Assembly: GCA_963422435.1 (NCBI GenBank)
Contig: OY729511.1
Coordinates: 728,103 to 792,102, forward strand
Length of the DNA stretch: 64,000 bases
Source: Candidatus Binatia bacterium
Lineage (GTDB): Bacteria; Desulfobacterota; Binatia; Bin18
Direction of reading: 5' to 3'
In this document: in pieces, positions 1 to 64,000 of the stretch
Layout: each line of letters opens with the position of its first letter
Position numbering within the stretch: the stretch's first letter is position 1
Position numbers and translations under genes: made by a program
Notes under the pieces: generated by a model
What the model saw: the letters and a program-made list of their open reading frames with translations, nothing else
What the model was told of the DNA's origin: nothing
The model's database searches: none

Positions 1-2237
1 ACCGTAAAGCTATCCCCGCCGCGCGGAATGGGACCAACGTCGAGTTGGGCCCGGAGTTCAGCGTTCACCGCATCGCTCAGCATGTGTTTGATGACGATGT
101 GATGATAGGTGGTTTGGCCATAGGTCCAGTTGGCCATGTCCGGGCCAAAGCGGGTGACGAGGGATTGGACGGCGGCCTGAAAACTCTCGCGTATGAACCG
201 GTCCCGTCCGGCGAGCGGGTCAGGACCGTAGCGTGCATCAGGAGCAAGCAGGCTGTTGATGAGCGGGGTGACGACAATACTCGCAAATGATTCCTGCAGA
301 GCGGCCGGGACGTGCCTGTTCCGAAATTGCTCCCACAACTGGCGCTGCCAGGCGGCATAGATCCCGGCGGCAACGGAGTCCTTGTCCAGCCTGAGGTCCC
401 AGGCGTACAGCGTATTGAGCGCCGCCCGGACGAGCGGGTCTGCCGACGCCCAGTCCTTGTCCTGAGCGCGCAGAAACGGCACCAGCAAACGAGCCGGAAT
501 CGAGTATTCATCGCTCTGGAGCTGCATCATCTCGCGGGCCGTCAGGTTTTTACCCGCGGCAAGGACTTCCTCAATCCGGGCAAACCGGTACGGCTCCAGC
601 CAGTAATAACTGATCGGATAGGGGTAGTTGGGCGGCAGGTTCTCCTGGTTTGCGGTGGCGATAAACCCCTCCGAGGGGTTCAGGACGTGCGGCAGCTCGC
701 GAATCGGCAGATAACCGTCCCACTCAAAGCGTCCATCCCCCGGCACGGGCACCAGGCCGTTCCAGTTGGGCCGGAGCGGCACCACGCCGACCGCCTGCCA
801 GCCGATATTGCCCTGCCTGTCCGCCCAGACCATGTTCTCTGACGGAGCGCGGGAATAGGCGCACGCCTCGCGGAACTCCTGCCAGGTCGTGGCCTGGTCC
901 ATCCGCAGGCTGGCCAGATAGGGTACCCCACCGATATCGAGCCAGGCGGCCCGCAGCCCAAAGGCCAGGGGCCGCTCCGGGTCTTCGGCCAGAATGGGAC
1001 CGTGCCGGGTGTATTTCAGTGCGACTTTGGCAGCGTCCTGGCCTTTCACCGGGATCGTCTCGGAGAGAACCCGCATATCTTCCCATTCCCCTTGATACCA
1101 ATACTGATACGGATTGTCCGGGTTGGTCTTATACACATACAGGTCTTCGGAGTCCGTCGGGAAAATCGTCAGCCCCCACGCTCCCTGCTCGTTATGCCCG
1201 ATAGAAACGCCGGGCAGGTGGGGCTCGCCCCCACCAATCACGTTCCAGCCGGGCGCAACCAGATGCACCCAGTAGCGCAGCGACGGCGCGGTAATGGCCC
1301 GGTGCGGGTCGTTGACCATGAGCGGTTTGCGAGAGAGCGTTTTGGTGCCGCTCACCACCCAGTTATTACTGCCCTCGTCTTGTGACACGGGCTTTCCAAT
1401 GAAGGCCGGTGCAACAGCTTGGCCGGCAGACCGAGGAGGTGGGTCAGTGGTTTCCGAGGCGCGATGCTGTGGATCAACGACGTCTTCGGGCGCAAAGGCG
1501 ACCGCTTCACGCGCGGCTTGATAATACTTCAGGGCATCACCGGGAACGGTCGCCACATCGAGCCCTTCGGGGACGGCCAGGTCGGGCGTTCCGGGGTGCA
1601 AATGGAGCATCGTCCGTATCGTCTCGGGTTGCATGGTTTGCAGCGCCTGGGCGATCAGGACCTCGGTTTCCAGGTTCAGAAAAATCCCGCCGAGGCGCGC
1701 CAGCACAATGTCCGGGGTCCAGTCCTGGGGGGTGATACCGAGCAGGTTAAACTCCAGGGACAGCATCTCCGGCTGTTCCTGGGTCTGCCGGATATAGGCG
1801 TTAATACCCTGGACAAAGGCGGTAATGATCTCTTTCCCGTCCGGGTGATAGTACCGGCACTCCTGGTCCAGGTCGCCGCGAAAACGCAGCAGCCGGGCCC
1901 CGATGTCGCGGTCCAGGGCTTTGGGGCCTTGAATCTCGGCCATCGTGCCAGTGACGCGCCGGCGCCAGATCTCAAGCTGAAACAGGCGATCGCGGGCCGC
2001 GTTATACCCCTGGGCAAAAAACAGGTCGTGCTGGTTCTTGGCATAGATATGAGCGATACCCCAGCGGTCGGTCAGGATTTCGACCGACTCGCGGAGCCCG
2101 GAGACGCGCAGTGTTTCCATTCCATCCTCCTGAACGCTTGTCTGAGGCAGGACCGCGGCTCCACCCAGGGGCGGAGAGAGCCAGGGGGCAACACATAAGA
2201 AGAAGAGAATAGATGCCGTTTTTGCACCCGTCGGCAT
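1..2237 (-). CDS. penicillin acylase/amidase family protein (Ntn-hydrolase, S45-like); C-terminus lies beyond window start
   Basis: Reverse-strand translation from ATG at 2235-2237 gives a signal-peptide-like N-terminus (MPTGAKTASILFFLCVAPWLSP), then acylase-like sequence including an SNNW nucleophile-type motif. It runs off the window edge, so it is not in the ORF track as one ORF. Confidence 0.7.
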   Translation of the reverse strand, partial: MPTGAKTASILFFLCVAPWLSPPLGGAAVLPQTSVQEDGMETLRVSGLRESVEILTDRWGIAHIYAKNQHDLFFAQGYNAARDRLFQLEIWRRRVTGTMAEIQGPKALDRDIGARLLRFRGDLDQECRYYHPDGKEIITAFVQGINAYIRQTQEQPEMLSLEFNLLGITPQDWTPDIVLARLGGIFLNLETEVLIAQALQTMQPETIRTMLHLHPGTPDLAVPEGLDVATVPGDALKYYQAAREAVAFAPEDVVDPQHRASETTDPPPRSAGQAVAPAFIGKPVSQDEGSNNWVVSGTKTLSRKPLMVNDPHRAITAPSLRYWVHLVAPGWNVIGGGEPHLPGVSIGHNEQGAWGLTIFPTDSEDLYVYKTNPDNPYQYWYQGEWEDMRVLSETIPVKGQDAAKVALKYTRHGPILAEDPERPLAFGLRAAWLDIGGVPYLASLRMDQATTWQEFREACAYSRAPSENMVWADRQGNIGWQAVGVVPLRPNWNGLVPVPGDGRFEWDGYLPIRELPHVLNPSEGFIATANQENLPPNYPYPISYYWLEPYRFARIEEVLAAGKNLTAREMMQLQSDEYSIPARLLVPFLRAQDKDWASADPLVRAALNTLYAWDLRLDKDSVAAGIYAAWQRQLWEQFRNRHVPAALQESFASIVVTPLINSLLAPDARYGPDPLAGRDRFIRESFQAAVQSLVTRFGPDMANWTYGQTTYHHIVIKHMLSDAVNAELRAQLDVGPIPRGGDSFT

Positions 2238-2264
2238 AGTCGCTCCTGTCGTGCGCAGTCCTGG

Positions 2265-2696
2265 TCACGCCGCATCAACAGGCGGTAGTACGTCCGGCGT
2301 GATCTGATAGCCGTCCGCCAGGGCGTTGGTGCTGTTGAACAACGCCACAATGGCCATCACTTCTCCCAGCGTTTGGGTGTCACCACCAAGCTTGCGCAAG
2401 GCCGCAGTGTGGGAGTTAATACAGTAGGCACAGCCATTGGTGGCCGAAACAGCCAGGGCAATAATCTCGCGCGTCCGAGGGTCAAGGGGCGATTCCCGCC
2501 CGCTGGCTTCGGGGTGCATGAGCGCTTTCAGCCGGGTCCAGATCATCTCCAGATTATCCGGATGACTGGCCAGGGCCCGCCAGAAATTCGGCACCGCCGG
2601 AATACCCTTGGTGGCTTTGATGTCAGCATAGATCTCCGCGACTTTGCCGGTGGCTTCTTCTTCCGCGACCATGCGCACGGTTGCAGTACGGGTCAT
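2265..2696 (-). CDS. carboxymuconolactone decarboxylase / AhpD-like family protein
   Basis: ORF 2265..2747; likely start at MTRTATV (ATG 2694-2696) preceded by a GGGAGGG RBS. CxxH motif (CAYCINSH) typical of the AhpD/CMD fold. Confidence 0.7.
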   Translation of the reverse strand: MTRTATVRMVAEEEATGKVAEIYADIKATKGIPAVPNFWRALASHPDNLEMIWTRLKALMHPEASGRESPLDPRTREIIALAVSATNGCAYCINSHTAALRKLGGDTQTLGEVMAIVALFNSTNALADGYQITPDVLPPVDAA

Positions 2697-2875
2697 AGCA
2701 CTCCCTCCCTTGTGACTGGCGAGACGAGGTCGTTCAACTCGCCTCATTCAGATCGCTACGCTCAGGTTGTCCCAAAAAGAGACAGAAAGAAAGGGCGGAG
2801 GATACGCCGTGTGTAGCGGGAGAGTTGTGGCTTGGTCGGAAATTCCGTACAGCAGTCTCTAAGGAGGCTGTACAT

Positions 2876-3838
2876 ATGGCGATTCTGATTACTGGAGGTA
2901 CTGGGTTTTTGGGCCGGCATTTGACACGACATCTGGTTCGGTCGGGCGAGAATGTCGTTATTCTCGATGCCGTCCCGAACCGACAGGCGGTCGCGGACGT
3001 GGCCGACCAAGTGAAAGTCTTGCAGGGCGATGTCATGGAAGTGACTGCGCTCATAGACGTGATCCAGCGTAATAAAATCGAAGGAGTTATTCACCTCGCC
3101 TACTATCTGGGAACCGGCGGCATCCGCAATCCGCTGCCGTCGATCAACGTGAATTGTATTGGCACCACCAACATCTTTGAGGCCGCCCGGCTGAGCGGCC
3201 TGAAGCGCGTTGTGTATATGAGTTCGGTCGCCGTATTTCCCGAGCGCACGGCCGGCACCGCCCCGGAGCTGCGCGAAGACGACCCGCCGGCTCCATCCAC
3301 CAGCAACCAGGCCGGCCTGTACGGGGCGTGCAAATTATTTAACGAACATACCGCAGACTACTACAACCACGCCTATGGCATGGACTTCATTGCGATCCGA
3401 CCGACCTCGGTGTTTGGCGAGGGACGCGGCCAGCGCCGGGGAGCGGCGGGAGATCATTTTATGGTCGCCCCTGAGCTGGCCCTGCTCGGCAAGCCGGTCG
3501 TCATGCCGCCGGACGAGCAGATTGCCGACTGGCTGTACGTGGCCGACGCCGCGGAGGTCTTTCGCCGGGCGTACCACCTTGAAAACCCGCAATCCCGCGT
3601 GTTCAACATGGCCGGTCCCAGCCGCAAGACGGGCGAGATCACAGCCTATCTGCGCGAGTTGCTGCCCGACGCTGACATCTCGGTTAGTGATAAACCCGTG
3701 GCCATGACTTCGCTAGTCAACACCGACCGCCTGCGGACCGAGCTGAGCTTCACCCCCACGTATACGGTCGAGGACGGCATCCTGGCCTATTTGCACGATG
3801 TGCGGAGGCGCGAAGGCATGCCGCTGGAGCCGCGGTAG
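2876..3838 (+). CDS. NAD-dependent epimerase/dehydratase (extended SDR)
   Basis: AAGGAGG RBS then ATG 2876. N-terminal Rossmann motif ILITGGTGFLGRHL; ~320 aa, typical of the SDR-epimerase family. Confidence 0.8.
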   Translation: MAILITGGTGFLGRHLTRHLVRSGENVVILDAVPNRQAVADVADQVKVLQGDVMEVTALIDVIQRNKIEGVIHLAYYLGTGGIRNPLPSINVNCIGTTNIFEAARLSGLKRVVYMSSVAVFPERTAGTAPELREDDPPAPSTSNQAGLYGACKLFNEHTADYYNHAYGMDFIAIRPTSVFGEGRGQRRGAAGDHFMVAPELALLGKPVVMPPDEQIADWLYVADAAEVFRRAYHLENPQSRVFNMAGPSRKTGEITAYLRELLPDADISVSDKPVAMTSLVNTDRLRTELSFTPTYTVEDGILAYLHDVRRREGMPLEPR

Positions 3839-3930
3839 ATTGCGAAAAGAATAGGAGCCAATCCCCGCTACGCAGTGACCGGCCTCTACAGAAAGAAATA
3901 TCGGCTTTCGGTTGCATTCCGTCGAGTGGC

Positions 3931-4377
3931 TTAGAATGCTGGCGTCCCCGGCGTGGTAGAAATCTTCGTCACCTTCTCTTCGGCGTCGTGGGAGACGGAA
4001 AGCGTAAAGGTTTCACCCGTAAACCCTTCAACCGGGGTACCGATAATCTCCCACGCCCCAAGGGTAAGCACGTCCATGGCGGCATGGCCGATCGCTCGCC
4101 CAGTAGACGGCTGATTCCCGCGTTGCAGATGAAATTCGTCTGTCCGTCCATCTGCGACGGCAAACGTTCTCGCTGGCTGCCCAATATGCAGCAGGACTTC
4201 ATCTCGTGGCTGTCCGATGCGCAACGCCCCCGTGTTTGGATCGGGCCTGCCGGACAGAGCCATGCCGACTGAACACGAGGGCAGGAACAGTAGCAGGATG
4301 CCCCCCATCACGAGCACGGCCAGCGCACCGCTATGGCATCTGAAAGCACAAATATCCTTTATCCAGTCGGGCATATC
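3931..4377 (-). CDS. hypothetical small membrane-anchored protein
   Basis: Only the C-terminal ~149 codons of ORF 3931..4839 look protein-like: MPDWIKDIC... with one hydrophobic helix (LAVLVMGGILLLFL). The upstream part of the ORF is low-complexity and probably non-coding. Confidence 0.35.
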   Translation of the reverse strand, partial: DMPDWIKDICAFRCHSGALAVLVMGGILLLFLPSCSVGMALSGRPDPNTGALRIGQPRDEVLLHIGQPARTFAVADGRTDEFHLQRGNQPSTGRAIGHAAMDVLTLGAWEIIGTPVEGFTGETFTLSVSHDAEEKVTKISTTPGTPAF

Positions 4378-4576
4378 TCTCTCCTGTGTGGCGCTGAGTA
4401 CCCGGCGGGTGCCGGGCCGTGTCCACATCACAACAGGGAGTGGGATGGGGTCCTGCCCATTCACCACGACGTGAACGGCAACGAAGCTGTCAGGTATACG
4501 TGCGGATGTCAACATAGGGCCGTGCCCTGGATTTCGCTCCTTCAATTTGAGACAGTACCCTTCCAGAAGGAGTACT

Positions 4577-5806
4577 ATGAATTCCAGCACGGTCCCAGCC
4601 CGCATTGAGTCCCTGAAGGTGCAGAACTTTCGGGCGCTGCGCAAAGTCGAGTTCAAGAAGCTCGCGCCCCTGACCGTGCTGCTTGGCCCCAATGGTAGTG
4701 GCAAGTCCACGGTCTTTGACGTGTTCGCGTTTCTGGCCGAGTGCTTTGAGTTGGGGTTGCGCCGGGCTTGGGATAAACGCGGGCGAGCCAAGGAACTCAA
4801 GACGCGCGGCGCACAGGGAGCGGTGACCATCGAGATCAAGTATCGGGAACCCGGCTATCCGCTCATCACCTATCATCTGGCCGTTGATGAACGTGACCGC
4901 GCGCCGGTGGTCGTGGAGGAATGGCTGGGTTGGAAGCGGGGGAGTCATGGGCAACCGTTTCGATTCCTAGAATATGCGCACGGCCAGGGACGAGCGGTTA
5001 GTGGCGAGAGGCCGGACCAGCAGGACAAGAGGGTGGATATTCTGCTCAAATCCCCTGACCTGCTGGCAGTCAACGCGCTTGGACAGTTCGCCGGGCATCC
5101 GCGCGTGGTGGCACTCCGCGACTTTGTCACCGGCTGGCATGTATCGTATCTGTCAGCCGACAGCGCGCGCGGGCAGCCCGAGATGGGACCCCAAGAACGG
5201 CTGAGCAAAACGGGCGACAACCTCGCCAACGTCATTCAATACCTGGCTGAACAGCATCCAGAACGGCTGGAGAACGTCTTCACTATCCTGCGCCGACGGG
5301 TACCGCGCATTGAGCGTGTGCTGGCCGAGACCATGCCCGACGGGCGCCTGCTGTTGCAGATCAAGGACGCCCCGTTCAGCCACCCGGTGCTGGCCCGTTT
5401 CGCTTCCGACGGCACGCTGAAGATGCTGGCCTATCTGGTGCTGCTGTACGACCCCGAACCACCGCCCTTCATTGGCATCGAAGAGCCGGAAAACTTCCTG
5501 CACCCACGGCTGCTGGCCGAACTGGCCGAGGAGTGCCGCGCGGCCAGTGAACGCACCCAGTTGCTCGTGACCACCCATTCGCCGTTTTTCCTGAACGCCT
5601 TGCGGCCTCAAGAGGTACGGGTCCTGTGGCGCGACGATCGGGGCTATACACAGTCGCAACACGTGGCTGATTTACCCAAGGTGCGCAATTTCCTGGAGTG
5701 TGGCGGGCTGCTGGGAAACTTATGGATGGAGGGATATTTCAGCGTGGGTGATCCGCTGGTCAATCAAGGCGCGCCGACCGCTCCTCCACAAAGGCCCAAG
5801 CTGTGA
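4577..5806 (+). CDS. AAA_21/AAA_15-type ABC ATPase (OLD / AriA / AbiLi-like)
   Basis: GAAGGAG RBS, ATG 4577. Walker [12 protein letters not shown], Walker B/D-loop [14 protein letters not shown]-loop VTTHSP: an SMC/RecF-like ABC ATPase typical of defence-associated ATPases. Confidence 0.8.
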
Positions 5807-6426
5807 TTGCCAGACATTTGGAATTGCTTGTTGAAGAGCCGTCAATGGAAGCGTTTCTGCGAGAACTCCTGCCGTGTATTTTGCCCGCAGACTGTGGTTT
5901 CGATATCCATACGTTTCAGGGTAAGCCCGACCAGCGAGGCAAGTTACAGAACCGTCTGAGGGGTTACGCGCAGTTGCCCGACGCCTGGCGCATCCTTGTG
6001 GTAGTGGATCGCGATGACGATGACTGCCGGCAGCTCAAGCAGTGGCGAGAAGACGTCGCATCGGGGGCGAATCTGCGCACGAGATCGCAAGCGGTTGGCC
6101 AGTCCTGGCAATTGGTCAACCGTGTGGTCATCGAGGAGTTGGAGGCGTGGTATTTCGGTAACTGGGAGGCTGTACGCAGCGCCTATCCGAGAGTATCGCC
6201 CACCGTTCCGAATCAAAGTCGTTATCGCAATCCCGACTCAGTCCAGGGTGGAACCTGGGAGGCGTTCGAGCGGATACCGAAACGGCGCGGGTATTTCAAG
6301 ACAGGATTACGCAAGATGGAAGCAGCGCGGGCCGTTGCTGCCCACATTGACCCGGCGCGTAACCGTTCACCCAGCTTCTCAAAATTTTACGACGCCGTCG
6401 TCGAAGCGACATCTTATCAGCAGTGA
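5803..6426 (+). CDS. DUF4276-like small Toprim-like protein (partner of upstream ATPase)
   Basis: Start overlaps the upstream stop (ATGA, 4-bp overlap). N-terminal [16 protein letters not shown] and acidic [11 protein letters not shown] resemble the Toprim Glu and DxD motifs and the DUF4276 signature as I recall it. Confidence 0.6.
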
Positions 6427-6467
6427 AACTTGCTCAATAAACGGTGTAACAATTTGAGAGGACGCCT

Positions 6468-7544
6468 ATGGACTTCGGAGTGGGCTTTCAGTCGCATATT
6501 CACAACGGATGGAAACACGCCCTGCTGGCCGAGCAGATGGGGTTTACTCATGCCTGGTTTGTGGACTCACAGTTGATTACCTCGGACGTATATGCCTGCA
6601 TGACCCTGGCCGCCGCGCATACCACAACGATTCGACTCGGCACCGGCGTCACTATTGTTGGGACGCGGATTCCCCCCGTTATTGCGCATTCGATTGCCAC
6701 CATCAATCAGCTTGCGCCCGGTCGGGTGATTCTCGGTCTGGGCACCGGCCATACGGCCTGGCGGACCATGGACATGCCACCGGTTTCGCTCGCAGCGTTC
6801 CGGCACACGGTCGAGGTCTGTCAGGGCCTGCTGCGGGGCGAGACTGTCGCCTATCACGAGCGCGGACGGCAGAGCCGGATTCGGTTCATGGATGTTGAGC
6901 ACGGCTATATTAACGTGCGCGAGCGCATCCCTATCTATCTGGCGGCCTCGCACCCCAAGGCTCAGGCCCTGGCCGGTGAGCTGGGCGACGGCCTGTTGAC
7001 CCTGAGCCTGCTCGCGCCCGAGTCGCTCACCCGCACTCTGGCGGCAGTCGCACAGGGCTGGGAGGGACGGGACGGCGGGAAACCGGCTGACTTCGGTGTG
7101 GTCACGCTCGGCATCTCCTGCGTGCTGCAACCCGGCGAGGCAGTGAACAGTCCGCGCGTGCTGTCACGGGTCGGTCCGCGCATTGCGGTGGCCCTGCACT
7201 ATGCCTATGAAGTCGCCAGACAGGGCAAAACGGTGCCGCCTTTTTTACAACCCTTCCTGACTCCGGAGTACCAGCGCTATCTGGATGAGCGCTGGGAAGA
7301 CGTACACGCCACGCACTCGCGCTTTCTGCATCCGGGCGAAGAAAAATTCATTACCCCCGAGGCTATTCGGGCCATGAGCCTGACCGGCTCGCGCGCTGAC
7401 ATCCTCGAACGTCTCGCTCAGCTTGAAGCCGCCGGACTCACCCAGATGGTGGTCTCACCCCCGTGGGGTCTGGTGGAAGAAAGCATCGTGGAGTTCGCCC
7501 GAGAGATTATTGGGCCATACACACAGCTCACCACTCGTCACTGA
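6468..7544 (+). CDS. LLM-class (luciferase-like) flavin/F420-dependent oxidoreductase
   Basis: 358 aa. N-terminal FGVGFQSH... and a TIM-barrel LLM-like sequence with GLGTGH motifs. Confidence 0.75.
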   Translation: MDFGVGFQSHIHNGWKHALLAEQMGFTHAWFVDSQLITSDVYACMTLAAAHTTTIRLGTGVTIVGTRIPPVIAHSIATINQLAPGRVILGLGTGHTAWRTMDMPPVSLAAFRHTVEVCQGLLRGETVAYHERGRQSRIRFMDVEHGYINVRERIPIYLAASHPKAQALAGELGDGLLTLSLLAPESLTRTLAAVAQGWEGRDGGKPADFGVVTLGISCVLQPGEAVNSPRVLSRVGPRIAVALHYAYEVARQGKTVPPFLQPFLTPEYQRYLDERWEDVHATHSRFLHPGEEKFITPEAIRAMSLTGSRADILERLAQLEAAGLTQMVVSPPWGLVEESIVEFAREIIGPYTQLTTRH

Positions 7545-7624
7545 CCCCTCGCCACTCCCCAAGGGGTTTGGAATCAGCGGCTGAAACCGCTAGGCTGAGA
7601 ACCATTCTCCTGGAAGGACAAAAT

Positions 7625-8473
7625 ATGGATACGACGCAAGACGAAGCAGTACGCTATGAACAGGTCGGACATATCGGCTGGCTGAGACTCAATCGGGCGG
7701 ACAAGCTGAACGCCATGACGCCCCAGATGTGGCAAGCCTTACGGGAACTCGGCCACACGCTTTCCACCGAAGAACACGCCCGTGAGAACCAGCTACGGGC
7801 GCTCGTCGTGATGGGCGAAGGCCGCGCGTTCTCGACCGGGATCGATACCTCGGCCTTTGGTGGCGTGGTCTTTAACGGACATGAACGTGATCCTGTGCCC
7901 GAGGTGGTGGCCGACGATGATCCCATGGTGTCCATTATCCAGGGCTTTCAGGAAGCCTTCACCTGGCTTGAAGAAGCCCCCTATCCGACCATTGCCGCGG
8001 TCCGGGGCTATGCCTTGGGCGCGGGCATGCAGATGGCGCTGGCCTGCGATATCCGGGTGGTCGCCCGCGGCAGCCGGCTGGGCTTGCTGGAACATCGCTA
8101 CGGCCTCATCCCCGACCTGGGCGGCACCCAACGCCTGCCCCGACTGGTCGGTACGGGTAAGGCCAAGGAGCTCATCTTCACCGCGCAGCAGATTGAGGCC
8201 GAAGAAGCCTACCGGATCGGTCTGGCCGAACAACTCGTTGACGACGAGGCATTGGAGGCGACCGTGACGGACCTGGCAGACCAGTTGGCCAGTCAGCCGC
8301 CGCTGGCCGTGCGCTATGCCAAGCAGGCGATTGACGCCAGCCAGTATCTTTCCGTCCGAGACGGACTCCTGCTGGAAGCCAAGAGCCAGGCGGTCTGCGT
8401 TCGCTCCCAGGACGCCAAGGAAGCGGTGCGGGCGTTTATGGAAAAACGGATGCCCCGCTACTCGGGGCAATAG
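7625..8473 (+). CDS. enoyl-CoA hydratase/isomerase (crotonase family)
   Basis: AGGAAGGA RBS then ATG 7625 (MDTTQDEAVRYEQVGHIGWLRLNRADKLNAM). Crotonase motifs (GEGRAFSTGID, oxyanion-hole region). Confidence 0.85.
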   Translation: MDTTQDEAVRYEQVGHIGWLRLNRADKLNAMTPQMWQALRELGHTLSTEEHARENQLRALVVMGEGRAFSTGIDTSAFGGVVFNGHERDPVPEVVADDDPMVSIIQGFQEAFTWLEEAPYPTIAAVRGYALGAGMQMALACDIRVVARGSRLGLLEHRYGLIPDLGGTQRLPRLVGTGKAKELIFTAQQIEAEEAYRIGLAEQLVDDEALEATVTDLADQLASQPPLAVRYAKQAIDASQYLSVRDGLLLEAKSQAVCVRSQDAKEAVRAFMEKRMPRYSGQ

Positions 8474-8503
8474 AAAGAGGCGGGACAGTAAAGGAGGCGG
8501 ACA

Positions 8504-9325
8504 ATGACAGACCACGGCTATGCCCGACCGGACATGCTGGCAGAGACCCAATGGCTCGCGGCGCATCTCCAGGATGACAACCTGCGGCTCGTCGATTGTG
8601 ATAATCGCGAAGCCTACCGCCGTGCCCATATTCCGGGTGCGATTCCCGTTCGCGGCCATCATTATTTCAAGGAAAAAGAAGGTGCGCCGCATATCATGGG
8701 CCCGGACCAGTTTGCTCAGACCATGGGAGAGATGGGCATTGGGGATGACACGCTGGTGGTTGCCTATGATGGCTTCAGCGGGCTGTACGCGGCCCGGCTC
8801 TGGTGGGCGCTGCACTATTACGGCCATACCAATGTCAGAGTGCTGAACGGGGGCTGGGACGCCTGGCTGGCCGAAGGGCGGCCAGTGACCAACGCCTCAT
8901 CCCGTCCGGCCCAGGCGACCTTTACGGCCCAGGCGAATGCAGACCTGATCGCCCGCTGGGAGCGGGTCCAGGCGGCCATTGCCGCGGAGACCGTGCTGCT
9001 CGATGTGCGCTCAGATGCGGAGTGGACCGGCGAAAACAACCGGGGCACCAAGCGGGGTGGGCGGATTCCCGGCGCGGTCCATCTCGAATGGCTCAACTAT
9101 GTGGACCCCCAGACAAAAAAGTTCAAGCCCGCGGACGAACTTCGCCCCATGTTTGAGCAGGCCGGGGTCAAGCCCGAGGGTGAGGTCGTCACCTATTGAC
9201 AGGGTGGCATCCGTGCGGCGCACGGATTGTTCACCCTTCGCTTGCTCGGTTTTGACAAGGTACGGAATTACGATGCCTCCTGGGCCGAATGGGGCAATCG
9301 CGAGGACCTCCCGCTGGAAAAATAG
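8504..9325 (+). CDS. two-domain rhodanese (thiosulfate/3-mercaptopyruvate sulfurtransferase family) with in-frame TGA (9197-9199) at the catalytic Cys position; candidate selenoprotein
   Basis: ORF 8504..9199 ends VVTY-TGA. The same frame continues [41 protein letters not shown] to TAG 9323-9325. This reproduces the TST/MST active-site loop C(R/Q)xGx(R/T) and the C-terminal YDGSWSEWG-like motif, with TGA where Cys is expected. Confidence 0.6.
9203..9235 (+). promoter_or_regulatory. SECIS-like stem-loop immediately downstream of the in-frame UGA
   Basis: GGTG-GC-ATCCGTG-CGGCG-CACGGAT-TGTT-CACC: 7-bp perfect upper stem with a G-rich 5-nt loop, an internal loop, and a 4-bp lower stem, starting 4 nt after UGA. 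Confidence 0.45.
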
Positions 9326-9331
9326 ACTCTG

Positions 9332-9916
9332 GTGACGCTCCCTCCTCATATGGCTGGATACAGACAATCGCTGGGGCTTCTGGCCGTTCTGCTCGCCTGC
9401 TTTCTTTTCCCCAACCGGGTCTGTCTCGCCCAGCCCGCGGTTGAGCCCGAACCCCACGGCAACCTGATCATCCAGACTCCGGGAGAACGGGCTCAGCCGG
9501 TCTTGGTCGATACCAAGGGTGCCGTCCCGCCCCAGAGCCAGTGGTGGCGCGATAGTGAGCTTTTGCGGGGCGGACTCCGGGAATTGACGCTACGCGAGCG
9601 CGGGCGGGGTGAACTCCTGGTCCATCCCCGGCTGGCCGGAAAAGATGTCAGTCCGCTGGCCCAGGTCATCATTTACGCCGCGGGGACGCAAAAAGAGGTT
9701 GCTCGCAGCGAGTCCGGCCAGGAACATCGCTTTGTCCTGGATACCGGCAGCTATGATGTGTTTGTGGCCAATCCAACGGGACGGGGAAAGCCCTTCGTGC
9801 TGGAACGCACGGAACTCCCGGATGAAAAAACTGTCGAAAAGGATGTCCACCTGGATGAACCGGCCGACCAGCCTGCGGCGCAGCCCCCAATCCATTCGGA
9901 ACCGCAGACCCGCTAA
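9332..9916 (+). CDS. secreted hypothetical protein
   Basis: N-terminal hydrophobic signal-like segment (LGLLAVLLACFLFP..AQP); no recognisable domain. Confidence 0.45.
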   Translation: MTLPPHMAGYRQSLGLLAVLLACFLFPNRVCLAQPAVEPEPHGNLIIQTPGERAQPVLVDTKGAVPPQSQWWRDSELLRGGLRELTLRERGRGELLVHPRLAGKDVSPLAQVIIYAAGTQKEVARSESGQEHRFVLDTGSYDVFVANPTGRGKPFVLERTELPDEKTVEKDVHLDEPADQPAAQPPIHSEPQTR

Positions 9917-9931
9917 GCCGGGGGAAATGAG

Positions 9932-10186
9932 TTGAAGTCCGTACACACCGACCAGTACCGCGAGTTCCGGGCCCTGATGGTTGCGGCGAGGAAAGCCGCC
10001 GGCCTGACTCAGACGGAACTCGCCAAGCAGTTGGGCAAATCGCAGTCCTACGTTTCAAAATATGAGCGCGGTGAGCGACGCCTGGATGTCATAGAGTTCC
10101 TGACGCTCGCCGACCTGCTGCATTGCGACCCCCACGCCTGTATCACCAGACTGAGCGCCCTGTCCCTCAAACGCGCGGTGTCATGA
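9932..10186 (+). CDS. XRE-family helix-turn-helix transcriptional regulator (TTG start)
   Basis: [26 protein letters not shown] is a classic HTH_3/XRE motif; 84 aa. Confidence 0.65.
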
Positions 10187-10431
10187 AAACGACCGGCGAT
10201 GTCATTCAATCGGCCAGTGTCCACCTGACTGCACTCACCGGCCATATTTTCGATCTCCTCACCATTGCCAAACCAATCTCTCCAGAAGCCGCTGTCAACT
10301 TGGCGAAAGTTTGGAAACAAATTTCGCCAAGATCAATAGAATCAACCATGCCGAGATCACCGCATTCAAGCACAAGGTGCTCAACGCTGAGCACCACGGA
10401 AGAACAATACGAGAGTGGGCACGGCTACTAG
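10183..10431 (+). CDS. hypothetical small protein (overlaps HTH gene stop by ATGA)
   Basis: ATG 10183 overlaps TGA of the HTH gene. No recognisable domain; competes with ORF 10311..10517 in another frame; possibly one frameshifted gene. Confidence 0.25.
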
Positions 10432-10517
10432 GGCGGGGGAACGAAACCAGGCTTCAAAAAGCACTCGGAGATAACCTGGACATCAGAGAAGCGGATTCTG
10501 AAGACAGCGTTCAATAA
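10311..10517 (+). CDS. hypothetical small protein (alternative frame, TTG start)
   Basis: 68 aa charged sequence with host-like GC3 in its first half; no domain recognised. Confidence 0.25.
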   Translation: METNFAKINRINHAEITAFKHKVLNAEHHGRTIREWARLLGRGNETRLQKALGDNLDIREADSEDSVQ

Positions 10518-11577
10518 CGCGCTTCTGCCCGAAATAGTAGTACGTCGGATCAATCTCGCTGCCAAAGGCAGGTCGCTTAAGGCCATGCGCGGCAATACAG
10601 GTCGTAAATAAACCGCCAAAAGGCTCCCACACAACATCACCAACCTCGGTTGAGGCTTCAATGATTCGTGAAATCAAGTCGAGAGGCTTCTGGTTCAGAT
10701 GCAGGGCCTTGCCGTTTAATCCAGGTGTTGTATACCGCTCCGCACCATGTAAAGCAGGGCGCTCCCATACATTTGTCACACCGTGCGGACAGCTAAATTT
10801 AGAACGGTATCCTTTCCAATCCTGCGCTGTAGCAGGTCTCTTCCCATCTAACGAAAAATACGGTCGGCCTTCCGGTTTGCCATACTTGTTCGCATAGCTT
10901 TGCATTTTCTCGAACATTTCCGGCGGGGGGTAGTACCACAAATGGCTTTGGTCAAGATATTTACGGACAGCAACGTCTTTGACACCACAAGCCTCGTTCG
11001 CCCGCTTCAGGGGTAAGCCGGTTCGTTTCCATTCCCGATACAGCCACTCCTTCAGCACCAGCCCATTCACACGGGGCTCAAAAACGTACTGAATGCAGAC
11101 TTCCGTCACAACGGGAAAGCGTCGTATTTTCTTTGTATTCACATTACCCGCGATATGGCCTTTCCCCTTATTCCACACATTGGCGTTTACATAGCGCCAC
11201 CCGTACTTTTCCAGGGTCGGGTGAACAGCCGCCCAACCGATTTCGGAATTCCAAAACCACAGGGTCGTGTCAGGTTTCGCTTTTCGCGCCCAGGCCGCAA
11301 TGTGCGGCTCATACCACTCTGGCAAACCCAAATGATCGGACGTGTCTCCTTCAAAGCCAAGGACACCATAGCCGCCGTCTGACACAATGGCGGTTGGCGA
11401 CTCCCACGAGTCGGACTGCTCAAGACTGTCGCCTAGCGATATGTGGACGAGTTCATCCGACCACACTGGCGACTCTGGTGTGAAATCCTCTTTCAACGCC
11501 CGCCCTCGCCCTACCGTGCTCGTCGGCGTTGTTTTTTTCTTCCTTTTGGGCGGCAAGGGGATTGTATCAGTTTCCAT
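10483..11577 (-). CDS. beta-class DNA methyltransferase (N6-adenine/N4-cytosine family), orphan, on lower-GC DNA
   Basis: C-terminal motif I region LHLNQKPLDLISRIIEASTEVGDVVWEPFGGLFTTCIAA matches the HPTQKP...DPFxGSGTT class. The N-terminal region has SDGGYG where (D/S)PPY is expected. N-terminal basic tract PKRKKKTT. Local GC is clearly below flanks. Confidence 0.7.
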   Translation of the reverse strand: METDTIPLPPKRKKKTTPTSTVGRGRALKEDFTPESPVWSDELVHISLGDSLEQSDSWESPTAIVSDGGYGVLGFEGDTSDHLGLPEWYEPHIAAWARKAKPDTTLWFWNSEIGWAAVHPTLEKYGWRYVNANVWNKGKGHIAGNVNTKKIRRFPVVTEVCIQYVFEPRVNGLVLKEWLYREWKRTGLPLKRANEACGVKDVAVRKYLDQSHLWYYPPPEMFEKMQSYANKYGKPEGRPYFSLDGKRPATAQDWKGYRSKFSCPHGVTNVWERPALHGAERYTTPGLNGKALHLNQKPLDLISRIIEASTEVGDVVWEPFGGLFTTCIAAHGLKRPAFGSEIDPTYYYFGQKRVIERCLQNPLL

Positions 11578-11673
11578 ATCTTTATTTGAACCTGTTTTAG
11601 GTTGTTATCAATGCCCATCTTTTCCCGGCCCTTTTGAGAGACATACCGTAGGCGTAGTTTGGAGCACGTGTTC

Positions 11674-11919
11674 CTACCACGCCAGGAGCGGAATGGCCGC
11701 GGCGAGGAGCAGCACACTGATGCCAATGATAATGATACCCCAGAAGGTTGGCGGGCGACGGACCTCCAGGGTGGCTCCGCAGTGGACACATTCGGACAGA
11801 AACGAGCCGCCGGTCACATAGACGCGATTCCATTTGTGACACGCGGGGCAGCGGGGGTTGGGCCGTCCGCGAAAAAGTGTGGCAAACTGAGACACGGTGT
11901 TCCTTCCTTCTTTTTTCAC
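11674..11919 (-). CDS. zinc-ribbon membrane protein
   Basis: CPACH...CVHCG Cys pairs followed by one TM helix (GIIIIGISVLLLAAAIPLLAW); 81 aa. Confidence 0.45.
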   Translation of the reverse strand: MKKEGRNTVSQFATLFRGRPNPRCPACHKWNRVYVTGGSFLSECVHCGATLEVRRPPTFWGIIIIGISVLLLAAAIPLLAW

Positions 11920-11948
11920 CCTAGCGGGGGGACAGAGGCCACGTCAAC

Positions 11949-12758
11949 CTATTGGCGATTCTCGGCCTGGTGTCGAGCAGTAAGGCGCGGTTTCACCAGT
12001 TTCAAAAGCTGAGGGTGGAGCTTGCCATTGCTGGCAACCAGGCCCTGCAAGAGGGTCGTTGGCTGATTGAAGCGGACCGGCGTGCCGCTGAGAGTCGTGA
12101 CTCGTCCGCCGGCTTCCTCGACGAGGAGCGTCCCCGCGCAAATATCCCACTCGTTTTTGGGCACCAGCGTAAACGAGGCGTCGGCCTCACCACTCGCAAT
12201 ACACGCCAGCTTGTAGGCAATGCTGCCCATGGGGCGGGCCCGAAAAAGAGCAGCGAAGTCTTTCCACTCCCCCCGTTTGGTCTCCGAGCGGCTTGAGAGA
12301 ATGGTAGCACCTGCCAAGTGCGGCGTTTCGGGTACGCGCAACGGCCGACTGCCACACCACGCCCCTTGGCTGCGGACCGCCCAGAAGAGTTGGTCCAGGC
12401 TGGGATTATAGACCACGCCGAGAAGCGGCCAGCCCGCTTCAATGAGTCCGATGGAGACGGCAAATTCCGGGATTTTTTGAATAAATTCCCTGGTTCCATC
12501 CATAGGATCAACCACCCAGACGCGGTGCGCGGTGAGCCGCGCGGATGAATCGACTGTTTCTTCAGACAGCCAGCCATAGTCAGGAAAAGCCGCCTGGAGC
12601 ATGGCCTGGATCTTCCGGTTGGCCTCCTGGTCTGCCAGCGTGACCGGGCTGTTATCACCCCTTTTGTACTCGACCGTGTAATCGGTCTCGTAGATGGTGC
12701 GGATAATGTCTCCTGCGGCCCGCGCAGCCGCGATGGCAAGGGCTTTCTCTCTTTCCAT
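11949..12758 (-). CDS. inositol monophosphatase / CysQ family phosphatase
   Basis: IMPase-family motifs (WVVDPMDGT, WDICAG). Confidence 0.8.
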   Translation of the reverse strand: MEREKALAIAAARAAGDIIRTIYETDYTVEYKRGDNSPVTLADQEANRKIQAMLQAAFPDYGWLSEETVDSSARLTAHRVWVVDPMDGTREFIQKIPEFAVSIGLIEAGWPLLGVVYNPSLDQLFWAVRSQGAWCGSRPLRVPETPHLAGATILSSRSETKRGEWKDFAALFRARPMGSIAYKLACIASGEADASFTLVPKNEWDICAGTLLVEEAGGRVTTLSGTPVRFNQPTTLLQGLVASNGKLHPQLLKLVKPRLTARHQAENRQ

Positions 12759-13736
12759 TTACTGTCCCAGCACCTGGGCAAAGATGAGCGGCGCCACAAT
12801 GGAGGCGTCCGATTCAATCAGGTACCGCGGCGTGTCTATGCCGAGTTTGCCCCAGGTTATTTTTTCGTTGGGAACCGCCCCGGAATAGGAGCCGTAACTG
12901 GTCGTGGAATCGCTGATCTGACAAAAATAGCCCCACAGCGGGGTGTGGCTGCGTTTCATGTCCTGGAGCAGCATGGGGACTGCACAGATGGCAAAGTCTC
13001 CGGCAATACCCCCGCCAATCTGAAAAAACCCGATAGAGTGATGGTCCGAGACCGTACTATACCAGTCGGCCAGATACGTCATGTATTCAACGCCGTGCCG
13101 CACGGTATGCACGTTTTTGATCAGGCCGGTCATGCAATAGCTGGCGTACACATTCCCGCAGGTTGAATCCTCCCAGCCCGGCGCAACAACCGGCAGGTTT
13201 TTTTCCATGGCGGCATGCACCCAAGAGTCTTTGGGATCAATCTGATAATAGGGTTGCAGCATGCCGGTGCGGAGGATCTCGTAGAAGGTCTCGTGCGGGA
13301 AGGCCCGTTGGCCGGCATGGTCGGCCTGCATCCAGTGTTCCTGGAGGACGCCTTCGACCCGGCGCATGGCCTCAAACTCGGGGATACAGGTATCGGTCAC
13401 GCGGTTCATATGCCGGTCAAGCAGGGCCGTTTCATCCTGGGGAGTCAGGTCCCGATAGTGCGGCACCCGCTCATAGTGCTCATGCGCGACCAGATTAAAG
13501 ATATCTTCTTCCAGATTCGCGCCCGTACAGGAGATGGCATGAATGCAGTCATTGCGGATCATTTCGGCCAGAGAGATGCCGAGTTCGGCCGTACTCATGG
13601 CGCCTGCCATCGCCAGCAGCATCTTACCCCCCCGGTCGAGATGCTGCCGATAGGCGCTGGCCGCCTCAATAACGGTCGCGGCATTGAAATGCCGAAAGTG
13701 GTGGTGCAAAAAGTCGGTGATCGGTTGACGGCCCAT
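12759..13736 (-). CDS. deoxyhypusine synthase family protein
   Basis: 325 aa; family-typical sequence throughout (CTGANLEEDIF, GGGIAGDF). Confidence 0.7.
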   Translation of the reverse strand: MGRQPITDFLHHHFRHFNAATVIEAASAYRQHLDRGGKMLLAMAGAMSTAELGISLAEMIRNDCIHAISCTGANLEEDIFNLVAHEHYERVPHYRDLTPQDETALLDRHMNRVTDTCIPEFEAMRRVEGVLQEHWMQADHAGQRAFPHETFYEILRTGMLQPYYQIDPKDSWVHAAMEKNLPVVAPGWEDSTCGNVYASYCMTGLIKNVHTVRHGVEYMTYLADWYSTVSDHHSIGFFQIGGGIAGDFAICAVPMLLQDMKRSHTPLWGYFCQISDSTTSYGSYSGAVPNEKITWGKLGIDTPRYLIESDASIVAPLIFAQVLGQ

Positions 13737-13757
13737 CCTTTCCTCCTTCTGTACTGG

Positions 13758-14711
13758 TTAGCCTGTTATGAGCGCCCGGAGCGCCTGGCCGGTCGTTGCG
13801 CCACGCAGCGCTCGCCCCCTGGGGTCGGGGGCCAGCGCCTGGATCAGCAACTGCTGGAAATCCACGTGTCGCTCGGCCCAGTCCCGGACCGCGGCCAGGC
13901 GGTCAAAGAGCGCCAGGCGCACGGCGTAGGCCTCAATCTCATCCTGCTGCCCGTCCTCGGGGGCGCTGCCAGGCGCGGCGTATGGCCGGGCTTCAGTCAA
14001 AAATCTCGCCACCTCGGCCGGGACATGAGCCGAGAGGCTCGTTGCCTCGCTCACGGCCTTCCGTATTGCGGTTGAGGAGAGATCGGCGACAGACTCGGGC
14101 AGGGGCAGGAAATGAATCGCGTCCCGGTAGGGTTGATTGTTGGAGCGCTGTAACAATTCGTCAAACGCACGCCGGGCCATATCGCCCCGGTTGGCGACAA
14201 CAAGAGAGGTCAGCGCAAAAAGCTGCTCCAGAGCCGCCTCCCGATCACGGTAGTAGCGCGCGTCCAGAATCTGCACCAGCTTGTCCATGCCCACAATAAG
14301 AAACAGCCCGACCGGCTTGTCAAAGAGGGACTGAAATGCCTGTGCCTGCTCAAAATAGAGCCCGCGGTTGACCAGAGCCACACCCAGGTGTTGCTGCTGC
14401 TCCACGTGCAGGAGGAGCAATAACAGGCGATCTTCCAGACCCATCCCCGTTACCTGTTCCTTATCCACGGTGACCTTTGCCGCCGTATACAAGAGTTGGT
14501 CCAGTTGAAAGGCGCGGCAGGCGTGTTGCGCGAGCACGACGTGCGCCAGGGTGAGGGGGTTGAACGAGCCGCACAAGACGCCCAGCCGTTGCGGTGGCGG
14601 GTGCGGCGGTGCGGACAGCAGCCGGGCTGTGGGAGGCGCGGCACTATCGAGAGACTGAAGACGATCCCGCAGCACAAACAAGCGGGACAGGTCGTAGAAT
14701 TCAGCGGACAT
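13758..14711 (-). CDS. NadD-like nucleotidyltransferase (cytidylyltransferase superfamily) with C-terminal extension
   Basis: LGVLCGSFNPLTLAH resembles the GxFxPxHxxH nucleotidyltransferase motif. Confidence 0.5.
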   Translation of the reverse strand: MSAEFYDLSRLFVLRDRLQSLDSAAPPTARLLSAPPHPPPQRLGVLCGSFNPLTLAHVVLAQHACRAFQLDQLLYTAAKVTVDKEQVTGMGLEDRLLLLLLHVEQQQHLGVALVNRGLYFEQAQAFQSLFDKPVGLFLIVGMDKLVQILDARYYRDREAALEQLFALTSLVVANRGDMARRAFDELLQRSNNQPYRDAIHFLPLPESVADLSSTAIRKAVSEATSLSAHVPAEVARFLTEARPYAAPGSAPEDGQQDEIEAYAVRLALFDRLAAVRDWAERHVDFQQLLIQALAPDPRGRALRGATTGQALRALITG

Positions 14712-14868
14712 GACTCACCCAGCAGCATACACGACTTCGCCACACTGCGCAGGCCGGGCCGGAGGGAGTCCATGGGCGCCCGCTTTTCTGACGGCGCAGC
14801 CCAACCTTTTTGGCCGGCTCGATATCCCAGGATTGACGGTCAATTTCAGCGCGTGCTACCCTCTGCCG

Positions 14869-16671
14869 ATGCGCTCCTCTTCCTCTGTCGTGTGGGCTTT
14901 CCTGCTTTGTTCTCTCATCCCGTTGGCCTCGTGCAGCACGGCTCGCCCCGTCCCAGCCTTAGCGCCCGCGCGTGTCGCCCCACCGGTCACTCCCCTATCC
15001 GTTCAGCCCCTGGCCATCCCGGGCACGCCTGTCGCCCTCGCCCCTGAAGACAAGGCCCTCGGGCATTTCCTCAAAAGCCAGGTGGCGCTGAATGCGGGCG
15101 ACTATGACACCGCGCTCAGCGAGCTTGAACACGCCGTCTCTCACGATCCGCACACGCCGTTCCTGCGCCTGCGGCTGGCCACCCTGGCCTTACGTCAGGG
15201 CAAGCTGGCCGAGGCCCTGGAGCATTGCCAGCAGGTCGTGGCCAGCGAGCCGGACAATATTGCCGCCCAGCGTCTCCTGGCCGGCCTGCTCTCCTCGACC
15301 GGCAAGGAAGACGAAGCCGCTCAGGTGTATGAATCCCTTCTAACCCACGGTTCGGACGACCAGGAACCATATCTCTACCTCAGCGTGCTGTATGCCAAGC
15401 AGAAGCGGTTTCAGGAAGCGATTGGCGTGCTCAAAAGGCTGGTCAGCCGTCATCCCCAGTCGGTCCTGGGCTATTACTATCTCGGTCAAACGCACGCGGC
15501 AGCCCAACAGTTGGAGCAGGCAGAAACCTATTATCACGAGGCGCTCAGCATCAATCCGCAGTCAGAACTGGTGCTACTTGATCTCGCGCTTGTGTATGAA
15601 ATGCAAAAGAAAAATGCCCAAGCCAGAGAGATGTATGAGAAAGCCCTGAGCCTCAATCCGCGCAGTGAGCCGGCGCGGGAACGGCTCGGTCGTTTCTATC
15701 TTGGTCAGCAGAAGCTTGACGATGCGCTGGACCAGTTTCGGGCGCTTGAAAAGATAGAAGCCGACCCGCAGGAGACGCGGCTCAAAATCAGCCTGATCTA
15801 TCGGGAAAAAGGCGATTACGAACAGGCCGCCACCGCCCTCAACCTCATCTTAGCCTCTCAGCCTGAGAATCATCGCGCCCGCTACTTTCTCGGCGTCGTG
15901 TATACAGAGACCAACCAGGACACCAGGGCCGCAGTCGAGCTGCTACACATTCCCCGGCAGGCCGAGTATTTTGCGGACGCGCGCGTCTACCTGAGTTATC
16001 TCTACCAACGCCAGGGCAATATCGCACAAGCCATCACCGCCGTGGAACAGGCTCTCAGCGTGAAAGAGGACGACGCGGACCTCATTGGTTTTCTCGCCTC
16101 CCTCCATCGCGAAAACAATAACCGCGCCAAGGCCATCGTACTCCTTGAGCACCTCATCCAGATTGCCCCAGACAACGACCAGTACCATTTCACGCTAGGA
16201 GCGGTCTATGACGAACTCAAACAAAAGGAGCGCTGTATCCGGCATATGCAGAAAGCCATTGCCCTTAATCCAGAGAATGCCGCAGCGCTGAACTACCTGG
16301 GCTATACGTGGGCGGAGCAGGGCGTGCATTTGGATGAGGCGGAACAACTGATACTCCGGGCGCTGGCCATCGAACCCAATGACGGCTTTTATATTGATAG
16401 TCTGGGTTGGGTGCATTATCAGCGCGGAGAGTATAGGGAAGCCATTCAGCACCTCGAACGGGCGGTAGAACTGGTGGATGCCGACCCCACCTTGATTGAA
16501 CATCTGGGGGATGCGTATTCCAAAATCGGACGCACCGCAGACGCCTCCCGCGTCTACCGGGAAGCCATGAAGAACGCATCCGAAGAAGCGCAACTCGATC
16601 GTTTACGGACAAAGCTGAACGCCCTGTCTCCGGTGGGGATACACAAGACGAGCGGCAGTGATATCCAGTAG
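14869..16671 (+). CDS. TPR-repeat protein with signal peptide / lipobox
   Basis: ATG 14869 (MRSSSSVVWAFLLCSLIPLASCS), then many TPR-like 34-aa repeats. Confidence 0.75.
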   Translation: MRSSSSVVWAFLLCSLIPLASCSTARPVPALAPARVAPPVTPLSVQPLAIPGTPVALAPEDKALGHFLKSQVALNAGDYDTALSELEHAVSHDPHTPFLRLRLATLALRQGKLAEALEHCQQVVASEPDNIAAQRLLAGLLSSTGKEDEAAQVYESLLTHGSDDQEPYLYLSVLYAKQKRFQEAIGVLKRLVSRHPQSVLGYYYLGQTHAAAQQLEQAETYYHEALSINPQSELVLLDLALVYEMQKKNAQAREMYEKALSLNPRSEPARERLGRFYLGQQKLDDALDQFRALEKIEADPQETRLKISLIYREKGDYEQAATALNLILASQPENHRARYFLGVVYTETNQDTRAAVELLHIPRQAEYFADARVYLSYLYQRQGNIAQAITAVEQALSVKEDDADLIGFLASLHRENNNRAKAIVLLEHLIQIAPDNDQYHFTLGAVYDELKQKERCIRHMQKAIALNPENAAALNYLGYTWAEQGVHLDEAEQLILRALAIEPNDGFYIDSLGWVHYQRGEYREAIQHLERAVELVDADPTLIEHLGDAYSKIGRTADASRVYREAMKNASEEAQLDRLRTKLNALSPVGIHKTSGSDIQ

Positions 16672-17524
16672 CAGCGGCGCTTCAGGCCGGCCTCCCCGGC
16701 GCAGGGCTCTCTCGTTATTCTGGCGCTTGGTTCTTGCCGGTCTCATCGTCTGGGGAAGCGGCTGTGCCGCTCGCAAGCCTTCTCCACCTTTGCCTCCGCC
16801 TCCAGCCTCCCTCCCGTCTACCCAAGAGTTGCTGGCCCCGCTTCAGGTCCGTCAGCAGGCCCTCACCGGCCTCCGCGGGCTGGCCAAGGTCTCGTACCGG
16901 GACGCGGTTGAGCGGGGTTCGGCGACCCAAGCCGTTGCCCTGGCCGCTCCTGACCGCTTTCGCCTGGAGCTGTTCACACTCCTGGGTGTGGCTGCCATTC
17001 ACACCTGCGATGGACAACAGCTAGCCGCCTATTTGCCGCGCGATAAGGTCCTCTACCGAGGAGTTGCCAGCCCGTTCAATATCGCCCGTTTGACCCAGGT
17101 ACTGCTCTCGGCGCGCGAGATCACGCGCCTGCTGATGGGCCTTCCGCCCTTTCTGGTGGAAGGGATGGTCGCGCCGGTGCGCCGTGAGCCGGCCGGCCCC
17201 TACCGGCTCGACTTTCGGCGCTCGAATGGGAGCCTGACAACGCTGCGGTTCGACTCAGAAACAAAGCGCCTCACAGGCTGGGCAGTCAGGGATGAGACCG
17301 GTACGCTCCAGGCCCAGGGCGAGTTGGGTGACTATCGGCAGGTGCAGGATATCTTTTTCCCGTTTGCCATCAGCCTGTCCGCTGCGCAAGGAGCCCAGCA
17401 GGTCTCGCTCGCCTATCAGGAAGTCTCGGTCGTTCCTGACCCGTCCGCGGCGCTCTTTCGCTTGGACCTGCCCGCGGGGGTCGAGGAGATCGATATTGAT
17501 GCCTATCGTCTGCACAGCCCGTAG
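16658..17524 (+). CDS. hypothetical lipoprotein
   Basis: Lipoprotein-like N-terminus LAGLIVWGSGC; overlaps end of upstream TPR gene. Confidence 0.5.
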   Translation: MISSSSGASGRPPRRRALSLFWRLVLAGLIVWGSGCAARKPSPPLPPPPASLPSTQELLAPLQVRQQALTGLRGLAKVSYRDAVERGSATQAVALAAPDRFRLELFTLLGVAAIHTCDGQQLAAYLPRDKVLYRGVASPFNIARLTQVLLSAREITRLLMGLPPFLVEGMVAPVRREPAGPYRLDFRRSNGSLTTLRFDSETKRLTGWAVRDETGTLQAQGELGDYRQVQDIFFPFAISLSAAQGAQQVSLAYQEVSVVPDPSAALFRLDLPAGVEEIDIDAYRLHSP

Positions 17525-17543
17525 AGAGAACGGGCGGGTATCA

Positions 17544-17594
17544 AGAGGAAACGTGTCCAGCATCTCCATACTGTTGGAGGACACGTTTCCTCTT
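17544..17594. terminator. 16-bp perfect inverted repeat hairpin between convergent genes
   Basis: AAGAGGAAACGTGTCC-(18 nt loop)-GGACACGTTTCCTCTT, located after the stop of 16658..17524 (+) and after the stop of 17600..18055 (-). Confidence 0.4.
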
Positions 17595-17599
17595 TCGGA

Positions 17600-18055
17600 T
17601 CAGTGCGAGGTCTCGTCTCTTTTGAAGACAACCGCAAAGCCGCGCCGGGCCAATGAAAATTTCCGATCCGCGGATTGGGCGTAACGCCCGAACTGACCCT
17701 GCTTCTGCTGTTGCACCCAATCCGGGAAGGAGTCTTCGATATTCATATGAGCGACTTCTTGGGGGGGCAGTAGGACGACGGCATCGGCTCCCACCTCGCA
17801 GGCTTTATCCCGGATGAGGGCGTTCATGCTTTCCAGCCCGTCAATTTCGTTCCCATAGGAAACAATATGAACGAAGACGGCATACGGCCGTGCCGGGGGA
17901 GAGGTCAGCATAGTCACTGGGCAATCGACAGGACGCGCTTCCGGGTAGATGGGGGCAATGCGTTCCTCAATGGCAACCGGTTTTGCCGGGCGCATAAAAC
18001 AGCCCGTGAGAAAAATCAGCCCAACACCGACCCACCAACAGAATGGTGTACGCAC
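17600..18055 (-). CDS. hypothetical lipoprotein
   Basis: MRTPFCWWVGVGLIFLTGC lipoprotein signal; 151 aa. Confidence 0.5.
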   Translation of the reverse strand: MRTPFCWWVGVGLIFLTGCFMRPAKPVAIEERIAPIYPEARPVDCPVTMLTSPPARPYAVFVHIVSYGNEIDGLESMNALIRDKACEVGADAVVLLPPQEVAHMNIEDSFPDWVQQQKQGQFGRYAQSADRKFSLARRGFAVVFKRDETSH

Positions 18056-18192
18056 GCTGCTCCCCCTTCAATGAGTAAGCGCGCCAACATCTTTGTGTCT
18101 GTTGGAGGGCACGTTTCCTCATTTTGTCGTATCGCCCGCAGACTGGCGAGTAGCATAGAATGCCCCCGGTACGGGCGCAAGTCTCGACCCGG

Positions 18193-19368
18193 CTATCCGG
18201 CCTGGTCCCTGAGCAGCTTCCGGGCAATCACCCAACGGTGTACCTCAGTTGGTCCTTCAAAAATCCGCATGGGCCGCAGGCGCCGATAGATAAACTCAAG
18301 CGGCATCTCTTTGGACATACCCATACCCCCGTGCATCTGCATGGCTCGGTCGGCCACCCGGGTCGCCATTTCCGTGGCAAACACCTTGAGCATGGAGGCC
18401 TCCTGGCGGACATCGTCGCCCTGATCGAATTTCCAGGCTCCGTGATGCACCATCAGCCGCGAGGCGTGAATATCGGTCGCCGAGTCGGCAATAAACCACT
18501 GAATGGCCTGGCGGTCGGCCAGCTTCTGGCCAAAAGTCACGCGCTGTTTGGCATACTCAACCATCATGTCCAGACAGCGCTGCGCCAAGCCCACACACCA
18601 GCTTCCCATTTCCAGGCGGCGGACGGTCAGGCGGAGTTGCATGGGCGCAAAGCCCTGTCCGACTTCGCCCAGGACCTGGGAATCCGGGAGGGTCAGGTCT
18701 TCAAACACCAGCTCCCAGGGCGCATGGCCGCCAATAACCGGAATCTGGCGTTGCAGCACCAGACCGGGAGTCCCCTTATCCACCAGGAAGGCCGTAATCC
18801 CGCCGCGGGCGCCCTTACCCTTCTCCGTCACCGCCATGACAATAATAAAGTCAGCGACGTGGGCACGTGAGATCCAGATTTTCCGCCCGTTGAGTATCCA
18901 CTGGTCCCCTTTTTTCACAGCAGAGGTCTGCATGCCGGCCGGGTCTGAGCCGGCTCCGGGTTCGGAAATGGCAATGGCCGAATGCGCCGTGCCCTGGGCA
19001 TACGGCAGGAGGTATTTCTCCCGCTGCTCGGGTGTACAGGTTTGCATCAACATGTGCAGATTGGGCGCATCGGGCGGAAAGGTAAACGGCGTGATGGTCT
19101 TATACAGTTCCTCGGTCGCCAGACATTTCGGCAACGCCCCCAGGTTCAGTCCGCCAAATTCCTCGGGCACGTCCAGCCCCCACAGACCGGCTTCTCGGGC
19201 GACTGACAGCAAACGTTCTTCAGCCTCGGACGGCACCAGGTCCTCACCGGTCATGCCCTGCGTATCGCGCTCCAGAACCGTGGTCTCCAGCGGCATCAGT
19301 TCCTGACGCACGAAGCGGCGCACCGTCTCCTGCAACATGCGGTATTCTTCGGGCAGTTCAAAATCCAT
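18193..19368 (-). CDS. acyl-CoA dehydrogenase
   Basis: Likely start MDFELPEEYRML (ATG 19366-19368). ACAD family motifs throughout. Confidence 0.85.
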   Translation of the reverse strand: MDFELPEEYRMLQETVRRFVRQELMPLETTVLERDTQGMTGEDLVPSEAEERLLSVAREAGLWGLDVPEEFGGLNLGALPKCLATEELYKTITPFTFPPDAPNLHMLMQTCTPEQREKYLLPYAQGTAHSAIAISEPGAGSDPAGMQTSAVKKGDQWILNGRKIWISRAHVADFIIVMAVTEKGKGARGGITAFLVDKGTPGLVLQRQIPVIGGHAPWELVFEDLTLPDSQVLGEVGQGFAPMQLRLTVRRLEMGSWCVGLAQRCLDMMVEYAKQRVTFGQKLADRQAIQWFIADSATDIHASRLMVHHGAWKFDQGDDVRQEASMLKVFATEMATRVADRAMQMHGGMGMSKEMPLEFIYRRLRPMRIFEGPTEVHRWVIARKLLRDQAG

Positions 19369-19466
19369 ATATCTGTCCTTTCCGCAACAGACTGCCGGAC
19401 AGCCTAGCAGGATCGGACACGGAAATGCAGGGGTGACCGTGGATCGAACTTGCGTTCCTGCCCGAG

Positions 19467-22400
19467 GTGCCCATATGTCATGTCGAAGAGCCAAAAATGA
19501 GAGCCGCCCTGGAGCCACAGATGGAAAAACACTCCCTCATACTGGACAATCGCTTACGCACAGTCGCCGATTATCTTTGCGCGCATCTGCCGGACGCCGA
19601 AGTCTTTCGCCTGGTTTCGGCGTATTTCAGCGTTTACGGCTACGAGGCACTGCAACACGAACTGAGCGGCATCAAAGACGTGCGGTTTCTCTTTGGCGAC
19701 CCCGCGTCAGCGGGCGAATTGGACCCTGGGGGGAAAGCGCCCAAATCCTTTGACCTGAGTGAAAAGGGATTGTTGCCCAACCACGCCTTGCAGCAGAAAT
19801 ACCTCGCACAGCAATGCGCCGCATGGGTACAAAGCCGGCGGGTCAAAATCCGGTCCATCAGCCAAGCCAATTTTCTGCACGGCAAGATGTATCTCACCGA
19901 ATCCGCGGACGCCGTTGGCTCAGTAGTGGTGGGGAGTTCCAACTTCACCCGGCGCGGGCTGGGCTGTGGCGCGGGCGCGAATCTGGAGATCAATCTGGCG
20001 ACTAGCGATAGGGAATCCTACGCTGAGTTACAAAAGTGGTTTGATGCGCTTTGGGCAGACAAGGAGTTGACCAGGGATGTCAAGCAAGCCGTCCTGGACG
20101 CGCTGAATCGCATAGGCCGAGACCACGCGCCTGAACTCGTCTATTACAAAACCCTGTACGCGCTGTTCCGGGATGACATCGAAGCCAGAAGGGACGGCGA
20201 AAGACAACTGGCGGATGCACACCTGTACGACACCGCAATCTGGAACGCGCTGTACGACTTCCAAAAAGACGGTGCCAAAAGCGCCATTGCCCGCCTGTTG
20301 CGGCACAACGGCTGCATCTTGGCCGACAGCGTCGGGCTGGGGAAAACCTATACGGCGTTGGCGGTCATCAGGTTCTTTGAACTGAGAAATGAACGGGTAC
20401 TGGTCTTATGTCCCAAAAAACTGCGCGACAATTGGGCACTCTATCCGGATTACACCGCAAATACGAACAACCCTTTTGACAAGGATCGCTTCGGTTACAC
20501 GCTGTTGTCACACACCGATTTGTCCCGCGACCAAGGCAAAGCCGGGGATGTTGATCTGGCCCAGTTCAACTGGCGCAATTTTGACTTGGTCGTCATTGAC
20601 GAATCGCATAACTTTCGCAATGCCAGCGTAAGCCGTCGGGACGAAGCAGGCAGAATCATCCGCCTCAGCCGCTACGAGCGACTCCTCGAAGAAGTCATCA
20701 GACAAGGGGCCAAAACAAAGGTACTGATGCTTTCGGCCACACCGGTCAACACCTCGCTCATAGACCTGCGCAATCAGGTCTATCTGATGACCGAAAAGCG
20801 TGAGGACGTTTTCCGGGACAGTTTGGGCATCGGCCACATCGGCGCTCTACTCGGGCAGGCGCAAAAGGCGTTTCAGAAGTGGGAAGAGGACGGCCAAAAA
20901 GACAAGACGGCGCTGCTGGAAAAATTGGGTGCCGATTTTTTTCGTTTACTCGGGGGTGTTTCCATTTCCCGCTCGCGGCGGCAGATCAAAAAATTCTACG
21001 CCGAGGAAATGAGCCGTATCGGCGAGTTCCCAACCCGCCAAAAACCGCAAAATTATTATCCGCCAACCGATTTGCAAGGCGTTTTATCCTACACGGATTT
21101 GTCCGAGCAGATAGAGCAATTCGCCCTGTCCATCTACCGGCCCTCCACCTACGTTGCCAGCGAACAGGCAAAGCAGCGCTTGGCCAAAGAAAAGCAAGAG
21201 CAACACTTCAATCAGCTAGACCGCGAACGCTTTTTGATCGGTATGATGCGGGTGAACTTTCTGAAACGGCTGGAGAGCTCGGCCCACTCGCTCACGGAAA
21301 CGCTCAGTCGCGCTATTGGCAAAATAGACGCCCTGCTGAAAAAGATAGAACGGTACGAACAGCAACAGACCCTACAGGACGCCCAAGCCGACATCCTGCC
21401 GGACGACGATGAAGACGACGAGGACTTTCTGATCAATCGGGCGCGGAACCCGTATCACCTCCAGGAATTGGATCTGCCGCGTTGGAAAACGGACTTGCTG
21501 AAAGATAGGGAGACCCTGACAGGAGCGTGGAAAAAGGTTGCAGCCATTGCGCCCGAGCGAGACGGCAAGCTACAGGAGCTTCGGAAGCATATCCGTGAAA
21601 AGACGGAGAACCCGACGACCGACCAAGACGGCAATCCCAATCGCAAGCTGCTGGTATTCACCACCTTCAAGGATACCGCCCGATACCTGTACACACACCT
21701 GTCGGATGTCGCCACGGAATTAGGCCTGAGCATGGTGATGGTCGCCGGGGATACAACGCAAACTACCTTTGGCGACAACAACTTTAACGCAATTCTGACC
21801 AACTTCGCACCGCGGGCACGCGGACGCACCGAGGGCACGAGCGGCGAAATCGATGTGCTGATTGCCACCGACTGCATTTCGGAGGGGCAGAATCTTCAGG
21901 ACTGCGACACGGTCTTGAACTACGACATCCATTGGAATCCGGTGCGTCTCATTCAGCGCTTCGGGCGGGTTGACCGCATCGGCAGCCGTCACAAGTCGAT
22001 ACGGATGCTCAACTACTGGCCGACCAAAGACATGGAGGTGTATTTGCGCCTGCAAAGTCGCGTGGAGGCCCGCATGGCCTTGGCGGACGCGGCGGCCAGC
22101 GGCAACGATGACCCGTTGAACGAGTCCACCTTTGAGCAGGCCCAGATGGAACTGAATTTCCGCGACCAGCAATTGCAACAACTGCGCCAAGAGGTGCTGG
22201 ACTTGGACGATTTGTCCGACGGCGTGGTCATGAGCGATTTTACCTTGGATTACTTCTTTGCCCAACTGCTGCGCTATCTGGAGAAAAACAAGGCGGAATT
22301 GGAAGCGACCCCTAACGGCGCATACGCGGTCACACAAGGCGAGGACAATACTATAAGACCGGGGGTGCTGTTTTTTCTGCGTCAGCGCAACGCGAGTGCG

Positions 22401-22799
22401 GACAAACAAGAAAAAATCGCCAGCCCAATTCATCCGTATTATGCGGTGTATATCCGCAACAGCGGCGACATTCGCTATAGTTGCGCCAACGCCCGACAGG
22501 TGTTGGAGGTATTTGAAGCGTCGGCAATTGGCAAGACCAAACCGCTGCAAAGGCTGTGCGACCAGTTTGACCGCGAAATTCAGAACGGCACTGACATGAG
22601 CCATTATGATAAACTGTTGGACGCAGTGATTACCCACATCAGCAGGGCAAACACCACAACCCAAATAACACATCTGGGGATTGGCGGTCAGCGCGACATC
22701 AAACTGCCCGTGCAATCCGCCAGTCCGAGCAACGGCGATTTCGAGTTGGTCACGTGGCTCGTTGTGCTTGAACCACGGGCTGACCCCAGGGCAAAATAA
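19467..22799 (+). CDS. PLD(HKD)-family nuclease domain fused to SNF2-family helicase
   Basis: N-terminal HKD-like motif FLHGKMYLTE....GSSNFT. SNF2 motifs: I ILADSVGLGKTYTA, II LVVIDESHNFRN, III LMLSATPVNT, V/VI VLIATDCISEGQNLQD...QRFGRVDRIGS. GTG start at 19467; alternative ATG at 19497. Confidence 0.85.
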   Translation: MPICHVEEPKMRAALEPQMEKHSLILDNRLRTVADYLCAHLPDAEVFRLVSAYFSVYGYEALQHELSGIKDVRFLFGDPASAGELDPGGKAPKSFDLSEKGLLPNHALQQKYLAQQCAAWVQSRRVKIRSISQANFLHGKMYLTESADAVGSVVVGSSNFTRRGLGCGAGANLEINLATSDRESYAELQKWFDALWADKELTRDVKQAVLDALNRIGRDHAPELVYYKTLYALFRDDIEARRDGERQLADAHLYDTAIWNALYDFQKDGAKSAIARLLRHNGCILADSVGLGKTYTALAVIRFFELRNERVLVLCPKKLRDNWALYPDYTANTNNPFDKDRFGYTLLSHTDLSRDQGKAGDVDLAQFNWRNFDLVVIDESHNFRNASVSRRDEAGRIIRLSRYERLLEEVIRQGAKTKVLMLSATPVNTSLIDLRNQVYLMTEKREDVFRDSLGIGHIGALLGQAQKAFQKWEEDGQKDKTALLEKLGADFFRLLGGVSISRSRRQIKKFYAEEMSRIGEFPTRQKPQNYYPPTDLQGVLSYTDLSEQIEQFALSIYRPSTYVASEQAKQRLAKEKQEQHFNQLDRERFLIGMMRVNFLKRLESSAHSLTETLSRAIGKIDALLKKIERYEQQQTLQDAQADILPDDDEDDEDFLINRARNPYHLQELDLPRWKTDLLKDRETLTGAWKKVAAIAPERDGKLQELRKHIREKTENPTTDQDGNPNRKLLVFTTFKDTARYLYTHLSDVATELGLSMVMVAGDTTQTTFGDNNFNAILTNFAPRARGRTEGTSGEIDVLIATDCISEGQNLQDCDTVLNYDIHWNPVRLIQRFGRVDRIGSRHKSIRMLNYWPTKDMEVYLRLQSRVEARMALADAAASGNDDPLNESTFEQAQMELNFRDQQLQQLRQEVLDLDDLSDGVVMSDFTLDYFFAQLLRYLEKNKAELEATPNGAYAVTQGEDNTIRPGVLFFLRQRNASADKQEKIASPIHPYYAVYIRNSGDIRYSCANARQVLEVFEASAIGKTKPLQRLCDQFDREIQNGTDMSHYDKLLDAVITHISRANTTTQITHLGIGGQRDIKLPVQSASPSNGDFELVTWLVVLEPRADPRAK

Positions 22800-22813
22800 G
22801 CGGGGTCATCACC

Positions 22814-23095
22814 ATGCTGTATTTTACAGACGAAGAACTGCTGCAAATCATCGCAGCCGGCGAATCCGACCGCGTCGAGTTCAAGGAGTCTTTATCCGGC
22901 GACGCCGCCACCAGAATCAGGGAAGCCATCTGCGCCTTTGCCAACGATTTGGCCGGTCACGACAAACCCGGTTTTGTGTTCGTAGGCGTGAAGGACGACC
23001 GAACAATGGGTGATCTCGTTGCCGCCACCGACGCCCGCAGGGCTTTGGCGACAAAGATAGTGCACAAAATCGGGCTTGGCCCGGGTCTCGAATAA
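22814..23095 (+). pseudogene. AlbA_2 (Schlafen-like DNA-binding) domain fragment
   Basis: ESDRVEFKESL...ICAFANDLAGHDKPGFVFVGVKDD matches the AlbA_2 N-terminal domain. Only 93 aa, and it overlaps the start of the downstream methyltransferase. Confidence 0.45.
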
Positions 23096-23117
23096 CCCGC
23101 CTCACAAAAGAAGCAAC

Positions 23118-26100
23118 ATGGACCGAGCAAAAGGGCATAGACGCACTGACACGCTGGTAGAAGCGGTGAAAGCCGGCCTTGCGACAATGCCAACTGACGA
23201 TGTATTGACAACGGCTCAAAACCTGCTCGGGGTTCTGGGCTACCGGAGCAGCCGCACGCTGCACGGCCAGTCCGGCAATGTTGACGACTTCATCGGGCAG
23301 TTCCCCGCTCCCAAGTCCAACACGGCGACCGAACAGGCGTTCCGCGAAAATGTCCAATCCGTACAGTTCGTCTTTCAACTCACAAGTGATGAAATTGCCT
23401 CAGCCAAGCCGCCAACGCCCGGGCTTGAGACCGCTTCCTTTGACACAGGACACCCGCAGAGTTTTTTCTTTTTCGCCGTTGAGTTGAAGGAAGCCAACTA
23501 CGCCCGGAGCAAATACGCCGAGTTCACGCGCGAGCTGAACAAGCGACTGATTGCGCCAACGGTGGTGCTTTTCACAACACAACAAGGTCGTCTCACGTTG
23601 GCTTTTGTTCACCGCCGGCAACACAAACATGACCCGAGCCGTGATGTATTGGGCAGTGTGTCGCTGGTGCGTGACATCAATCCAACTCAGCCGCACCGCG
23701 CCCACCTGGACATCCTGGCCGAACTGTCGCTGGAACATCTTCTGTCTTGGATGAGCGACCACAACAAGCCCCATGATTTCGATGGCCTGTTAGCGGCCTG
23801 GCTCAACGCCCTGAATACCGAAGCCCTTAACAAACGGTTCTACACCGAGCTGTTCGACTGGTTCGAGTGGACGGTAGGCGAGGCGACCTTCCCGACCCAA
23901 GAACAGAAAGTCTTGCCACCCGAAGAGCATAGTATTCGCCTCATTACTCGCCTGCTGTTTGTCTGGTTCATCAAGGAGAAAAGGCTGATTGCGGAGGATT
24001 TGTTCAACGAGACGAAAATTGCAGACCTGTTAAAAAACTACGACCGCGACACGGGCGATTCGTACTACCGCGCCGTGCTGCAAAACCTGTTTTTCGCCAC
24101 CCTGAACACCGAGATAGACAAGCGCGGCTTCAGCAAAGAGAAAGACTCTACCCACCGCAATTTTTCGCTGTACCGCTACAAGTCGGAGATAAGCGACCCG
24201 GAAAAACTGCTGGCCTTATTCGCCCGAACACCATTCATCAACGGTGGTTTATTCGACTGTCTGGACAGCGAAGAAGGCATCCGGGACGGCGGCTACCGGA
24301 TTGACTGCTTTTCTGACAACGAGCGGCATTACACCAAGTTGAGCCTTCCCAACCGTCTGTTCTTTGGCGAACATGGGCTGATTCCCCTGTTCAACCGCTA
24401 CAAGTTCACGGTGGAGGAGAACACGCCGGTCGAGCAGGAAGTGGCGCTAGACCCGGAGCTTCTGGGCAAGGTGTTCGAGAATCTGCTGGCCGCCTACAAC
24501 CCGGAAACCCGCCAAACCGCCCGCAAGCAGACCGGCTCGTATTACACGCCGCGCCCGGTAGTGGACTACATGGTGGACGAGGCTCTGCTGGCATCGCTCG
24601 CGCAGCAATGCCGGCCAACCGACGGTGCCGCCACGTTCTGGCAGGAGCGGCTGCGGTATCTCTTGAATTATGAGGACGCTTTCAGCGATGCAGACGAACT
24701 GTTTGACAAGGACGAAGCAGCAGGTATCGTGCGCACCATTGCGGGCCTCAAGATACTCGACCCGGCGGTTGGCTCTGGCGCTTTTCCGATGGGTGTCTTG
24801 CACAAGCTGACCTTGGCGTTGAGAAGAATCGACCCCGACAACACCCGCTGGGCAACTCTGCAAAAAGAACGCGCCCGAGAAAAGGCGGACGCAGCGTTCG
24901 AGACCAAAGACCGGCACGAGCGCGATGCTGAACTGCTGGAAATCAGCGAGACCTTTGAAAAGTATGCAGGCGACTTCGGGCGCAAGCTGTACCTGATTCA
25001 AAACAGCATCTTCGGCGTGGACATTCAGCCCATCGCCTGTCAGATTGCCAAGCTGCGCTTTTTCATCTCGCTGGCGATTGAACAGGAAGCCAACAACAAC
25101 CCCAACGACAACTACGGCATCAAGCCTCTGCCCAATCTGGAAACGCGCTTCATCGCCGCGGATACGCTGCTGAAGCTCAGCGGTGAGCGGATGCTGACCA
25201 GCGAAAAAGCGCAGATTTTGGAGCATCAGTTGCTTGAAAACCGCGAGCGGCATTTTCATGCCACCACGCGCCAGAAGAAACTGGCTTACAAAAAAGAAGA
25301 CAAGCGATTGCGCGGAGAATTGGCGCAGGCATTAGAAAGCCTTGGATTTCCCACGGATGACGCCAACAAAATCGCCCACTGGGACCCCTACGATCAGAAT
25401 GCAACGGCGGCTTGGTTCGATGCCGAATATATGTTTGGCGTGACCGGCGGCTTCGACGTGGTGCTGGGCAATCCGCCGTATATCCAGTTGCAGAAGAACG
25501 GCGGCACATTGGGCAGGAAATACGCGGGGCAGGACTTTCAAACCTTTGTTCGCTCCGGGGACATTTACCAGTTGTTCTATGAACGTGCCGGTCAACTGCT
25601 GAGCGACCAAGGGCACCTGTGCTTCATTACGTCCAATAGCTGGTTGAAGGCCAAATACGGCGAGAAGCTGCGCCGCTACTTCACAGACAAGCACACGCCC
25701 ATGAAACTGCTGGAAATGGGTAAGGACATCTTTGAAAACGCCATTGTGGATAACAACATCCTGCTGGTCAGAGCCGGCAAGAGCGATACCGTCGGCAGCG
25801 CCGTTGACGTGGAACGCCTGCCCGACCAAACCTTCCCGCCGGCTGAAAAACTCTGGGGTAAACTCCGGCTCCGAGACAGCGAGCCGTGGATGGCACTGTC
25901 TGCCGTCGAGCGGGGCATCATGGACAAGATGCAGGCCATCGGTACGCCGCTGAAAGAATGGGATATTGCCATTAACTACGGAATAAAAACCGGCTACAAC
26001 GCCGCGTTTATCGTCGATAAAAAGACCAAAAACGCACTGGTTGCCGAAGACCCCAGGTCGGAAGAGCTACTGAAACCGATTCTGCGCGGAAGGGATATCA

Positions 26101-26588
26101 AGCGCTATCGGGTGGAATGGGCGAGACTGTGGGTGATTGATTCACACAACGGTTACGGCGATGTGCCGCCAATCAATGTTGATGATTATATCGCCATCAA
26201 GCGGCATCTGGATCAATTCTATCCTCAGTTGAAAAAGCGGCAAGATAAGGGAATAACGCCGTACAATCTGCGCCATTGTGCTTACCACGAAGAGTTTCTG
26301 CGCGATAAGCTCGTTTGGATGGATCTGTCGCCACAAGGCCGGTTCGCCTACTCCAACGAGGAAGTGTATTGCAACAATAAGGCGTTCCTGATGATAGGTT
26401 TTCCGTTGAAATATCTCTGCGCGGTGTTGAACAGCACCATTGTCACTTGGCTGGTCAATAAAACTGCTCGGACAACCGGAGTCGGATTAACACAATGGGA
26501 AAAATTCACCGTCGAAGCTATCCCTATCCCCAACATCCCTGCCATAGAGCAACACCCGTTCATCCGCTTGATTGACCGTATCCTGTAA
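23118..26588 (+). CDS. MmeI / PglX-like large N6-adenine DNA methyltransferase (Type IIL/IIG-like)
   Basis: Motif X TGSYYTPRPVVDYMV, motif I LKILDPAVGSGAFP, motif IV VVLGNPPYIQ. FINGGLFD as in MmeI. N-terminal D-x12-ELK arrangement (FDTGHPQSFFFFAVELK) resembles the MmeI PD-ExK. ORF ends at TAA 26586-26588, though the conserved C-terminal tail continues in frame. Confidence 0.85.
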   Translation: MDRAKGHRRTDTLVEAVKAGLATMPTDDVLTTAQNLLGVLGYRSSRTLHGQSGNVDDFIGQFPAPKSNTATEQAFRENVQSVQFVFQLTSDEIASAKPPTPGLETASFDTGHPQSFFFFAVELKEANYARSKYAEFTRELNKRLIAPTVVLFTTQQGRLTLAFVHRRQHKHDPSRDVLGSVSLVRDINPTQPHRAHLDILAELSLEHLLSWMSDHNKPHDFDGLLAAWLNALNTEALNKRFYTELFDWFEWTVGEATFPTQEQKVLPPEEHSIRLITRLLFVWFIKEKRLIAEDLFNETKIADLLKNYDRDTGDSYYRAVLQNLFFATLNTEIDKRGFSKEKDSTHRNFSLYRYKSEISDPEKLLALFARTPFINGGLFDCLDSEEGIRDGGYRIDCFSDNERHYTKLSLPNRLFFGEHGLIPLFNRYKFTVEENTPVEQEVALDPELLGKVFENLLAAYNPETRQTARKQTGSYYTPRPVVDYMVDEALLASLAQQCRPTDGAATFWQERLRYLLNYEDAFSDADELFDKDEAAGIVRTIAGLKILDPAVGSGAFPMGVLHKLTLALRRIDPDNTRWATLQKERAREKADAAFETKDRHERDAELLEISETFEKYAGDFGRKLYLIQNSIFGVDIQPIACQIAKLRFFISLAIEQEANNNPNDNYGIKPLPNLETRFIAADTLLKLSGERMLTSEKAQILEHQLLENRERHFHATTRQKKLAYKKEDKRLRGELAQALESLGFPTDDANKIAHWDPYDQNATAAWFDAEYMFGVTGGFDVVLGNPPYIQLQKNGGTLGRKYAGQDFQTFVRSGDIYQLFYERAGQLLSDQGHLCFITSNSWLKAKYGEKLRRYFTDKHTPMKLLEMGKDIFENAIVDNNILLVRAGKSDTVGSAVDVERLPDQTFPPAEKLWGKLRLRDSEPWMALSAVERGIMDKMQAIGTPLKEWDIAINYGIKTGYNAAFIVDKKTKNALVAEDPRSEELLKPILRGRDIKRYRVEWARLWVIDSHNGYGDVPPINVDDYIAIKRHLDQFYPQLKKRQDKGITPYNLRHCAYHEEFLRDKLVWMDLSPQGRFAYSNEEVYCNNKAFLMIGFPLKYLCAVLNSTIVTWLVNKTARTTGVGLTQWEKFTVEAIPIPNIPAIEQHPFIRLIDRIL

Positions 26589-26708
26589 GCCAAAGCCGAC
26601 AACCCATCCGCGGATGCCAGCGAGCAGGAAGCGGAGATCAACCGGCTGGTGTATGGGCTATATGACCTGACGGAGGAAGAGATTAAACTTGTGGAGCAGA
26701 TGAGATAG
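26589..26708 (+). pseudogene. in-frame continuation (conserved methyltransferase C-terminal tail) cut off by the premature TAA
   Basis: AKADNPSADASEQEAEINRLVYGLYDLTEEEIKLVEQMR-TAG matches the ...EAEIDRLVYxLYGLTEEEIxIVE tail typical of Type I/IIG methyltransferases. Confidence 0.55.
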
Positions 26709-26755
26709 GATAAGCCAAGAATATCAGCAAATTAAAGATAAAATTTATTCTTTTA

Positions 26756-27145
26756 CTACTTGCCCTCGTTGCTACCCGAGGTTTTGTACAAGTCATCAAA
26801 ATGCCACAACTTTTCTATTAAATACTTAAGCAAAACACCCAAGGCACTACTAATAATATCCAGTGTAAAACCCAGTCCGGTGCTTGCCTGAAAACTTCCT
26901 GATGCTATTAGCCAAATTGCTACCGCAATTAGAACTATAATTATCAAGCAAAGGAAAGCCGATGCGGCTCTTGAAAACCAGGTTTGCCAAGCGAGATGCT
27001 TGAACCGGGAAATCTCTACGGTATGGCTATGTTCCTGCTGTCGGCTTTCTAATCCTTGCTCATGCTCTTGCTTTGCAGTCCCCCTTGGAGCTTCCTGTTT
27101 CTGCTCATCCAGTCGCGGGTCTTTAATGGGGGGTCTGTCATTCAT
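26756..27145 (-). CDS. small 2-TM membrane protein (candidate toxin partner of Panacea gene)
   Basis: 129 aa. Charged N-terminus then hydrophobic helices FLCLIIIVLIAVAIWLIA and GFTLDIISSALGVLL. Its start codon abuts the stop of the upstream Panacea gene. Confidence 0.5.
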   Translation of the reverse strand: MNDRPPIKDPRLDEQKQEAPRGTAKQEHEQGLESRQQEHSHTVEISRFKHLAWQTWFSRAASAFLCLIIIVLIAVAIWLIASGSFQASTGLGFTLDIISSALGVLLKYLIEKLWHFDDLYKTSGSNEGK

Positions 27146-27608
27146 TTAGTTGCTCATGATCTGTTTGAAATGTTTCTTTATTTCTTCCCGGTTTAATTTG
27201 TTGTTTGCTTTTTGCTTAGCCGATGACCAGGGTGTGTCTGATTCATGTGTCAAATTTGAAAGGTATAAACCAGAGTAAGGAGAATAGAGGTCCCAAACCT
27301 GGCCCAGCACCCAGTGGAAATCAACATCCTCCTCAGGCACTCCCTCTCTATCCACGGGTCCATATAATTCCCAGTTTTCCTTACTGATAGGCAAGCTTCC
27401 AAAAGTTTTGCGCATGATAGATGTCCGGGAATACTGGTCCATAGGGCCAAGCCTCTGGCTCATTCTCGATTGCTGGCTGGTTAAAACACGCCAAGTGCCA
27501 TCCATGAACCAGATATGCCAGTTTTTGTAACTTAAGTGGGCTAATCGGTGTATTTTGCTCAAACGACAGCTTCAACACACTATTGGCAACTTGCAGTGCA
27601 GAATACAT
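27146..27608 (-). pseudogene. Panacea-domain (DUF4065, SocA/GepA-like) protein, frameshifted
   Basis: N-terminal frame (27608->27381) MYSALQVANSVLKL...LKLQKLAYLVHGWHLA...EAWPYGPVFPDIYHA. C-terminal frame (from ~27409 to 27146) KTFGSLPISKENWELYGPV...LSNLTHESDTPW. The two halves join at an A4/T4 homopolymer near 27397-27406. AGGAGG RBS upstream of 27608. Confidence 0.65.
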
Positions 27609-27830
27609 TCTTGATTACCTCCTAGATCGCTTGTAGCTCAGATAGGCATTGAACTCAATTCACCAGTTGAGCTATCACTGCGCGGTAAAGAGCTGATTAT
27701 TATTCCTGTGGTTCCGCCCAGCTTTGACACTGGAGGGAGTGTCGAACCAAGTCAATGCGCGCAACTTGCACGGTGAAGTAGGTATCGTGGCCATATTGTA
27801 TATGTTGACATCTGCCGATTTGAAAAACTA

Positions 27831-28010
27831 CCAATCCCTAAAATTTCCGAATCGGAACGACAATCGTTCATAGCGTTGGTGGATAAAGTAATCGCTGGTA
27901 AAGAAAGCGGGTACAGACACCATCGGATGGAAGCCGAAATCGACGCGCGGATGTATGAGCCTTACAATCTGGCGGATAAGGAGATTGCGGCTGTGGATGA
28001 GTGCAAGTGA
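27831..28010 (+). pseudogene. remnant copy 2 of methyltransferase C-terminal tail
   Basis: IPKISESERQSFIALVDKVIAGK....MEAEIDARMYEPYNLADKEIAAVDECK-TGA parallels IPNIPAIEQHPFIRLIDRIL-AKADNP...EAEINRLVYGLYDLTEEEIKLVE of the full gene. Confidence 0.5.
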
Positions 28011-28110
28011 AATCACACAAAAAGGAGGGGCAGATTGGATTTTTTGAGAAGGGGAAAAACCTTGTTCAATTTGCTGAACGCAACAGACACCCCAAAAGCA
28101 AGGACAATCC

Positions 28111-28518
28111 ATGAATGGCATGGAAAAGGTCGTCAAACACCTTGAGATGACCCAAACCGTAATCAACCGATTGGGTAATAACTCCTTCCAACTCAAAGGT
28201 TGGAGCATGACCCTCATTGTGGCCGCGATGGTACTAATTGGTCGATATGGCTTGCAGAACCCATGCATCATCCTGACGTTTATCCTCCCTATTTTGGGAT
28301 TCTGGATTCTAGATGGGTACTTCCTTTGGCAGGAGAGGTTGTTCCGACAGGTCTATGATGAAATCAGGCAGCAAGATAACACCGACTTCAAGATGGATGT
28401 GATGAAGCACAGGGACAAACCCAAATGCAGTTGGTGGTCTGCCGCATTTTCTGTCACGCTCGTTATTTTTTACGCGGTCGAATTCGTATTTATTCTTGCC
28501 ACTTTCGTCATACTTTAA
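28111..28518 (+). CDS. small 3-TM membrane protein (upstream partner of TIR-like gene)
   Basis: 135 aa. Hydrophobic helices WSMTLIVAAMVLIG, CIILTFILPILGFWIL, WWSAAFSVTLVIFYAVEFVFILATFVIL. AT-rich codon usage; 14-nt gap to next gene. Confidence 0.55.
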   Translation: MNGMEKVVKHLEMTQTVINRLGNNSFQLKGWSMTLIVAAMVLIGRYGLQNPCIILTFILPILGFWILDGYFLWQERLFRQVYDEIRQQDNTDFKMDVMKHRDKPKCSWWSAAFSVTLVIFYAVEFVFILATFVIL

Positions 28519-28532
28519 ATGGAGGCGCCAGC

Positions 28533-28970
28533 ATGAGACACGTATTTTTTAGCTTCAAATATAAAGATGTTTCCAGAGCAATGGTTGTGAGAAATAGCTG
28601 GGTTACTCAAGGTAACGAAGCGGCTGGTTTTATAGATGCTGCGGATTTTGAGAAGATCAAACGGCAGGGTGATGCATCCATCAGACGCTGGATTGATAAC
28701 CAGCTACAAGGCACTTCCGTAACCGTCGTCCTAGTTGGACAACACACATGCAGTAGTCGTTGGGTAAGGTACGAAATAGATAAAAGTATTGAAAGAGGCA
28801 ACGGTCTTCTGGGTATCGACATAAGTAAAATCAACGATTTACAGGGACGCACCAGCGAACTATGTGGACAAATCCCAAAGGGTTCCCCATTCTACTTGTG
28901 GGACAAAGACAATGGTTATGGCAATCTCGGCGACTGGATTGAAAAAGCCGCACAGCAAGCCGGAAGATAG
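28533..28970 (+). CDS. TIR-like domain protein (DUF1863 / ThsB-like)
   Basis: GGAGG RBS, ATG 28533. MRHVFFSFKYKDVSRAMVVRNSWVT...SSRWVRYEIDKSIERGNGLLGI matches the ThsB/DUF1863 TIR-like signature as I recall it. Confidence 0.65.
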   Translation: MRHVFFSFKYKDVSRAMVVRNSWVTQGNEAAGFIDAADFEKIKRQGDASIRRWIDNQLQGTSVTVVLVGQHTCSSRWVRYEIDKSIERGNGLLGIDISKINDLQGRTSELCGQIPKGSPFYLWDKDNGYGNLGDWIEKAAQQAGR

Positions 28971-28971
28971 G

Positions 28972-29069
28972 GACACCACCGAACAGGAAGCCGGGATAGA
29001 TCACAACTGGTCTACGCGCTGTACGGGCTGACGGAGGGGGAATTTGACATTGTGGAGGGGGAAAGATGA
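28972..29069 (+). pseudogene. remnant copy 3 of methyltransferase C-terminal tail (carries an indel)
   Basis: DTTEQEAGID (one frame) + QLVYALYGLTEGEFDIVEGER-TGA (adjacent frame) parallels DASEQEAEINRLVYGLYDLTEEEIKLVE. The TGA overlaps the ATG of the next gene (ATGA). Confidence 0.45.
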
Positions 29070-30295
29070 GTGCGTCCGAACGGCAAGACACAACCTCTAC
29101 AATCTTGGCTTTGATTCAGGAAATCATGGAAAAGTCCGCCGATGGAGACTATATCTATCGCGGTGAACCAGAGTGCTACCCCAAAGTATCCTCAACGCTT
29201 CATCGCGAATACGCAGAGGTGGATGCGGAGAACTTTAAATTGGAGGACGTCCAGAAGGAGATACTGGAACAGGCCAGGAAATACACAGCCGTAACTGACG
29301 CGCTGGAAATCTTGACAGAACTCCAGCACCACGGCGGCAACACCAATCTTATCGATTTTACGAACGACTGCCACATAGCGCTCTTTTTCGCCTGTGACGG
29401 CTCCCCTGACAAAGATGGCAGGGTTATCCTGCTGAAAAAAGCAACGGAACAAGGCCAGATCAGAGAGCCCCGGAACCCTGTCAACCGCGTCATCGCTTAG
29501 AAGAGCATCTTTGTGCAGCCACCGAAAGGCTTTATTAACCCCGACGGAGAAATCATCATCCCGAAAAACCTCAAACAGCCCATACTGAACCATCTGCGAA
29601 AATACAACGGCATATCCACCGAAACCATCTACAACGACCTGCACGGCTTTATCAAACATCGGGGAATCCACCAAAGCGCCTACACGGAGTTTTACAGAGG
29701 TCTGACTTATTCGAGAAAGGGAGTTGAATCGGCAGACAAGGAAGAACAACAGAGATTCTATGAAAAGGCCATTGCACATTACACTGAAGCCTTGAGATTG
29801 AACCCAAATCTTGCCGAGGCATACAACAACCGGGGCACCGCCAAGGTAGAACTTGGACAACACCAGGAAGCGATTGTGGATTTTGATACGGCGATAGGAA
29901 TCAATCCGAACCATGCCGCAGCCCGCAACAACCGGGGAATCGCCAAGGTAGAACTTGGACAACACCAGGAAGCGATTGTGGATTTTGATACGGCAATAAA
30001 CCTCAATCCGCACGATGCCAAAGCCTACAACAACCGGGGCACCGCCAAGAGAGGACTTGGACAACACCAGGAAGCGATTGTGGATTTTGATACGGCAATA
30101 AACCTCAATCCGCACTATGCCGAAGCCTACTACAACCGGGGCACCGCCAAGAGAGGACTTGGTCGGAATCAGGAAGCCCGCGAAGATTTTCAAACATGCC
30201 TCACCCTGGCAAAAGCACAGGGTAATGCCGAGCTTGTCGAGCTTGCCCAAAAGGCGCTGGATACTCTGGGGCTTGGTAGCGGTAGTTCGGATTAG
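29066..30295 (+). pseudogene. FRG-domain protein with C-terminal TPR repeats, interrupted by in-frame TAG (29498-29500)
   Basis: FRG-like motifs YIYRGEPECYPKVSSTLHRE and LQHHGGNTNLIDFTNDCHIALFFA. ORFs 29066..29500 and 29513..30295 are in the same frame, separated only by the TAG. The C-terminal half is four near-identical TPR units. Confidence 0.55.
29806..30180 (+). repeat. four tandem ~102-bp near-identical repeats (each one TPR unit) inside the FRG-TPR gene
   Basis: Repeating GCCTACAACAACCGGGGCACCGCCAAG...CAACACCAGGAAGCGATTGTGGATTTTGATACGGC(G/A)ATA units with a few substitutions. Confidence 0.8.
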
Positions 30296-30415
30296 GTACT
30301 CGTACTTCAGCCATAATAGGCCCCTTTTGCTCTTTAAGAATCATCCCTCCAGGGCTCTTGCCTTCAGCCCTGCCGATATCTCCAAAACTGGCCAAACGTC
30401 AAGTTTAAGATCATA

Positions 30416-31117
30416 ATGTACTCCATGGCCGTTACTGCACGCATAGGACGCCCACCCGGGGCAGATGGCGAAGCGACGCGGGAAACCATTCTGAAGGCCG
30501 CCCTCGAAGCCTTTGCCGAGGCCGGCTACGAGGCCATGTCCGTGCGTGCGCTGGCCCGTCGGCTGGGCGTCAGCCACAACCTGATTCACCATCATTTCGA
30601 GTCCAAACGACAGCTCTGGTATGAGGCCATAGATTTTGGGCTCGGCCGACGGGCGAGTGAAATCCGTCAGTTTCTGGAGATACCCGAGTCCAATCCGCAG
30701 GATGCGATTACCGGATTTTGTGAAGGGGTACGCCGCTTCATTCTGCTCGGCGCTCATCTGCCTGCCATCCCTCGGATTTTGCTCCATGAATTCGCTGAAG
30801 GAGGCGAACGGCTCGACTATATCTACGAGCAGCATCTTCAACCCCTGGTCGAAGGGGCGATTCGATTCCTCAAGCATCTGGGGGATGCCAAGGCGGGCGA
30901 TATTGATGCTCGGAGCTTTATCCTCCTGATTGGCACCAGTACCCTCTCCCTCTTCAATCAGTCTGCGTTTGCCGAGAAGATTGGCGGTCCCGACCCCTTC
31001 TCCGAAGAAACGGTCGAGCGCCATATTCGGACGGTCACGCGTCTCGTGCTCACTGGTGTGTTGGCGGAACCGCTGAACAATCCTTTTACTGCATCCGGTT
31101 CACATCGTCCGGGTTGA
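30416..31117 (+). CDS. TetR-family transcriptional regulator
   Basis: N-terminal [43 protein letters not shown]. Confidence 0.8.
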
Positions 31118-32660
31118 TCAGGTCCGGGGCGGTCCAGCCCTCGATATCGTATTCCGCCATACACTGATCGACAAATGATTTGAGTTGGTCGGCTCGGCCC
31201 ATGGCCACGGCCGCGGGCAGGTTTTCGAGTTTAATGTTCTCGTAGTTACCGGCGTAGTTGCGTTCGTACAGTTCGTGTCGCCCGCCGAATTCGGTCCCGA
31301 CGGCGTCCCACAAAATCTTGAGCAGCTTGACCCGCTCCAGCGCATCGTAATCGTTGGAGCCGCGTAAATACTTCTCAAGATAGGGCCGCAGCTCCGGCGT
31401 TTTGAAGTCTTTGACATGCGAGTTGAGATAGATCAGCCCGCTCGAAATGGTTTGCTCGATAATCTCTTTGATACGAGGGTAGGCGACCGGAGCCAGGACG
31501 CGGTAGGCCAGGCCGTACTCTGTGTTGGGCTGGAGGGCACCGTTGACCCACTGGTCGGGCGTCTTGGTCATGGCCTCGGTCAGGCCCCAGAACATATGCC
31601 GCCAGGCCAGCACCTCACCGACCTGCACCTGGGCGCTGCGCTGCCCCTGGATACCCAGCGCGTCGAGCGCTTTCAGCAGGGCCCCGGCCAGAAAGTCCAG
31701 CTTGACCGCGAAACGCGTGCAGCCGTGCAGGGTAAAACGCGGGATAAAACCCGAGCCGGGGAAAAAGGAGTTCGCCTTCTCCAGGTCACGATAGACAAAC
31801 AGGTTCTCCCAGGGGATGAGGACCTTGTCCAACACCAGGATGGCGTCGTTCTCATCCAGGCGGGAAGACAGCGGATAGTCGAACGGACTGCCCAGGGTGG
31901 CGGCGTGCAATTCATACGACGGGCGACAGAGGAGTTTTACGCCGGCACTCTGCATGGGAATCATGGCGAACAGCGCCATCTCGGGCTTGCCCAAAGGCGT
32001 CGGCCCGTAAAAGCCGATGAAATTATGATGCGTCAGGGCGGAGCCGGTCGCGACGACCTTGGCGCCGCTGACGATGACCCCCGCGTCGGTTTCTTTTTCC
32101 ACCCCCACATAGACGTCCTTTACGTCGTCCGGGGATTTGGCCTTATCGACAGGCGGGTTCACCAGCGCGTGGTTGAGAAACAGGCAGCGCTCCTGGGTGT
32201 GCCGATACCAGCGTAAGGCGTTGTCCTGATACGGCGCATAGAACTCGGCGTTGGCGCCCAGGGTGCCGGTCAGGCTGGCTTTGTAGTCCGGCGAGCGCCC
32301 CATCCAGCCGTAGGAGATACGCGCCCACTCGGCAATGGCGTCCCGGCTGCCGACCAGGTCTTCCGTACTCTTCGGCACCTTGTAGAACTTATGCGTGAAC
32401 CCGCCGTTGCCCGTATCGGTCGGCGTGCTGAGCGTCGGTGCTTTCTGCGGGTCGTACAGGGCATCATACATGCGCGCCAGCATGCGGGCGGAATTCCGAA
32501 AGGCCGGGTGCTGGGTCACGTCTTTGACGCGCTCACCATAGAGCCAGACCTCTCGATCGTCTTGCAGGCTGTCAAGGAATTCTTGACCGGTCAGGGGGCG
32601 TTGTTCGCGCTCGCTATCGGGGTGCGGCCTCGGGTCGGCGGCCGGTGTCTGTTGGCTCAT
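31086..32660 (-). CDS. HpaB-family flavin-dependent monooxygenase / 4-hydroxybutyryl-CoA dehydratase family protein
   Basis: 524 aa; family-typical sequence throughout (acyl-CoA-dehydrogenase-like fold); size fits. Confidence 0.65.
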
Positions 32661-32744
32661 GGTCTGTCCTCCACGCTCACCTGCTTCTGTCTATAGGGTG
32701 GACCGGGTTTCGGCAAGTTCGAGCGAGACGGCCGCCCCCGCCAC

Positions 32745-35700
32745 CTACGGCCGAAACTGCAAGGCCCGGGGCACAAGGCGCGTCGGCTGAGCCACGACTT
32801 GATACGCGGTTTCCACCCACTCACAGATATAGCGGCGGGTATCCCTGGGATCGATCATTTCTTCGATCTGGAACTTGTTTAACGGGCCGAGTGGTCCCCG
32901 CACGCTCTCGATCCGGGCGTTGAGTTCCGCGCGGAAGGCGACTGGATCGTCCGCCTCTGCCAACTGTCGTTTATAGGCCGCTTCGATGCCGCCCTCGGGT
33001 GGAATCCCGCCGACATCCGCAGCCGGCCAAGAGACGCGCATCGAGGGTTCCGCGCGCGGGGTGGCATAATTGTTCCCGGCCACGCCAAAACTGCGCCGCA
33101 TCAGGACGGTAAAGATGGGGACCCGGACCTGGGCAAAGGCAATCATCCATTCCGCCCCTTTGCGAATCGTACCCGTCCGCTCATGCTCCAGACCGACCGC
33201 GAAGCCGGGATTATCAACCAAGTTCAAGAGCGGCAGGTGAAACAGATCGCACAAATCCAGGTGGCGCGTCAGCTTGTCGCAGCCGTCGGCGGTGAGTGCA
33301 CCACCGTTGGCATGCTGGCTGTCAGAAGCAATCACGCCCAGAGGATAGCCGTTGAATCTCACAAACCCGGTCACCTGGTCGGTCCCCCACAGGGGACCGA
33401 TCTCAAAAAAGGAGTCCCGGTCGGCCATCAACCGGATGGCCCTTCGAATATCAAATGTCGTGGTCCGTTTTCTGGCGATGAGGGTCGCGAGTTCCTCTTC
33501 CCGCCGGTCAATCGGATCGCTCGCGTTTGCCGCGTGTACGGGCGGCGCCTCATACACGCTGGCGGGCAGATAGGACAGAAAGGTCCGCGTCATCTGCATG
33601 GCTTCCTCTTCGGACTCGGCCAGGTTGTCTACCGCGCCATTCGTACAGTGAATATGCCAACCGCCGAGTTCCTCCTTGGTGATATCGTAGCCCATGGCAT
33701 GCGAGACAACCGGTGGTCCGGCGACAAAGAGCTGAGCGATATTGCGCACCATGACCGAGAAGTGACCCAGGACGGCTTTGGCCGCGCCAATGCCGACCAC
33801 GCTGCCGAGCAGCAGATTGACCACCGGTATGGTCGAGAGCTGCTCGGTGTACATGCTGCTGCCCAGGTGTCCGGGCAGATACGATCCGCCGCCCCCGGCC
33901 ACCCGGGGCCGACCGGCCTTGATTGCGCCCGCGCTTTCTCTGGCACTGCTCTCGCCCTCTTTTTTCTGGGCCGGCACCATAGCCGCGACACTGCCCCCAC
34001 CGGACGAACCGTCCAGCAGTCGTATCGAGGGCAGACGCATTTCCGTCGCGAGGCGGTCCAGGTAGCTGCTTTTTGCCGCGATCGCCCCATCTGCGTGGCC
34101 CCCCCGAGACGTGAAATCATCGGCGCATACCACGACACTCCGCCGGTCTATTTTCCCCCAGCCTCCAACACTGTTTGCCGGGGTAAACCCCATGATGGTC
34201 CCGTCTTCATCATAGGACGCAAAGCCTGCGACGCTGCCGACCTCCCGGAAGGAGCCTGCGTCCAGCAACAGCTCAATACGCTGGCGGCAGGTCAGCTTGC
34301 CGCGCGAGCGTTGGCGTACTACGCCGGGGTCGTCGGAGCCGGGCGCCAAGCGCTGTTTGGCAAATCGCCGGAGGAGCGCGACCTCTTCCAGCACCGCCTT
34401 CCAGGGCTGTGTACTCTCTTTCGCTTGAGGGGTGACGGCGTGTGACGGAGACACGACCGCCACCACCTGCCCTGCGGCCACGCTATCTCCGGCCTGGAGC
34501 GGTTGCAGTGCCGCTATGACACCCGCGCAGCCCGCCGTGACCAGGGTTTCCATCTTCATGGCACTCACGACCAGCAGCGTGTCACCGGGCGACACGGTGT
34601 CGCCCACACCCACACGGACCTCCACCACCGCACTCTCCAGGGGACAGTGCACGACTTCCTGACCTTCTGTCACCTCCAGGGCAGGCAGGCGTGCCGTTGG
34701 TGCGGCACCCGGTCTCGGAGCCGTCATGCCCAGCCTGGCAGCCTGCTGCTCCAGCAGTGCCAGCGCACTGCCTTCAGACACGGAGAAAGAAACGGTGTTC
34801 AACTCCGGGGTCTCTGCCAATAACGATGTTCTGGCATCGCCGGCCCGAACGGCCGGATGGGCGAGGATGGCGCGCAGTTGGTGCAAATTGGTTCGCAGGC
34901 CACCAAGATGGAACTCATCAAGCGCCTGCCGCATGCGGGCAATTGCGGCTGCGTAAGAACCGGACGTACAAATGAGTTTTGCCAGCAAGGGGTCGAACTG
35001 GGGCGGAGGGGCATAGCCCAGATAGCCACACGCATCCACCCGGATGCCCGCGCCCGAGGGTTCCTTATAGGCCGTAATACTGCCCGTACTCGCGGCAACG
35101 ACCCGGGCCTGCACGGCAAAACTGCGCGGCGGGCCGACGGCGTGCTGGCTATTAAGACCGAGCGCGGCGAGCGTTTCCCCCGCGGCGAGACGAAACTGGG
35201 CCTCGACCAGATCAATGCCAGTGACCTGTTCGGTGACAGTATGCTCAACCTGAATGCGTGGATTACACTCAATAAAAAAATACTCGCCGGTCTCGGGCGA
35301 GACCAGGAACTCGACGGTGCCGGCATTCACATACGCCGCCGCCTGCACCAGGGTAAGCGCAGCGGTGAGCATCTGCTCTCGCAGTACGGGGTCCAGCCCC
35401 GGAGCGGGGGCAATCTCAACGACCTTCTGATGACGCAACTGGACCGAACAGTCGCGTTCGTGCAAATGGACCACATTGCCAGATGCATCCGCTAGAATTT
35501 GGACCTCAACATGCCGCGGCCGAGCGATCAGTCTTTCGAGAAAGACGGCGCCGTCCCCGAATGCGGCCTGGGCTTCGCTGCAACAGCGCTCAAATGCCTC
35601 GGCCATCTGCTCGGCCCGCTCAATGACCCGCATCCCGCGCCCCCCGCCCCCGGCCGCGGCCTTGAGCATCACGGGATACCCAAGCTCACGGGCCAGCTTT

Positions 35701-36137
35701 TCTGCTTCTGGCGCTGACCCTATGGGTTCGGTGCTACCGGGCACAACGGGGATGTCCAGCGACTCGGCAAGCGCCCGCGCTCTGATTTTATCGCCGAATA
35801 AGGCCAGCGTCTCCGGTGACGGACCGATAAACGTGATTCCCTCGGCGGCACATAACGCAGCAAAAGCGGCGTTCTCGGACAAGAAACCATAGCCAGGATG
35901 CAGGCAATCGCAGCCGCGTGATGTGGCGGTCTGGACGAGCATGTCCGCGTTCAAATACGCCGCAACGGAATCTGCCGCCGTGCCGATCTCCTGGCTTTCC
36001 GTCATACAGCGGGTATGCAGCGAAAGCTCATCAAGGGCCGGATACACCCCGACCGATTCCAGGCCCAAGGCCGTGGCTGCTCTGGCAATGCGAAGGGCGA
36101 TTTCGCCCCGGTTAGCGATCAAGACACGAGTATGCAC
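32745..36137 (-). CDS. single-chain acyl-CoA carboxylase (biotin carboxylase + biotinyl domain + carboxyltransferase fused)
   Basis: N-terminal BC domain (MHTRVLIANRGEIALRIARAA..., ATP-grasp motifs). Biotinyl motif SAMKMET. C-terminal carboxyltransferase-like ~500 aa. 1130 aa in total. Confidence 0.8.
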   Translation of the reverse strand: MHTRVLIANRGEIALRIARAATALGLESVGVYPALDELSLHTRCMTESQEIGTAADSVAAYLNADMLVQTATSRGCDCLHPGYGFLSENAAFAALCAAEGITFIGPSPETLALFGDKIRARALAESLDIPVVPGSTEPIGSAPEAEKLARELGYPVMLKAAAGGGGRGMRVIERAEQMAEAFERCCSEAQAAFGDGAVFLERLIARPRHVEVQILADASGNVVHLHERDCSVQLRHQKVVEIAPAPGLDPVLREQMLTAALTLVQAAAYVNAGTVEFLVSPETGEYFFIECNPRIQVEHTVTEQVTGIDLVEAQFRLAAGETLAALGLNSQHAVGPPRSFAVQARVVAASTGSITAYKEPSGAGIRVDACGYLGYAPPPQFDPLLAKLICTSGSYAAAIARMRQALDEFHLGGLRTNLHQLRAILAHPAVRAGDARTSLLAETPELNTVSFSVSEGSALALLEQQAARLGMTAPRPGAAPTARLPALEVTEGQEVVHCPLESAVVEVRVGVGDTVSPGDTLLVVSAMKMETLVTAGCAGVIAALQPLQAGDSVAAGQVVAVVSPSHAVTPQAKESTQPWKAVLEEVALLRRFAKQRLAPGSDDPGVVRQRSRGKLTCRQRIELLLDAGSFREVGSVAGFASYDEDGTIMGFTPANSVGGWGKIDRRSVVVCADDFTSRGGHADGAIAAKSSYLDRLATEMRLPSIRLLDGSSGGGSVAAMVPAQKKEGESSARESAGAIKAGRPRVAGGGGSYLPGHLGSSMYTEQLSTIPVVNLLLGSVVGIGAAKAVLGHFSVMVRNIAQLFVAGPPVVSHAMGYDITKEELGGWHIHCTNGAVDNLAESEEEAMQMTRTFLSYLPASVYEAPPVHAANASDPIDRREEELATLIARKRTTTFDIRRAIRLMADRDSFFEIGPLWGTDQVTGFVRFNGYPLGVIASDSQHANGGALTADGCDKLTRHLDLCDLFHLPLLNLVDNPGFAVGLEHERTGTIRKGAEWMIAFAQVRVPIFTVLMRRSFGVAGNNYATPRAEPSMRVSWPAADVGGIPPEGGIEAAYKRQLAEADDPVAFRAELNARIESVRGPLGPLNKFQIEEMIDPRDTRRYICEWVETAYQVVAQPTRLVPRALQFRP

Positions 36138-36301
36138 TGGCAGTCATCCCCTCTCCAACTCCTTTTCTCCCCCATTCATTGCACGAGCACCTATCATAGG
36201 TGAAGGAGGGTAACGGCAATACATACATCCGCCGTCCGATTCTCACGGGGGAGATCAGCCGAGAACCGGCTTGGTGTGCTGCGGGAGGGAAGGGGAAAAG
36301 T

Positions 36302-36374
<73 letters not shown>

Positions 36375-36461
36375 CAGTGTCAAACGAATGAAAGTTGGGT
36401 CGGGACGTCAGTGCAGAAATACTGCCATGTTCTCCCGTGGGCGTCAACTCACAGACAGCCC

Positions 36462-39005
36462 CTACCGCGGCCCAATGGCAATGGCAAACGGCTTTTTCCC
36501 AACCTCAATCGTTGCAACAACTTGTTGAGCGAGCGTACTGAAGACTTGGACGACCTCACCCTCGTCCTTACGGGAACCAAAAAGTGCGACATAGCCCCGC
36601 AGGCCGTTTGGCGTAATCGCGATGCCGTACGGTTCGTTATTAACCGCATTGAAGCGCGGATTGAATGCCACATTGAGAGCCGGGGTTCCGAGTTCCGGGT
36701 GAATCTCCTCCTCCGTGATGACCGACACGGTGGCGTCAAGAAAGTTGGCGACAAAAGCATCCGCCTTCAGCTCTCGTTTCACCAACTCCAGTGCTGTGTC
36801 AGGTATCACTGCCACCCCGGCGGGCTGCACGCCGACCTGAAGATGCTGTATCCCCTTTGTCTCAGGCTCAGTATCGCTGTCAGGGACGATATCAATGACG
36901 GTGTTCGTTGCGGTATCAATAAAGGAAACCGTGTCCCCGTTGTCCTCGCCCTCATCGGTATCAGTCGCCCCAAAATTCGTCACATAGGCGCGCGCGCCAT
37001 CCGGTGTGACCACCACCCCGAGCGGCCCCTCCCCCACCATAATCGGGTCAGGCAGGGAGGTATGCGTCGTCAGGTCAATCACGGTCACGGTGTCATCGTC
37101 AAAATTCGTCACATAGGCTCGTGGCCCATTCGGCGTGACGGCAGCGGCTATGGACTGCGGACTCCTGCCCACTGCTATGGTGGTTGTCTGGGTCCGTGTG
37201 GCGGCATCAAGGACAGAGACAGTGTTGTCCTTCATATTCGTCACATAGGCGGTGGCTCCATCCGGGGCAAAGGCCATTCCCTGGGGAGCATCGCCAACCG
37301 CGATTGTCGCAACGACTTTCTTTGTGTCAGTGTCGATAACGGAAACAGTATTGTCTCCAGCATTCGCGACGTATGCTTCATTCCCGTCCGGACTGATCGC
37401 GATACCGCGCGGTCGGTCACCAACCGGGATTGTCCGAATCACTTTGTTCGTGCTCGTACTGATGACGGCTACGGTGTCATCATTCACCAGGGTCACATAG
37501 GCCATGGCCCCAGTTTCCTCCTCACATTCCCTTGTGTCGAGCAGACAGAACTCTCTGTTGTTCTCCTCGTCTCTGAAACAACTCAGCTCGCCCTCACCAA
37601 ACCCAAGCGTCTGACAGCTCAGTTCACCAAGCGCCTCTCCATCACACTCCTCTCCAATATCTCGCCCGCCATTGCCACATAGCGGCCAAGGCAGAAAACA
37701 CTGACAACTTTCGTTCCAGATAAATCCGGCATCCACCGTCGTGGTCTCGGTCTCGCCCTTGGCCTTAATCTCAACATCTTGAAGGGTCAATAACGAGCCC
37801 GTCACTGATACACTACTCTCTTCGGTCAGCGTCATATCTTCGAGAAACTCGGCATCTCCCAGCCGGACCACGGAGACGGCGTGCTCGATGATACGTGTTT
37901 CAGCCGGGGTTGAAGTGTCTCGGATTTCGACGCCAATGGTGCGCGCGCCACTGGGAATCCGATTAAAATTGACGAGGCCGCCAAAGCCAGTGTTCAACGG
38001 CACTTCGGGGAATTCGTCCTGAAAATGGTCCCTGACATCGGGCCGGTCCGCGCAGCACGGAATTTCCTCTCCAACCTCGGTCGGTGTATCGCTGTCTATC
38101 CGTAACGAAACGCGATCGATCTCGGCGTCAGGATTTCTGGTAAACGCCCAGCCAGAAACCATCCCGATTCCCCCTGCCGTGACCTGACTCACATTTTGCT
38201 CTTTCAGCGCTTCCGGTGACGGTGGATTTTCAAAGGTCGCAGTGATTTCGCTTTCATTTTCGTCCGGGGTTTCAGCCGCGCCGTTTGCCGCGCCGTCCGA
38301 AGTCTCGTCCTCTTCGTCTGAGGTCTCATCTTCCCCTGGATCAGTCGATAATATCCGTGAGCCGACCACGGCCAGTTGCTGGATGTTGTCCTGCCAGGCT
38401 AACCAGAGTTCGCCTGACGCCGTCGCGGTGCTGTGCTTATCCCTGAAGGTGACGTTCTGGAGCATGATCTCCTGAGCGTCAGTGTCAATCTCGGGACTGG
38501 TGGAGCCGAGCAAATTCGGAAGCTCAAGGAATCTATAGCCAGCCGGGCGGACAACGGTCACGGTGTGCTCGATAACTGTACTCGTGACGTCCGCGGCGGA
38601 TATCGTAATGCGAACTGTATGTTGGCCCTCATCCTGATCCGCTCTCTCCTTTGCGTCTTCTCCGATACCGCCGAGTTCACCGAAGTTAAACACCTGACCA
38701 AAACCGCTCTTGAGCGCGGGCTCGCCATGCACTGCTTGAACGTCTCTCCGCTCGACACAACAGGGAATCTTACCGTAATCCTGGCCGTCAATGGAGAGTT
38801 GAATGGTAATGGGCAGCGCGACCGGATTGTCGGGATCGTCAGAGACCGCGAACGCCCAACCGGAAATGAGTCGAACGCCACTCACAAACTGGTCCTCGCC
38901 CGGACTCTCCAGTGCTGCCTGAATCCCAGCCCAAGCTGTGTGTGTTACCCCTCCAGTCAGGAGAGAAACAATCATGGACAGTATGACGCGGTGTTTGTTC
39001 ATCAT
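36462..39005 (-). CDS. secreted YVTN-family beta-propeller repeat protein with two N-terminal Cys-containing repeat domains
   Basis: Signal peptide MMNKHRVILSMIVSLLTGGVTHTAWA. Two internal copies of a ~110-aa domain (VSGVRLISGWAF...IPCCVERRDV / VSGWAFTRN...IPCCADRPDV). C-terminal repeats of AYVANAGDNTVSVID type. Confidence 0.65.
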   Translation of the reverse strand: MMNKHRVILSMIVSLLTGGVTHTAWAGIQAALESPGEDQFVSGVRLISGWAFAVSDDPDNPVALPITIQLSIDGQDYGKIPCCVERRDVQAVHGEPALKSGFGQVFNFGELGGIGEDAKERADQDEGQHTVRITISAADVTSTVIEHTVTVVRPAGYRFLELPNLLGSTSPEIDTDAQEIMLQNVTFRDKHSTATASGELWLAWQDNIQQLAVVGSRILSTDPGEDETSDEEDETSDGAANGAAETPDENESEITATFENPPSPEALKEQNVSQVTAGGIGMVSGWAFTRNPDAEIDRVSLRIDSDTPTEVGEEIPCCADRPDVRDHFQDEFPEVPLNTGFGGLVNFNRIPSGARTIGVEIRDTSTPAETRIIEHAVSVVRLGDAEFLEDMTLTEESSVSVTGSLLTLQDVEIKAKGETETTTVDAGFIWNESCQCFLPWPLCGNGGRDIGEECDGEALGELSCQTLGFGEGELSCFRDEENNREFCLLDTRECEEETGAMAYVTLVNDDTVAVISTSTNKVIRTIPVGDRPRGIAISPDGNEAYVANAGDNTVSVIDTDTKKVVATIAVGDAPQGMAFAPDGATAYVTNMKDNTVSVLDAATRTQTTTIAVGRSPQSIAAAVTPNGPRAYVTNFDDDTVTVIDLTTHTSLPDPIMVGEGPLGVVVTPDGARAYVTNFGATDTDEGEDNGDTVSFIDTATNTVIDIVPDSDTEPETKGIQHLQVGVQPAGVAVIPDTALELVKRELKADAFVANFLDATVSVITEEEIHPELGTPALNVAFNPRFNAVNNEPYGIAITPNGLRGYVALFGSRKDEGEVVQVFSTLAQQVVATIEVGKKPFAIAIGPR

Positions 39006-39836
39006 TTATTCAGTTGCCTCTTCCGCAGTTTGCGCTCCTACCGCGACCACCCGGACCCCCGCGTCCTGGGCGCGCTCTAGCAGCGTCGAGCGCTCTAGCA
39101 TGAGCGTCTTGCCAGCCTCAATGGCTAAAACGGCAGCCTTGACCTCGTGCATGACCGTGATGGTATCGGGCCCAACGGCCGGGACGTCAAAGCGCAAATC
39201 CTGCTGTGGCTTGCTGACTTTCACCACAATGCCGCCTTCCCCGCCCAAGGTGCCACCGCGCCGAATGGCGGCGTTTGTGCCCTCAGCGCCTTCGACCGCC
39301 AGGACCGTGCCCCGCTTGACGACAACGCTCTGTCCTATATCCCAGCGGCCAATCTCTTTTGCTACTGTAACACCGAGCCGGATATCCTGCCACTGCTGCG
39401 CATCCGGCTCAGCGCGAGTCAATACCCCTTCCCGAGGCACGAGAGACGAGAGGAAGCGGGTGGATTCGACAATCGCAATGCCCTCGTCTTCAAGTTCCTG
39501 GGCCACCCCGCGCAGGATCACATCATCCTTCAGATTGGGCAGTTTACTGATGAAAGCCAGCCCCCGCGCATCGGGCTGGATATGCGTCAGGGCACCCGTC
39601 TTATAGATGCCCCCGGCCATGACGGCTTGGGTCACGCCTGCCTCGTGGAAGGTGGTGATAATTTTTCCGAGTTCTCCGACCCGCACCCAGGTGACGTGGG
39701 AAGTGTGGTCGCTGATGGCCTGAGGCGTTTCCCCCTGGTGCGCAACCGCAATGACCGTGACCCCTTCTGCGCGGGCCGCCGCACAGAAGATAAGGGGGAA
39801 TTGTCCATTCCCTGCAATGAGACCGAGATACGCCAT
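39006..39836 (-). CDS. lpxI: LpxI-family UDP-2,3-diacylglucosamine hydrolase (DUF1009)
   Basis: 276 aa; LpxI-like sequence; sits directly downstream of lpxA. Confidence 0.6.
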   Translation of the reverse strand: MAYLGLIAGNGQFPLIFCAAARAEGVTVIAVAHQGETPQAISDHTSHVTWVRVGELGKIITTFHEAGVTQAVMAGGIYKTGALTHIQPDARGLAFISKLPNLKDDVILRGVAQELEDEGIAIVESTRFLSSLVPREGVLTRAEPDAQQWQDIRLGVTVAKEIGRWDIGQSVVVKRGTVLAVEGAEGTNAAIRRGGTLGGEGGIVVKVSKPQQDLRFDVPAVGPDTITVMHEVKAAVLAIEAGKTLMLERSTLLERAQDAGVRVVAVGAQTAEEATE

Positions 39837-39870
39837 TGGCTCGGACGCTCGCTAGAGGGGCACAACGCAG

Positions 39871-40698
39871 TCAGCCAGGATCATCTTCGCTCTCTTGGCC
39901 GGCATTCCGTCGGGGACGACAAATGCCCCGTTGTGAGCTGGCAATGAATTCCGCCAAATGAACGGCCTCGGGGGATGACGCCTGTTCCTGGCGGGTGCGG
40001 TCGGTCGCCTCTTTGAGCGTCAATCCCTCAACGAAAAGCGTCCGATAGGCTTTTTTGAGCGCGCTCAGTTGTTCCTCGCCAAACCCGCGCCGTTTGAGTC
40101 CGATGAGATTCAGGCCAAACAAACGGGCCCGGTCTCCCTGGGCCACGCAGTACGGCGGCACATCAAGAGAGACCATCGCCCCCCCACCGAGGTAGGCCGA
40201 CTCCCCGACCCGCGTAGACTGATGGATGGCCGCCAGCCCACCCACGCCCACATAATCTTCGAGTATGACGTGGCCGGCAAGGGTCGCACAGTTCGCCAGA
40301 ATCACCTTGTTTCCGATCTGGCAGTCGTGTCCCACATGGGAGTACACCATGAAGAGATTGTCATTGCCGATCCGGGTGACCATCCCGCCGCCGGTGGTCC
40401 CGATATTGAGCGTTGCAAATTCACGGATGGTATTGCGATCACCAATAGTGAGGCTGCTGTCTTCTCCCCGATATTTCTTATCCTGCGGGATGGCCCCGAC
40501 GCTCGCGAACTGAAAAATCTGATTCTCGCGCCCAATCGTCGTGCCCCCCTCAATCACGCTATGCGGCCCGATACTGGAATCCCGGCCAATACGAACCTGT
40601 GGACCAATCACCGCATAGGGTCCGACCCGCACCCCATGATCCAGCTCCGCTCCAGGGGCGATCACTGCCGACGGATGGATAGCAGTCTCGGTGCTCAC
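39871..40698 (-). CDS. lpxA: acyl-ACP--UDP-N-acetylglucosamine O-acyltransferase
   Basis: Left-handed beta-helix hexapeptide repeats; [33 protein letters not shown]; fabZ-lpxA synteny. Confidence 0.85.
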
Positions 40699-41186
40699 GC
40701 CGGCGTCTCGCTTTCCGAGTCTACATCAACAACCGAGAATTCGAGTTCCGCCGCGACCTGTCCGTCAACCCGAGCGGTGCCCTGCATTTTCCAGAACGTC
40801 CCGCGGCGACGCAGGATTTCCACTTCCATCAACAACTGATCACCGGGAACGACCTGGCGTCGAAAGCGAACGTGGTCGAGTCCGGTCAACATCGCGAGCC
40901 GGTGCGACGCCGGGACGGGGGCGGAGGTCTCCTCGGCAAGATCGACGGACGAACGGGCCAGAATGCCGCCCGCCTGTACGACGGCTTCGCAGATGAGCAC
41001 GCCAGGCATGAGCGGGTGAGCGGGGAAGTGTCCGACAAAGAAAGGCTCGTTGATCGTCACGTTTTTGAGCGCGACGATACGTTTCCCGGCAGAGATTTCC
41101 ACCACCCGGTCAACGAGGAGGAACGGGTAGCGATGGGGCAGAACAGAGGCGACAGTGGGATGATCCATGTGGTGGTGAGCACCCAA
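40695..41186 (-). CDS. fabZ: 3-hydroxyacyl-ACP dehydratase
   Basis: [13 protein letters not shown]...GHFP hot-dog motifs. Confidence 0.85.
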
Positions 41187-41193
41187 CCGTCTC

Positions 41194-41736
41194 TTAGTTT
41201 CTAAAAGAGATCTTGGTGCCTTTTTTATTATAGGCTTCGATGACCGACTCAGTCAGGTCAATACTTTTTGAGCCGTACAGCACAACCGTGTTATTACCTT
41301 CGAGAATAACCGAATAGCTACCCTGTTCGCCAAGATCGTTGACGACCTGACGGAGTTCGACCAGGATACGCGCGGTCAGTTCGCGGTCTCTGATCTTGAG
41401 TTCCTCTTGGGAATCCTTATACAGCCGTTCAAAGTCGCGCAGCTCCTGGCGGTAGTCGCGCTGCAACGCGATCCGTTCGTCGTCCCGGAGCAGGAGGGCT
41501 TTTTTCTCAAGCTCCTCCTTGAGTTTTTCGACTTTTTCCCGGCGCTTTTCGAGTCTTCGTTCCATTCGCCCCACTTCGGCCTTGAAACTGTCTTTGGCCT
41601 TTTTTCCGGCGCTCGATGTATTCAGGGCGACCTGGAGGTCCACATAGCCGACCCTGATGTCAGCGCTCTCGCCGCTATAGGGGAAAAGGAGAAAACCAAG
41701 ACTCACGGCAGCACAAGCAATTTTTTTCCAATACAT
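41194..41736 (-). CDS. skp: OmpH/Skp periplasmic chaperone
   Basis: Start [18 protein letters not shown] (ATG 41734-41736, GGAGAG RBS). Signal peptide then a charged coiled-coil-rich ~160 aa; bamA-skp synteny. Confidence 0.7.
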
Positions 41737-41821
41737 CTCTCTCTCCATTGTTAGAGTGCCTGATCCAAACGTCTCTCTGGGCGTAGAGACGGACACACGG
41801 AACTGCGGGCGCACCTTCAGA

Positions 41822-44461
41822 CTAATAAATCCCACCATACCGGCCTCGTCCTCCGCCAATACCACCAGTTGCGCCACCGAACGAAAAGTGGATGTTACTG
41901 GTGCGCTCATTTTTTTTCGCATTGAGCGCTTTGGCGAGATCGATCCGAATGGGTCCAAACGGCGACCTCCAACGGACCCCCGCCCCGACCGAGTAACGCA
42001 GGTCGCCCAGGTCAATGCCTTGTTCAGCCGTAAAGGCATTGCCGATATCGCTAAAGACCGCGCCCTTCAGATTCAGTTGTTTCACAATCGGAAAACGCAA
42101 CTCATTCTGGAACGTCAGCTGTTGGCTGCCGCCAATCGGCCTATGATACGTTTCGGCGCGTATTCCGTTGGGCGACTCCCTATCATTAATCAAAACCGTG
42201 ACGGGTTGACGCGGCCCTAAGCTCCGCTCGCCAAACCCCCGGATAGAGTGCAGTCCACCGGGGAAGTAGCGGTCAAACAGCGGGAGGTCGTCCTCCAGGA
42301 TTTTTTCAGCCTTCCCGCCGACAACAGGTTCGTCGGTAAAATCAATATCACCCACCCCATACCCAAAGAAATTATTCGACATCCAGGTCAATTGTCCGAA
42401 ACGCGGGCTGCGGTAGACTGGGAAGAAAAATTGGGCTTGCAGTTCTGCCTTGCTATACATCGTGTCCCCTCCGAGACCGGCCTGACTAAAAAGAATTTGT
42501 TGATAGGAGCCGGCGGTCGGGTCCATCGGGTGGTTGAGGGTATTGCGCCGAATGGTTGGGGTAATTTTGCTCGTGATTGCGGAGCCCTTTTCGGCCCGTA
42601 CCGCATCAGGCGCAATCGGTTCAAAATTGCTGATCTTGGACTTTTCCCACTGGTGTTGCATCCCAATAGACACATCCTGCAGGGGAAATCCCCACAGGGT
42701 TTCGAGCCCCAACTCATCAATGGGGTAAAAGAGACGTACCCCGCCGCCCGTCCCGGCACGGTCAAAGTCCTCAAATGCAAAGCGCCAGTCAAAGACTTCT
42801 GCCCCAAGGGTCAGATGGGTATCCAGGAAGTAGGGGTCGGTCCAACTGATAGTGGAGTTGCGGTAGCGGCTGCCCAGATTACCGCTGATCACAAACTGAT
42901 GGCCATAGCCAAAGAGATTCGTTTCCTGAATACGGGCAGAACCAATGAGACTCGTCGCGGTATTAAATCCGGCCCCAACACTGAAGGACCCGGTTTGGGC
43001 CTCTTTGACATCAACCAGCACATTGAGCAAATCGCTCCGTGCCCCCCGGCGCGTGGCAATATTGACATCCTGGAAAAACCCGAGTCGCTGCACCCGCGCG
43101 CGGCTGTGCTCTATGCGGGTGGCGTTGAACTTGCTCTGCTCGGCAATGCGCAATTCTCGCCGGACTACTTTGTCGCGCGTTTTGGTATTGCCCGCGATAT
43201 CAATCCGGTCGATATAGACTTCCGGTCCCTGATCAACCCGGTAGGAGATATTGACAACGCTGTCGTCCTGCTCGACTTGGGTTTCTGGCTCGACGTTCAC
43301 AAAAGCAAAGCCGTGGTTGCTGAAATAGCCGGTTAAACGAAAGACATCTTCTCGCAGGTGGCTGGCCTTAAAGACTTCGCCTTCTACCAGGGCGACCGCG
43401 CGCAGGGCCTGGTCTTCACTCCCAGGGAATTCGCCGACAATATGCACCTCGCCGATGGTGTATTGCTCTCCCTCATCGATCCGAATGGTCACATGCATCC
43501 CGTCATCGCGACGTTCGATTTTCGGCTCGTCGACTTTGACGTTGATATAGCCGTTATCGTAGTAATAGGCAGTAATCCGCTCCGTGTCCGTCTTGAGCGC
43601 TTCTCGGTTGAGCGTTCCGACGCTCATGAAGCGCGATAAGAAATTCTTCTTGCGGGTCGCCATAATGGATTGCAGCCGGGCGTCTTCAAACGTCTCATTG
43701 CCCTCAAAATGGATTTGGGCAATGCCGGTCGGCTTCTGTTCCTCAATCGTAAAGGTCACCGCGGTTTCTCCCGGACCGACCCACTCGGCACGATAGGAGA
43801 TATCGGTGTCTAAATAGCCTTTTTCTTCATAGGCTTTTTTGGCGTCTTCTATGCCGCGCCTGATGCGAACCGGGTTGAGGATGGTACGCGGATGAATTTT
43901 CAGCGCTACCTCAAGCGCTTCTTTGTCGAGCTTCTTATTTCCCTCGAAGTGGACTTCGCGGATGAGCGGCCGCTCGCTGACCCAATAGGTCAAGACATTA
44001 CGGCCATTTTCTCGCTCAAAACGCGCCTCTACATTATGGAAGAAGCCCATGTCATAAATGGACCGAATATCGGCATCAACCGTATCCCGACTCAACGCGG
44101 TGCCAGGTAGAGCAGAGGTCCGAATGCGAATCGCCTCCTCTTCAACCCGGTCGTTGCCGCCAATCACAATCGTATCGACAATGTTGGACGGCGTATCGGG
44201 CTGAGCTGATTCGAATGCGTTACCTTCCGGTTCATCTGCTTCGACCATTTCTGCGTCAGATTCGTCTCTGTCCTCGATTCCCGCTTCTTCAAGAAGCAAC
44301 TCCTCGGCTTCGTCCATTTCAAAAACATCGTCAGGGAGGGCGTCAGGAATATGCTCCTCCGAGAGTTCTGCGTCGTCAGCCTGGGCCGAGGTTATAATCC
44401 CCAGGAACCCAGAGCAGATGAACAGACATATGCTGGTAATGACGAGAAATGTGCGAGCCAT
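41822..44461 (-). CDS. bamA: outer membrane protein assembly factor BamA
   Basis: Start MARTFLVITSICLFICSGF. POTRA repeats and a C-terminal Omp85 barrel ending ...FSFGGATGG; ~880 aa. Confidence 0.85.
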   Translation of the reverse strand: MARTFLVITSICLFICSGFLGIITSAQADDAELSEEHIPDALPDDVFEMDEAEELLLEEAGIEDRDESDAEMVEADEPEGNAFESAQPDTPSNIVDTIVIGGNDRVEEEAIRIRTSALPGTALSRDTVDADIRSIYDMGFFHNVEARFERENGRNVLTYWVSERPLIREVHFEGNKKLDKEALEVALKIHPRTILNPVRIRRGIEDAKKAYEEKGYLDTDISYRAEWVGPGETAVTFTIEEQKPTGIAQIHFEGNETFEDARLQSIMATRKKNFLSRFMSVGTLNREALKTDTERITAYYYDNGYINVKVDEPKIERRDDGMHVTIRIDEGEQYTIGEVHIVGEFPGSEDQALRAVALVEGEVFKASHLREDVFRLTGYFSNHGFAFVNVEPETQVEQDDSVVNISYRVDQGPEVYIDRIDIAGNTKTRDKVVRRELRIAEQSKFNATRIEHSRARVQRLGFFQDVNIATRRGARSDLLNVLVDVKEAQTGSFSVGAGFNTATSLIGSARIQETNLFGYGHQFVISGNLGSRYRNSTISWTDPYFLDTHLTLGAEVFDWRFAFEDFDRAGTGGGVRLFYPIDELGLETLWGFPLQDVSIGMQHQWEKSKISNFEPIAPDAVRAEKGSAITSKITPTIRRNTLNHPMDPTAGSYQQILFSQAGLGGDTMYSKAELQAQFFFPVYRSPRFGQLTWMSNNFFGYGVGDIDFTDEPVVGGKAEKILEDDLPLFDRYFPGGLHSIRGFGERSLGPRQPVTVLINDRESPNGIRAETYHRPIGGSQQLTFQNELRFPIVKQLNLKGAVFSDIGNAFTAEQGIDLGDLRYSVGAGVRWRSPFGPIRIDLAKALNAKKNERTSNIHFSFGGATGGIGGGRGRYGGIY

Positions 44462-44653
44462 GCGTGTTGCATCTGCCTTTGAAGCCGCTCTCCCCCTACC
44501 AAAATCGCCTCTCATTGTAAAGGCAGCACCCCCCTTCGAGCCCTCCCTGAAAGAAGCCGGGGAAGTGACAGACCCGAGAACTTTCGCATAAAAAGCGCCT
44601 CGACCATAGCCCTCCACCTCTCCCTCACAAAGACATCTCTGCCATAGCTCCGG

Positions 44654-45370
44654 TCAGGCTGTCCCATCTCCTCGGTTTACCTCAGTGAGTATTCCATGTT
44701 TGAGTCGCAGGGTCCGATCCATTGCCGCGGCAAGTTTTTCGCTATGCGTGACAACAACCATGGCCACGCCCATGGCCTGATTCAGCGCAAGCAGCAACCG
44801 CAGCACCCCCTCGCCGGTCTCGGGGTCTAGATTGCCGGTCGGCTCATCCGCCAGCACCAGACGGGGCTCCAGGACCAAGGCCCGCGCAACCGCTACCCGT
44901 TGCTGTTCTCCCCCGGACAATTCTCCCGGTCGGTGGCTCAGACGGGTAGACAGGCCAACCCGCTCCAATATCTCAGCGGCACGGGTCCGGACTTCCTCCT
45001 GGCTGTGCCCAGCAATCTGGCTGTGCCCAGCAATCAGTCCCGGCATCATCACATTCTCCAGGGCGCTAAAATCCGGCAGGAGATGATGGAGCTGAAAGAT
45101 AAATCCAATCTCTCGGTTGCGGAGGGCGGCCAGCTCTCCTTCGGGCAGGCCAAACAGGTCCTGGCCGTCAAGCCTGATGTGTCCTGAGGTGGGGCGGTCG
45201 AGCGTGCCCAGAATATGCAGCAGCGTACTCTTCCCCACCCCGGATTCTCCAATGATGGCCGTCCGCTCAGCCGGCTGAAGGACGAAGTCCAGGTTTTCAA
45301 GCACGCGCACCGCGTGCTCGCCCTCTCCGTACTGTTTGCTGAGCTGAGTTGCCTGAAGAAGATACGACAT
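44654..45370 (-). CDS. lolD: lipoprotein-releasing ABC transporter ATP-binding protein
   Basis: Walker [10 protein letters not shown], signature [15 protein letters not shown], Walker B LVLADEPT; adjacent to the lolC/E permease. Confidence 0.8.
45001..45036 (-). repeat. perfect 18-bp tandem duplication inside lolD (encodes [12 protein letters not shown])
   Basis: GGCTGTGCCCAGCAATCT followed by GGCTGTGCCCAGCAATCA. Confidence 0.7.
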
Positions 45371-45388
45371 TGCTCGGCGGTCCATCCC

Positions 45389-46654
45389 TTACTCGTAGCG
45401 AATGACCTCAACTGGCGACAATCGCGCCGCCTGACGCGCAGGGTAAATAGTGGCGAGCAAACAGATCATCACAGATGCGACCCCAACAATGAAAAAATTC
45501 TCCGCATACATTTTCACCGGCAGGGTCGAAACATAGAAAACATCCTTCGGAAGTTCGATGAACTCATAGCGGTCCAACAGCCAGCAGCCGACCCAACCCA
45601 ACAGCGTGCCCATCAGCGTCCCGACAACGCCGATGATGAGCCCTTTATAAATAAAGACTCGACTTATGGCCCTGCCGGTTGCCCCCATGGACTTCAACAC
45701 CGCAATATCCTTGCGTTTTTCCATAACCACCATGATCAGCGTGGCAATGATATTGAACGCGGCAACCAGGACGATGAGCAGCAGCACGATAAAGTACACC
45801 ACCTTCTCAAGTTTCAGCGCGGCGAAGAGATTACTGTTCACCTCGGTCCAGTCTCGGGTTGTATAGGGGAAGCCCAACACGCTTTCCAACTCGCGGGCGA
45901 CCGTTTGGGCCTGATACACATCGCGAATCTTCACCTCAACACCAGTCACCTGTTCACCAAGGGTAAAAAACTGCTGCGCGTCGGCGAGCGACATATAGAT
46001 CAGGGCACTGTCGTATTCAAACATGCCCGAGTCAAACACACCGACAATCACAAAGCGCTTGACCCTGGGAACAACCCCGAGGGGGCCGGGGGTAGTGCTC
46101 AGCGGGGAAATAATATTGATCGGGTCGCCCACAAAGACGCCAAGTTGACGAGCCAACTCATGCCCGACGAGCACGCCGGAGAGTTGAACCGTTTGGACGG
46201 TTTCCTCGGTCTGAAACGTCAACTCCTGTTTTTGACCGAGCTGGTCGACTTCACCAAAAGACAGATGGGCGCCAATATCGACCACCGCACTGGCCAACGA
46301 GGGGTCGACTCCACGCACGAGCGAGCCAGACACGCTCTGACCGGCACTGACCATCACCTGACCGTAGACAAACGGTGCCACGGCAACCACCTCGGGCGCC
46401 TGTCTCACCGCGCCAACCACCTCCGCATATCCGTCCACAAAGCCCTGCAAGCTGGAAATCACGATATGCGGATTAAAGCCCAGAACGCGGTCGCGTAAAT
46501 CTTCTTCAAATCCCGTCATCACCGCCAAGACGATATTCAGCGTCATCACGCCAATCATGACTCCAATCATGGAAATCATGGTGATTAACGAGATAAAGAC
46601 CTCACGCCGTCTGGCTCGCAGATAACGCAGACTCAGAAAAAGTTCGTATCGCAC
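45389..46654 (-). CDS. lipoprotein-releasing system permease (LolC/LolE, FtsX-like)
   Basis: 421 aa; N-terminal TM, large periplasmic loop, C-terminal three TM helices; MRYELFLSLRYLRARRRE typical start. Confidence 0.8.
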   Translation of the reverse strand: MRYELFLSLRYLRARRREVFISLITMISMIGVMIGVMTLNIVLAVMTGFEEDLRDRVLGFNPHIVISSLQGFVDGYAEVVGAVRQAPEVVAVAPFVYGQVMVSAGQSVSGSLVRGVDPSLASAVVDIGAHLSFGEVDQLGQKQELTFQTEETVQTVQLSGVLVGHELARQLGVFVGDPINIISPLSTTPGPLGVVPRVKRFVIVGVFDSGMFEYDSALIYMSLADAQQFFTLGEQVTGVEVKIRDVYQAQTVARELESVLGFPYTTRDWTEVNSNLFAALKLEKVVYFIVLLLIVLVAAFNIIATLIMVVMEKRKDIAVLKSMGATGRAISRVFIYKGLIIGVVGTLMGTLLGWVGCWLLDRYEFIELPKDVFYVSTLPVKMYAENFFIVGVASVMICLLATIYPARQAARLSPVEVIRYE

Positions 46655-46890
46655 AAACTACCGGATTATTGATTACCACACCCGCTGCTCTGACCCTTTG
46701 TCCTCGCCCCAGCAGGTCCTATATCATAAAGGAATATCTATTTTTCTTTTTTTGCAGTCGGTTAGAATGAAAATCTCATCCAGAGCTTGAAATATGACTC
46801 CAGTTCGTTTATCCTAAGATCATGTGGTGGTGGTTGTGGTGGATAGGCCCTGATTGGGGCACGGGCTCTTGAGTGAGCCTTCTTGCTTAC

Positions 46891-46932
46891 CGGAATGCCA
46901 TGACGGTAGAGGAGTTTACGGTCATGGCATTC
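46891..46932. terminator. 13-bp perfect inverted repeat hairpin downstream of selB
   Basis: GGAATGCCATGAC-(16 nt)-GTCATGGCATTCC; no T-tract, so not a classic intrinsic terminator. Confidence 0.35.
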
Positions 46933-46988
46933 CCCCTCCCACCTGAGCACTCTACCTTCAAGAACACCTCCGTTCCATAGGACATCTC

Positions 46989-48896
46989 CTAGGTTTTCCG
47001 CAGCCGACGCACGTCGCCGACCCGGACCGTGAGGCCACTTCGGTCAAAGTATTCCAGCAGAGGAATAGCCGTTTTTCGACTAATGCCGAGCAGGTCACGG
47101 AATATGGCCGCAGTAATTTCCCCGTGAGTCGCCACATAGTCCGTCAGTGCCGCCTGCGCTTGACCCAGCACTCTTCCGCTTATGTAGAAATCCGGCGTAA
47201 TTTTGACCAACGCCCCTCGTGACTCAAGCACCGCCAGGAAATCGTTCAGCCGTTTGCGAGGAAGTTGCAGCAATTCCTCCAGCCCCTTCGTGTCCGGTGG
47301 GGTGAATTGTCCGTCTTGGACGAGACGTTCGAGTCGAGCGGCGATGGCCTGCTCTTCCTGGCTGAGCGAGACAGCGTGGGCCGGCAGACGCAGCAGGCTC
47401 TCGTGGCGAGCGACAACCCCTTCCTTAATGAGCCGCTCGGCCACAACCCGAAAAATCTTGGGCGTCAGGTTAAACGGCAGTTGGCTCCGCACCGACTCCA
47501 TTTCCATCCCCTGAGCCAGCGGGGTCTGGGCGTGAAAAACGGTCAGCAGCTTTTCAACGGCAGCGACCAGCCGCCGCCATTTTGTTGCACTGGAATAGGC
47601 TTCGGGATGCCGGGCATCGGGGAAAGGCAGAATCGCGTCGTCGTTTGCAAGCAGGGCAGTAATCTCCTCTTCCCGCGCGTTCACCCCGTGATACATTTCG
47701 TCCAGCCGGACGGCAAACTGCGGGCAGACTTCCAGATAGGCATAGCAGGCCTGACGGAGGTCTGTTGTTTGCAGGGCCTGTAAGCGTACCGTGACCTGGG
47801 TTTCGGCCCTGCGGTGGCGTTGGGCAAAAGGATTCACCACCACCCCACCGCCCAACGTTCCTTGCGCGGCTTGATTGCGCAGCACGAAGTGGTCCCCGCG
47901 CAGGGCAACCAAGGGATCCTGGGTGACAATTTGACACAGGGCTGTCGATTTCGGCGGCAAGACCTCAAGGCCGCCAAGCAAGATGATTTTCCCAATCACT
48001 TCGGCGGTCCCCAGATGAATGCGCACCCGCTCGTGGTTCACAACCTCGCGTCCCGTGCTCGGCCGGATTTCGACCCTGGCATCAAAACGGGTGGTGGTCA
48101 TGCGGACTTGGGGATGACACACGACATGGCCACGAGCCATATCCGCCTTATCCAGTCCGACCAGATTCAGCGCAACCCGCTGTCCCCAATGCGCTTCGGA
48201 CATAGCCTCCCCGTGGACTTGGAGCGAACGCACCCGCGCTTCTTTCCGGGTTGGGAGTACGCGGACGGTCTCACCTGCGCGCACGGTTCCGGCCAGCGCA
48301 GTCCCGGTCACAACAACCCCGTGCCCTTTGAGCGTAAAGACCCGATCGACCGGCAACCGAAAGTATCCGGGCTGGGAAGGACGGGTATAGGCTTCAAGCT
48401 GCTGCGCAATTTCATGTTGCAGTCCATCCAGGCCCTGGCCGGTAATAGAGGAGACCGGCAGGATGGGCGCACCTTCAAAAACGGTTTCAATCGTCAGAAT
48501 CTCGATTTCCTCCCGCACCTCTTCAATTCGCTCGGGACCGACCATATCGGCTTTGGTAATAACGAAGATTCCCTTCTGCACGCCCAGCAGGTGGAGGAAA
48601 TCGAAATGTTCCTCGGACTGAGGCATAACGCCATCGTCCGCGGCAACGGTAAACAGCACCAGGTCTATGCCTTGGGCGCCGGCCAGCATATTGCGGATAA
48701 AGCGCTCGTGACCGGGCACATCGACGATCCCGGCCCGCTCGCCATTAGGCAAATCCAGATAGGCAAAGCCGAGATCAATGGAGATGCCCCGCTCCTTTTC
48801 CTCTTTGAGCCGGTCAGTATCGTGCCCGGTCAGGGCCTTGAGTAATGAGGTTTTGCCGTGGTCAATATGTCCGGCAGTGCCAATAATATGCGGCAT
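46989..48896 (-). CDS. selB: selenocysteine-specific translation elongation factor SelB
   Basis: [24 protein letters not shown]...[15 protein letters not shown] GTPase start diagnostic of SelB. 635 aa with a C-terminal winged-helix region ending ...[28 protein letters not shown], which matches the E. coli SelB C-terminus pattern. Confidence 0.9.
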
Positions 48897-49027
48897 AGCG
48901 TGTCCCTGAGACAGGATCGCATTGTGTCAAAAAGGAGGGCGGAAAGAAATCCCTCACAAGCCGGCCGTAGTCCAGACGACCAAGACAGGACGCGGAGACC
49001 TGTGCTACCAAGAATACTCGATCCAGT

Positions 49028-49672
49028 ATGAAACAATTCGCACTTCTGAGCCCCGAAGAAGTCAGGCAGACCGCTCGCACGACCCTCGCCTTTTATGACC
49101 GGTTTGCGGAAGCGTTCTGGCACGGGACGCAGGACCACGATGTCAGTCAGAACCGGGCCGCCCTGCTCAATCATGCAGCGGGAGACGGTCCGTATTCCAT
49201 CCTCGACTTTGGCTGCGGCCCGGGCCGTGACCTTGCCGCCTTTCGTAACCTGGGCCACGAGGCGGTTGGACTGGATGGGGCGGAACGCTTCGTTGAAATG
49301 GCCAGACACCAGACGGGCTGCGAGGTCTGGCATCAGGATTTTCTCGACCTGAGATTACCGTCTGAGCGCTTTGACGGCATTTTTGCCAACGCCTCCCTCT
49401 TTCATATTCCGAGCCAGGAGTTGCCGCGAGTCCTCGGACAGCTTTGGGACACGCTCAGACCGAACGGTATTCTGTTCAGCTCAAATCCGCGTGGTCATGA
49501 CCAAGAAGGCTGGCAAGACCATCGCTACGGCAGCTTCTACACGTTTGAGACTTGGCGGCAGCTCCTCACGCGGGCACAATTTCAGGCAGTCACACATTAC
49601 TATCGTCCGCCCGGAAAACCGCGCCCGCAGCAGCCCTGGCTGGCAACCGTGTGGCGTAAGGCTATCGCCTGA
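49028..49672 (+). CDS. class I SAM-dependent methyltransferase
   Basis: Motif I ILDFGCGPGRD. Confidence 0.65.
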   Translation: MKQFALLSPEEVRQTARTTLAFYDRFAEAFWHGTQDHDVSQNRAALLNHAAGDGPYSILDFGCGPGRDLAAFRNLGHEAVGLDGAERFVEMARHQTGCEVWHQDFLDLRLPSERFDGIFANASLFHIPSQELPRVLGQLWDTLRPNGILFSSNPRGHDQEGWQDHRYGSFYTFETWRQLLTRAQFQAVTHYYRPPGKPRPQQPWLATVWRKAIA

Positions 49673-50046
49673 CTGTGCGCGGACAATAATTTGGGACAAA
49701 AAGAGTGAGAAGAGTGATTGGCAATAGGAAATACGCGATTATCCGGGATTACATGGGACGTGAACGGACTAAATGTCCGCCTGTTGACAGAACCCCGGTA
49801 CACCCTGCCGTCCTCTATCTCCCTGAAAAATCGCCGATTTTCCCCCATTCTGGCCCAACCCTGCCCCCACCGCGCCGCCCCTGGTCCCGCGTCCACACGC
49901 CCCCGGCGCCTGGCGTACTTCCGGGCCAAATGCTGAAAATTCCGACTCGTTGGTGTCCTCACTTTTTTGTTGAGAGTACACAGGCATTTAGCCCAAGAAT
50001 AGGCAGCGTTCTGAAATGCATAGCACCATCAATTATTTGTCCCCAA

Positions 50047-50538
50047 CTACTCAAACCCGACAACTCGAACGTTCTCCAGGCGAAACTCGCCATCACGCTG
50101 CGCGTACCAGCCAGTGAGTTCGAGCGGGGTACCGGGCTGGGCCTGGGCAATTTTTGTGAGCATGTCTCGCGGGCCGGTCACATCGAGGTCGGCTTTGCGC
50201 TTGCCGGCCCGGTGGAGAAAAATCTGCCGCGGGGTGAGCCGGGGCGAGTTGGGCGCGGTGACATGCGTGACCTCGAGTTGGAAGTCGCCCCGATAGCCGG
50301 TCACTCCCAGTTGGATGACCGCCAAGGCATCCGAGGCCGGGTCCGTATTGAGAAAGCCGGTCACCACGACCTTGAAAGGAAAACGGCGGGTCTTGGCCGA
50401 GGGACGGTCGCCGCCCACGCCGACGCCGCCCTGTGCCCAAACTGAAGAGAGTACCAGGACCGAGGGAGCGGGCAGCAGACTCAGGCAACAGACAAGGAAG
50501 AGTGCGGTTTTCAGTGCTTCGCGAATACGACACGACAT
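50047..50538 (-). CDS. secreted hypothetical protein
   Basis: Signal-peptide-like LFLVCCLSLLPAPSVLVLSSVWAQG. Confidence 0.4.
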   Translation of the reverse strand: MSCRIREALKTALFLVCCLSLLPAPSVLVLSSVWAQGGVGVGGDRPSAKTRRFPFKVVVTGFLNTDPASDALAVIQLGVTGYRGDFQLEVTHVTAPNSPRLTPRQIFLHRAGKRKADLDVTGPRDMLTKIAQAQPGTPLELTGWYAQRDGEFRLENVRVVGFE

Positions 50539-50548
50539 GCAAATCTCC

Positions 50549-51040
50549 CTACGCGATGCTTTTTTGAAGAGACCGGGCTAACAAATCAAGGGCGGTTTGA
50601 GTGAATGTCCACATGTTTGCTTCCCGGTCCGGGCTGCCGGTCTCTAAGGTCAATGTTTCTTCAACCGGTCCGGTGACAGCAAAACAGGCATGTCCGGCTG
50701 CGTCGCCATAGGCGTTGCCGGTCGGTCCGGTCGCGCCGGTTTCGCTCAGCCCCCAGGTCGTCTCAGAACGCTCCCGCACCTGCCGGGCGAGACGCAGCGC
50801 ATATTCCTCGGTGCTCGCTCGAATACCCTCAAGCGCTTCGTCCGGCATGGCCAGCAGCGACCGACGCGCCGCATGGGTATAGATCACCCCACCGCCCAGA
50901 AAATACGCCGACGCTCCCGGCACGGTCAGGAGGGCCGCCGAAATCAAACCGCCGGCTGAAGACTCGGCTACCGCAATCGTGTGGCCATGCGTCTTGAGCA
51001 GTTCGCCCACTGTGCGTCCCAAGAGTGTTAAATTTTTCAT
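50549..51040 (-). CDS. CinA C-terminal domain / PncC-like nicotinamide-nucleotide amidohydrolase
   Basis: TIAVAESSAGGLISAALLTVPGAS...ETGATGP conserved CinA_C motifs. Confidence 0.75.
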   Translation of the reverse strand: MKNLTLLGRTVGELLKTHGHTIAVAESSAGGLISAALLTVPGASAYFLGGGVIYTHAARRSLLAMPDEALEGIRASTEEYALRLARQVRERSETTWGLSETGATGPTGNAYGDAAGHACFAVTGPVEETLTLETGSPDREANMWTFTQTALDLLARSLQKSIA

Positions 51041-51093
51041 GGTTCTCTTTTACTGTGAGCGGCGAGGAAGAAAAAGCCCCGGAGGGAGACAGT

Positions 51094-52062
51094 CTATTCA
51101 GGCAGGGGCGCGGCGTGTGGAGGCCTTGTCGTTCTTCCACTTTTCGCGAACGCTCGATCCAGCCACGTCAGGGCCGCCTCAATAAACTGCGGCAGGTTTT
51201 TATACAGCCGCATAGATGGCGGCAAGGCACGCAGGGCGGCGGCAAGCTGGGCAGCACGGTCTGGCCGGCTGGCAAGGTGAGCGAGTGGTCTGACGTAGAC
51301 GCGGATGGTGAACAGGATATCGTGGGTGTGGGGCAGACGGCGCAGGGTCTGGCGTTCCATGCGCAGCCAGAGGGTGTGGCCGGCATTCTCTGGCGTGATG
51401 TCGGCCCGTTTTCGACCGCTTCGGGTCGGCTGAAACAGGGCCGGATCGTCCATAAGGCTCCAATTGAGCCGCCAGACGGGCTTCTCGACTTTCAGCCGGT
51501 CAAAGAACTTGTCCATTGTTGGGGCGAGCTGTTCTGCATAGCCGGGAATCGGGGCGTGAATCTCATTGAGCGGCCGGCCAATTTTGTCCGCCAAGCGCCA
51601 GCGCGTCGGAAAGCATAATGACGCTCCGACCAGATGGTAGACCTGGGTGTGCGCCTGCCACTGCATGAGACACAGATCTTCCTGGATAAGCCGGCCGGCC
51701 AGATCGAGTGGATGCAAGGGCGTGTTGTGAACCTCCCACTGCTGGCCGGTGGCAAGAGTGTCGAGCTGCTCTCCGCTTCTCCGGTACAACTCTGGAAACC
51801 GGCTCGGGAGATGCTCAACAAGGAGTGCCAAGGTTTCAGCCGCACCCGGGCCCGCTTCAGGCAGGACGGCAAAGACCTCATCGCGCCGTTCGGTGAGGAG
51901 GCGTTCTTTTTCTTTGAGCTCGACGGCGCACTGGGCATCGGGTTCGATCCAGTCTTTGAGCTCGAGCGGCACGAGCCCCATTGAGAGCCGAAACGGTCCG
52001 GCCTTGAACGGCGTGGAGTCAGGCGGAGACGGAACCGGCACATCTGAGGATGAGGTGGTCAT
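51094..52062 (-). CDS. DUF3445-like (heme-dependent oxidative N-demethylase alpha-subunit-like) hypothetical protein
   Basis: ASLCFPTRWRLADKIGRPLNEIHAPIPGY resembles the DUF3445 core as I recall it; weak. Confidence 0.4.
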   Translation of the reverse strand: MTTSSSDVPVPSPPDSTPFKAGPFRLSMGLVPLELKDWIEPDAQCAVELKEKERLLTERRDEVFAVLPEAGPGAAETLALLVEHLPSRFPELYRRSGEQLDTLATGQQWEVHNTPLHPLDLAGRLIQEDLCLMQWQAHTQVYHLVGASLCFPTRWRLADKIGRPLNEIHAPIPGYAEQLAPTMDKFFDRLKVEKPVWRLNWSLMDDPALFQPTRSGRKRADITPENAGHTLWLRMERQTLRRLPHTHDILFTIRVYVRPLAHLASRPDRAAQLAAALRALPPSMRLYKNLPQFIEAALTWLDRAFAKSGRTTRPPHAAPLPE

Positions 52063-53459
52063 CAGTCTGCGACCTGCACGGAAGCGGCTGTCGGTTCTCT
52101 CCTCTTACGCCGCGTAGCGAAAATATCAATCTCCCGCCAGCGGCCTCGGGAGAAGCGCCACCATAAACCAAAGCCAAATAGCGAGACGTTGATGGTGCCG
52201 GCCAGCCACGGGCCGAGGGATTCGAGATTGGTCAAGAGCACCGAACCCAGGCTGAGCGGCGTAAAGACGCACACTAAAAGCGTAATCGTCAAACCGGCAA
52301 TCCAGCGCGTATCTCCCGCCCCGCGCAGGGCTCCGGCAAAGGTAATTCCCATACTATCAAAAACTTGCAGCAGGGCCGCGCAGATCAGCAGGCGACTGCC
52401 GACCTGGATGACGGTCGGGTCCTGGCTGAAGAAACTCAGGAAAGAGAACCGAAACAGGACATAGCTCATGCCCATCAGAGCCATATACGACATGGCCAGA
52501 AAGAACGCTTCATACACGCGTTGAGCGGCAAGGTCGGGCTTGCCCTCTCCGATATAGCGTCCGACCAGCGCGGTCAGTGCCTGGCCAAGCCCCAGCGCGG
52601 GCATGAATGAGACCGTCATGTATTGAATGGCGATATTACTGGCGGCCAGTTGCTGCTTGCCAAACTGACCGACCATTAAAATAATCAAGACGCCCCAGCC
52701 CAAGACATCGATGGCCATCTGCGTCCCGGCCGGCAAGCCGATGTGCAGCAGCCGGCGGGCCGCTGCCCAGTCCGGCTTCCAGACCGTCCGGGTGGCAAAC
52801 CGGGTGGCGTACGGCTGGGAGAGGAACACCCGAAAGAGCACCGCGAATTGGACGACAAAGCTGAACACCATCGCCAGGGCCGCCCCCTTAAGTCCCAGGG
52901 CTGGCGCGCCACATTTCCCAAAGATCAAGGTGTAGGCGAAAAAGACGTTCACGATATTGGCCACCACCGCGGCGACCAGCGGAACCTTGGGCCTATGCAG
53001 CCCGTAGAAGAATCCGCTCAGCGCGCCGATGGCAACCGAAAAGCCGATCCCCCACAGCCGGACGCGGAAGTAGACGACCTCCAGCGCGATAATGTCTGGC
53101 TCGTGTCCGAACAGGGAAAAGAAGGAGGGCGCGGCTGGCCACAAGGCGAAGAACATCAGGCCAACCAGGCCACTCAAATATAGCCCCTGCCAGGCGACCA
53201 GCGAACCTTCGTCAGGCGTCCCCCGCCCCAGGGCCTGAGCGGCGAACGTACTCACGCACTGCGTAATGCCCAGCGGCAGGGCGGTGAGCGTATAGGCAAT
53301 GATGCCGGCCGGCATGGCCGCGGCCACTTCAGCCGTGCCGACCTGGGCCACCATCCAGGTGTCGACAAAGCCGATCACCGTGTATGAGGCCATCGACAGA
53401 ATAATCGGGAAAGCAAAGCGCAGAATTTCGTTGAGCCCGGTGCGGGTGGGAATAACCAT
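52062..53459 (-). CDS. MATE-family efflux transporter
   Basis: 465 aa, ~12 TM helices, MATE-type N-terminus (LNEILRFAFPIILSMASYTVIGFVDTWMV). Confidence 0.8.
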   Translation of the reverse strand: MVIPTRTGLNEILRFAFPIILSMASYTVIGFVDTWMVAQVGTAEVAAAMPAGIIAYTLTALPLGITQCVSTFAAQALGRGTPDEGSLVAWQGLYLSGLVGLMFFALWPAAPSFFSLFGHEPDIIALEVVYFRVRLWGIGFSVAIGALSGFFYGLHRPKVPLVAAVVANIVNVFFAYTLIFGKCGAPALGLKGAALAMVFSFVVQFAVLFRVFLSQPYATRFATRTVWKPDWAAARRLLHIGLPAGTQMAIDVLGWGVLIILMVGQFGKQQLAASNIAIQYMTVSFMPALGLGQALTALVGRYIGEGKPDLAAQRVYEAFFLAMSYMALMGMSYVLFRFSFLSFFSQDPTVIQVGSRLLICAALLQVFDSMGITFAGALRGAGDTRWIAGLTITLLVCVFTPLSLGSVLLTNLESLGPWLAGTINVSLFGFGLWWRFSRGRWREIDIFATRRKRREPTAASVQVAD

Positions 53460-53533
53460 GGGTATGGTTTGCAGTCAGCGCGTGTTTTGTATAGGCAGAT
53501 GAAAGAGAATTTCTTTCCTGGGTGAACGTCGGC

Positions 53534-54748
53534 ATGACAGACCAATCTGACCTTATCATCATTGGCGGCGGAATACTTGGACTGGCCACCGCCCTGACCG
53601 TGAGCCGCCAATACCCAAGAATCAAACTGGGAGTTCTCGAAAAGGAGCCCCGTCTGGCCGGGCATCAAACCGGTCATAACAGCGGGGTTATTCACTCCGG
53701 TATGTACTATAAACCCGGCTCGCTCAAGGCCCGGACCTGTGTGAGTGGTGGCACGCTGCTGACCGAATTTTGCGACCGACACGATATCCCCTATGAACGG
53801 TGTGGGAAAGTCGTTGTGGCAACGTCAGCGGGCGAACTCCCCCGGCTTGAGGAACTCCACCGGCGCGGCACGGCCAACGGGGTTGCGGGGCTGGAAATGA
53901 TCGGCCCTGAGCGACTGCGGGAAATTGAACCGCACGCTGCCGGCATCCGTGCTCTATATGCCCCCCAAACAGGGATTATTGACTATGTGCGGGTGGCTGA
54001 GCAGTATGCCGCCCTGGTTCAAGAAGCCGGGGGTGAGATTCGGTGCGCGCAGCAGGTGCAAAAAATTGTCTCGACTGACGGTCAGTTGGTTGTGGAGACT
54101 GCCACCGATACGATCCGGACGCGGGCGGTCATTAACTGTGGCGGCCTCCAGTGTGACCGGATTGCGCGCCTGGCAGGGGCTGAGCCGGCATTGCAGATTG
54201 TTCCGTTCCGAGGCGAGTATTATACCCTTGCCCCGCCCAAGCGCGCCCTGGTGAATAATCTCATCTATCCGGTTCCAGACCCGGCCTTTCCCTTTCTTGG
54301 CGTCCATTTCACCCGGACCATGACCGGGGAGCGGGAAGCTGGGCCAAATGCGGTATTGGCCTTTGCCCGAGAGGGCTATCAGTGGGCGGATCTGATCCCT
54401 CAAGATATATGGGAAACCCTGCGCTTCTCGGGGTTTCGGGCAATAGCGCGTCAATACTGGCAGACCGGCCTTGGGGAGATATACCGTTCTTTGAGCAAAT
54501 CGGCGTTCCTGCGTGCGCTCCAGCGCCTGCTCCCCGAGCTTCAGGCCGCAGACTTACTGCCAGGCGGCAGCGGCGTGCGCGCCCAAGCGATTTCGGCTGA
54601 CGGCACTTTGGTGGACGATTTTGTCATTACCAGCTCGCCGCACGCCATCCATGTGCTGAACGCGCCCTCGCCGGGTGCAACCGCTTCACTCGCCATCGGG
54701 CAGCAGATTGTGAGGCAGGCCGCACAGGCGTTCTCGTGGGGGACGTAA
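53534..54748 (+). CDS. L-2-hydroxyglutarate oxidase-like FAD-dependent oxidoreductase
   Basis: DLIIIGGGILGLATA FAD-binding motif; LhgO/YgaF-like length and sequence. Confidence 0.7.
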   Translation: MTDQSDLIIIGGGILGLATALTVSRQYPRIKLGVLEKEPRLAGHQTGHNSGVIHSGMYYKPGSLKARTCVSGGTLLTEFCDRHDIPYERCGKVVVATSAGELPRLEELHRRGTANGVAGLEMIGPERLREIEPHAAGIRALYAPQTGIIDYVRVAEQYAALVQEAGGEIRCAQQVQKIVSTDGQLVVETATDTIRTRAVINCGGLQCDRIARLAGAEPALQIVPFRGEYYTLAPPKRALVNNLIYPVPDPAFPFLGVHFTRTMTGEREAGPNAVLAFAREGYQWADLIPQDIWETLRFSGFRAIARQYWQTGLGEIYRSLSKSAFLRALQRLLPELQAADLLPGGSGVRAQAISADGTLVDDFVITSSPHAIHVLNAPSPGATASLAIGQQIVRQAAQAFSWGT

Positions 54749-54762
54749 CCGGGGAGGGGGCG

Positions 54763-55266
54763 ATGGGTCGCCAAGCCTTCATTGGCGTCGGGTCAAATCT
54801 TGGCAACCGCCGGGCGTATTATCAAAAGGCGCTCAACCTGATGGCTGACCTTTCCCGGACATCCCTTATACGCTGTTCTACATTGTATGAGACTGAGCCG
54901 ATTGGGGAGGCGAAGAACTGGTACGTCAATGGTGTGGTTGAACTGGAGACCGCGTTGAGCCCGCGACAGCTCCTGAGTCACCTGCAAAAAATCGAGTCGG
55001 CACTCGGGCGTAAGCGGACCGCTCTGACAAAAAAATGGGCGGCCCGCACGATTGATCTCGATATCGTCCTGTTTGACACACAGATTGTGAATGAGGAGCA
55101 GTTGCAGATCCCGCACCCTGAAATGCACCGGCGTCGGTTTGTTCTTTTACCGCTCTCCGAACTGGCCCCACAGTTTGTCCATCCCCTCCTCGGTTCGACG
55201 GTGACCGAACTCCTGGTCGGTCTTGCGGATGACAAGCGGGTCCTGCGCTTCCCTCCACACGGCTGA
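54763..55266 (+). CDS. folK: 2-amino-4-hydroxy-6-hydroxymethyldihydropteridine pyrophosphokinase (HPPK)
   Basis: AFIGVGSNLGNR...TLYETEPIG...RTIDLDIVLF HPPK motifs. Confidence 0.85.
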   Translation: MGRQAFIGVGSNLGNRRAYYQKALNLMADLSRTSLIRCSTLYETEPIGEAKNWYVNGVVELETALSPRQLLSHLQKIESALGRKRTALTKKWAARTIDLDIVLFDTQIVNEEQLQIPHPEMHRRRFVLLPLSELAPQFVHPLLGSTVTELLVGLADDKRVLRFPPHG

Positions 55267-55308
55267 GCGAGAAAGAGCGCCGGATTGCTGGCAGAGGCCG
55301 GAGCCTTC

Positions 55309-55908
55309 TTATTCGGAAGCCAAGAGCGTCTCGACCCGCGTTGCCTGGTCTCGGACCGCCTGGGTCTGGGCCCGGAAATGATCGAGGCTGCCAGAAGGAG
55401 GAAACGTATCCTCCGATACATGCCGAGATGTTGATACGTTTCCTCCTTGTTGAACGCGGAGTCGGTCAGCTTCCGTGACGAGGCTTTGATACCGATCGAG
55501 GAGCTGGTTAAAAGCGGCCAGCGAGGCCCGGTCGGCGGAGCGCTGGGCCACAATGCGGGAAAAGTCCCGCGCCCGTTCGAGCGGATACAGAAACTCATTC
55601 ATCATGGCCGGGGTCAGCGGGTCGTTGTCTTCCAGGAGGCGGTTCATCTTGTCGGTCATCGCGAGCATGAGTTGGACATGGGTGTGCATGAGTTTTTCGT
55701 ACTTGAGCCAGTAGCACCCTCCCAGACTGCACTGCAGCACCAGACCCAGCAGAATGCTGGCTCGAACCAGAGGGTAGAGGAAGGGAGGCCGGGCTTGACG
55801 ATTAGGAAACCAGCGGCCTAACATAGTATAAAAAGAATACCTCCGAGCACCGTTCTCCGAATGAAGCCGAGCGATTGGTGCAGAGTGAATAAGCAAGTGG
55901 TCTTCCAT
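55309..55908 (-). CDS. hypothetical protein (possible lipoprotein)
   Basis: No domain recognised; possible start at MLGRWFP with an LGGC lipobox-like site. Confidence 0.3.
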   Translation of the reverse strand: MEDHLLIHSAPIARLHSENGARRYSFYTMLGRWFPNRQARPPFLYPLVRASILLGLVLQCSLGGCYWLKYEKLMHTHVQLMLAMTDKMNRLLEDNDPLTPAMMNEFLYPLERARDFSRIVAQRSADRASLAAFNQLLDRYQSLVTEADRLRVQQGGNVSTSRHVSEDTFPPSGSLDHFRAQTQAVRDQATRVETLLASE

Positions 55909-57391
55909 GTTCCACCTTTCCTCCGTTTATTTTGAACGGCTCCTTGAAAGTTCTCTCGACATTGTCATTGCCGTCGATCATCGAGGGCAAATCATCTTCT
56001 ACAACGACGGGGCGAGCAAGACCCTGGGCTATACCCGAGAGGAAGTCCAGGGGAAACGGGTCAGGCTCTATCCCAGTATCGAAGAAGCCCGGCGGGTGCT
56101 GGGGGCGATGCGTAGCGAGGATATTGGGGAAAAGGGCAAGGTGAAGAATTTTGAAACGGCCCTGGTCGCAAAGGGCGGCGAGCAGATTCCCATCTCTTTC
56201 TCAGGCTCGATTATTTACGACGAAAACGGGGCAGAAATCGGTTCGATCGGTTTTCACCGAGACCTGCGTGATATCCGTTTACCGCCGGGATATTTTGAGC
56301 GGTTGCTTGAGAGTTCCCTCGACATCGTTATTGCGCTTGACCATGAGGGCCAGATTATCTTTTATAACGACGGAGCGCATCAGACGCTCGGCTATACCTC
56401 ACAGGAGATCCACGGCAAGCGGGTCTGGGCCTCTGTCTACCCGAACATCGATGAGGCGCGCCGCGTCATGGAAGCCATGCGGGGCGAAGAGGTCGGCGAG
56501 AAGGGTAAAGTGAAGAATTTTGAGACCACGCTCGTGACAAAGAGTGGCGAGCATATCCCCGCCGCCATTTCCGGCTCCATTATTTATGATGAGGCGGAAA
56601 ACGAGGCTGGCTCAGTTGGCTTTTTGAAGGATCTGCGGGAGATTCGCCGGCGCGATCAATTAGCGACGCTGGGCGAACTCGCTGTCGGTCTCGGCCATCG
56701 GATCAATAACCCGCTAGAGGTCATCTTTAATAATCTGGATATTCTGACCAAGCATATGGCGCAGAGCTTTCCGGACGAAGAATACGTTGTCCAGGAAGAA
56801 CGGGTGGAATCCATCCAGCGCGAGCTGGAGAAGATCAGGGGGATAGTCGCGCGGATTGACGATATGGCCCACGGCGAGCGCTATGACACGACCGAGTACC
56901 TGCACGGTTCTCGGATGGCGGACCTGGGGCGGGATGAAGTGGTTGCTCCACAGCATACGAGTGTCCGGCCAGCAACCCAGGCCCTGGCCGGACTGCGTCT
57001 CTTGGTGGTCGATGACGATCTTGGCGTGTGTTGCTCGTTACGTGACTTGTTAGTCGAAGACGGCTGTAGTGTTGAGGTCGCGACCAACGGCATTGAGGCG
57101 CTGAAGATCCTTGATCGGAACTTTCTCGACCAGCACCCCTTCCACATGATGTTGAGTGATGTGGTGATGCCTGACTTGGACGGATACGATCTCTACATGG
57201 AGGCAAAGGAGCGTTACCCGCAACTGCCCGTTGTCCTGATGACGGCCTATTTTTACGACAAGGACCATGTGATCAAACGGAGCCGTCTGGAAGGATTAGA
57301 GGACGTCTTATTCAAGAAGCCGGTTGATCCGGACCGGCTGAAAGAGATGATCCTCAAACTGTGCAAACCTGAAGAAGCGCCCCAAGCCTAG
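55907..57391 (+). CDS. PAS-PAS-(HisKA-like dimerisation)-REC hybrid signalling protein lacking an obvious HATPase domain
   Basis: Two paralogous PAS modules (~121 aa each, ~65% identical); LATLGELAVGLGHRINNPL dimerisation-type helix; C-terminal receiver LRLLVVDDDLGV...MLSDVVMPDLDGYDL. Confidence 0.7.
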   Translation: MFHLSSVYFERLLESSLDIVIAVDHRGQIIFYNDGASKTLGYTREEVQGKRVRLYPSIEEARRVLGAMRSEDIGEKGKVKNFETALVAKGGEQIPISFSGSIIYDENGAEIGSIGFHRDLRDIRLPPGYFERLLESSLDIVIALDHEGQIIFYNDGAHQTLGYTSQEIHGKRVWASVYPNIDEARRVMEAMRGEEVGEKGKVKNFETTLVTKSGEHIPAAISGSIIYDEAENEAGSVGFLKDLREIRRRDQLATLGELAVGLGHRINNPLEVIFNNLDILTKHMAQSFPDEEYVVQEERVESIQRELEKIRGIVARIDDMAHGERYDTTEYLHGSRMADLGRDEVVAPQHTSVRPATQALAGLRLLVVDDDLGVCCSLRDLLVEDGCSVEVATNGIEALKILDRNFLDQHPFHMMLSDVVMPDLDGYDLYMEAKERYPQLPVVLMTAYFYDKDHVIKRSRLEGLEDVLFKKPVDPDRLKEMILKLCKPEEAPQA

Positions 57392-57598
57392 CGTCTTGAG
57401 GCGCTAGGCCGCCGAGTGGAAAGCCCCCTCCGGGGCTGGAATTCCACCCTCCCAATACTGGACGGAACTCCCCGAAAAGTCTATTCTCAAGCCAGAAACA
57501 TCATTGACGCTCCCCCTGGGGCGGGATATAAAAAAAACTTATCATTCCTTGTTCTCAGCATTAGGATTCACTCTCATTCAGAGGAGACCATTCCGACT

Positions 57599-59344
57599 AT
57601 GTCAACCCCACTCGAACAATGGGTCGAAGAAACTGCCCAGCTCACGCGACCAAAGAATATTCACTGGTGTGACGGCTCGGAAGAAGAAAACCAACGCTTG
57701 ACTGAGGGGATGCTTGATGACGGGACCCTGACGGCGTTAAATCAGGAGAAATATCCGAACTGTTATTTACATCGGAGTGACCCCAAAGATGTGGCGCGTA
57801 CCGAGCACCTGACCTTTGTGTGCACGCGGGAGAAAGAAGACGCCGGGCCGAATAATAACTGGATGGCCCCAGCGGAGGCCAAGGAAAAAGTCGGTGGACT
57901 CTTTCGAGGAGCAATGAAGGGCCGCACGCTCTACGTCGTGCCGTATATCATGGGGCCCGTCACGTCGCCCTACAGTCAGGTTGGCGTAGAGATCACGGAC
58001 AGCCCCTACGTCGCAGCCAGTATGCGCATCATGACCCGCATGGGCAGGGCTGCACTTGAGCGGCTGGGCTCGTCAGAGCATTATGTCCAGGGTCTTCATT
58101 CGCTTGGAGACCTCAGCCCCGACCGCCGTTTCATCATGCACTACCCCGAAGACCGCGCGATCTGGTCCATTGGTTCCGGCTACGGTGGGAACGCGCTGCT
58201 TGGGAAAAAATGCTTCGCTCTGCGTCTGGGGAGCTATATGGCGCGTGAAGAGGGCTGGCTGGCCGAGCATATGCTGATCATCGGTATTGAGGAGCCGGAC
58301 GGACGCACGACGTATATCGCCGCCGCGTTCCCCAGCGCCTGCGGGAAAACGAATCTAGCCATGCTGATCCCGCCGAAGAGCCAAAAGGGCTATAAAGTCT
58401 GGACGGTAGGAGATGATATTGCCTGGATGCACCCCGGTCCGGACGGGCGGCTGTGGGCGATTAACCCCGAAGCCGGGTTTTTTGGCGTTGCGCCGGGAAC
58501 AAACTCGCACACCAATCCGAATGTCATGGCCACTGTTACGAAAAATTCCATTTTTACGAACGTCGCCCTCACCCCGGACGGCACCCCCTACTGGGAAGGC
58601 CTGGACGGAGGCCCGCCGGCCGAGGCGATCGACTGGCAGGGCAAACCCTGGACCCCCCAGTCCGAAGGCAAAGCCGCCCACCCCAACTCCCGTTTCACCA
58701 CGCCGGCCCGCCAGTGTCCGGTCATGTCTTCAGAGTGGGAATCCCCCCAAGGGGTCCCCATCTCGGCCTTTCTCTTTGGCGGCCGCCGCGCCGGTTTGAT
58801 CCCGCTCGTCTGTCAGTCTTTCAACTGGCAGCACGGGGTGTCGCTGGGCACGACGATGGCCTCTGAAACCACGGCCGCGGCGACCGGAAAAGTCGGGAAG
58901 ATCCGGCGCGATCCCATGGCCATGCTGCCCTTCTGTGGCTACAACATGGGCGACTATTTCGGCCATTGGCTCAATATGGGCAAAAAGCTCGCCGATCCGC
59001 CAAAAATTTTCCGGGTGAACTGGTTCCGGACAAATCAAGAGGGCAAATTTCTCTGGCCCGGCTTTGGAGAAAACCTGCGGGCGCTGCGCTGGGTTATTGC
59101 CCGGGTGCACGGTGAGGCTGAAGCTCGCGAGACCGAAATCGGCTATCTGCCGCATCCCAACGATATTGATACGACAGGGATTGATGTCTCGCCGGCGGTG
59201 CTCGACGAACTCCTCAGCCTGGATCGTCCGGGCTGGGTCAAAGCCGCAGAGAGTCAGCGCGAGTTCTTTCAGCAGTTTGGCGATCGACTCCCGCAGGCGC
59301 TCTGGCAAGAAAACGCGGCGCTGGATAAACGTCTGCAAGCCTGA
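57599..59344 (+). CDS. pckG: phosphoenolpyruvate carboxykinase (GTP)
   Basis: MSTPLEQWVEETAQLTRP...; AFPSACGKTNLAML kinase-1a motif; length ~580 aa. Confidence 0.9.
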   Translation: MSTPLEQWVEETAQLTRPKNIHWCDGSEEENQRLTEGMLDDGTLTALNQEKYPNCYLHRSDPKDVARTEHLTFVCTREKEDAGPNNNWMAPAEAKEKVGGLFRGAMKGRTLYVVPYIMGPVTSPYSQVGVEITDSPYVAASMRIMTRMGRAALERLGSSEHYVQGLHSLGDLSPDRRFIMHYPEDRAIWSIGSGYGGNALLGKKCFALRLGSYMAREEGWLAEHMLIIGIEEPDGRTTYIAAAFPSACGKTNLAMLIPPKSQKGYKVWTVGDDIAWMHPGPDGRLWAINPEAGFFGVAPGTNSHTNPNVMATVTKNSIFTNVALTPDGTPYWEGLDGGPPAEAIDWQGKPWTPQSEGKAAHPNSRFTTPARQCPVMSSEWESPQGVPISAFLFGGRRAGLIPLVCQSFNWQHGVSLGTTMASETTAAATGKVGKIRRDPMAMLPFCGYNMGDYFGHWLNMGKKLADPPKIFRVNWFRTNQEGKFLWPGFGENLRALRWVIARVHGEAEARETEIGYLPHPNDIDTTGIDVSPAVLDELLSLDRPGWVKAAESQREFFQQFGDRLPQALWQENAALDKRLQA

Positions 59345-59389
59345 CGAGGGATACGGTTGCAGCCCTGAGTCTCTCAGCCCCACGTCGTA

Positions 59390-60037
59390 ATGGTCCGCAT
59401 TACAAAAGTCTACACTCGGACGGGTGATAAGGGCTCGACTCGGCTCGTCGGGGGCAAAGAGATCGCCAAGGATGCAGCCCGCATCGAGGCATATGGGACG
59501 CTGGACGAACTGAACTCCGTTGTGGGTCTGGCCCGAGTATTCAATGACGAATTGAAGCCAGAGTTGCCGGCCGCCCAACATCTGGACGATATTCTCCGCC
59601 AACTCCAGAATGAACTATTCGACCTGGGGAGTGAACTGGCCACCCCCGCCGACTTCTCCTACGAGGGCATGTTTCGAGTCGGCGAGCCGGAGGTCAAGGG
59701 TCTCGAACGTCTCATCGATTCCTGCCAGAAAGACCTGGAACCCCTCAACTCTTTTATCTTGCCCGGCGGCGGCAAAGTGGGCGGCTTCCTGCATCAGGCC
59801 CGAACCGTCTGTCGGCGGGCTGAACGCGATATCCTGCGCCTCTCGCGCGAAGAAGAGCTGAGCCCCTGGCCGCTCAGGTATGTGAATCGACTCAGCGATC
59901 TGCTGTTCGTATTATCCCGCTGGGTGAGCCACAAGCTGGGAGAGCCGGAATATCTCTGGGAGCGTGGCCTGCGGAATAGTGAGCGGAAAGCTGCCCAGTC
60001 CGGCAGCGCGAAAAAACGCTCACCAAAGGAGACCTGA
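59390..60037 (+). CDS. cob(I)yrinic acid a,c-diamide adenosyltransferase, PduO-type
   Basis: MVRITKVYTRTGDKGSTRL N-terminus diagnostic of PduO/MMAB-type ATR. Confidence 0.8.
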   Translation: MVRITKVYTRTGDKGSTRLVGGKEIAKDAARIEAYGTLDELNSVVGLARVFNDELKPELPAAQHLDDILRQLQNELFDLGSELATPADFSYEGMFRVGEPEVKGLERLIDSCQKDLEPLNSFILPGGGKVGGFLHQARTVCRRAERDILRLSREEELSPWPLRYVNRLSDLLFVLSRWVSHKLGEPEYLWERGLRNSERKAAQSGSAKKRSPKET

Positions 60038-60720
60038 TGGTCGAGTCTTCCCTGTATTTCAAACAGATTGAAATTGGCCCCATGCAGAATTTCGCCTACC
60101 TGATTGGGGACACCGCCGCGCGTGAAGCGGTTGTGATCGACGCCGCCTGGGACATTCCGGCCATCATCCAGGCCGCGGAACACGACGGTTTCACCATTAC
60201 CCAAGCGCTGGTGACCCACTATCACCAGGATCATCTCGGCGGCGATTTGTTCGGCACCCACATCCAGGGCGTGGTTGAACTGCTCGAACAGGTGAAAGCC
60301 AAGGTGTATATCCACAAGGCCGAGTCCGAATTTCTGAGTCGTCTGGTCGGCTTGTCCGATTCCGACATCGTTCAGGTCGAGGGTGGTGATACGACCGACG
60401 TGGGTGCGATGACTATCAAGTTCATTCATACCCCCGGACATACGCCCGGCTCCCAATGTTTTCTGATCGGGAATCGTCTGGTGGCCGGTGATACGCTGTT
60501 TATCAACTCGTGCGGCCGGGTGGACCTGCCGGGCAGCAGTCCGGCAGACATGTACGCGAGTCTGCAAACGCTCTCCCAACTGGCGGACGAGACCGTTCTG
60601 TATCCCGGCCATAACTATGCTTCTCAACCCTGGGATACCCTGGGTGCCCAAAAACGTCATAATATGTATCTGCATCTCAGCGCCAGGGGGCGCCAGGAAT
60701 TTCTCGCGGCCCTGCGCTAA
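60037..60720 (+). CDS. MBL-fold metallo-hydrolase
   Basis: THYHQDHLGG metal-binding motif. Confidence 0.75.
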   Translation: MVESSLYFKQIEIGPMQNFAYLIGDTAAREAVVIDAAWDIPAIIQAAEHDGFTITQALVTHYHQDHLGGDLFGTHIQGVVELLEQVKAKVYIHKAESEFLSRLVGLSDSDIVQVEGGDTTDVGAMTIKFIHTPGHTPGSQCFLIGNRLVAGDTLFINSCGRVDLPGSSPADMYASLQTLSQLADETVLYPGHNYASQPWDTLGAQKRHNMYLHLSARGRQEFLAALR

Positions 60721-60740
60721 ACGGACACAAAGGAGCACGG

Positions 60741-61799
60741 GTGCGTATCCGGAAAAAGCGCGGCAATTTTCTCGAAGACTTCACGGTTGGTCAGTTGTTT
60801 CGGCATAAGGTCGGGAAAACCGTGACCGAAGGCTTGTTGAACGCCTTTACGGAATTCGGCATGACCACCAACCCGCTGTCGAAAAACCTGCGCTATGCCG
60901 AACAGTACGGTTTCCGCGGTCTGGTGGCCCCGCCCGGTCTGGTGATGAATATCGTCTTCAGCCAGAGCGTTGAAGATATTTCGGAAAATGCGCGGGCCAA
61001 TCTCGAATACCGCGACATGCGTTTTGGCGCTCCGGTGTATATCGGCGATACGATTGAGGTTGAGACGACCATCCTCGGCATCAAGCCTTCCTCACGGGAC
61101 CAGGACCGGGGCGTTGTCCACGTCCAGACGACCGGCCGGAACCAGCAGGGCGAAATCGTGCTGACCCTGCAACGTAAAGTCCAAATCTGGAAGGATAATA
61201 TGGACGCTCGGGTCGAAGAGGCGGCCCTGGATGATATTCCCCCTATCGCCTGCGACCTCGTTGTGCCGGAGTACGACAAGAGTCGGCGTTACGGAAACCT
61301 GGCTCACCTGGCCAATGCCGACACCTATTTCGAGGACTTTCAGCCTGGAGATACGCTCGAACATTCCCGTGGACGGACGGTGACCACGGCGCATATGGAA
61401 TGGACCGCTCTCTTGGATAACACCTCGCAGGTCCACTCCAATCAGTATCTGATAGACCAGAATCCCGCGCGCTATATTGGCGGTCAGTTGATAGTCTACG
61501 GCGGGATTCCGTTTAATCTCTGCCTGGGCCTATCCTGTCCTGACGTTGGCGATAATGCCGTCGGGGACGTCCGCTATGTGACCGGCCGACACACGGGCCC
61601 GGTTTTTGTTGGGGATACCGTCTTCGCCTCGACCGAAATAACCGGCAGCCGTGACTATCCCGGTCGGCCCGACCTGGGTCTTGTCGAGACCATCCTGCGC
61701 GGTCATAAATTTAGCCCAAAGGACGGGGCTGGGGAAAAGGTGGAGATTTTCTCTCTCGAACGTGAACTGGCCGTAAAACGACGCAGCCATTATACCTGA
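60741..61799 (+). CDS. MaoC-family double hot-dog dehydratase/hydratase (GTG start)
   Basis: Two hot-dog halves (VGKTVTEGLLNAFTEFG..., second half DTLEHSRGRTVTTAHMEW). Confidence 0.6.
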   Translation: MRIRKKRGNFLEDFTVGQLFRHKVGKTVTEGLLNAFTEFGMTTNPLSKNLRYAEQYGFRGLVAPPGLVMNIVFSQSVEDISENARANLEYRDMRFGAPVYIGDTIEVETTILGIKPSSRDQDRGVVHVQTTGRNQQGEIVLTLQRKVQIWKDNMDARVEEAALDDIPPIACDLVVPEYDKSRRYGNLAHLANADTYFEDFQPGDTLEHSRGRTVTTAHMEWTALLDNTSQVHSNQYLIDQNPARYIGGQLIVYGGIPFNLCLGLSCPDVGDNAVGDVRYVTGRHTGPVFVGDTVFASTEITGSRDYPGRPDLGLVETILRGHKFSPKDGAGEKVEIFSLERELAVKRRSHYT

Positions 61800-62118
61800 C
61801 CACCCCATCAAAGAGCGGCCCGCCGTGGTATAGTTCTCTGAACGTCCTTCTTGAGAATGAGCCGCGATGAAGAAGTATTACAAAAAGAAAAGCCCGCCTG
61901 CGCGTCAGTGGAATGAGCATCGTTGCTCTATTCCGTCAGCAAGAACAGCATCTCCTCAAGGGCGATTGCAACGTCTTCTATTCCTTCGGGTGTCACGTCT
62001 TCTTCCGCTTCCCTTGCTTCTTCGACTTCGAGGCTGAACGCCTGAGAGGCGGATTGACTCGTGCGCCTCCCTGTTGTTGGGTATAGACCCAATGCGAGAT
62101 CTACTGCTATGGAATTAA

Positions 62119-63546
62119 TTACTGAAGATGAACTGCAGGCACCAAATCCGTAGCCGTAATATCCGCGTACCGTGTTTCCGGTCGGTTCAGACAGAGCGTA
62201 CATACGGCATATACTACTGCCCCGGTGGAAAAGAGTGTATGGATTCCTGCGACGACCCCGCCTGCACCGAGGGAAACGCGCTGTGTATCGTCATACACGC
62301 ATTGGAGAGAAGCATCCCCCCGACAGACTTCCACACGGGGCAACCGATAGGTTTGCGTGGTGTGGCTATTGGTGAAGCGCCACGTCCCCAGGAATTGACC
62401 GACCCCACTGGTCGGCGGAGCGGTTCCGCCCCCTGGGGCCGTATACGCCGTCGCCACAAAGGACTGCGTTTCCTGCGACCACTGGAGGGTGGCCCGCTGG
62501 CCATTACTGAGAGTGGCGGTTCCCGAACCCGTCACCCCGCGTAAGAAATCCACGCCGGTTGTCACCACCCTGAACGTCGCTCGGTCGAACTCTACCCCAT
62601 TGTCGTACACCACCGCGGTATGCGTCCCATCATCTAGGCTGCTCCAATTCATGATGGCCACAAAGCCGTTGTTGGCATCGCCACACACGCCCCGGGTGTC
62701 GCCGCGTTCGCTCCCATACACAAGCGGCACCGCGCGGCCGCCATCAAAGCGGACGGTCAGACGGCCAGTGGCCTGGCATTTCCAGCCGGAAACCACGCCA
62801 ATGCCGGATTGCGTGCTGCTGGAACCCGGAATCCCCAATCTGCCCCTGCTCGCAGACCCCGTGGCGGCGTTGTCTGTGCTGCCATAGATAGTGCGCACCC
62901 CACTGATATCGTCCGTCTGGAGCCGGTCCACATCGCCAGACTTGGAGTTCATGATCGAATTCACGGACTGTCCATGCTCGTCCGGATGGTCGAGACCCAG
63001 CACATGGCCGAACTCATGGAGCGCCACGCGGTGGAAATCAACCTCGCCAAAGCGCTGTGGACCCGAGTAGGTAGTCCAGTCTTGGTTGGCATTAAAAAGT
63101 ACATCAGTGTCGACGAGTTTGCCCGAACTGAGGCCCCAGTTGATCGTGACGGCCAGCACGCTGTTGCCAAAGGCCACGCCGCAGTTTGTATCCGCCCAGA
63201 CGACGGTGGTGAGGCTATCCACCTGGCTGCTGGTACACGCCACGCTGGCCGGCCTGCTGGGCGACTGGATGCGAAACGTGAACGCGCTCCCGGCGGCATC
63301 CCACCGCGCGGCCGCATCCTTTGCGGCATCATCCCAGCACGGTCCCCAGTGGGTCAGCGGCCGGGTCGGACAGCCCAGACGCAGATTCAGGGTGGCCTGG
63401 GAGTGAGACCAGAATACGTCCGATCCGCTCGGGGTGGTGGCGCGAACATGGGCCCGGCTGTCATGCAGCGGCCAGGTCAGGGTCAGCAGGAAGGCGACAA
63501 GAAGGAACAGCATTCTCTTACTGCCCATGACGCACCTCCTGCTCAA
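62119..63546 (-). CDS. secreted metzincin-type zinc metalloprotease with C-terminal Cys-containing domain
   Basis: HEFGHVLGLDHPDE (HExxHxxGxxH) then a Met-turn region; signal peptide MLFLLVAFLLTLTWP; C-terminal VSGWKCQATG...GVCGD domain related to the N-terminal repeats of the 36462..39005 protein. Confidence 0.7.
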   Translation of the reverse strand: MSRRCVMGSKRMLFLLVAFLLTLTWPLHDSRAHVRATTPSGSDVFWSHSQATLNLRLGCPTRPLTHWGPCWDDAAKDAAARWDAAGSAFTFRIQSPSRPASVACTSSQVDSLTTVVWADTNCGVAFGNSVLAVTINWGLSSGKLVDTDVLFNANQDWTTYSGPQRFGEVDFHRVALHEFGHVLGLDHPDEHGQSVNSIMNSKSGDVDRLQTDDISGVRTIYGSTDNAATGSASRGRLGIPGSSSTQSGIGVVSGWKCQATGRLTVRFDGGRAVPLVYGSERGDTRGVCGDANNGFVAIMNWSSLDDGTHTAVVYDNGVEFDRATFRVVTTGVDFLRGVTGSGTATLSNGQRATLQWSQETQSFVATAYTAPGGGTAPPTSGVGQFLGTWRFTNSHTTQTYRLPRVEVCRGDASLQCVYDDTQRVSLGAGGVVAGIHTLFSTGAVVYAVCTLCLNRPETRYADITATDLVPAVHLQ

Positions 63547-64000
63547 TCAGTTGCAGAAATGTCTCCAGCGGCATGGCCACGTCCCCCGTCTCTTTCTGGG
63601 CGTGGGTGCTGAGCGATTCGTCATGGACGATGCCCCCCTGGGTCTGGACCATTGGCAACGTCGTGAGCGGCTGGCCCGCATGAGTGGCGATCGTCTCAAT
63701 CTCTCGCTCGGGATCAAACACGACCCGATACACCCCCTGCCACATCCCCACCAGCGGCACAGCGTTGGTCTCGTTGCCGGTCACGAATACGACCGCCCGT
63801 TCTCCCAACTGGAACTGCGGCGTCCCGGCAATCTGCATGATGAGACCGTCAGGCGTCGGGCCACCTAAAAAATGCAGGGTCAGTTCGCTCCGGCTCGTGT
63901 CTCCTTTTGAGACTTCGAGAGCGGAGAAGGTCACGAGGGTGAAGGGCGCTTCTTTCTCTGCGTCCCACTCCGTCTCAATGGCAGAGACAGTGCCGACGGC
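63518..64000 (-). CDS. hypothetical protein, N-terminus beyond window end
   Basis: The open frame continues to the window edge upstream of the GTG at 63932-63934; no domain recognised. Confidence 0.3.
   Translation of the reverse strand, partial: AVGTVSAIETEWDAEKEAPFTLVTFSALEVSKGDTSRSELTLHFLGGPTPDGLIMQIAGTPQFQLGERAVVFVTGNETNAVPLVGMWQGVYRVVFDPEREIETIATHAGQPLTTLPMVQTQGGIVHDESLSTHAQKETGDVAMPLETFLQLIEQEVRHGQ

Follow-up and report, generated by a model that had tools for sequence, protein, structure and literature searches.

The closest described systems come from a survey of TIR operons in which seven new Thoeris types were validated (Yirmiya et al., bioRxiv Dec 2025, 10.64898/2025.12.03.692087). 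Among these, type V consists of ThsB and of ThsF, a protein with three membrane-spanning helices which is annotated as DUF2270 (10.64898/2025.12.03.692087). For the type V system of Bacillus thuringiensis DAR 81934, it was reported that 3'cADPR is made by the TIR protein only upon infection, that cells with the system are poisoned by added 3'cADPR, and that the 3'cADPR sponge Tad1 lowers defence (10.64898/2025.12.03.692087). ThsF of the Bacillus homologues was modelled by AlphaFold3 as a homo-heptamer that resembles a channel, with pockets of positive charge between the protomers (10.64898/2025.12.03.692087).

The same logic, in which a nucleotide signal leads to a membrane-disrupting oligomer, is followed by type II Thoeris (ThsC, TM plus Macro), by type VII Thoeris (ThsH, SLATT) and by the TM effectors of CBASS and Pycsar. 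In type II the signal is His-ADPR, and in type VII it is canonical cADPR (10.64898/2025.12.03.692087). In type I Thoeris, as in Bacillus cereus MSX-D12, the effector is the SIR2-SLOG protein ThsA, which depletes NAD+. A further point of comparison is offered by the PDC systems of PADLOC, which are guilt-by-embedding candidates with no mechanism assigned (Payne et al., 10.1101/2024.01.29.577857).

We analysed a stretch of 64,000 nucleotides from a Candidatus Binatia bacterium, which is referred to as the window. Like type V Thoeris, it contains a two-gene operon that codes for a TIR protein and a three-TM protein of about 135-141 aa, and like type V this operon is devoid of SIR2, SLOG or Macro domains. 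On the basis of sequence comparison we consider it very likely that the pair is an intact type V Thoeris anti-phage system, in which ThsB would be the sensor, a 3'cADPR-type molecule the signal and ThsF the membrane effector.

The thsF-thsB pair and its assignment to type V Thoeris

The thsF homologue (28111..28518, + strand, PADLOC PDC-M50A) starts with ATG, codes for 135 aa and ends with a TAA stop codon at 28516-28518. It is followed on the same strand by thsB (28533..28970, + strand), which codes for a protein of 145 aa, a predicted TIR sensor and signal synthase of the ThsB type (DUF1863). As read from the sequence, the intergenic spacer (28519..28532, + strand) has 14 nt and carries the Shine-Dalgarno sequence of thsB, GGAGG at 28521-28525, 7 nt ahead of the ATG. 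A longer ORF (28425-28970) has the same frame as thsB and differs merely by an upstream extension. When the region between the two genes was scanned for promoter-like sites and for terminator-like sites on the + strand, nothing above background was found. The 14-nt spacer with its Shine-Dalgarno sequence implies that thsF and thsB are co-transcribed. In homologous loci the gaps are similarly short, about 3-45 nt in most of them. Coordinates, strand and gap are as given in the first-pass annotation. The AT-rich character of the surrounding DNA, which it had also noticed, is borne out by a GC content of 0.457-0.470 across 26-29 kb, compared to about 0.55-0.64 in most other parts of the window; the pair itself is on DNA with 46% GC in a genome with roughly 60% GC.

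The N-terminus of ThsB reads MRHVFFSFKYKDVS, and further within the protein SSRWVRYEIDKSIERGNGLLGI is found. That this is a ThsB-type TIR-like protein had been read from such motifs, and the call held up in profile searches against both Pfam and PADLOC. ThsB matches the Pfam family ThsB_TIR (PF08937) with E 3e-25 (89 bits, cutoff 21.2) and the PADLOC ThsB model PDLC00431 with E 1.1e-55. It falls into the ThsB_TIR/DUF1863 class, TIR cluster 2612507145. Identity is 53% to the TIR domain of the type I ThsB from B. cereus MSX-D12, 61% to the TIR 2 protein of type III from Pseudomonas aeruginosa, and 73-78% to three TIRs listed as "DUF2270 - Type V" in Table S1 of the survey (IMG ids 2700869427, 2642724563 and 2265063291; 10.64898/2025.12.03.692087). 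The catalytic Glu, E81 in the motif WVRYEI, is invariant in an alignment with known ThsBs. Two close homologues of the B. thuringiensis ThsB, on plasmids of B. cereus and Priestia, adjoin SIR2 or Macro genes instead; this TIR class is thus common to several Thoeris types and is not diagnostic of type V alone.

The type V ThsB of B. thuringiensis DAR 81934 (IMG 2624526259, Table S1) was recovered with 100% identity as P0391. The next gene downstream codes for a protein of 141 aa (WP_074790415.1) with three hydrophobic segments, while the upstream neighbour codes for 271 aa and has no TM segment. The effector listed for DAR 81934 in Table S2 is IMG 2624526260, an id that is consecutive to that of ThsB (10.64898/2025.12.03.692087). 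Adjacency, the three TM segments, the consecutive ids and an upstream neighbour devoid of TM segments together identify WP_074790415.1 as the B. thuringiensis ThsF. The TM protein from the window shows 38% identity to it over 127 aa (E 2e-30, BLASTP). It is also 40% identical (E 7e-29) to a homologue that is encoded beside a TIR gene on a Terribacillus plasmid, and the ThsB next to that homologue shares 47% identity with the validated ThsB of B. thuringiensis. The proposal of a Thoeris-like sensor coupled to a tiny membrane effector is thereby backed by homology to a validated ThsB and a validated ThsF. The gene order differs, being thsF then thsB in the window but thsB then thsF in B. thuringiensis.

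Both genes also match a candidate system of PADLOC-DB v2. The two component HMMs of PDC-M50 are matched by the adjacent genes of the window, component A with E 1.5e-38 and component B with E 2.7e-46, although the TIR protein is better described by PDLC00431 than by PDC-M50B. In keeping with the logic by which PDC systems were discovered, the pair in the window is located beside or inside a restriction-modification (RM) system. A full-text literature search for "PDC-M50" returned no paper. The novelty that had been implied for the pair is lost with these results: the system is already known, and the pair is a further example of type V Thoeris, to which PDC-M50 of PADLOC corresponds.

Two other Thoeris types were considered and rejected. 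No SIR2 or SLOG match, as expected for type I, was obtained for the selected ORFs in the 10.5-31.1 kb region, and no Macro domain, as expected for type II, was detected in the 135-aa protein or its neighbours. Effectors with SIR2, SLOG or Macro domains are absent within about 8 kb of the pair. A canonical thsA, which had been named as a finding that would refute the proposal, was likewise not detected in the scan of ORFs from 10.5 to 31 kb.

The ThsF family and its association with TIR genes

The family of the TM protein is large. At 90% identity, 767 clusters were collected by a word-indexed search, and at 50% identity an exhaustive profile search gave 4,228 clusters with E <= 1e-3, including 2,255 with E <= 1e-10. 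In a genome scan with one genome per species, 251 thsF loci were found, and the best 80 of these 251 were examined for TIR genes by an iterative search of six-frame translations, using nine TIR seeds. Among these best 80 loci, a full-length TIR gene directly adjoins thsF on the same strand in 42 cases. A truncated or frameshifted TIR gene is found beside thsF in 6 cases, a TIR gene elsewhere within 8 kb in 4 cases, and in the other 28 no TIR gene was detected within 8 kb. The same TM family adjoins TIR genes in dozens of unrelated genomes, so that the pairing of thsF and thsB is far beyond chance. A lack of such conservation elsewhere had been named as a finding that would refute the proposal; the result is in favour of the pair, both in these closest loci and on the plasmid, viral and metagenome contigs described below.

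Nearly all of the best 80 loci are from metagenome-assembled genomes (MAGs), and their ThsF proteins have 55-91% amino-acid identity. The MAGs were assigned to Poribacteria, Binatia, Nitrospirales, Latescibacterota, Verrucomicrobiota, Gammaproteobacteria, Bdellovibrionales and similar groups. These lineages, which carry the close thsF copies, are typical of marine sponge microbiomes. A high ThsF identity across so many phyla, with near-identical copies (70-90% amino-acid identity) among them, implies that the gene has recently been spread by horizontal transfer.

In several loci a single thsF has two or three TIR genes around it, which are of different classes. Directly upstream, 13 loci (L016, L025, L030, L033, L036, L037, L045, L048, L053, L057, L058, L066 and L079) encode a TIR-like protein with a length of about 220-265 aa (e.g. 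222 aa) that begins with or contains MARKIFVSYKH. In 7 loci (L018, L020, L027, L040, L053, L054 and L065) the first ThsB_TIR gene is followed in tandem downstream by another one, for about 160 aa. Loci with such extra ThsB classes are multi-sensor type V loci. In one further locus (L001), thsF is located between a gene for 205 aa and an AAA ATPase gene.

The ThsF module was also encountered as part of larger proteins. One protein of 378 aa (P0348) has an N-terminal SLOG domain (SLOG cluster2, PF18163, E 1.7e-15) fused to a C-terminal ThsF module, and this is how one would expect the two parts to be arranged if a nucleotide sensor acts through the TM module. Another protein (P0330, 362 aa) has a ThsF-like module at its C-terminus and an unannotated N-terminal region of 225 aa.

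Outside of the genome scan, plasmid, viral and metagenome contigs with 9 distinct loci were inspected, and in all of them a TIR gene adjoins thsF. Two families of metagenome contigs (L081/82 and L083-85) carry the pair, with TM proteins of 136 and 138 aa that share the family motifs. The pair is present on an Escherichia coli IncC/IncR plasmid, the TM protein of which has matches with identical score on many other plasmids from Enterobacteriaceae, and on a Klebsiella plasmid, on which the matches to TM protein and TIR directly adjoin each other. It also occurs on plasmids of Vibrio chagasii, Clostridium botulinum, Terribacillus goriensis and Priestia megaterium, and on both IMG/VR viral contigs with a relative (L095 and L096). 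On the C. botulinum plasmid p6CSt (L088), the thsF-thsB pair is located beside terminase genes, and this plasmid is phage-like. With copies on a phage-like plasmid and on contigs predicted to be viral, the system is also phage-borne.

The surrounding defence island

The setting of the thsF-thsB pair is a defence island, which is partly decaying. It contains a gene for a protein of 1110 aa (19467-22799) that combines an HKD (PLD) domain with a Snf2 helicase and matches PADLOC C3a139 with E 5e-112. Directly downstream is a type IIG restriction-modification enzyme, i.e. a methyltransferase-endonuclease (23076-26588), and these two genes (19467-26588) probably represent a helicase/RM defence unit. 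A SocA/Panacea antitoxin gene (PF13274, E 8.8e-10) and a gene for a protein of 129 aa follow on the - strand (26756-27608). As the C-terminal half of the 129-aa protein is hydrophobic, it would be a putative membrane toxin, and the two genes are a toxin-antitoxin pair of the PanA type, for which no PADLOC match was obtained. The gene downstream of thsB (29066-30295) codes for an FRG domain and TPR repeats and matches the PADLOC candidate PDC-S15; its TPR part contains four copies of a repeat with a period of 102 nt (29710-30195).

Three of these neighbours are broken. The 1170-aa type IIG enzyme is ended 39 codons early by an in-frame TAA at 26586-26588, and in the FRG-TPR gene an in-frame TAG at 29498-29500 separates the FRG domain from the TPR repeats. 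The SocA/Panacea gene is frameshifted at about 27380-27560 (- strand), so that read-through requires a frameshift. The pair would be active in its host, but with stop codons and a frameshift in the neighbouring genes of a partly decaying island, activity cannot be taken for granted.

The damage to the neighbours speaks for an inactive remnant, namely a pair which came with horizontally acquired AT-rich DNA and which, within a decaying island, no longer functions in the host. The truncated TIR genes and the orphan thsF genes seen among the best 80 of the 251 loci (6 and 28 cases, respectively) speak for it as well. However, both ORFs in the window are full length for their families, all near-invariant residues as well as the catalytic Glu are kept, canonical Shine-Dalgarno sequence and spacing are retained between thsF and thsB, and a family-wide identity of 70-90% indicates purifying selection. 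We therefore regard loss of function as very unlikely and prefer to view the pair as an intact type V system.

The type IIG RM gene has a 3' tail coding for the motif LVYxLYxLTxEEI, three diverged copies of which (65-73% nucleotide identity) are found at 26627-26696, 27929-27998 and 28986-29057. Each of them precedes one cassette: the Panacea toxin-antitoxin pair, the thsF-thsB pair and the FRG-TPR gene, respectively. The second copy reaches into a TaqI_C-like remnant which extends from about 27657. The same layout of RM tails and cassettes is found in one other locus (L010), and an RM tail is located upstream of thsF, on the same strand, in 13 of the best 80 loci from the set of 251. RM-tail copies in front of successive cassettes, both in the window and in L010, are a hint that cassettes may be captured or exchanged by recombination at the ends of RM genes. 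The only tRNA gene in the window, tRNA-Ala (GGC) at 36300-36373 (- strand), is not an obvious integration site, because it is located about 6 kb past the low-GC island with what appear to be housekeeping genes in between.

Architecture of ThsF and a putative mechanism

The hydropathy profile of the 135-aa protein shows three hydrophobic stretches, at about 28-47, 51-73 and 110-135. Using a deep alignment, a monomer model of high confidence was obtained with AF2 (pLDDT 95, pTM 0.86). In this model, two helices (3-46 and 52-86) form a long hairpin, which is followed by a short segment and a third TM helix (115-134). Hydropathy and structure prediction thus agree on the three helices that had been recognized from the sequence. 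According to the model, the membrane would be crossed by the three hydrophobic stretches, with the extensions of the hairpin (3-30 and 74-86) protruding from one side of it. Lys and Arg are frequent in the extensions and in the linker at 74-108 (4 and 8, respectively). Since segments rich in Lys and Arg are on the cytoplasmic side according to the positive-inside rule, extensions and linker are placed in the cytoplasm.

The description of this protein as having no soluble domain is correct in so far as Pfam and NCBIfam scans gave no match above threshold and no enzymatic domain. It passes over about 60 polar residues (1-30 and 74-108), parts of which are highly conserved. In 104 diverse relatives, H10, L11, Q15, R20, S25, F26, K29, W31, W65, L67, D68, L72, E75, R79, M95 and S114 are conserved to at least 90%, with R20 being invariant, and the protein from the window retains all of the near-invariant residues of the family. 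The polar or basic ones among them (H10, Q15, R20, K29, D68, E75 and R79) map to the cytoplasmic extension of the hairpin in the monomer model. We infer that this cluster of conserved residues on the membrane-proximal cytoplasmic hairpin is a putative site of signal binding or gating. Its basic residues are compatible with the charged pockets between protomers reported for type V ThsF.

Affiliation to named protein families is weak. Sub-threshold Pfam matches of the TM protein or its relatives are to PF11683 (DUF3278), PF24838 (8xMP) and PF10028 (DUF2270). The 8xMP match spans nearly all of the validated B. thuringiensis ThsF, but with E 0.012 it is below threshold. The ThsF, 8xMP, DUF3278 and DUF2270 families may be remotely related; a literature search on 8xMP returned nothing relevant, and a profile search of PDB sequences with the TM-family alignment gave only matches at chance level. 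The protein from the window has no match to PF10028 at E <= 10, and weak sub-threshold matches are found in 15 of the 104 diverse relatives (best E 0.004). As the validated B. thuringiensis ThsF was likewise unmatched in the same scan, the PF10028 label does not discriminate members of the ThsF family with the present Pfam HMM. A SLATT effector was ruled out, no SLATT match being obtained for the window protein, 27 close relatives and the 104 diverse ones.

By analogy to the described systems, we propose the following course of events. Upon phage infection, ThsB (28533-28970) would convert NAD+ into a signal of the cyclic ADP-ribose type, most probably 3'cADPR. ThsF (28111-28518) would be a small protein of the inner membrane that forms a ring-shaped homo-oligomer. 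The signal would bind to positively charged pockets formed by those conserved cytoplasmic helices that are close to the membrane (residues about 10-31 and 65-86), and its binding would open or disrupt the membrane. The resulting membrane damage would kill or arrest the infected cell before the phage matures, i.e. the outcome would be abortive infection. The ThsB class, the catalytic Glu and probably also the signal are shared with type I Thoeris from B. cereus MSX-D12, but the NAD+-depleting SIR2-SLOG protein ThsA has no counterpart near the pair and the putative effector would act on the membrane. Unlike the effectors of types II and VII, ThsF has no detectable Macro or SLATT domain and no separate ligand-binding domain.

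The type I ThsB of B. cereus MSX-D12 makes 3'cADPR, in line with 10.64898/2025.12.03.692087, and it is the 53% identity to this protein which leads us to take 3'cADPR as the signal of the window ThsB. It is the most likely candidate, a view that we hold with moderate confidence only. One validated type V variant is unresponsive to added 3'cADPR (10.64898/2025.12.03.692087), and the signal in the window may therefore differ from it. In addition, the three type V systems that were assayed, one of which gave no defence in E. coli, have TIR clusters other than 2612507145 (10.64898/2025.12.03.692087); defence was obtained with TIR clusters 2734579397 and 2612357774, while the window ThsB is from cluster 2612507145. 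It is conceivable, though on balance unlikely, that the combination of ThsF with a DUF1863/ThsB_TIR sensor represents a sub-type of type V with a distinct function, which may respond to a signal other than 3'cADPR. If this were true, the about 60 conserved cytoplasmic residues of the 135-aa protein would be one of the smallest known nucleotide-gated pore modules.

A very unlikely explanation, close to the earlier fallback of a TIR protein that is itself an NADase effector, is an abortive-infection module that does not signal at all, with the TIR protein depleting NAD+ and the membrane protein anchoring or regulating it or sensing, for example, a perturbation of the membrane by the phage. Such TIR effectors are common in bacteria, for which reason CBASS, Pycsar, pAgo and Avs contexts were excluded from the survey, but in the validated homologue ThsB yields 3'cADPR on infection when expressed alone, and external 3'cADPR, when added alone, is toxic only to cells that carry the system (10.64898/2025.12.03.692087). 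The catalytic Glu is present in the window ThsB, and the non-membrane part of ThsF, only about 60 residues, leaves little room for a ligand site; against this, the SLOG-ThsF fusion puts the TM module downstream of a nucleotide sensor, one thsF is often accompanied by two or three ThsB classes, which is the classic Thoeris pattern of many sensors and one effector, and the window ThsB is 53% identical to a type I ThsB known to produce a signal.

With the preferred assignment to type V Thoeris, the locus opens no new question. It is a reasonable candidate to extend the work on type V to ThsB cluster 2612507145, as its ThsB subclass is outside those paired with ThsF in assays. The comparison establishes a direct sequence link between the PADLOC candidate PDC-M50 and ThsF. 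As the published DUF2270 label cannot be recovered with the current Pfam model, annotation based on Pfam will miss the ThsF effector. The ThsF family is large, with 4,228 clusters at 50% identity, and recurs beside TIR genes; a monomer model of high confidence has now been added to it.
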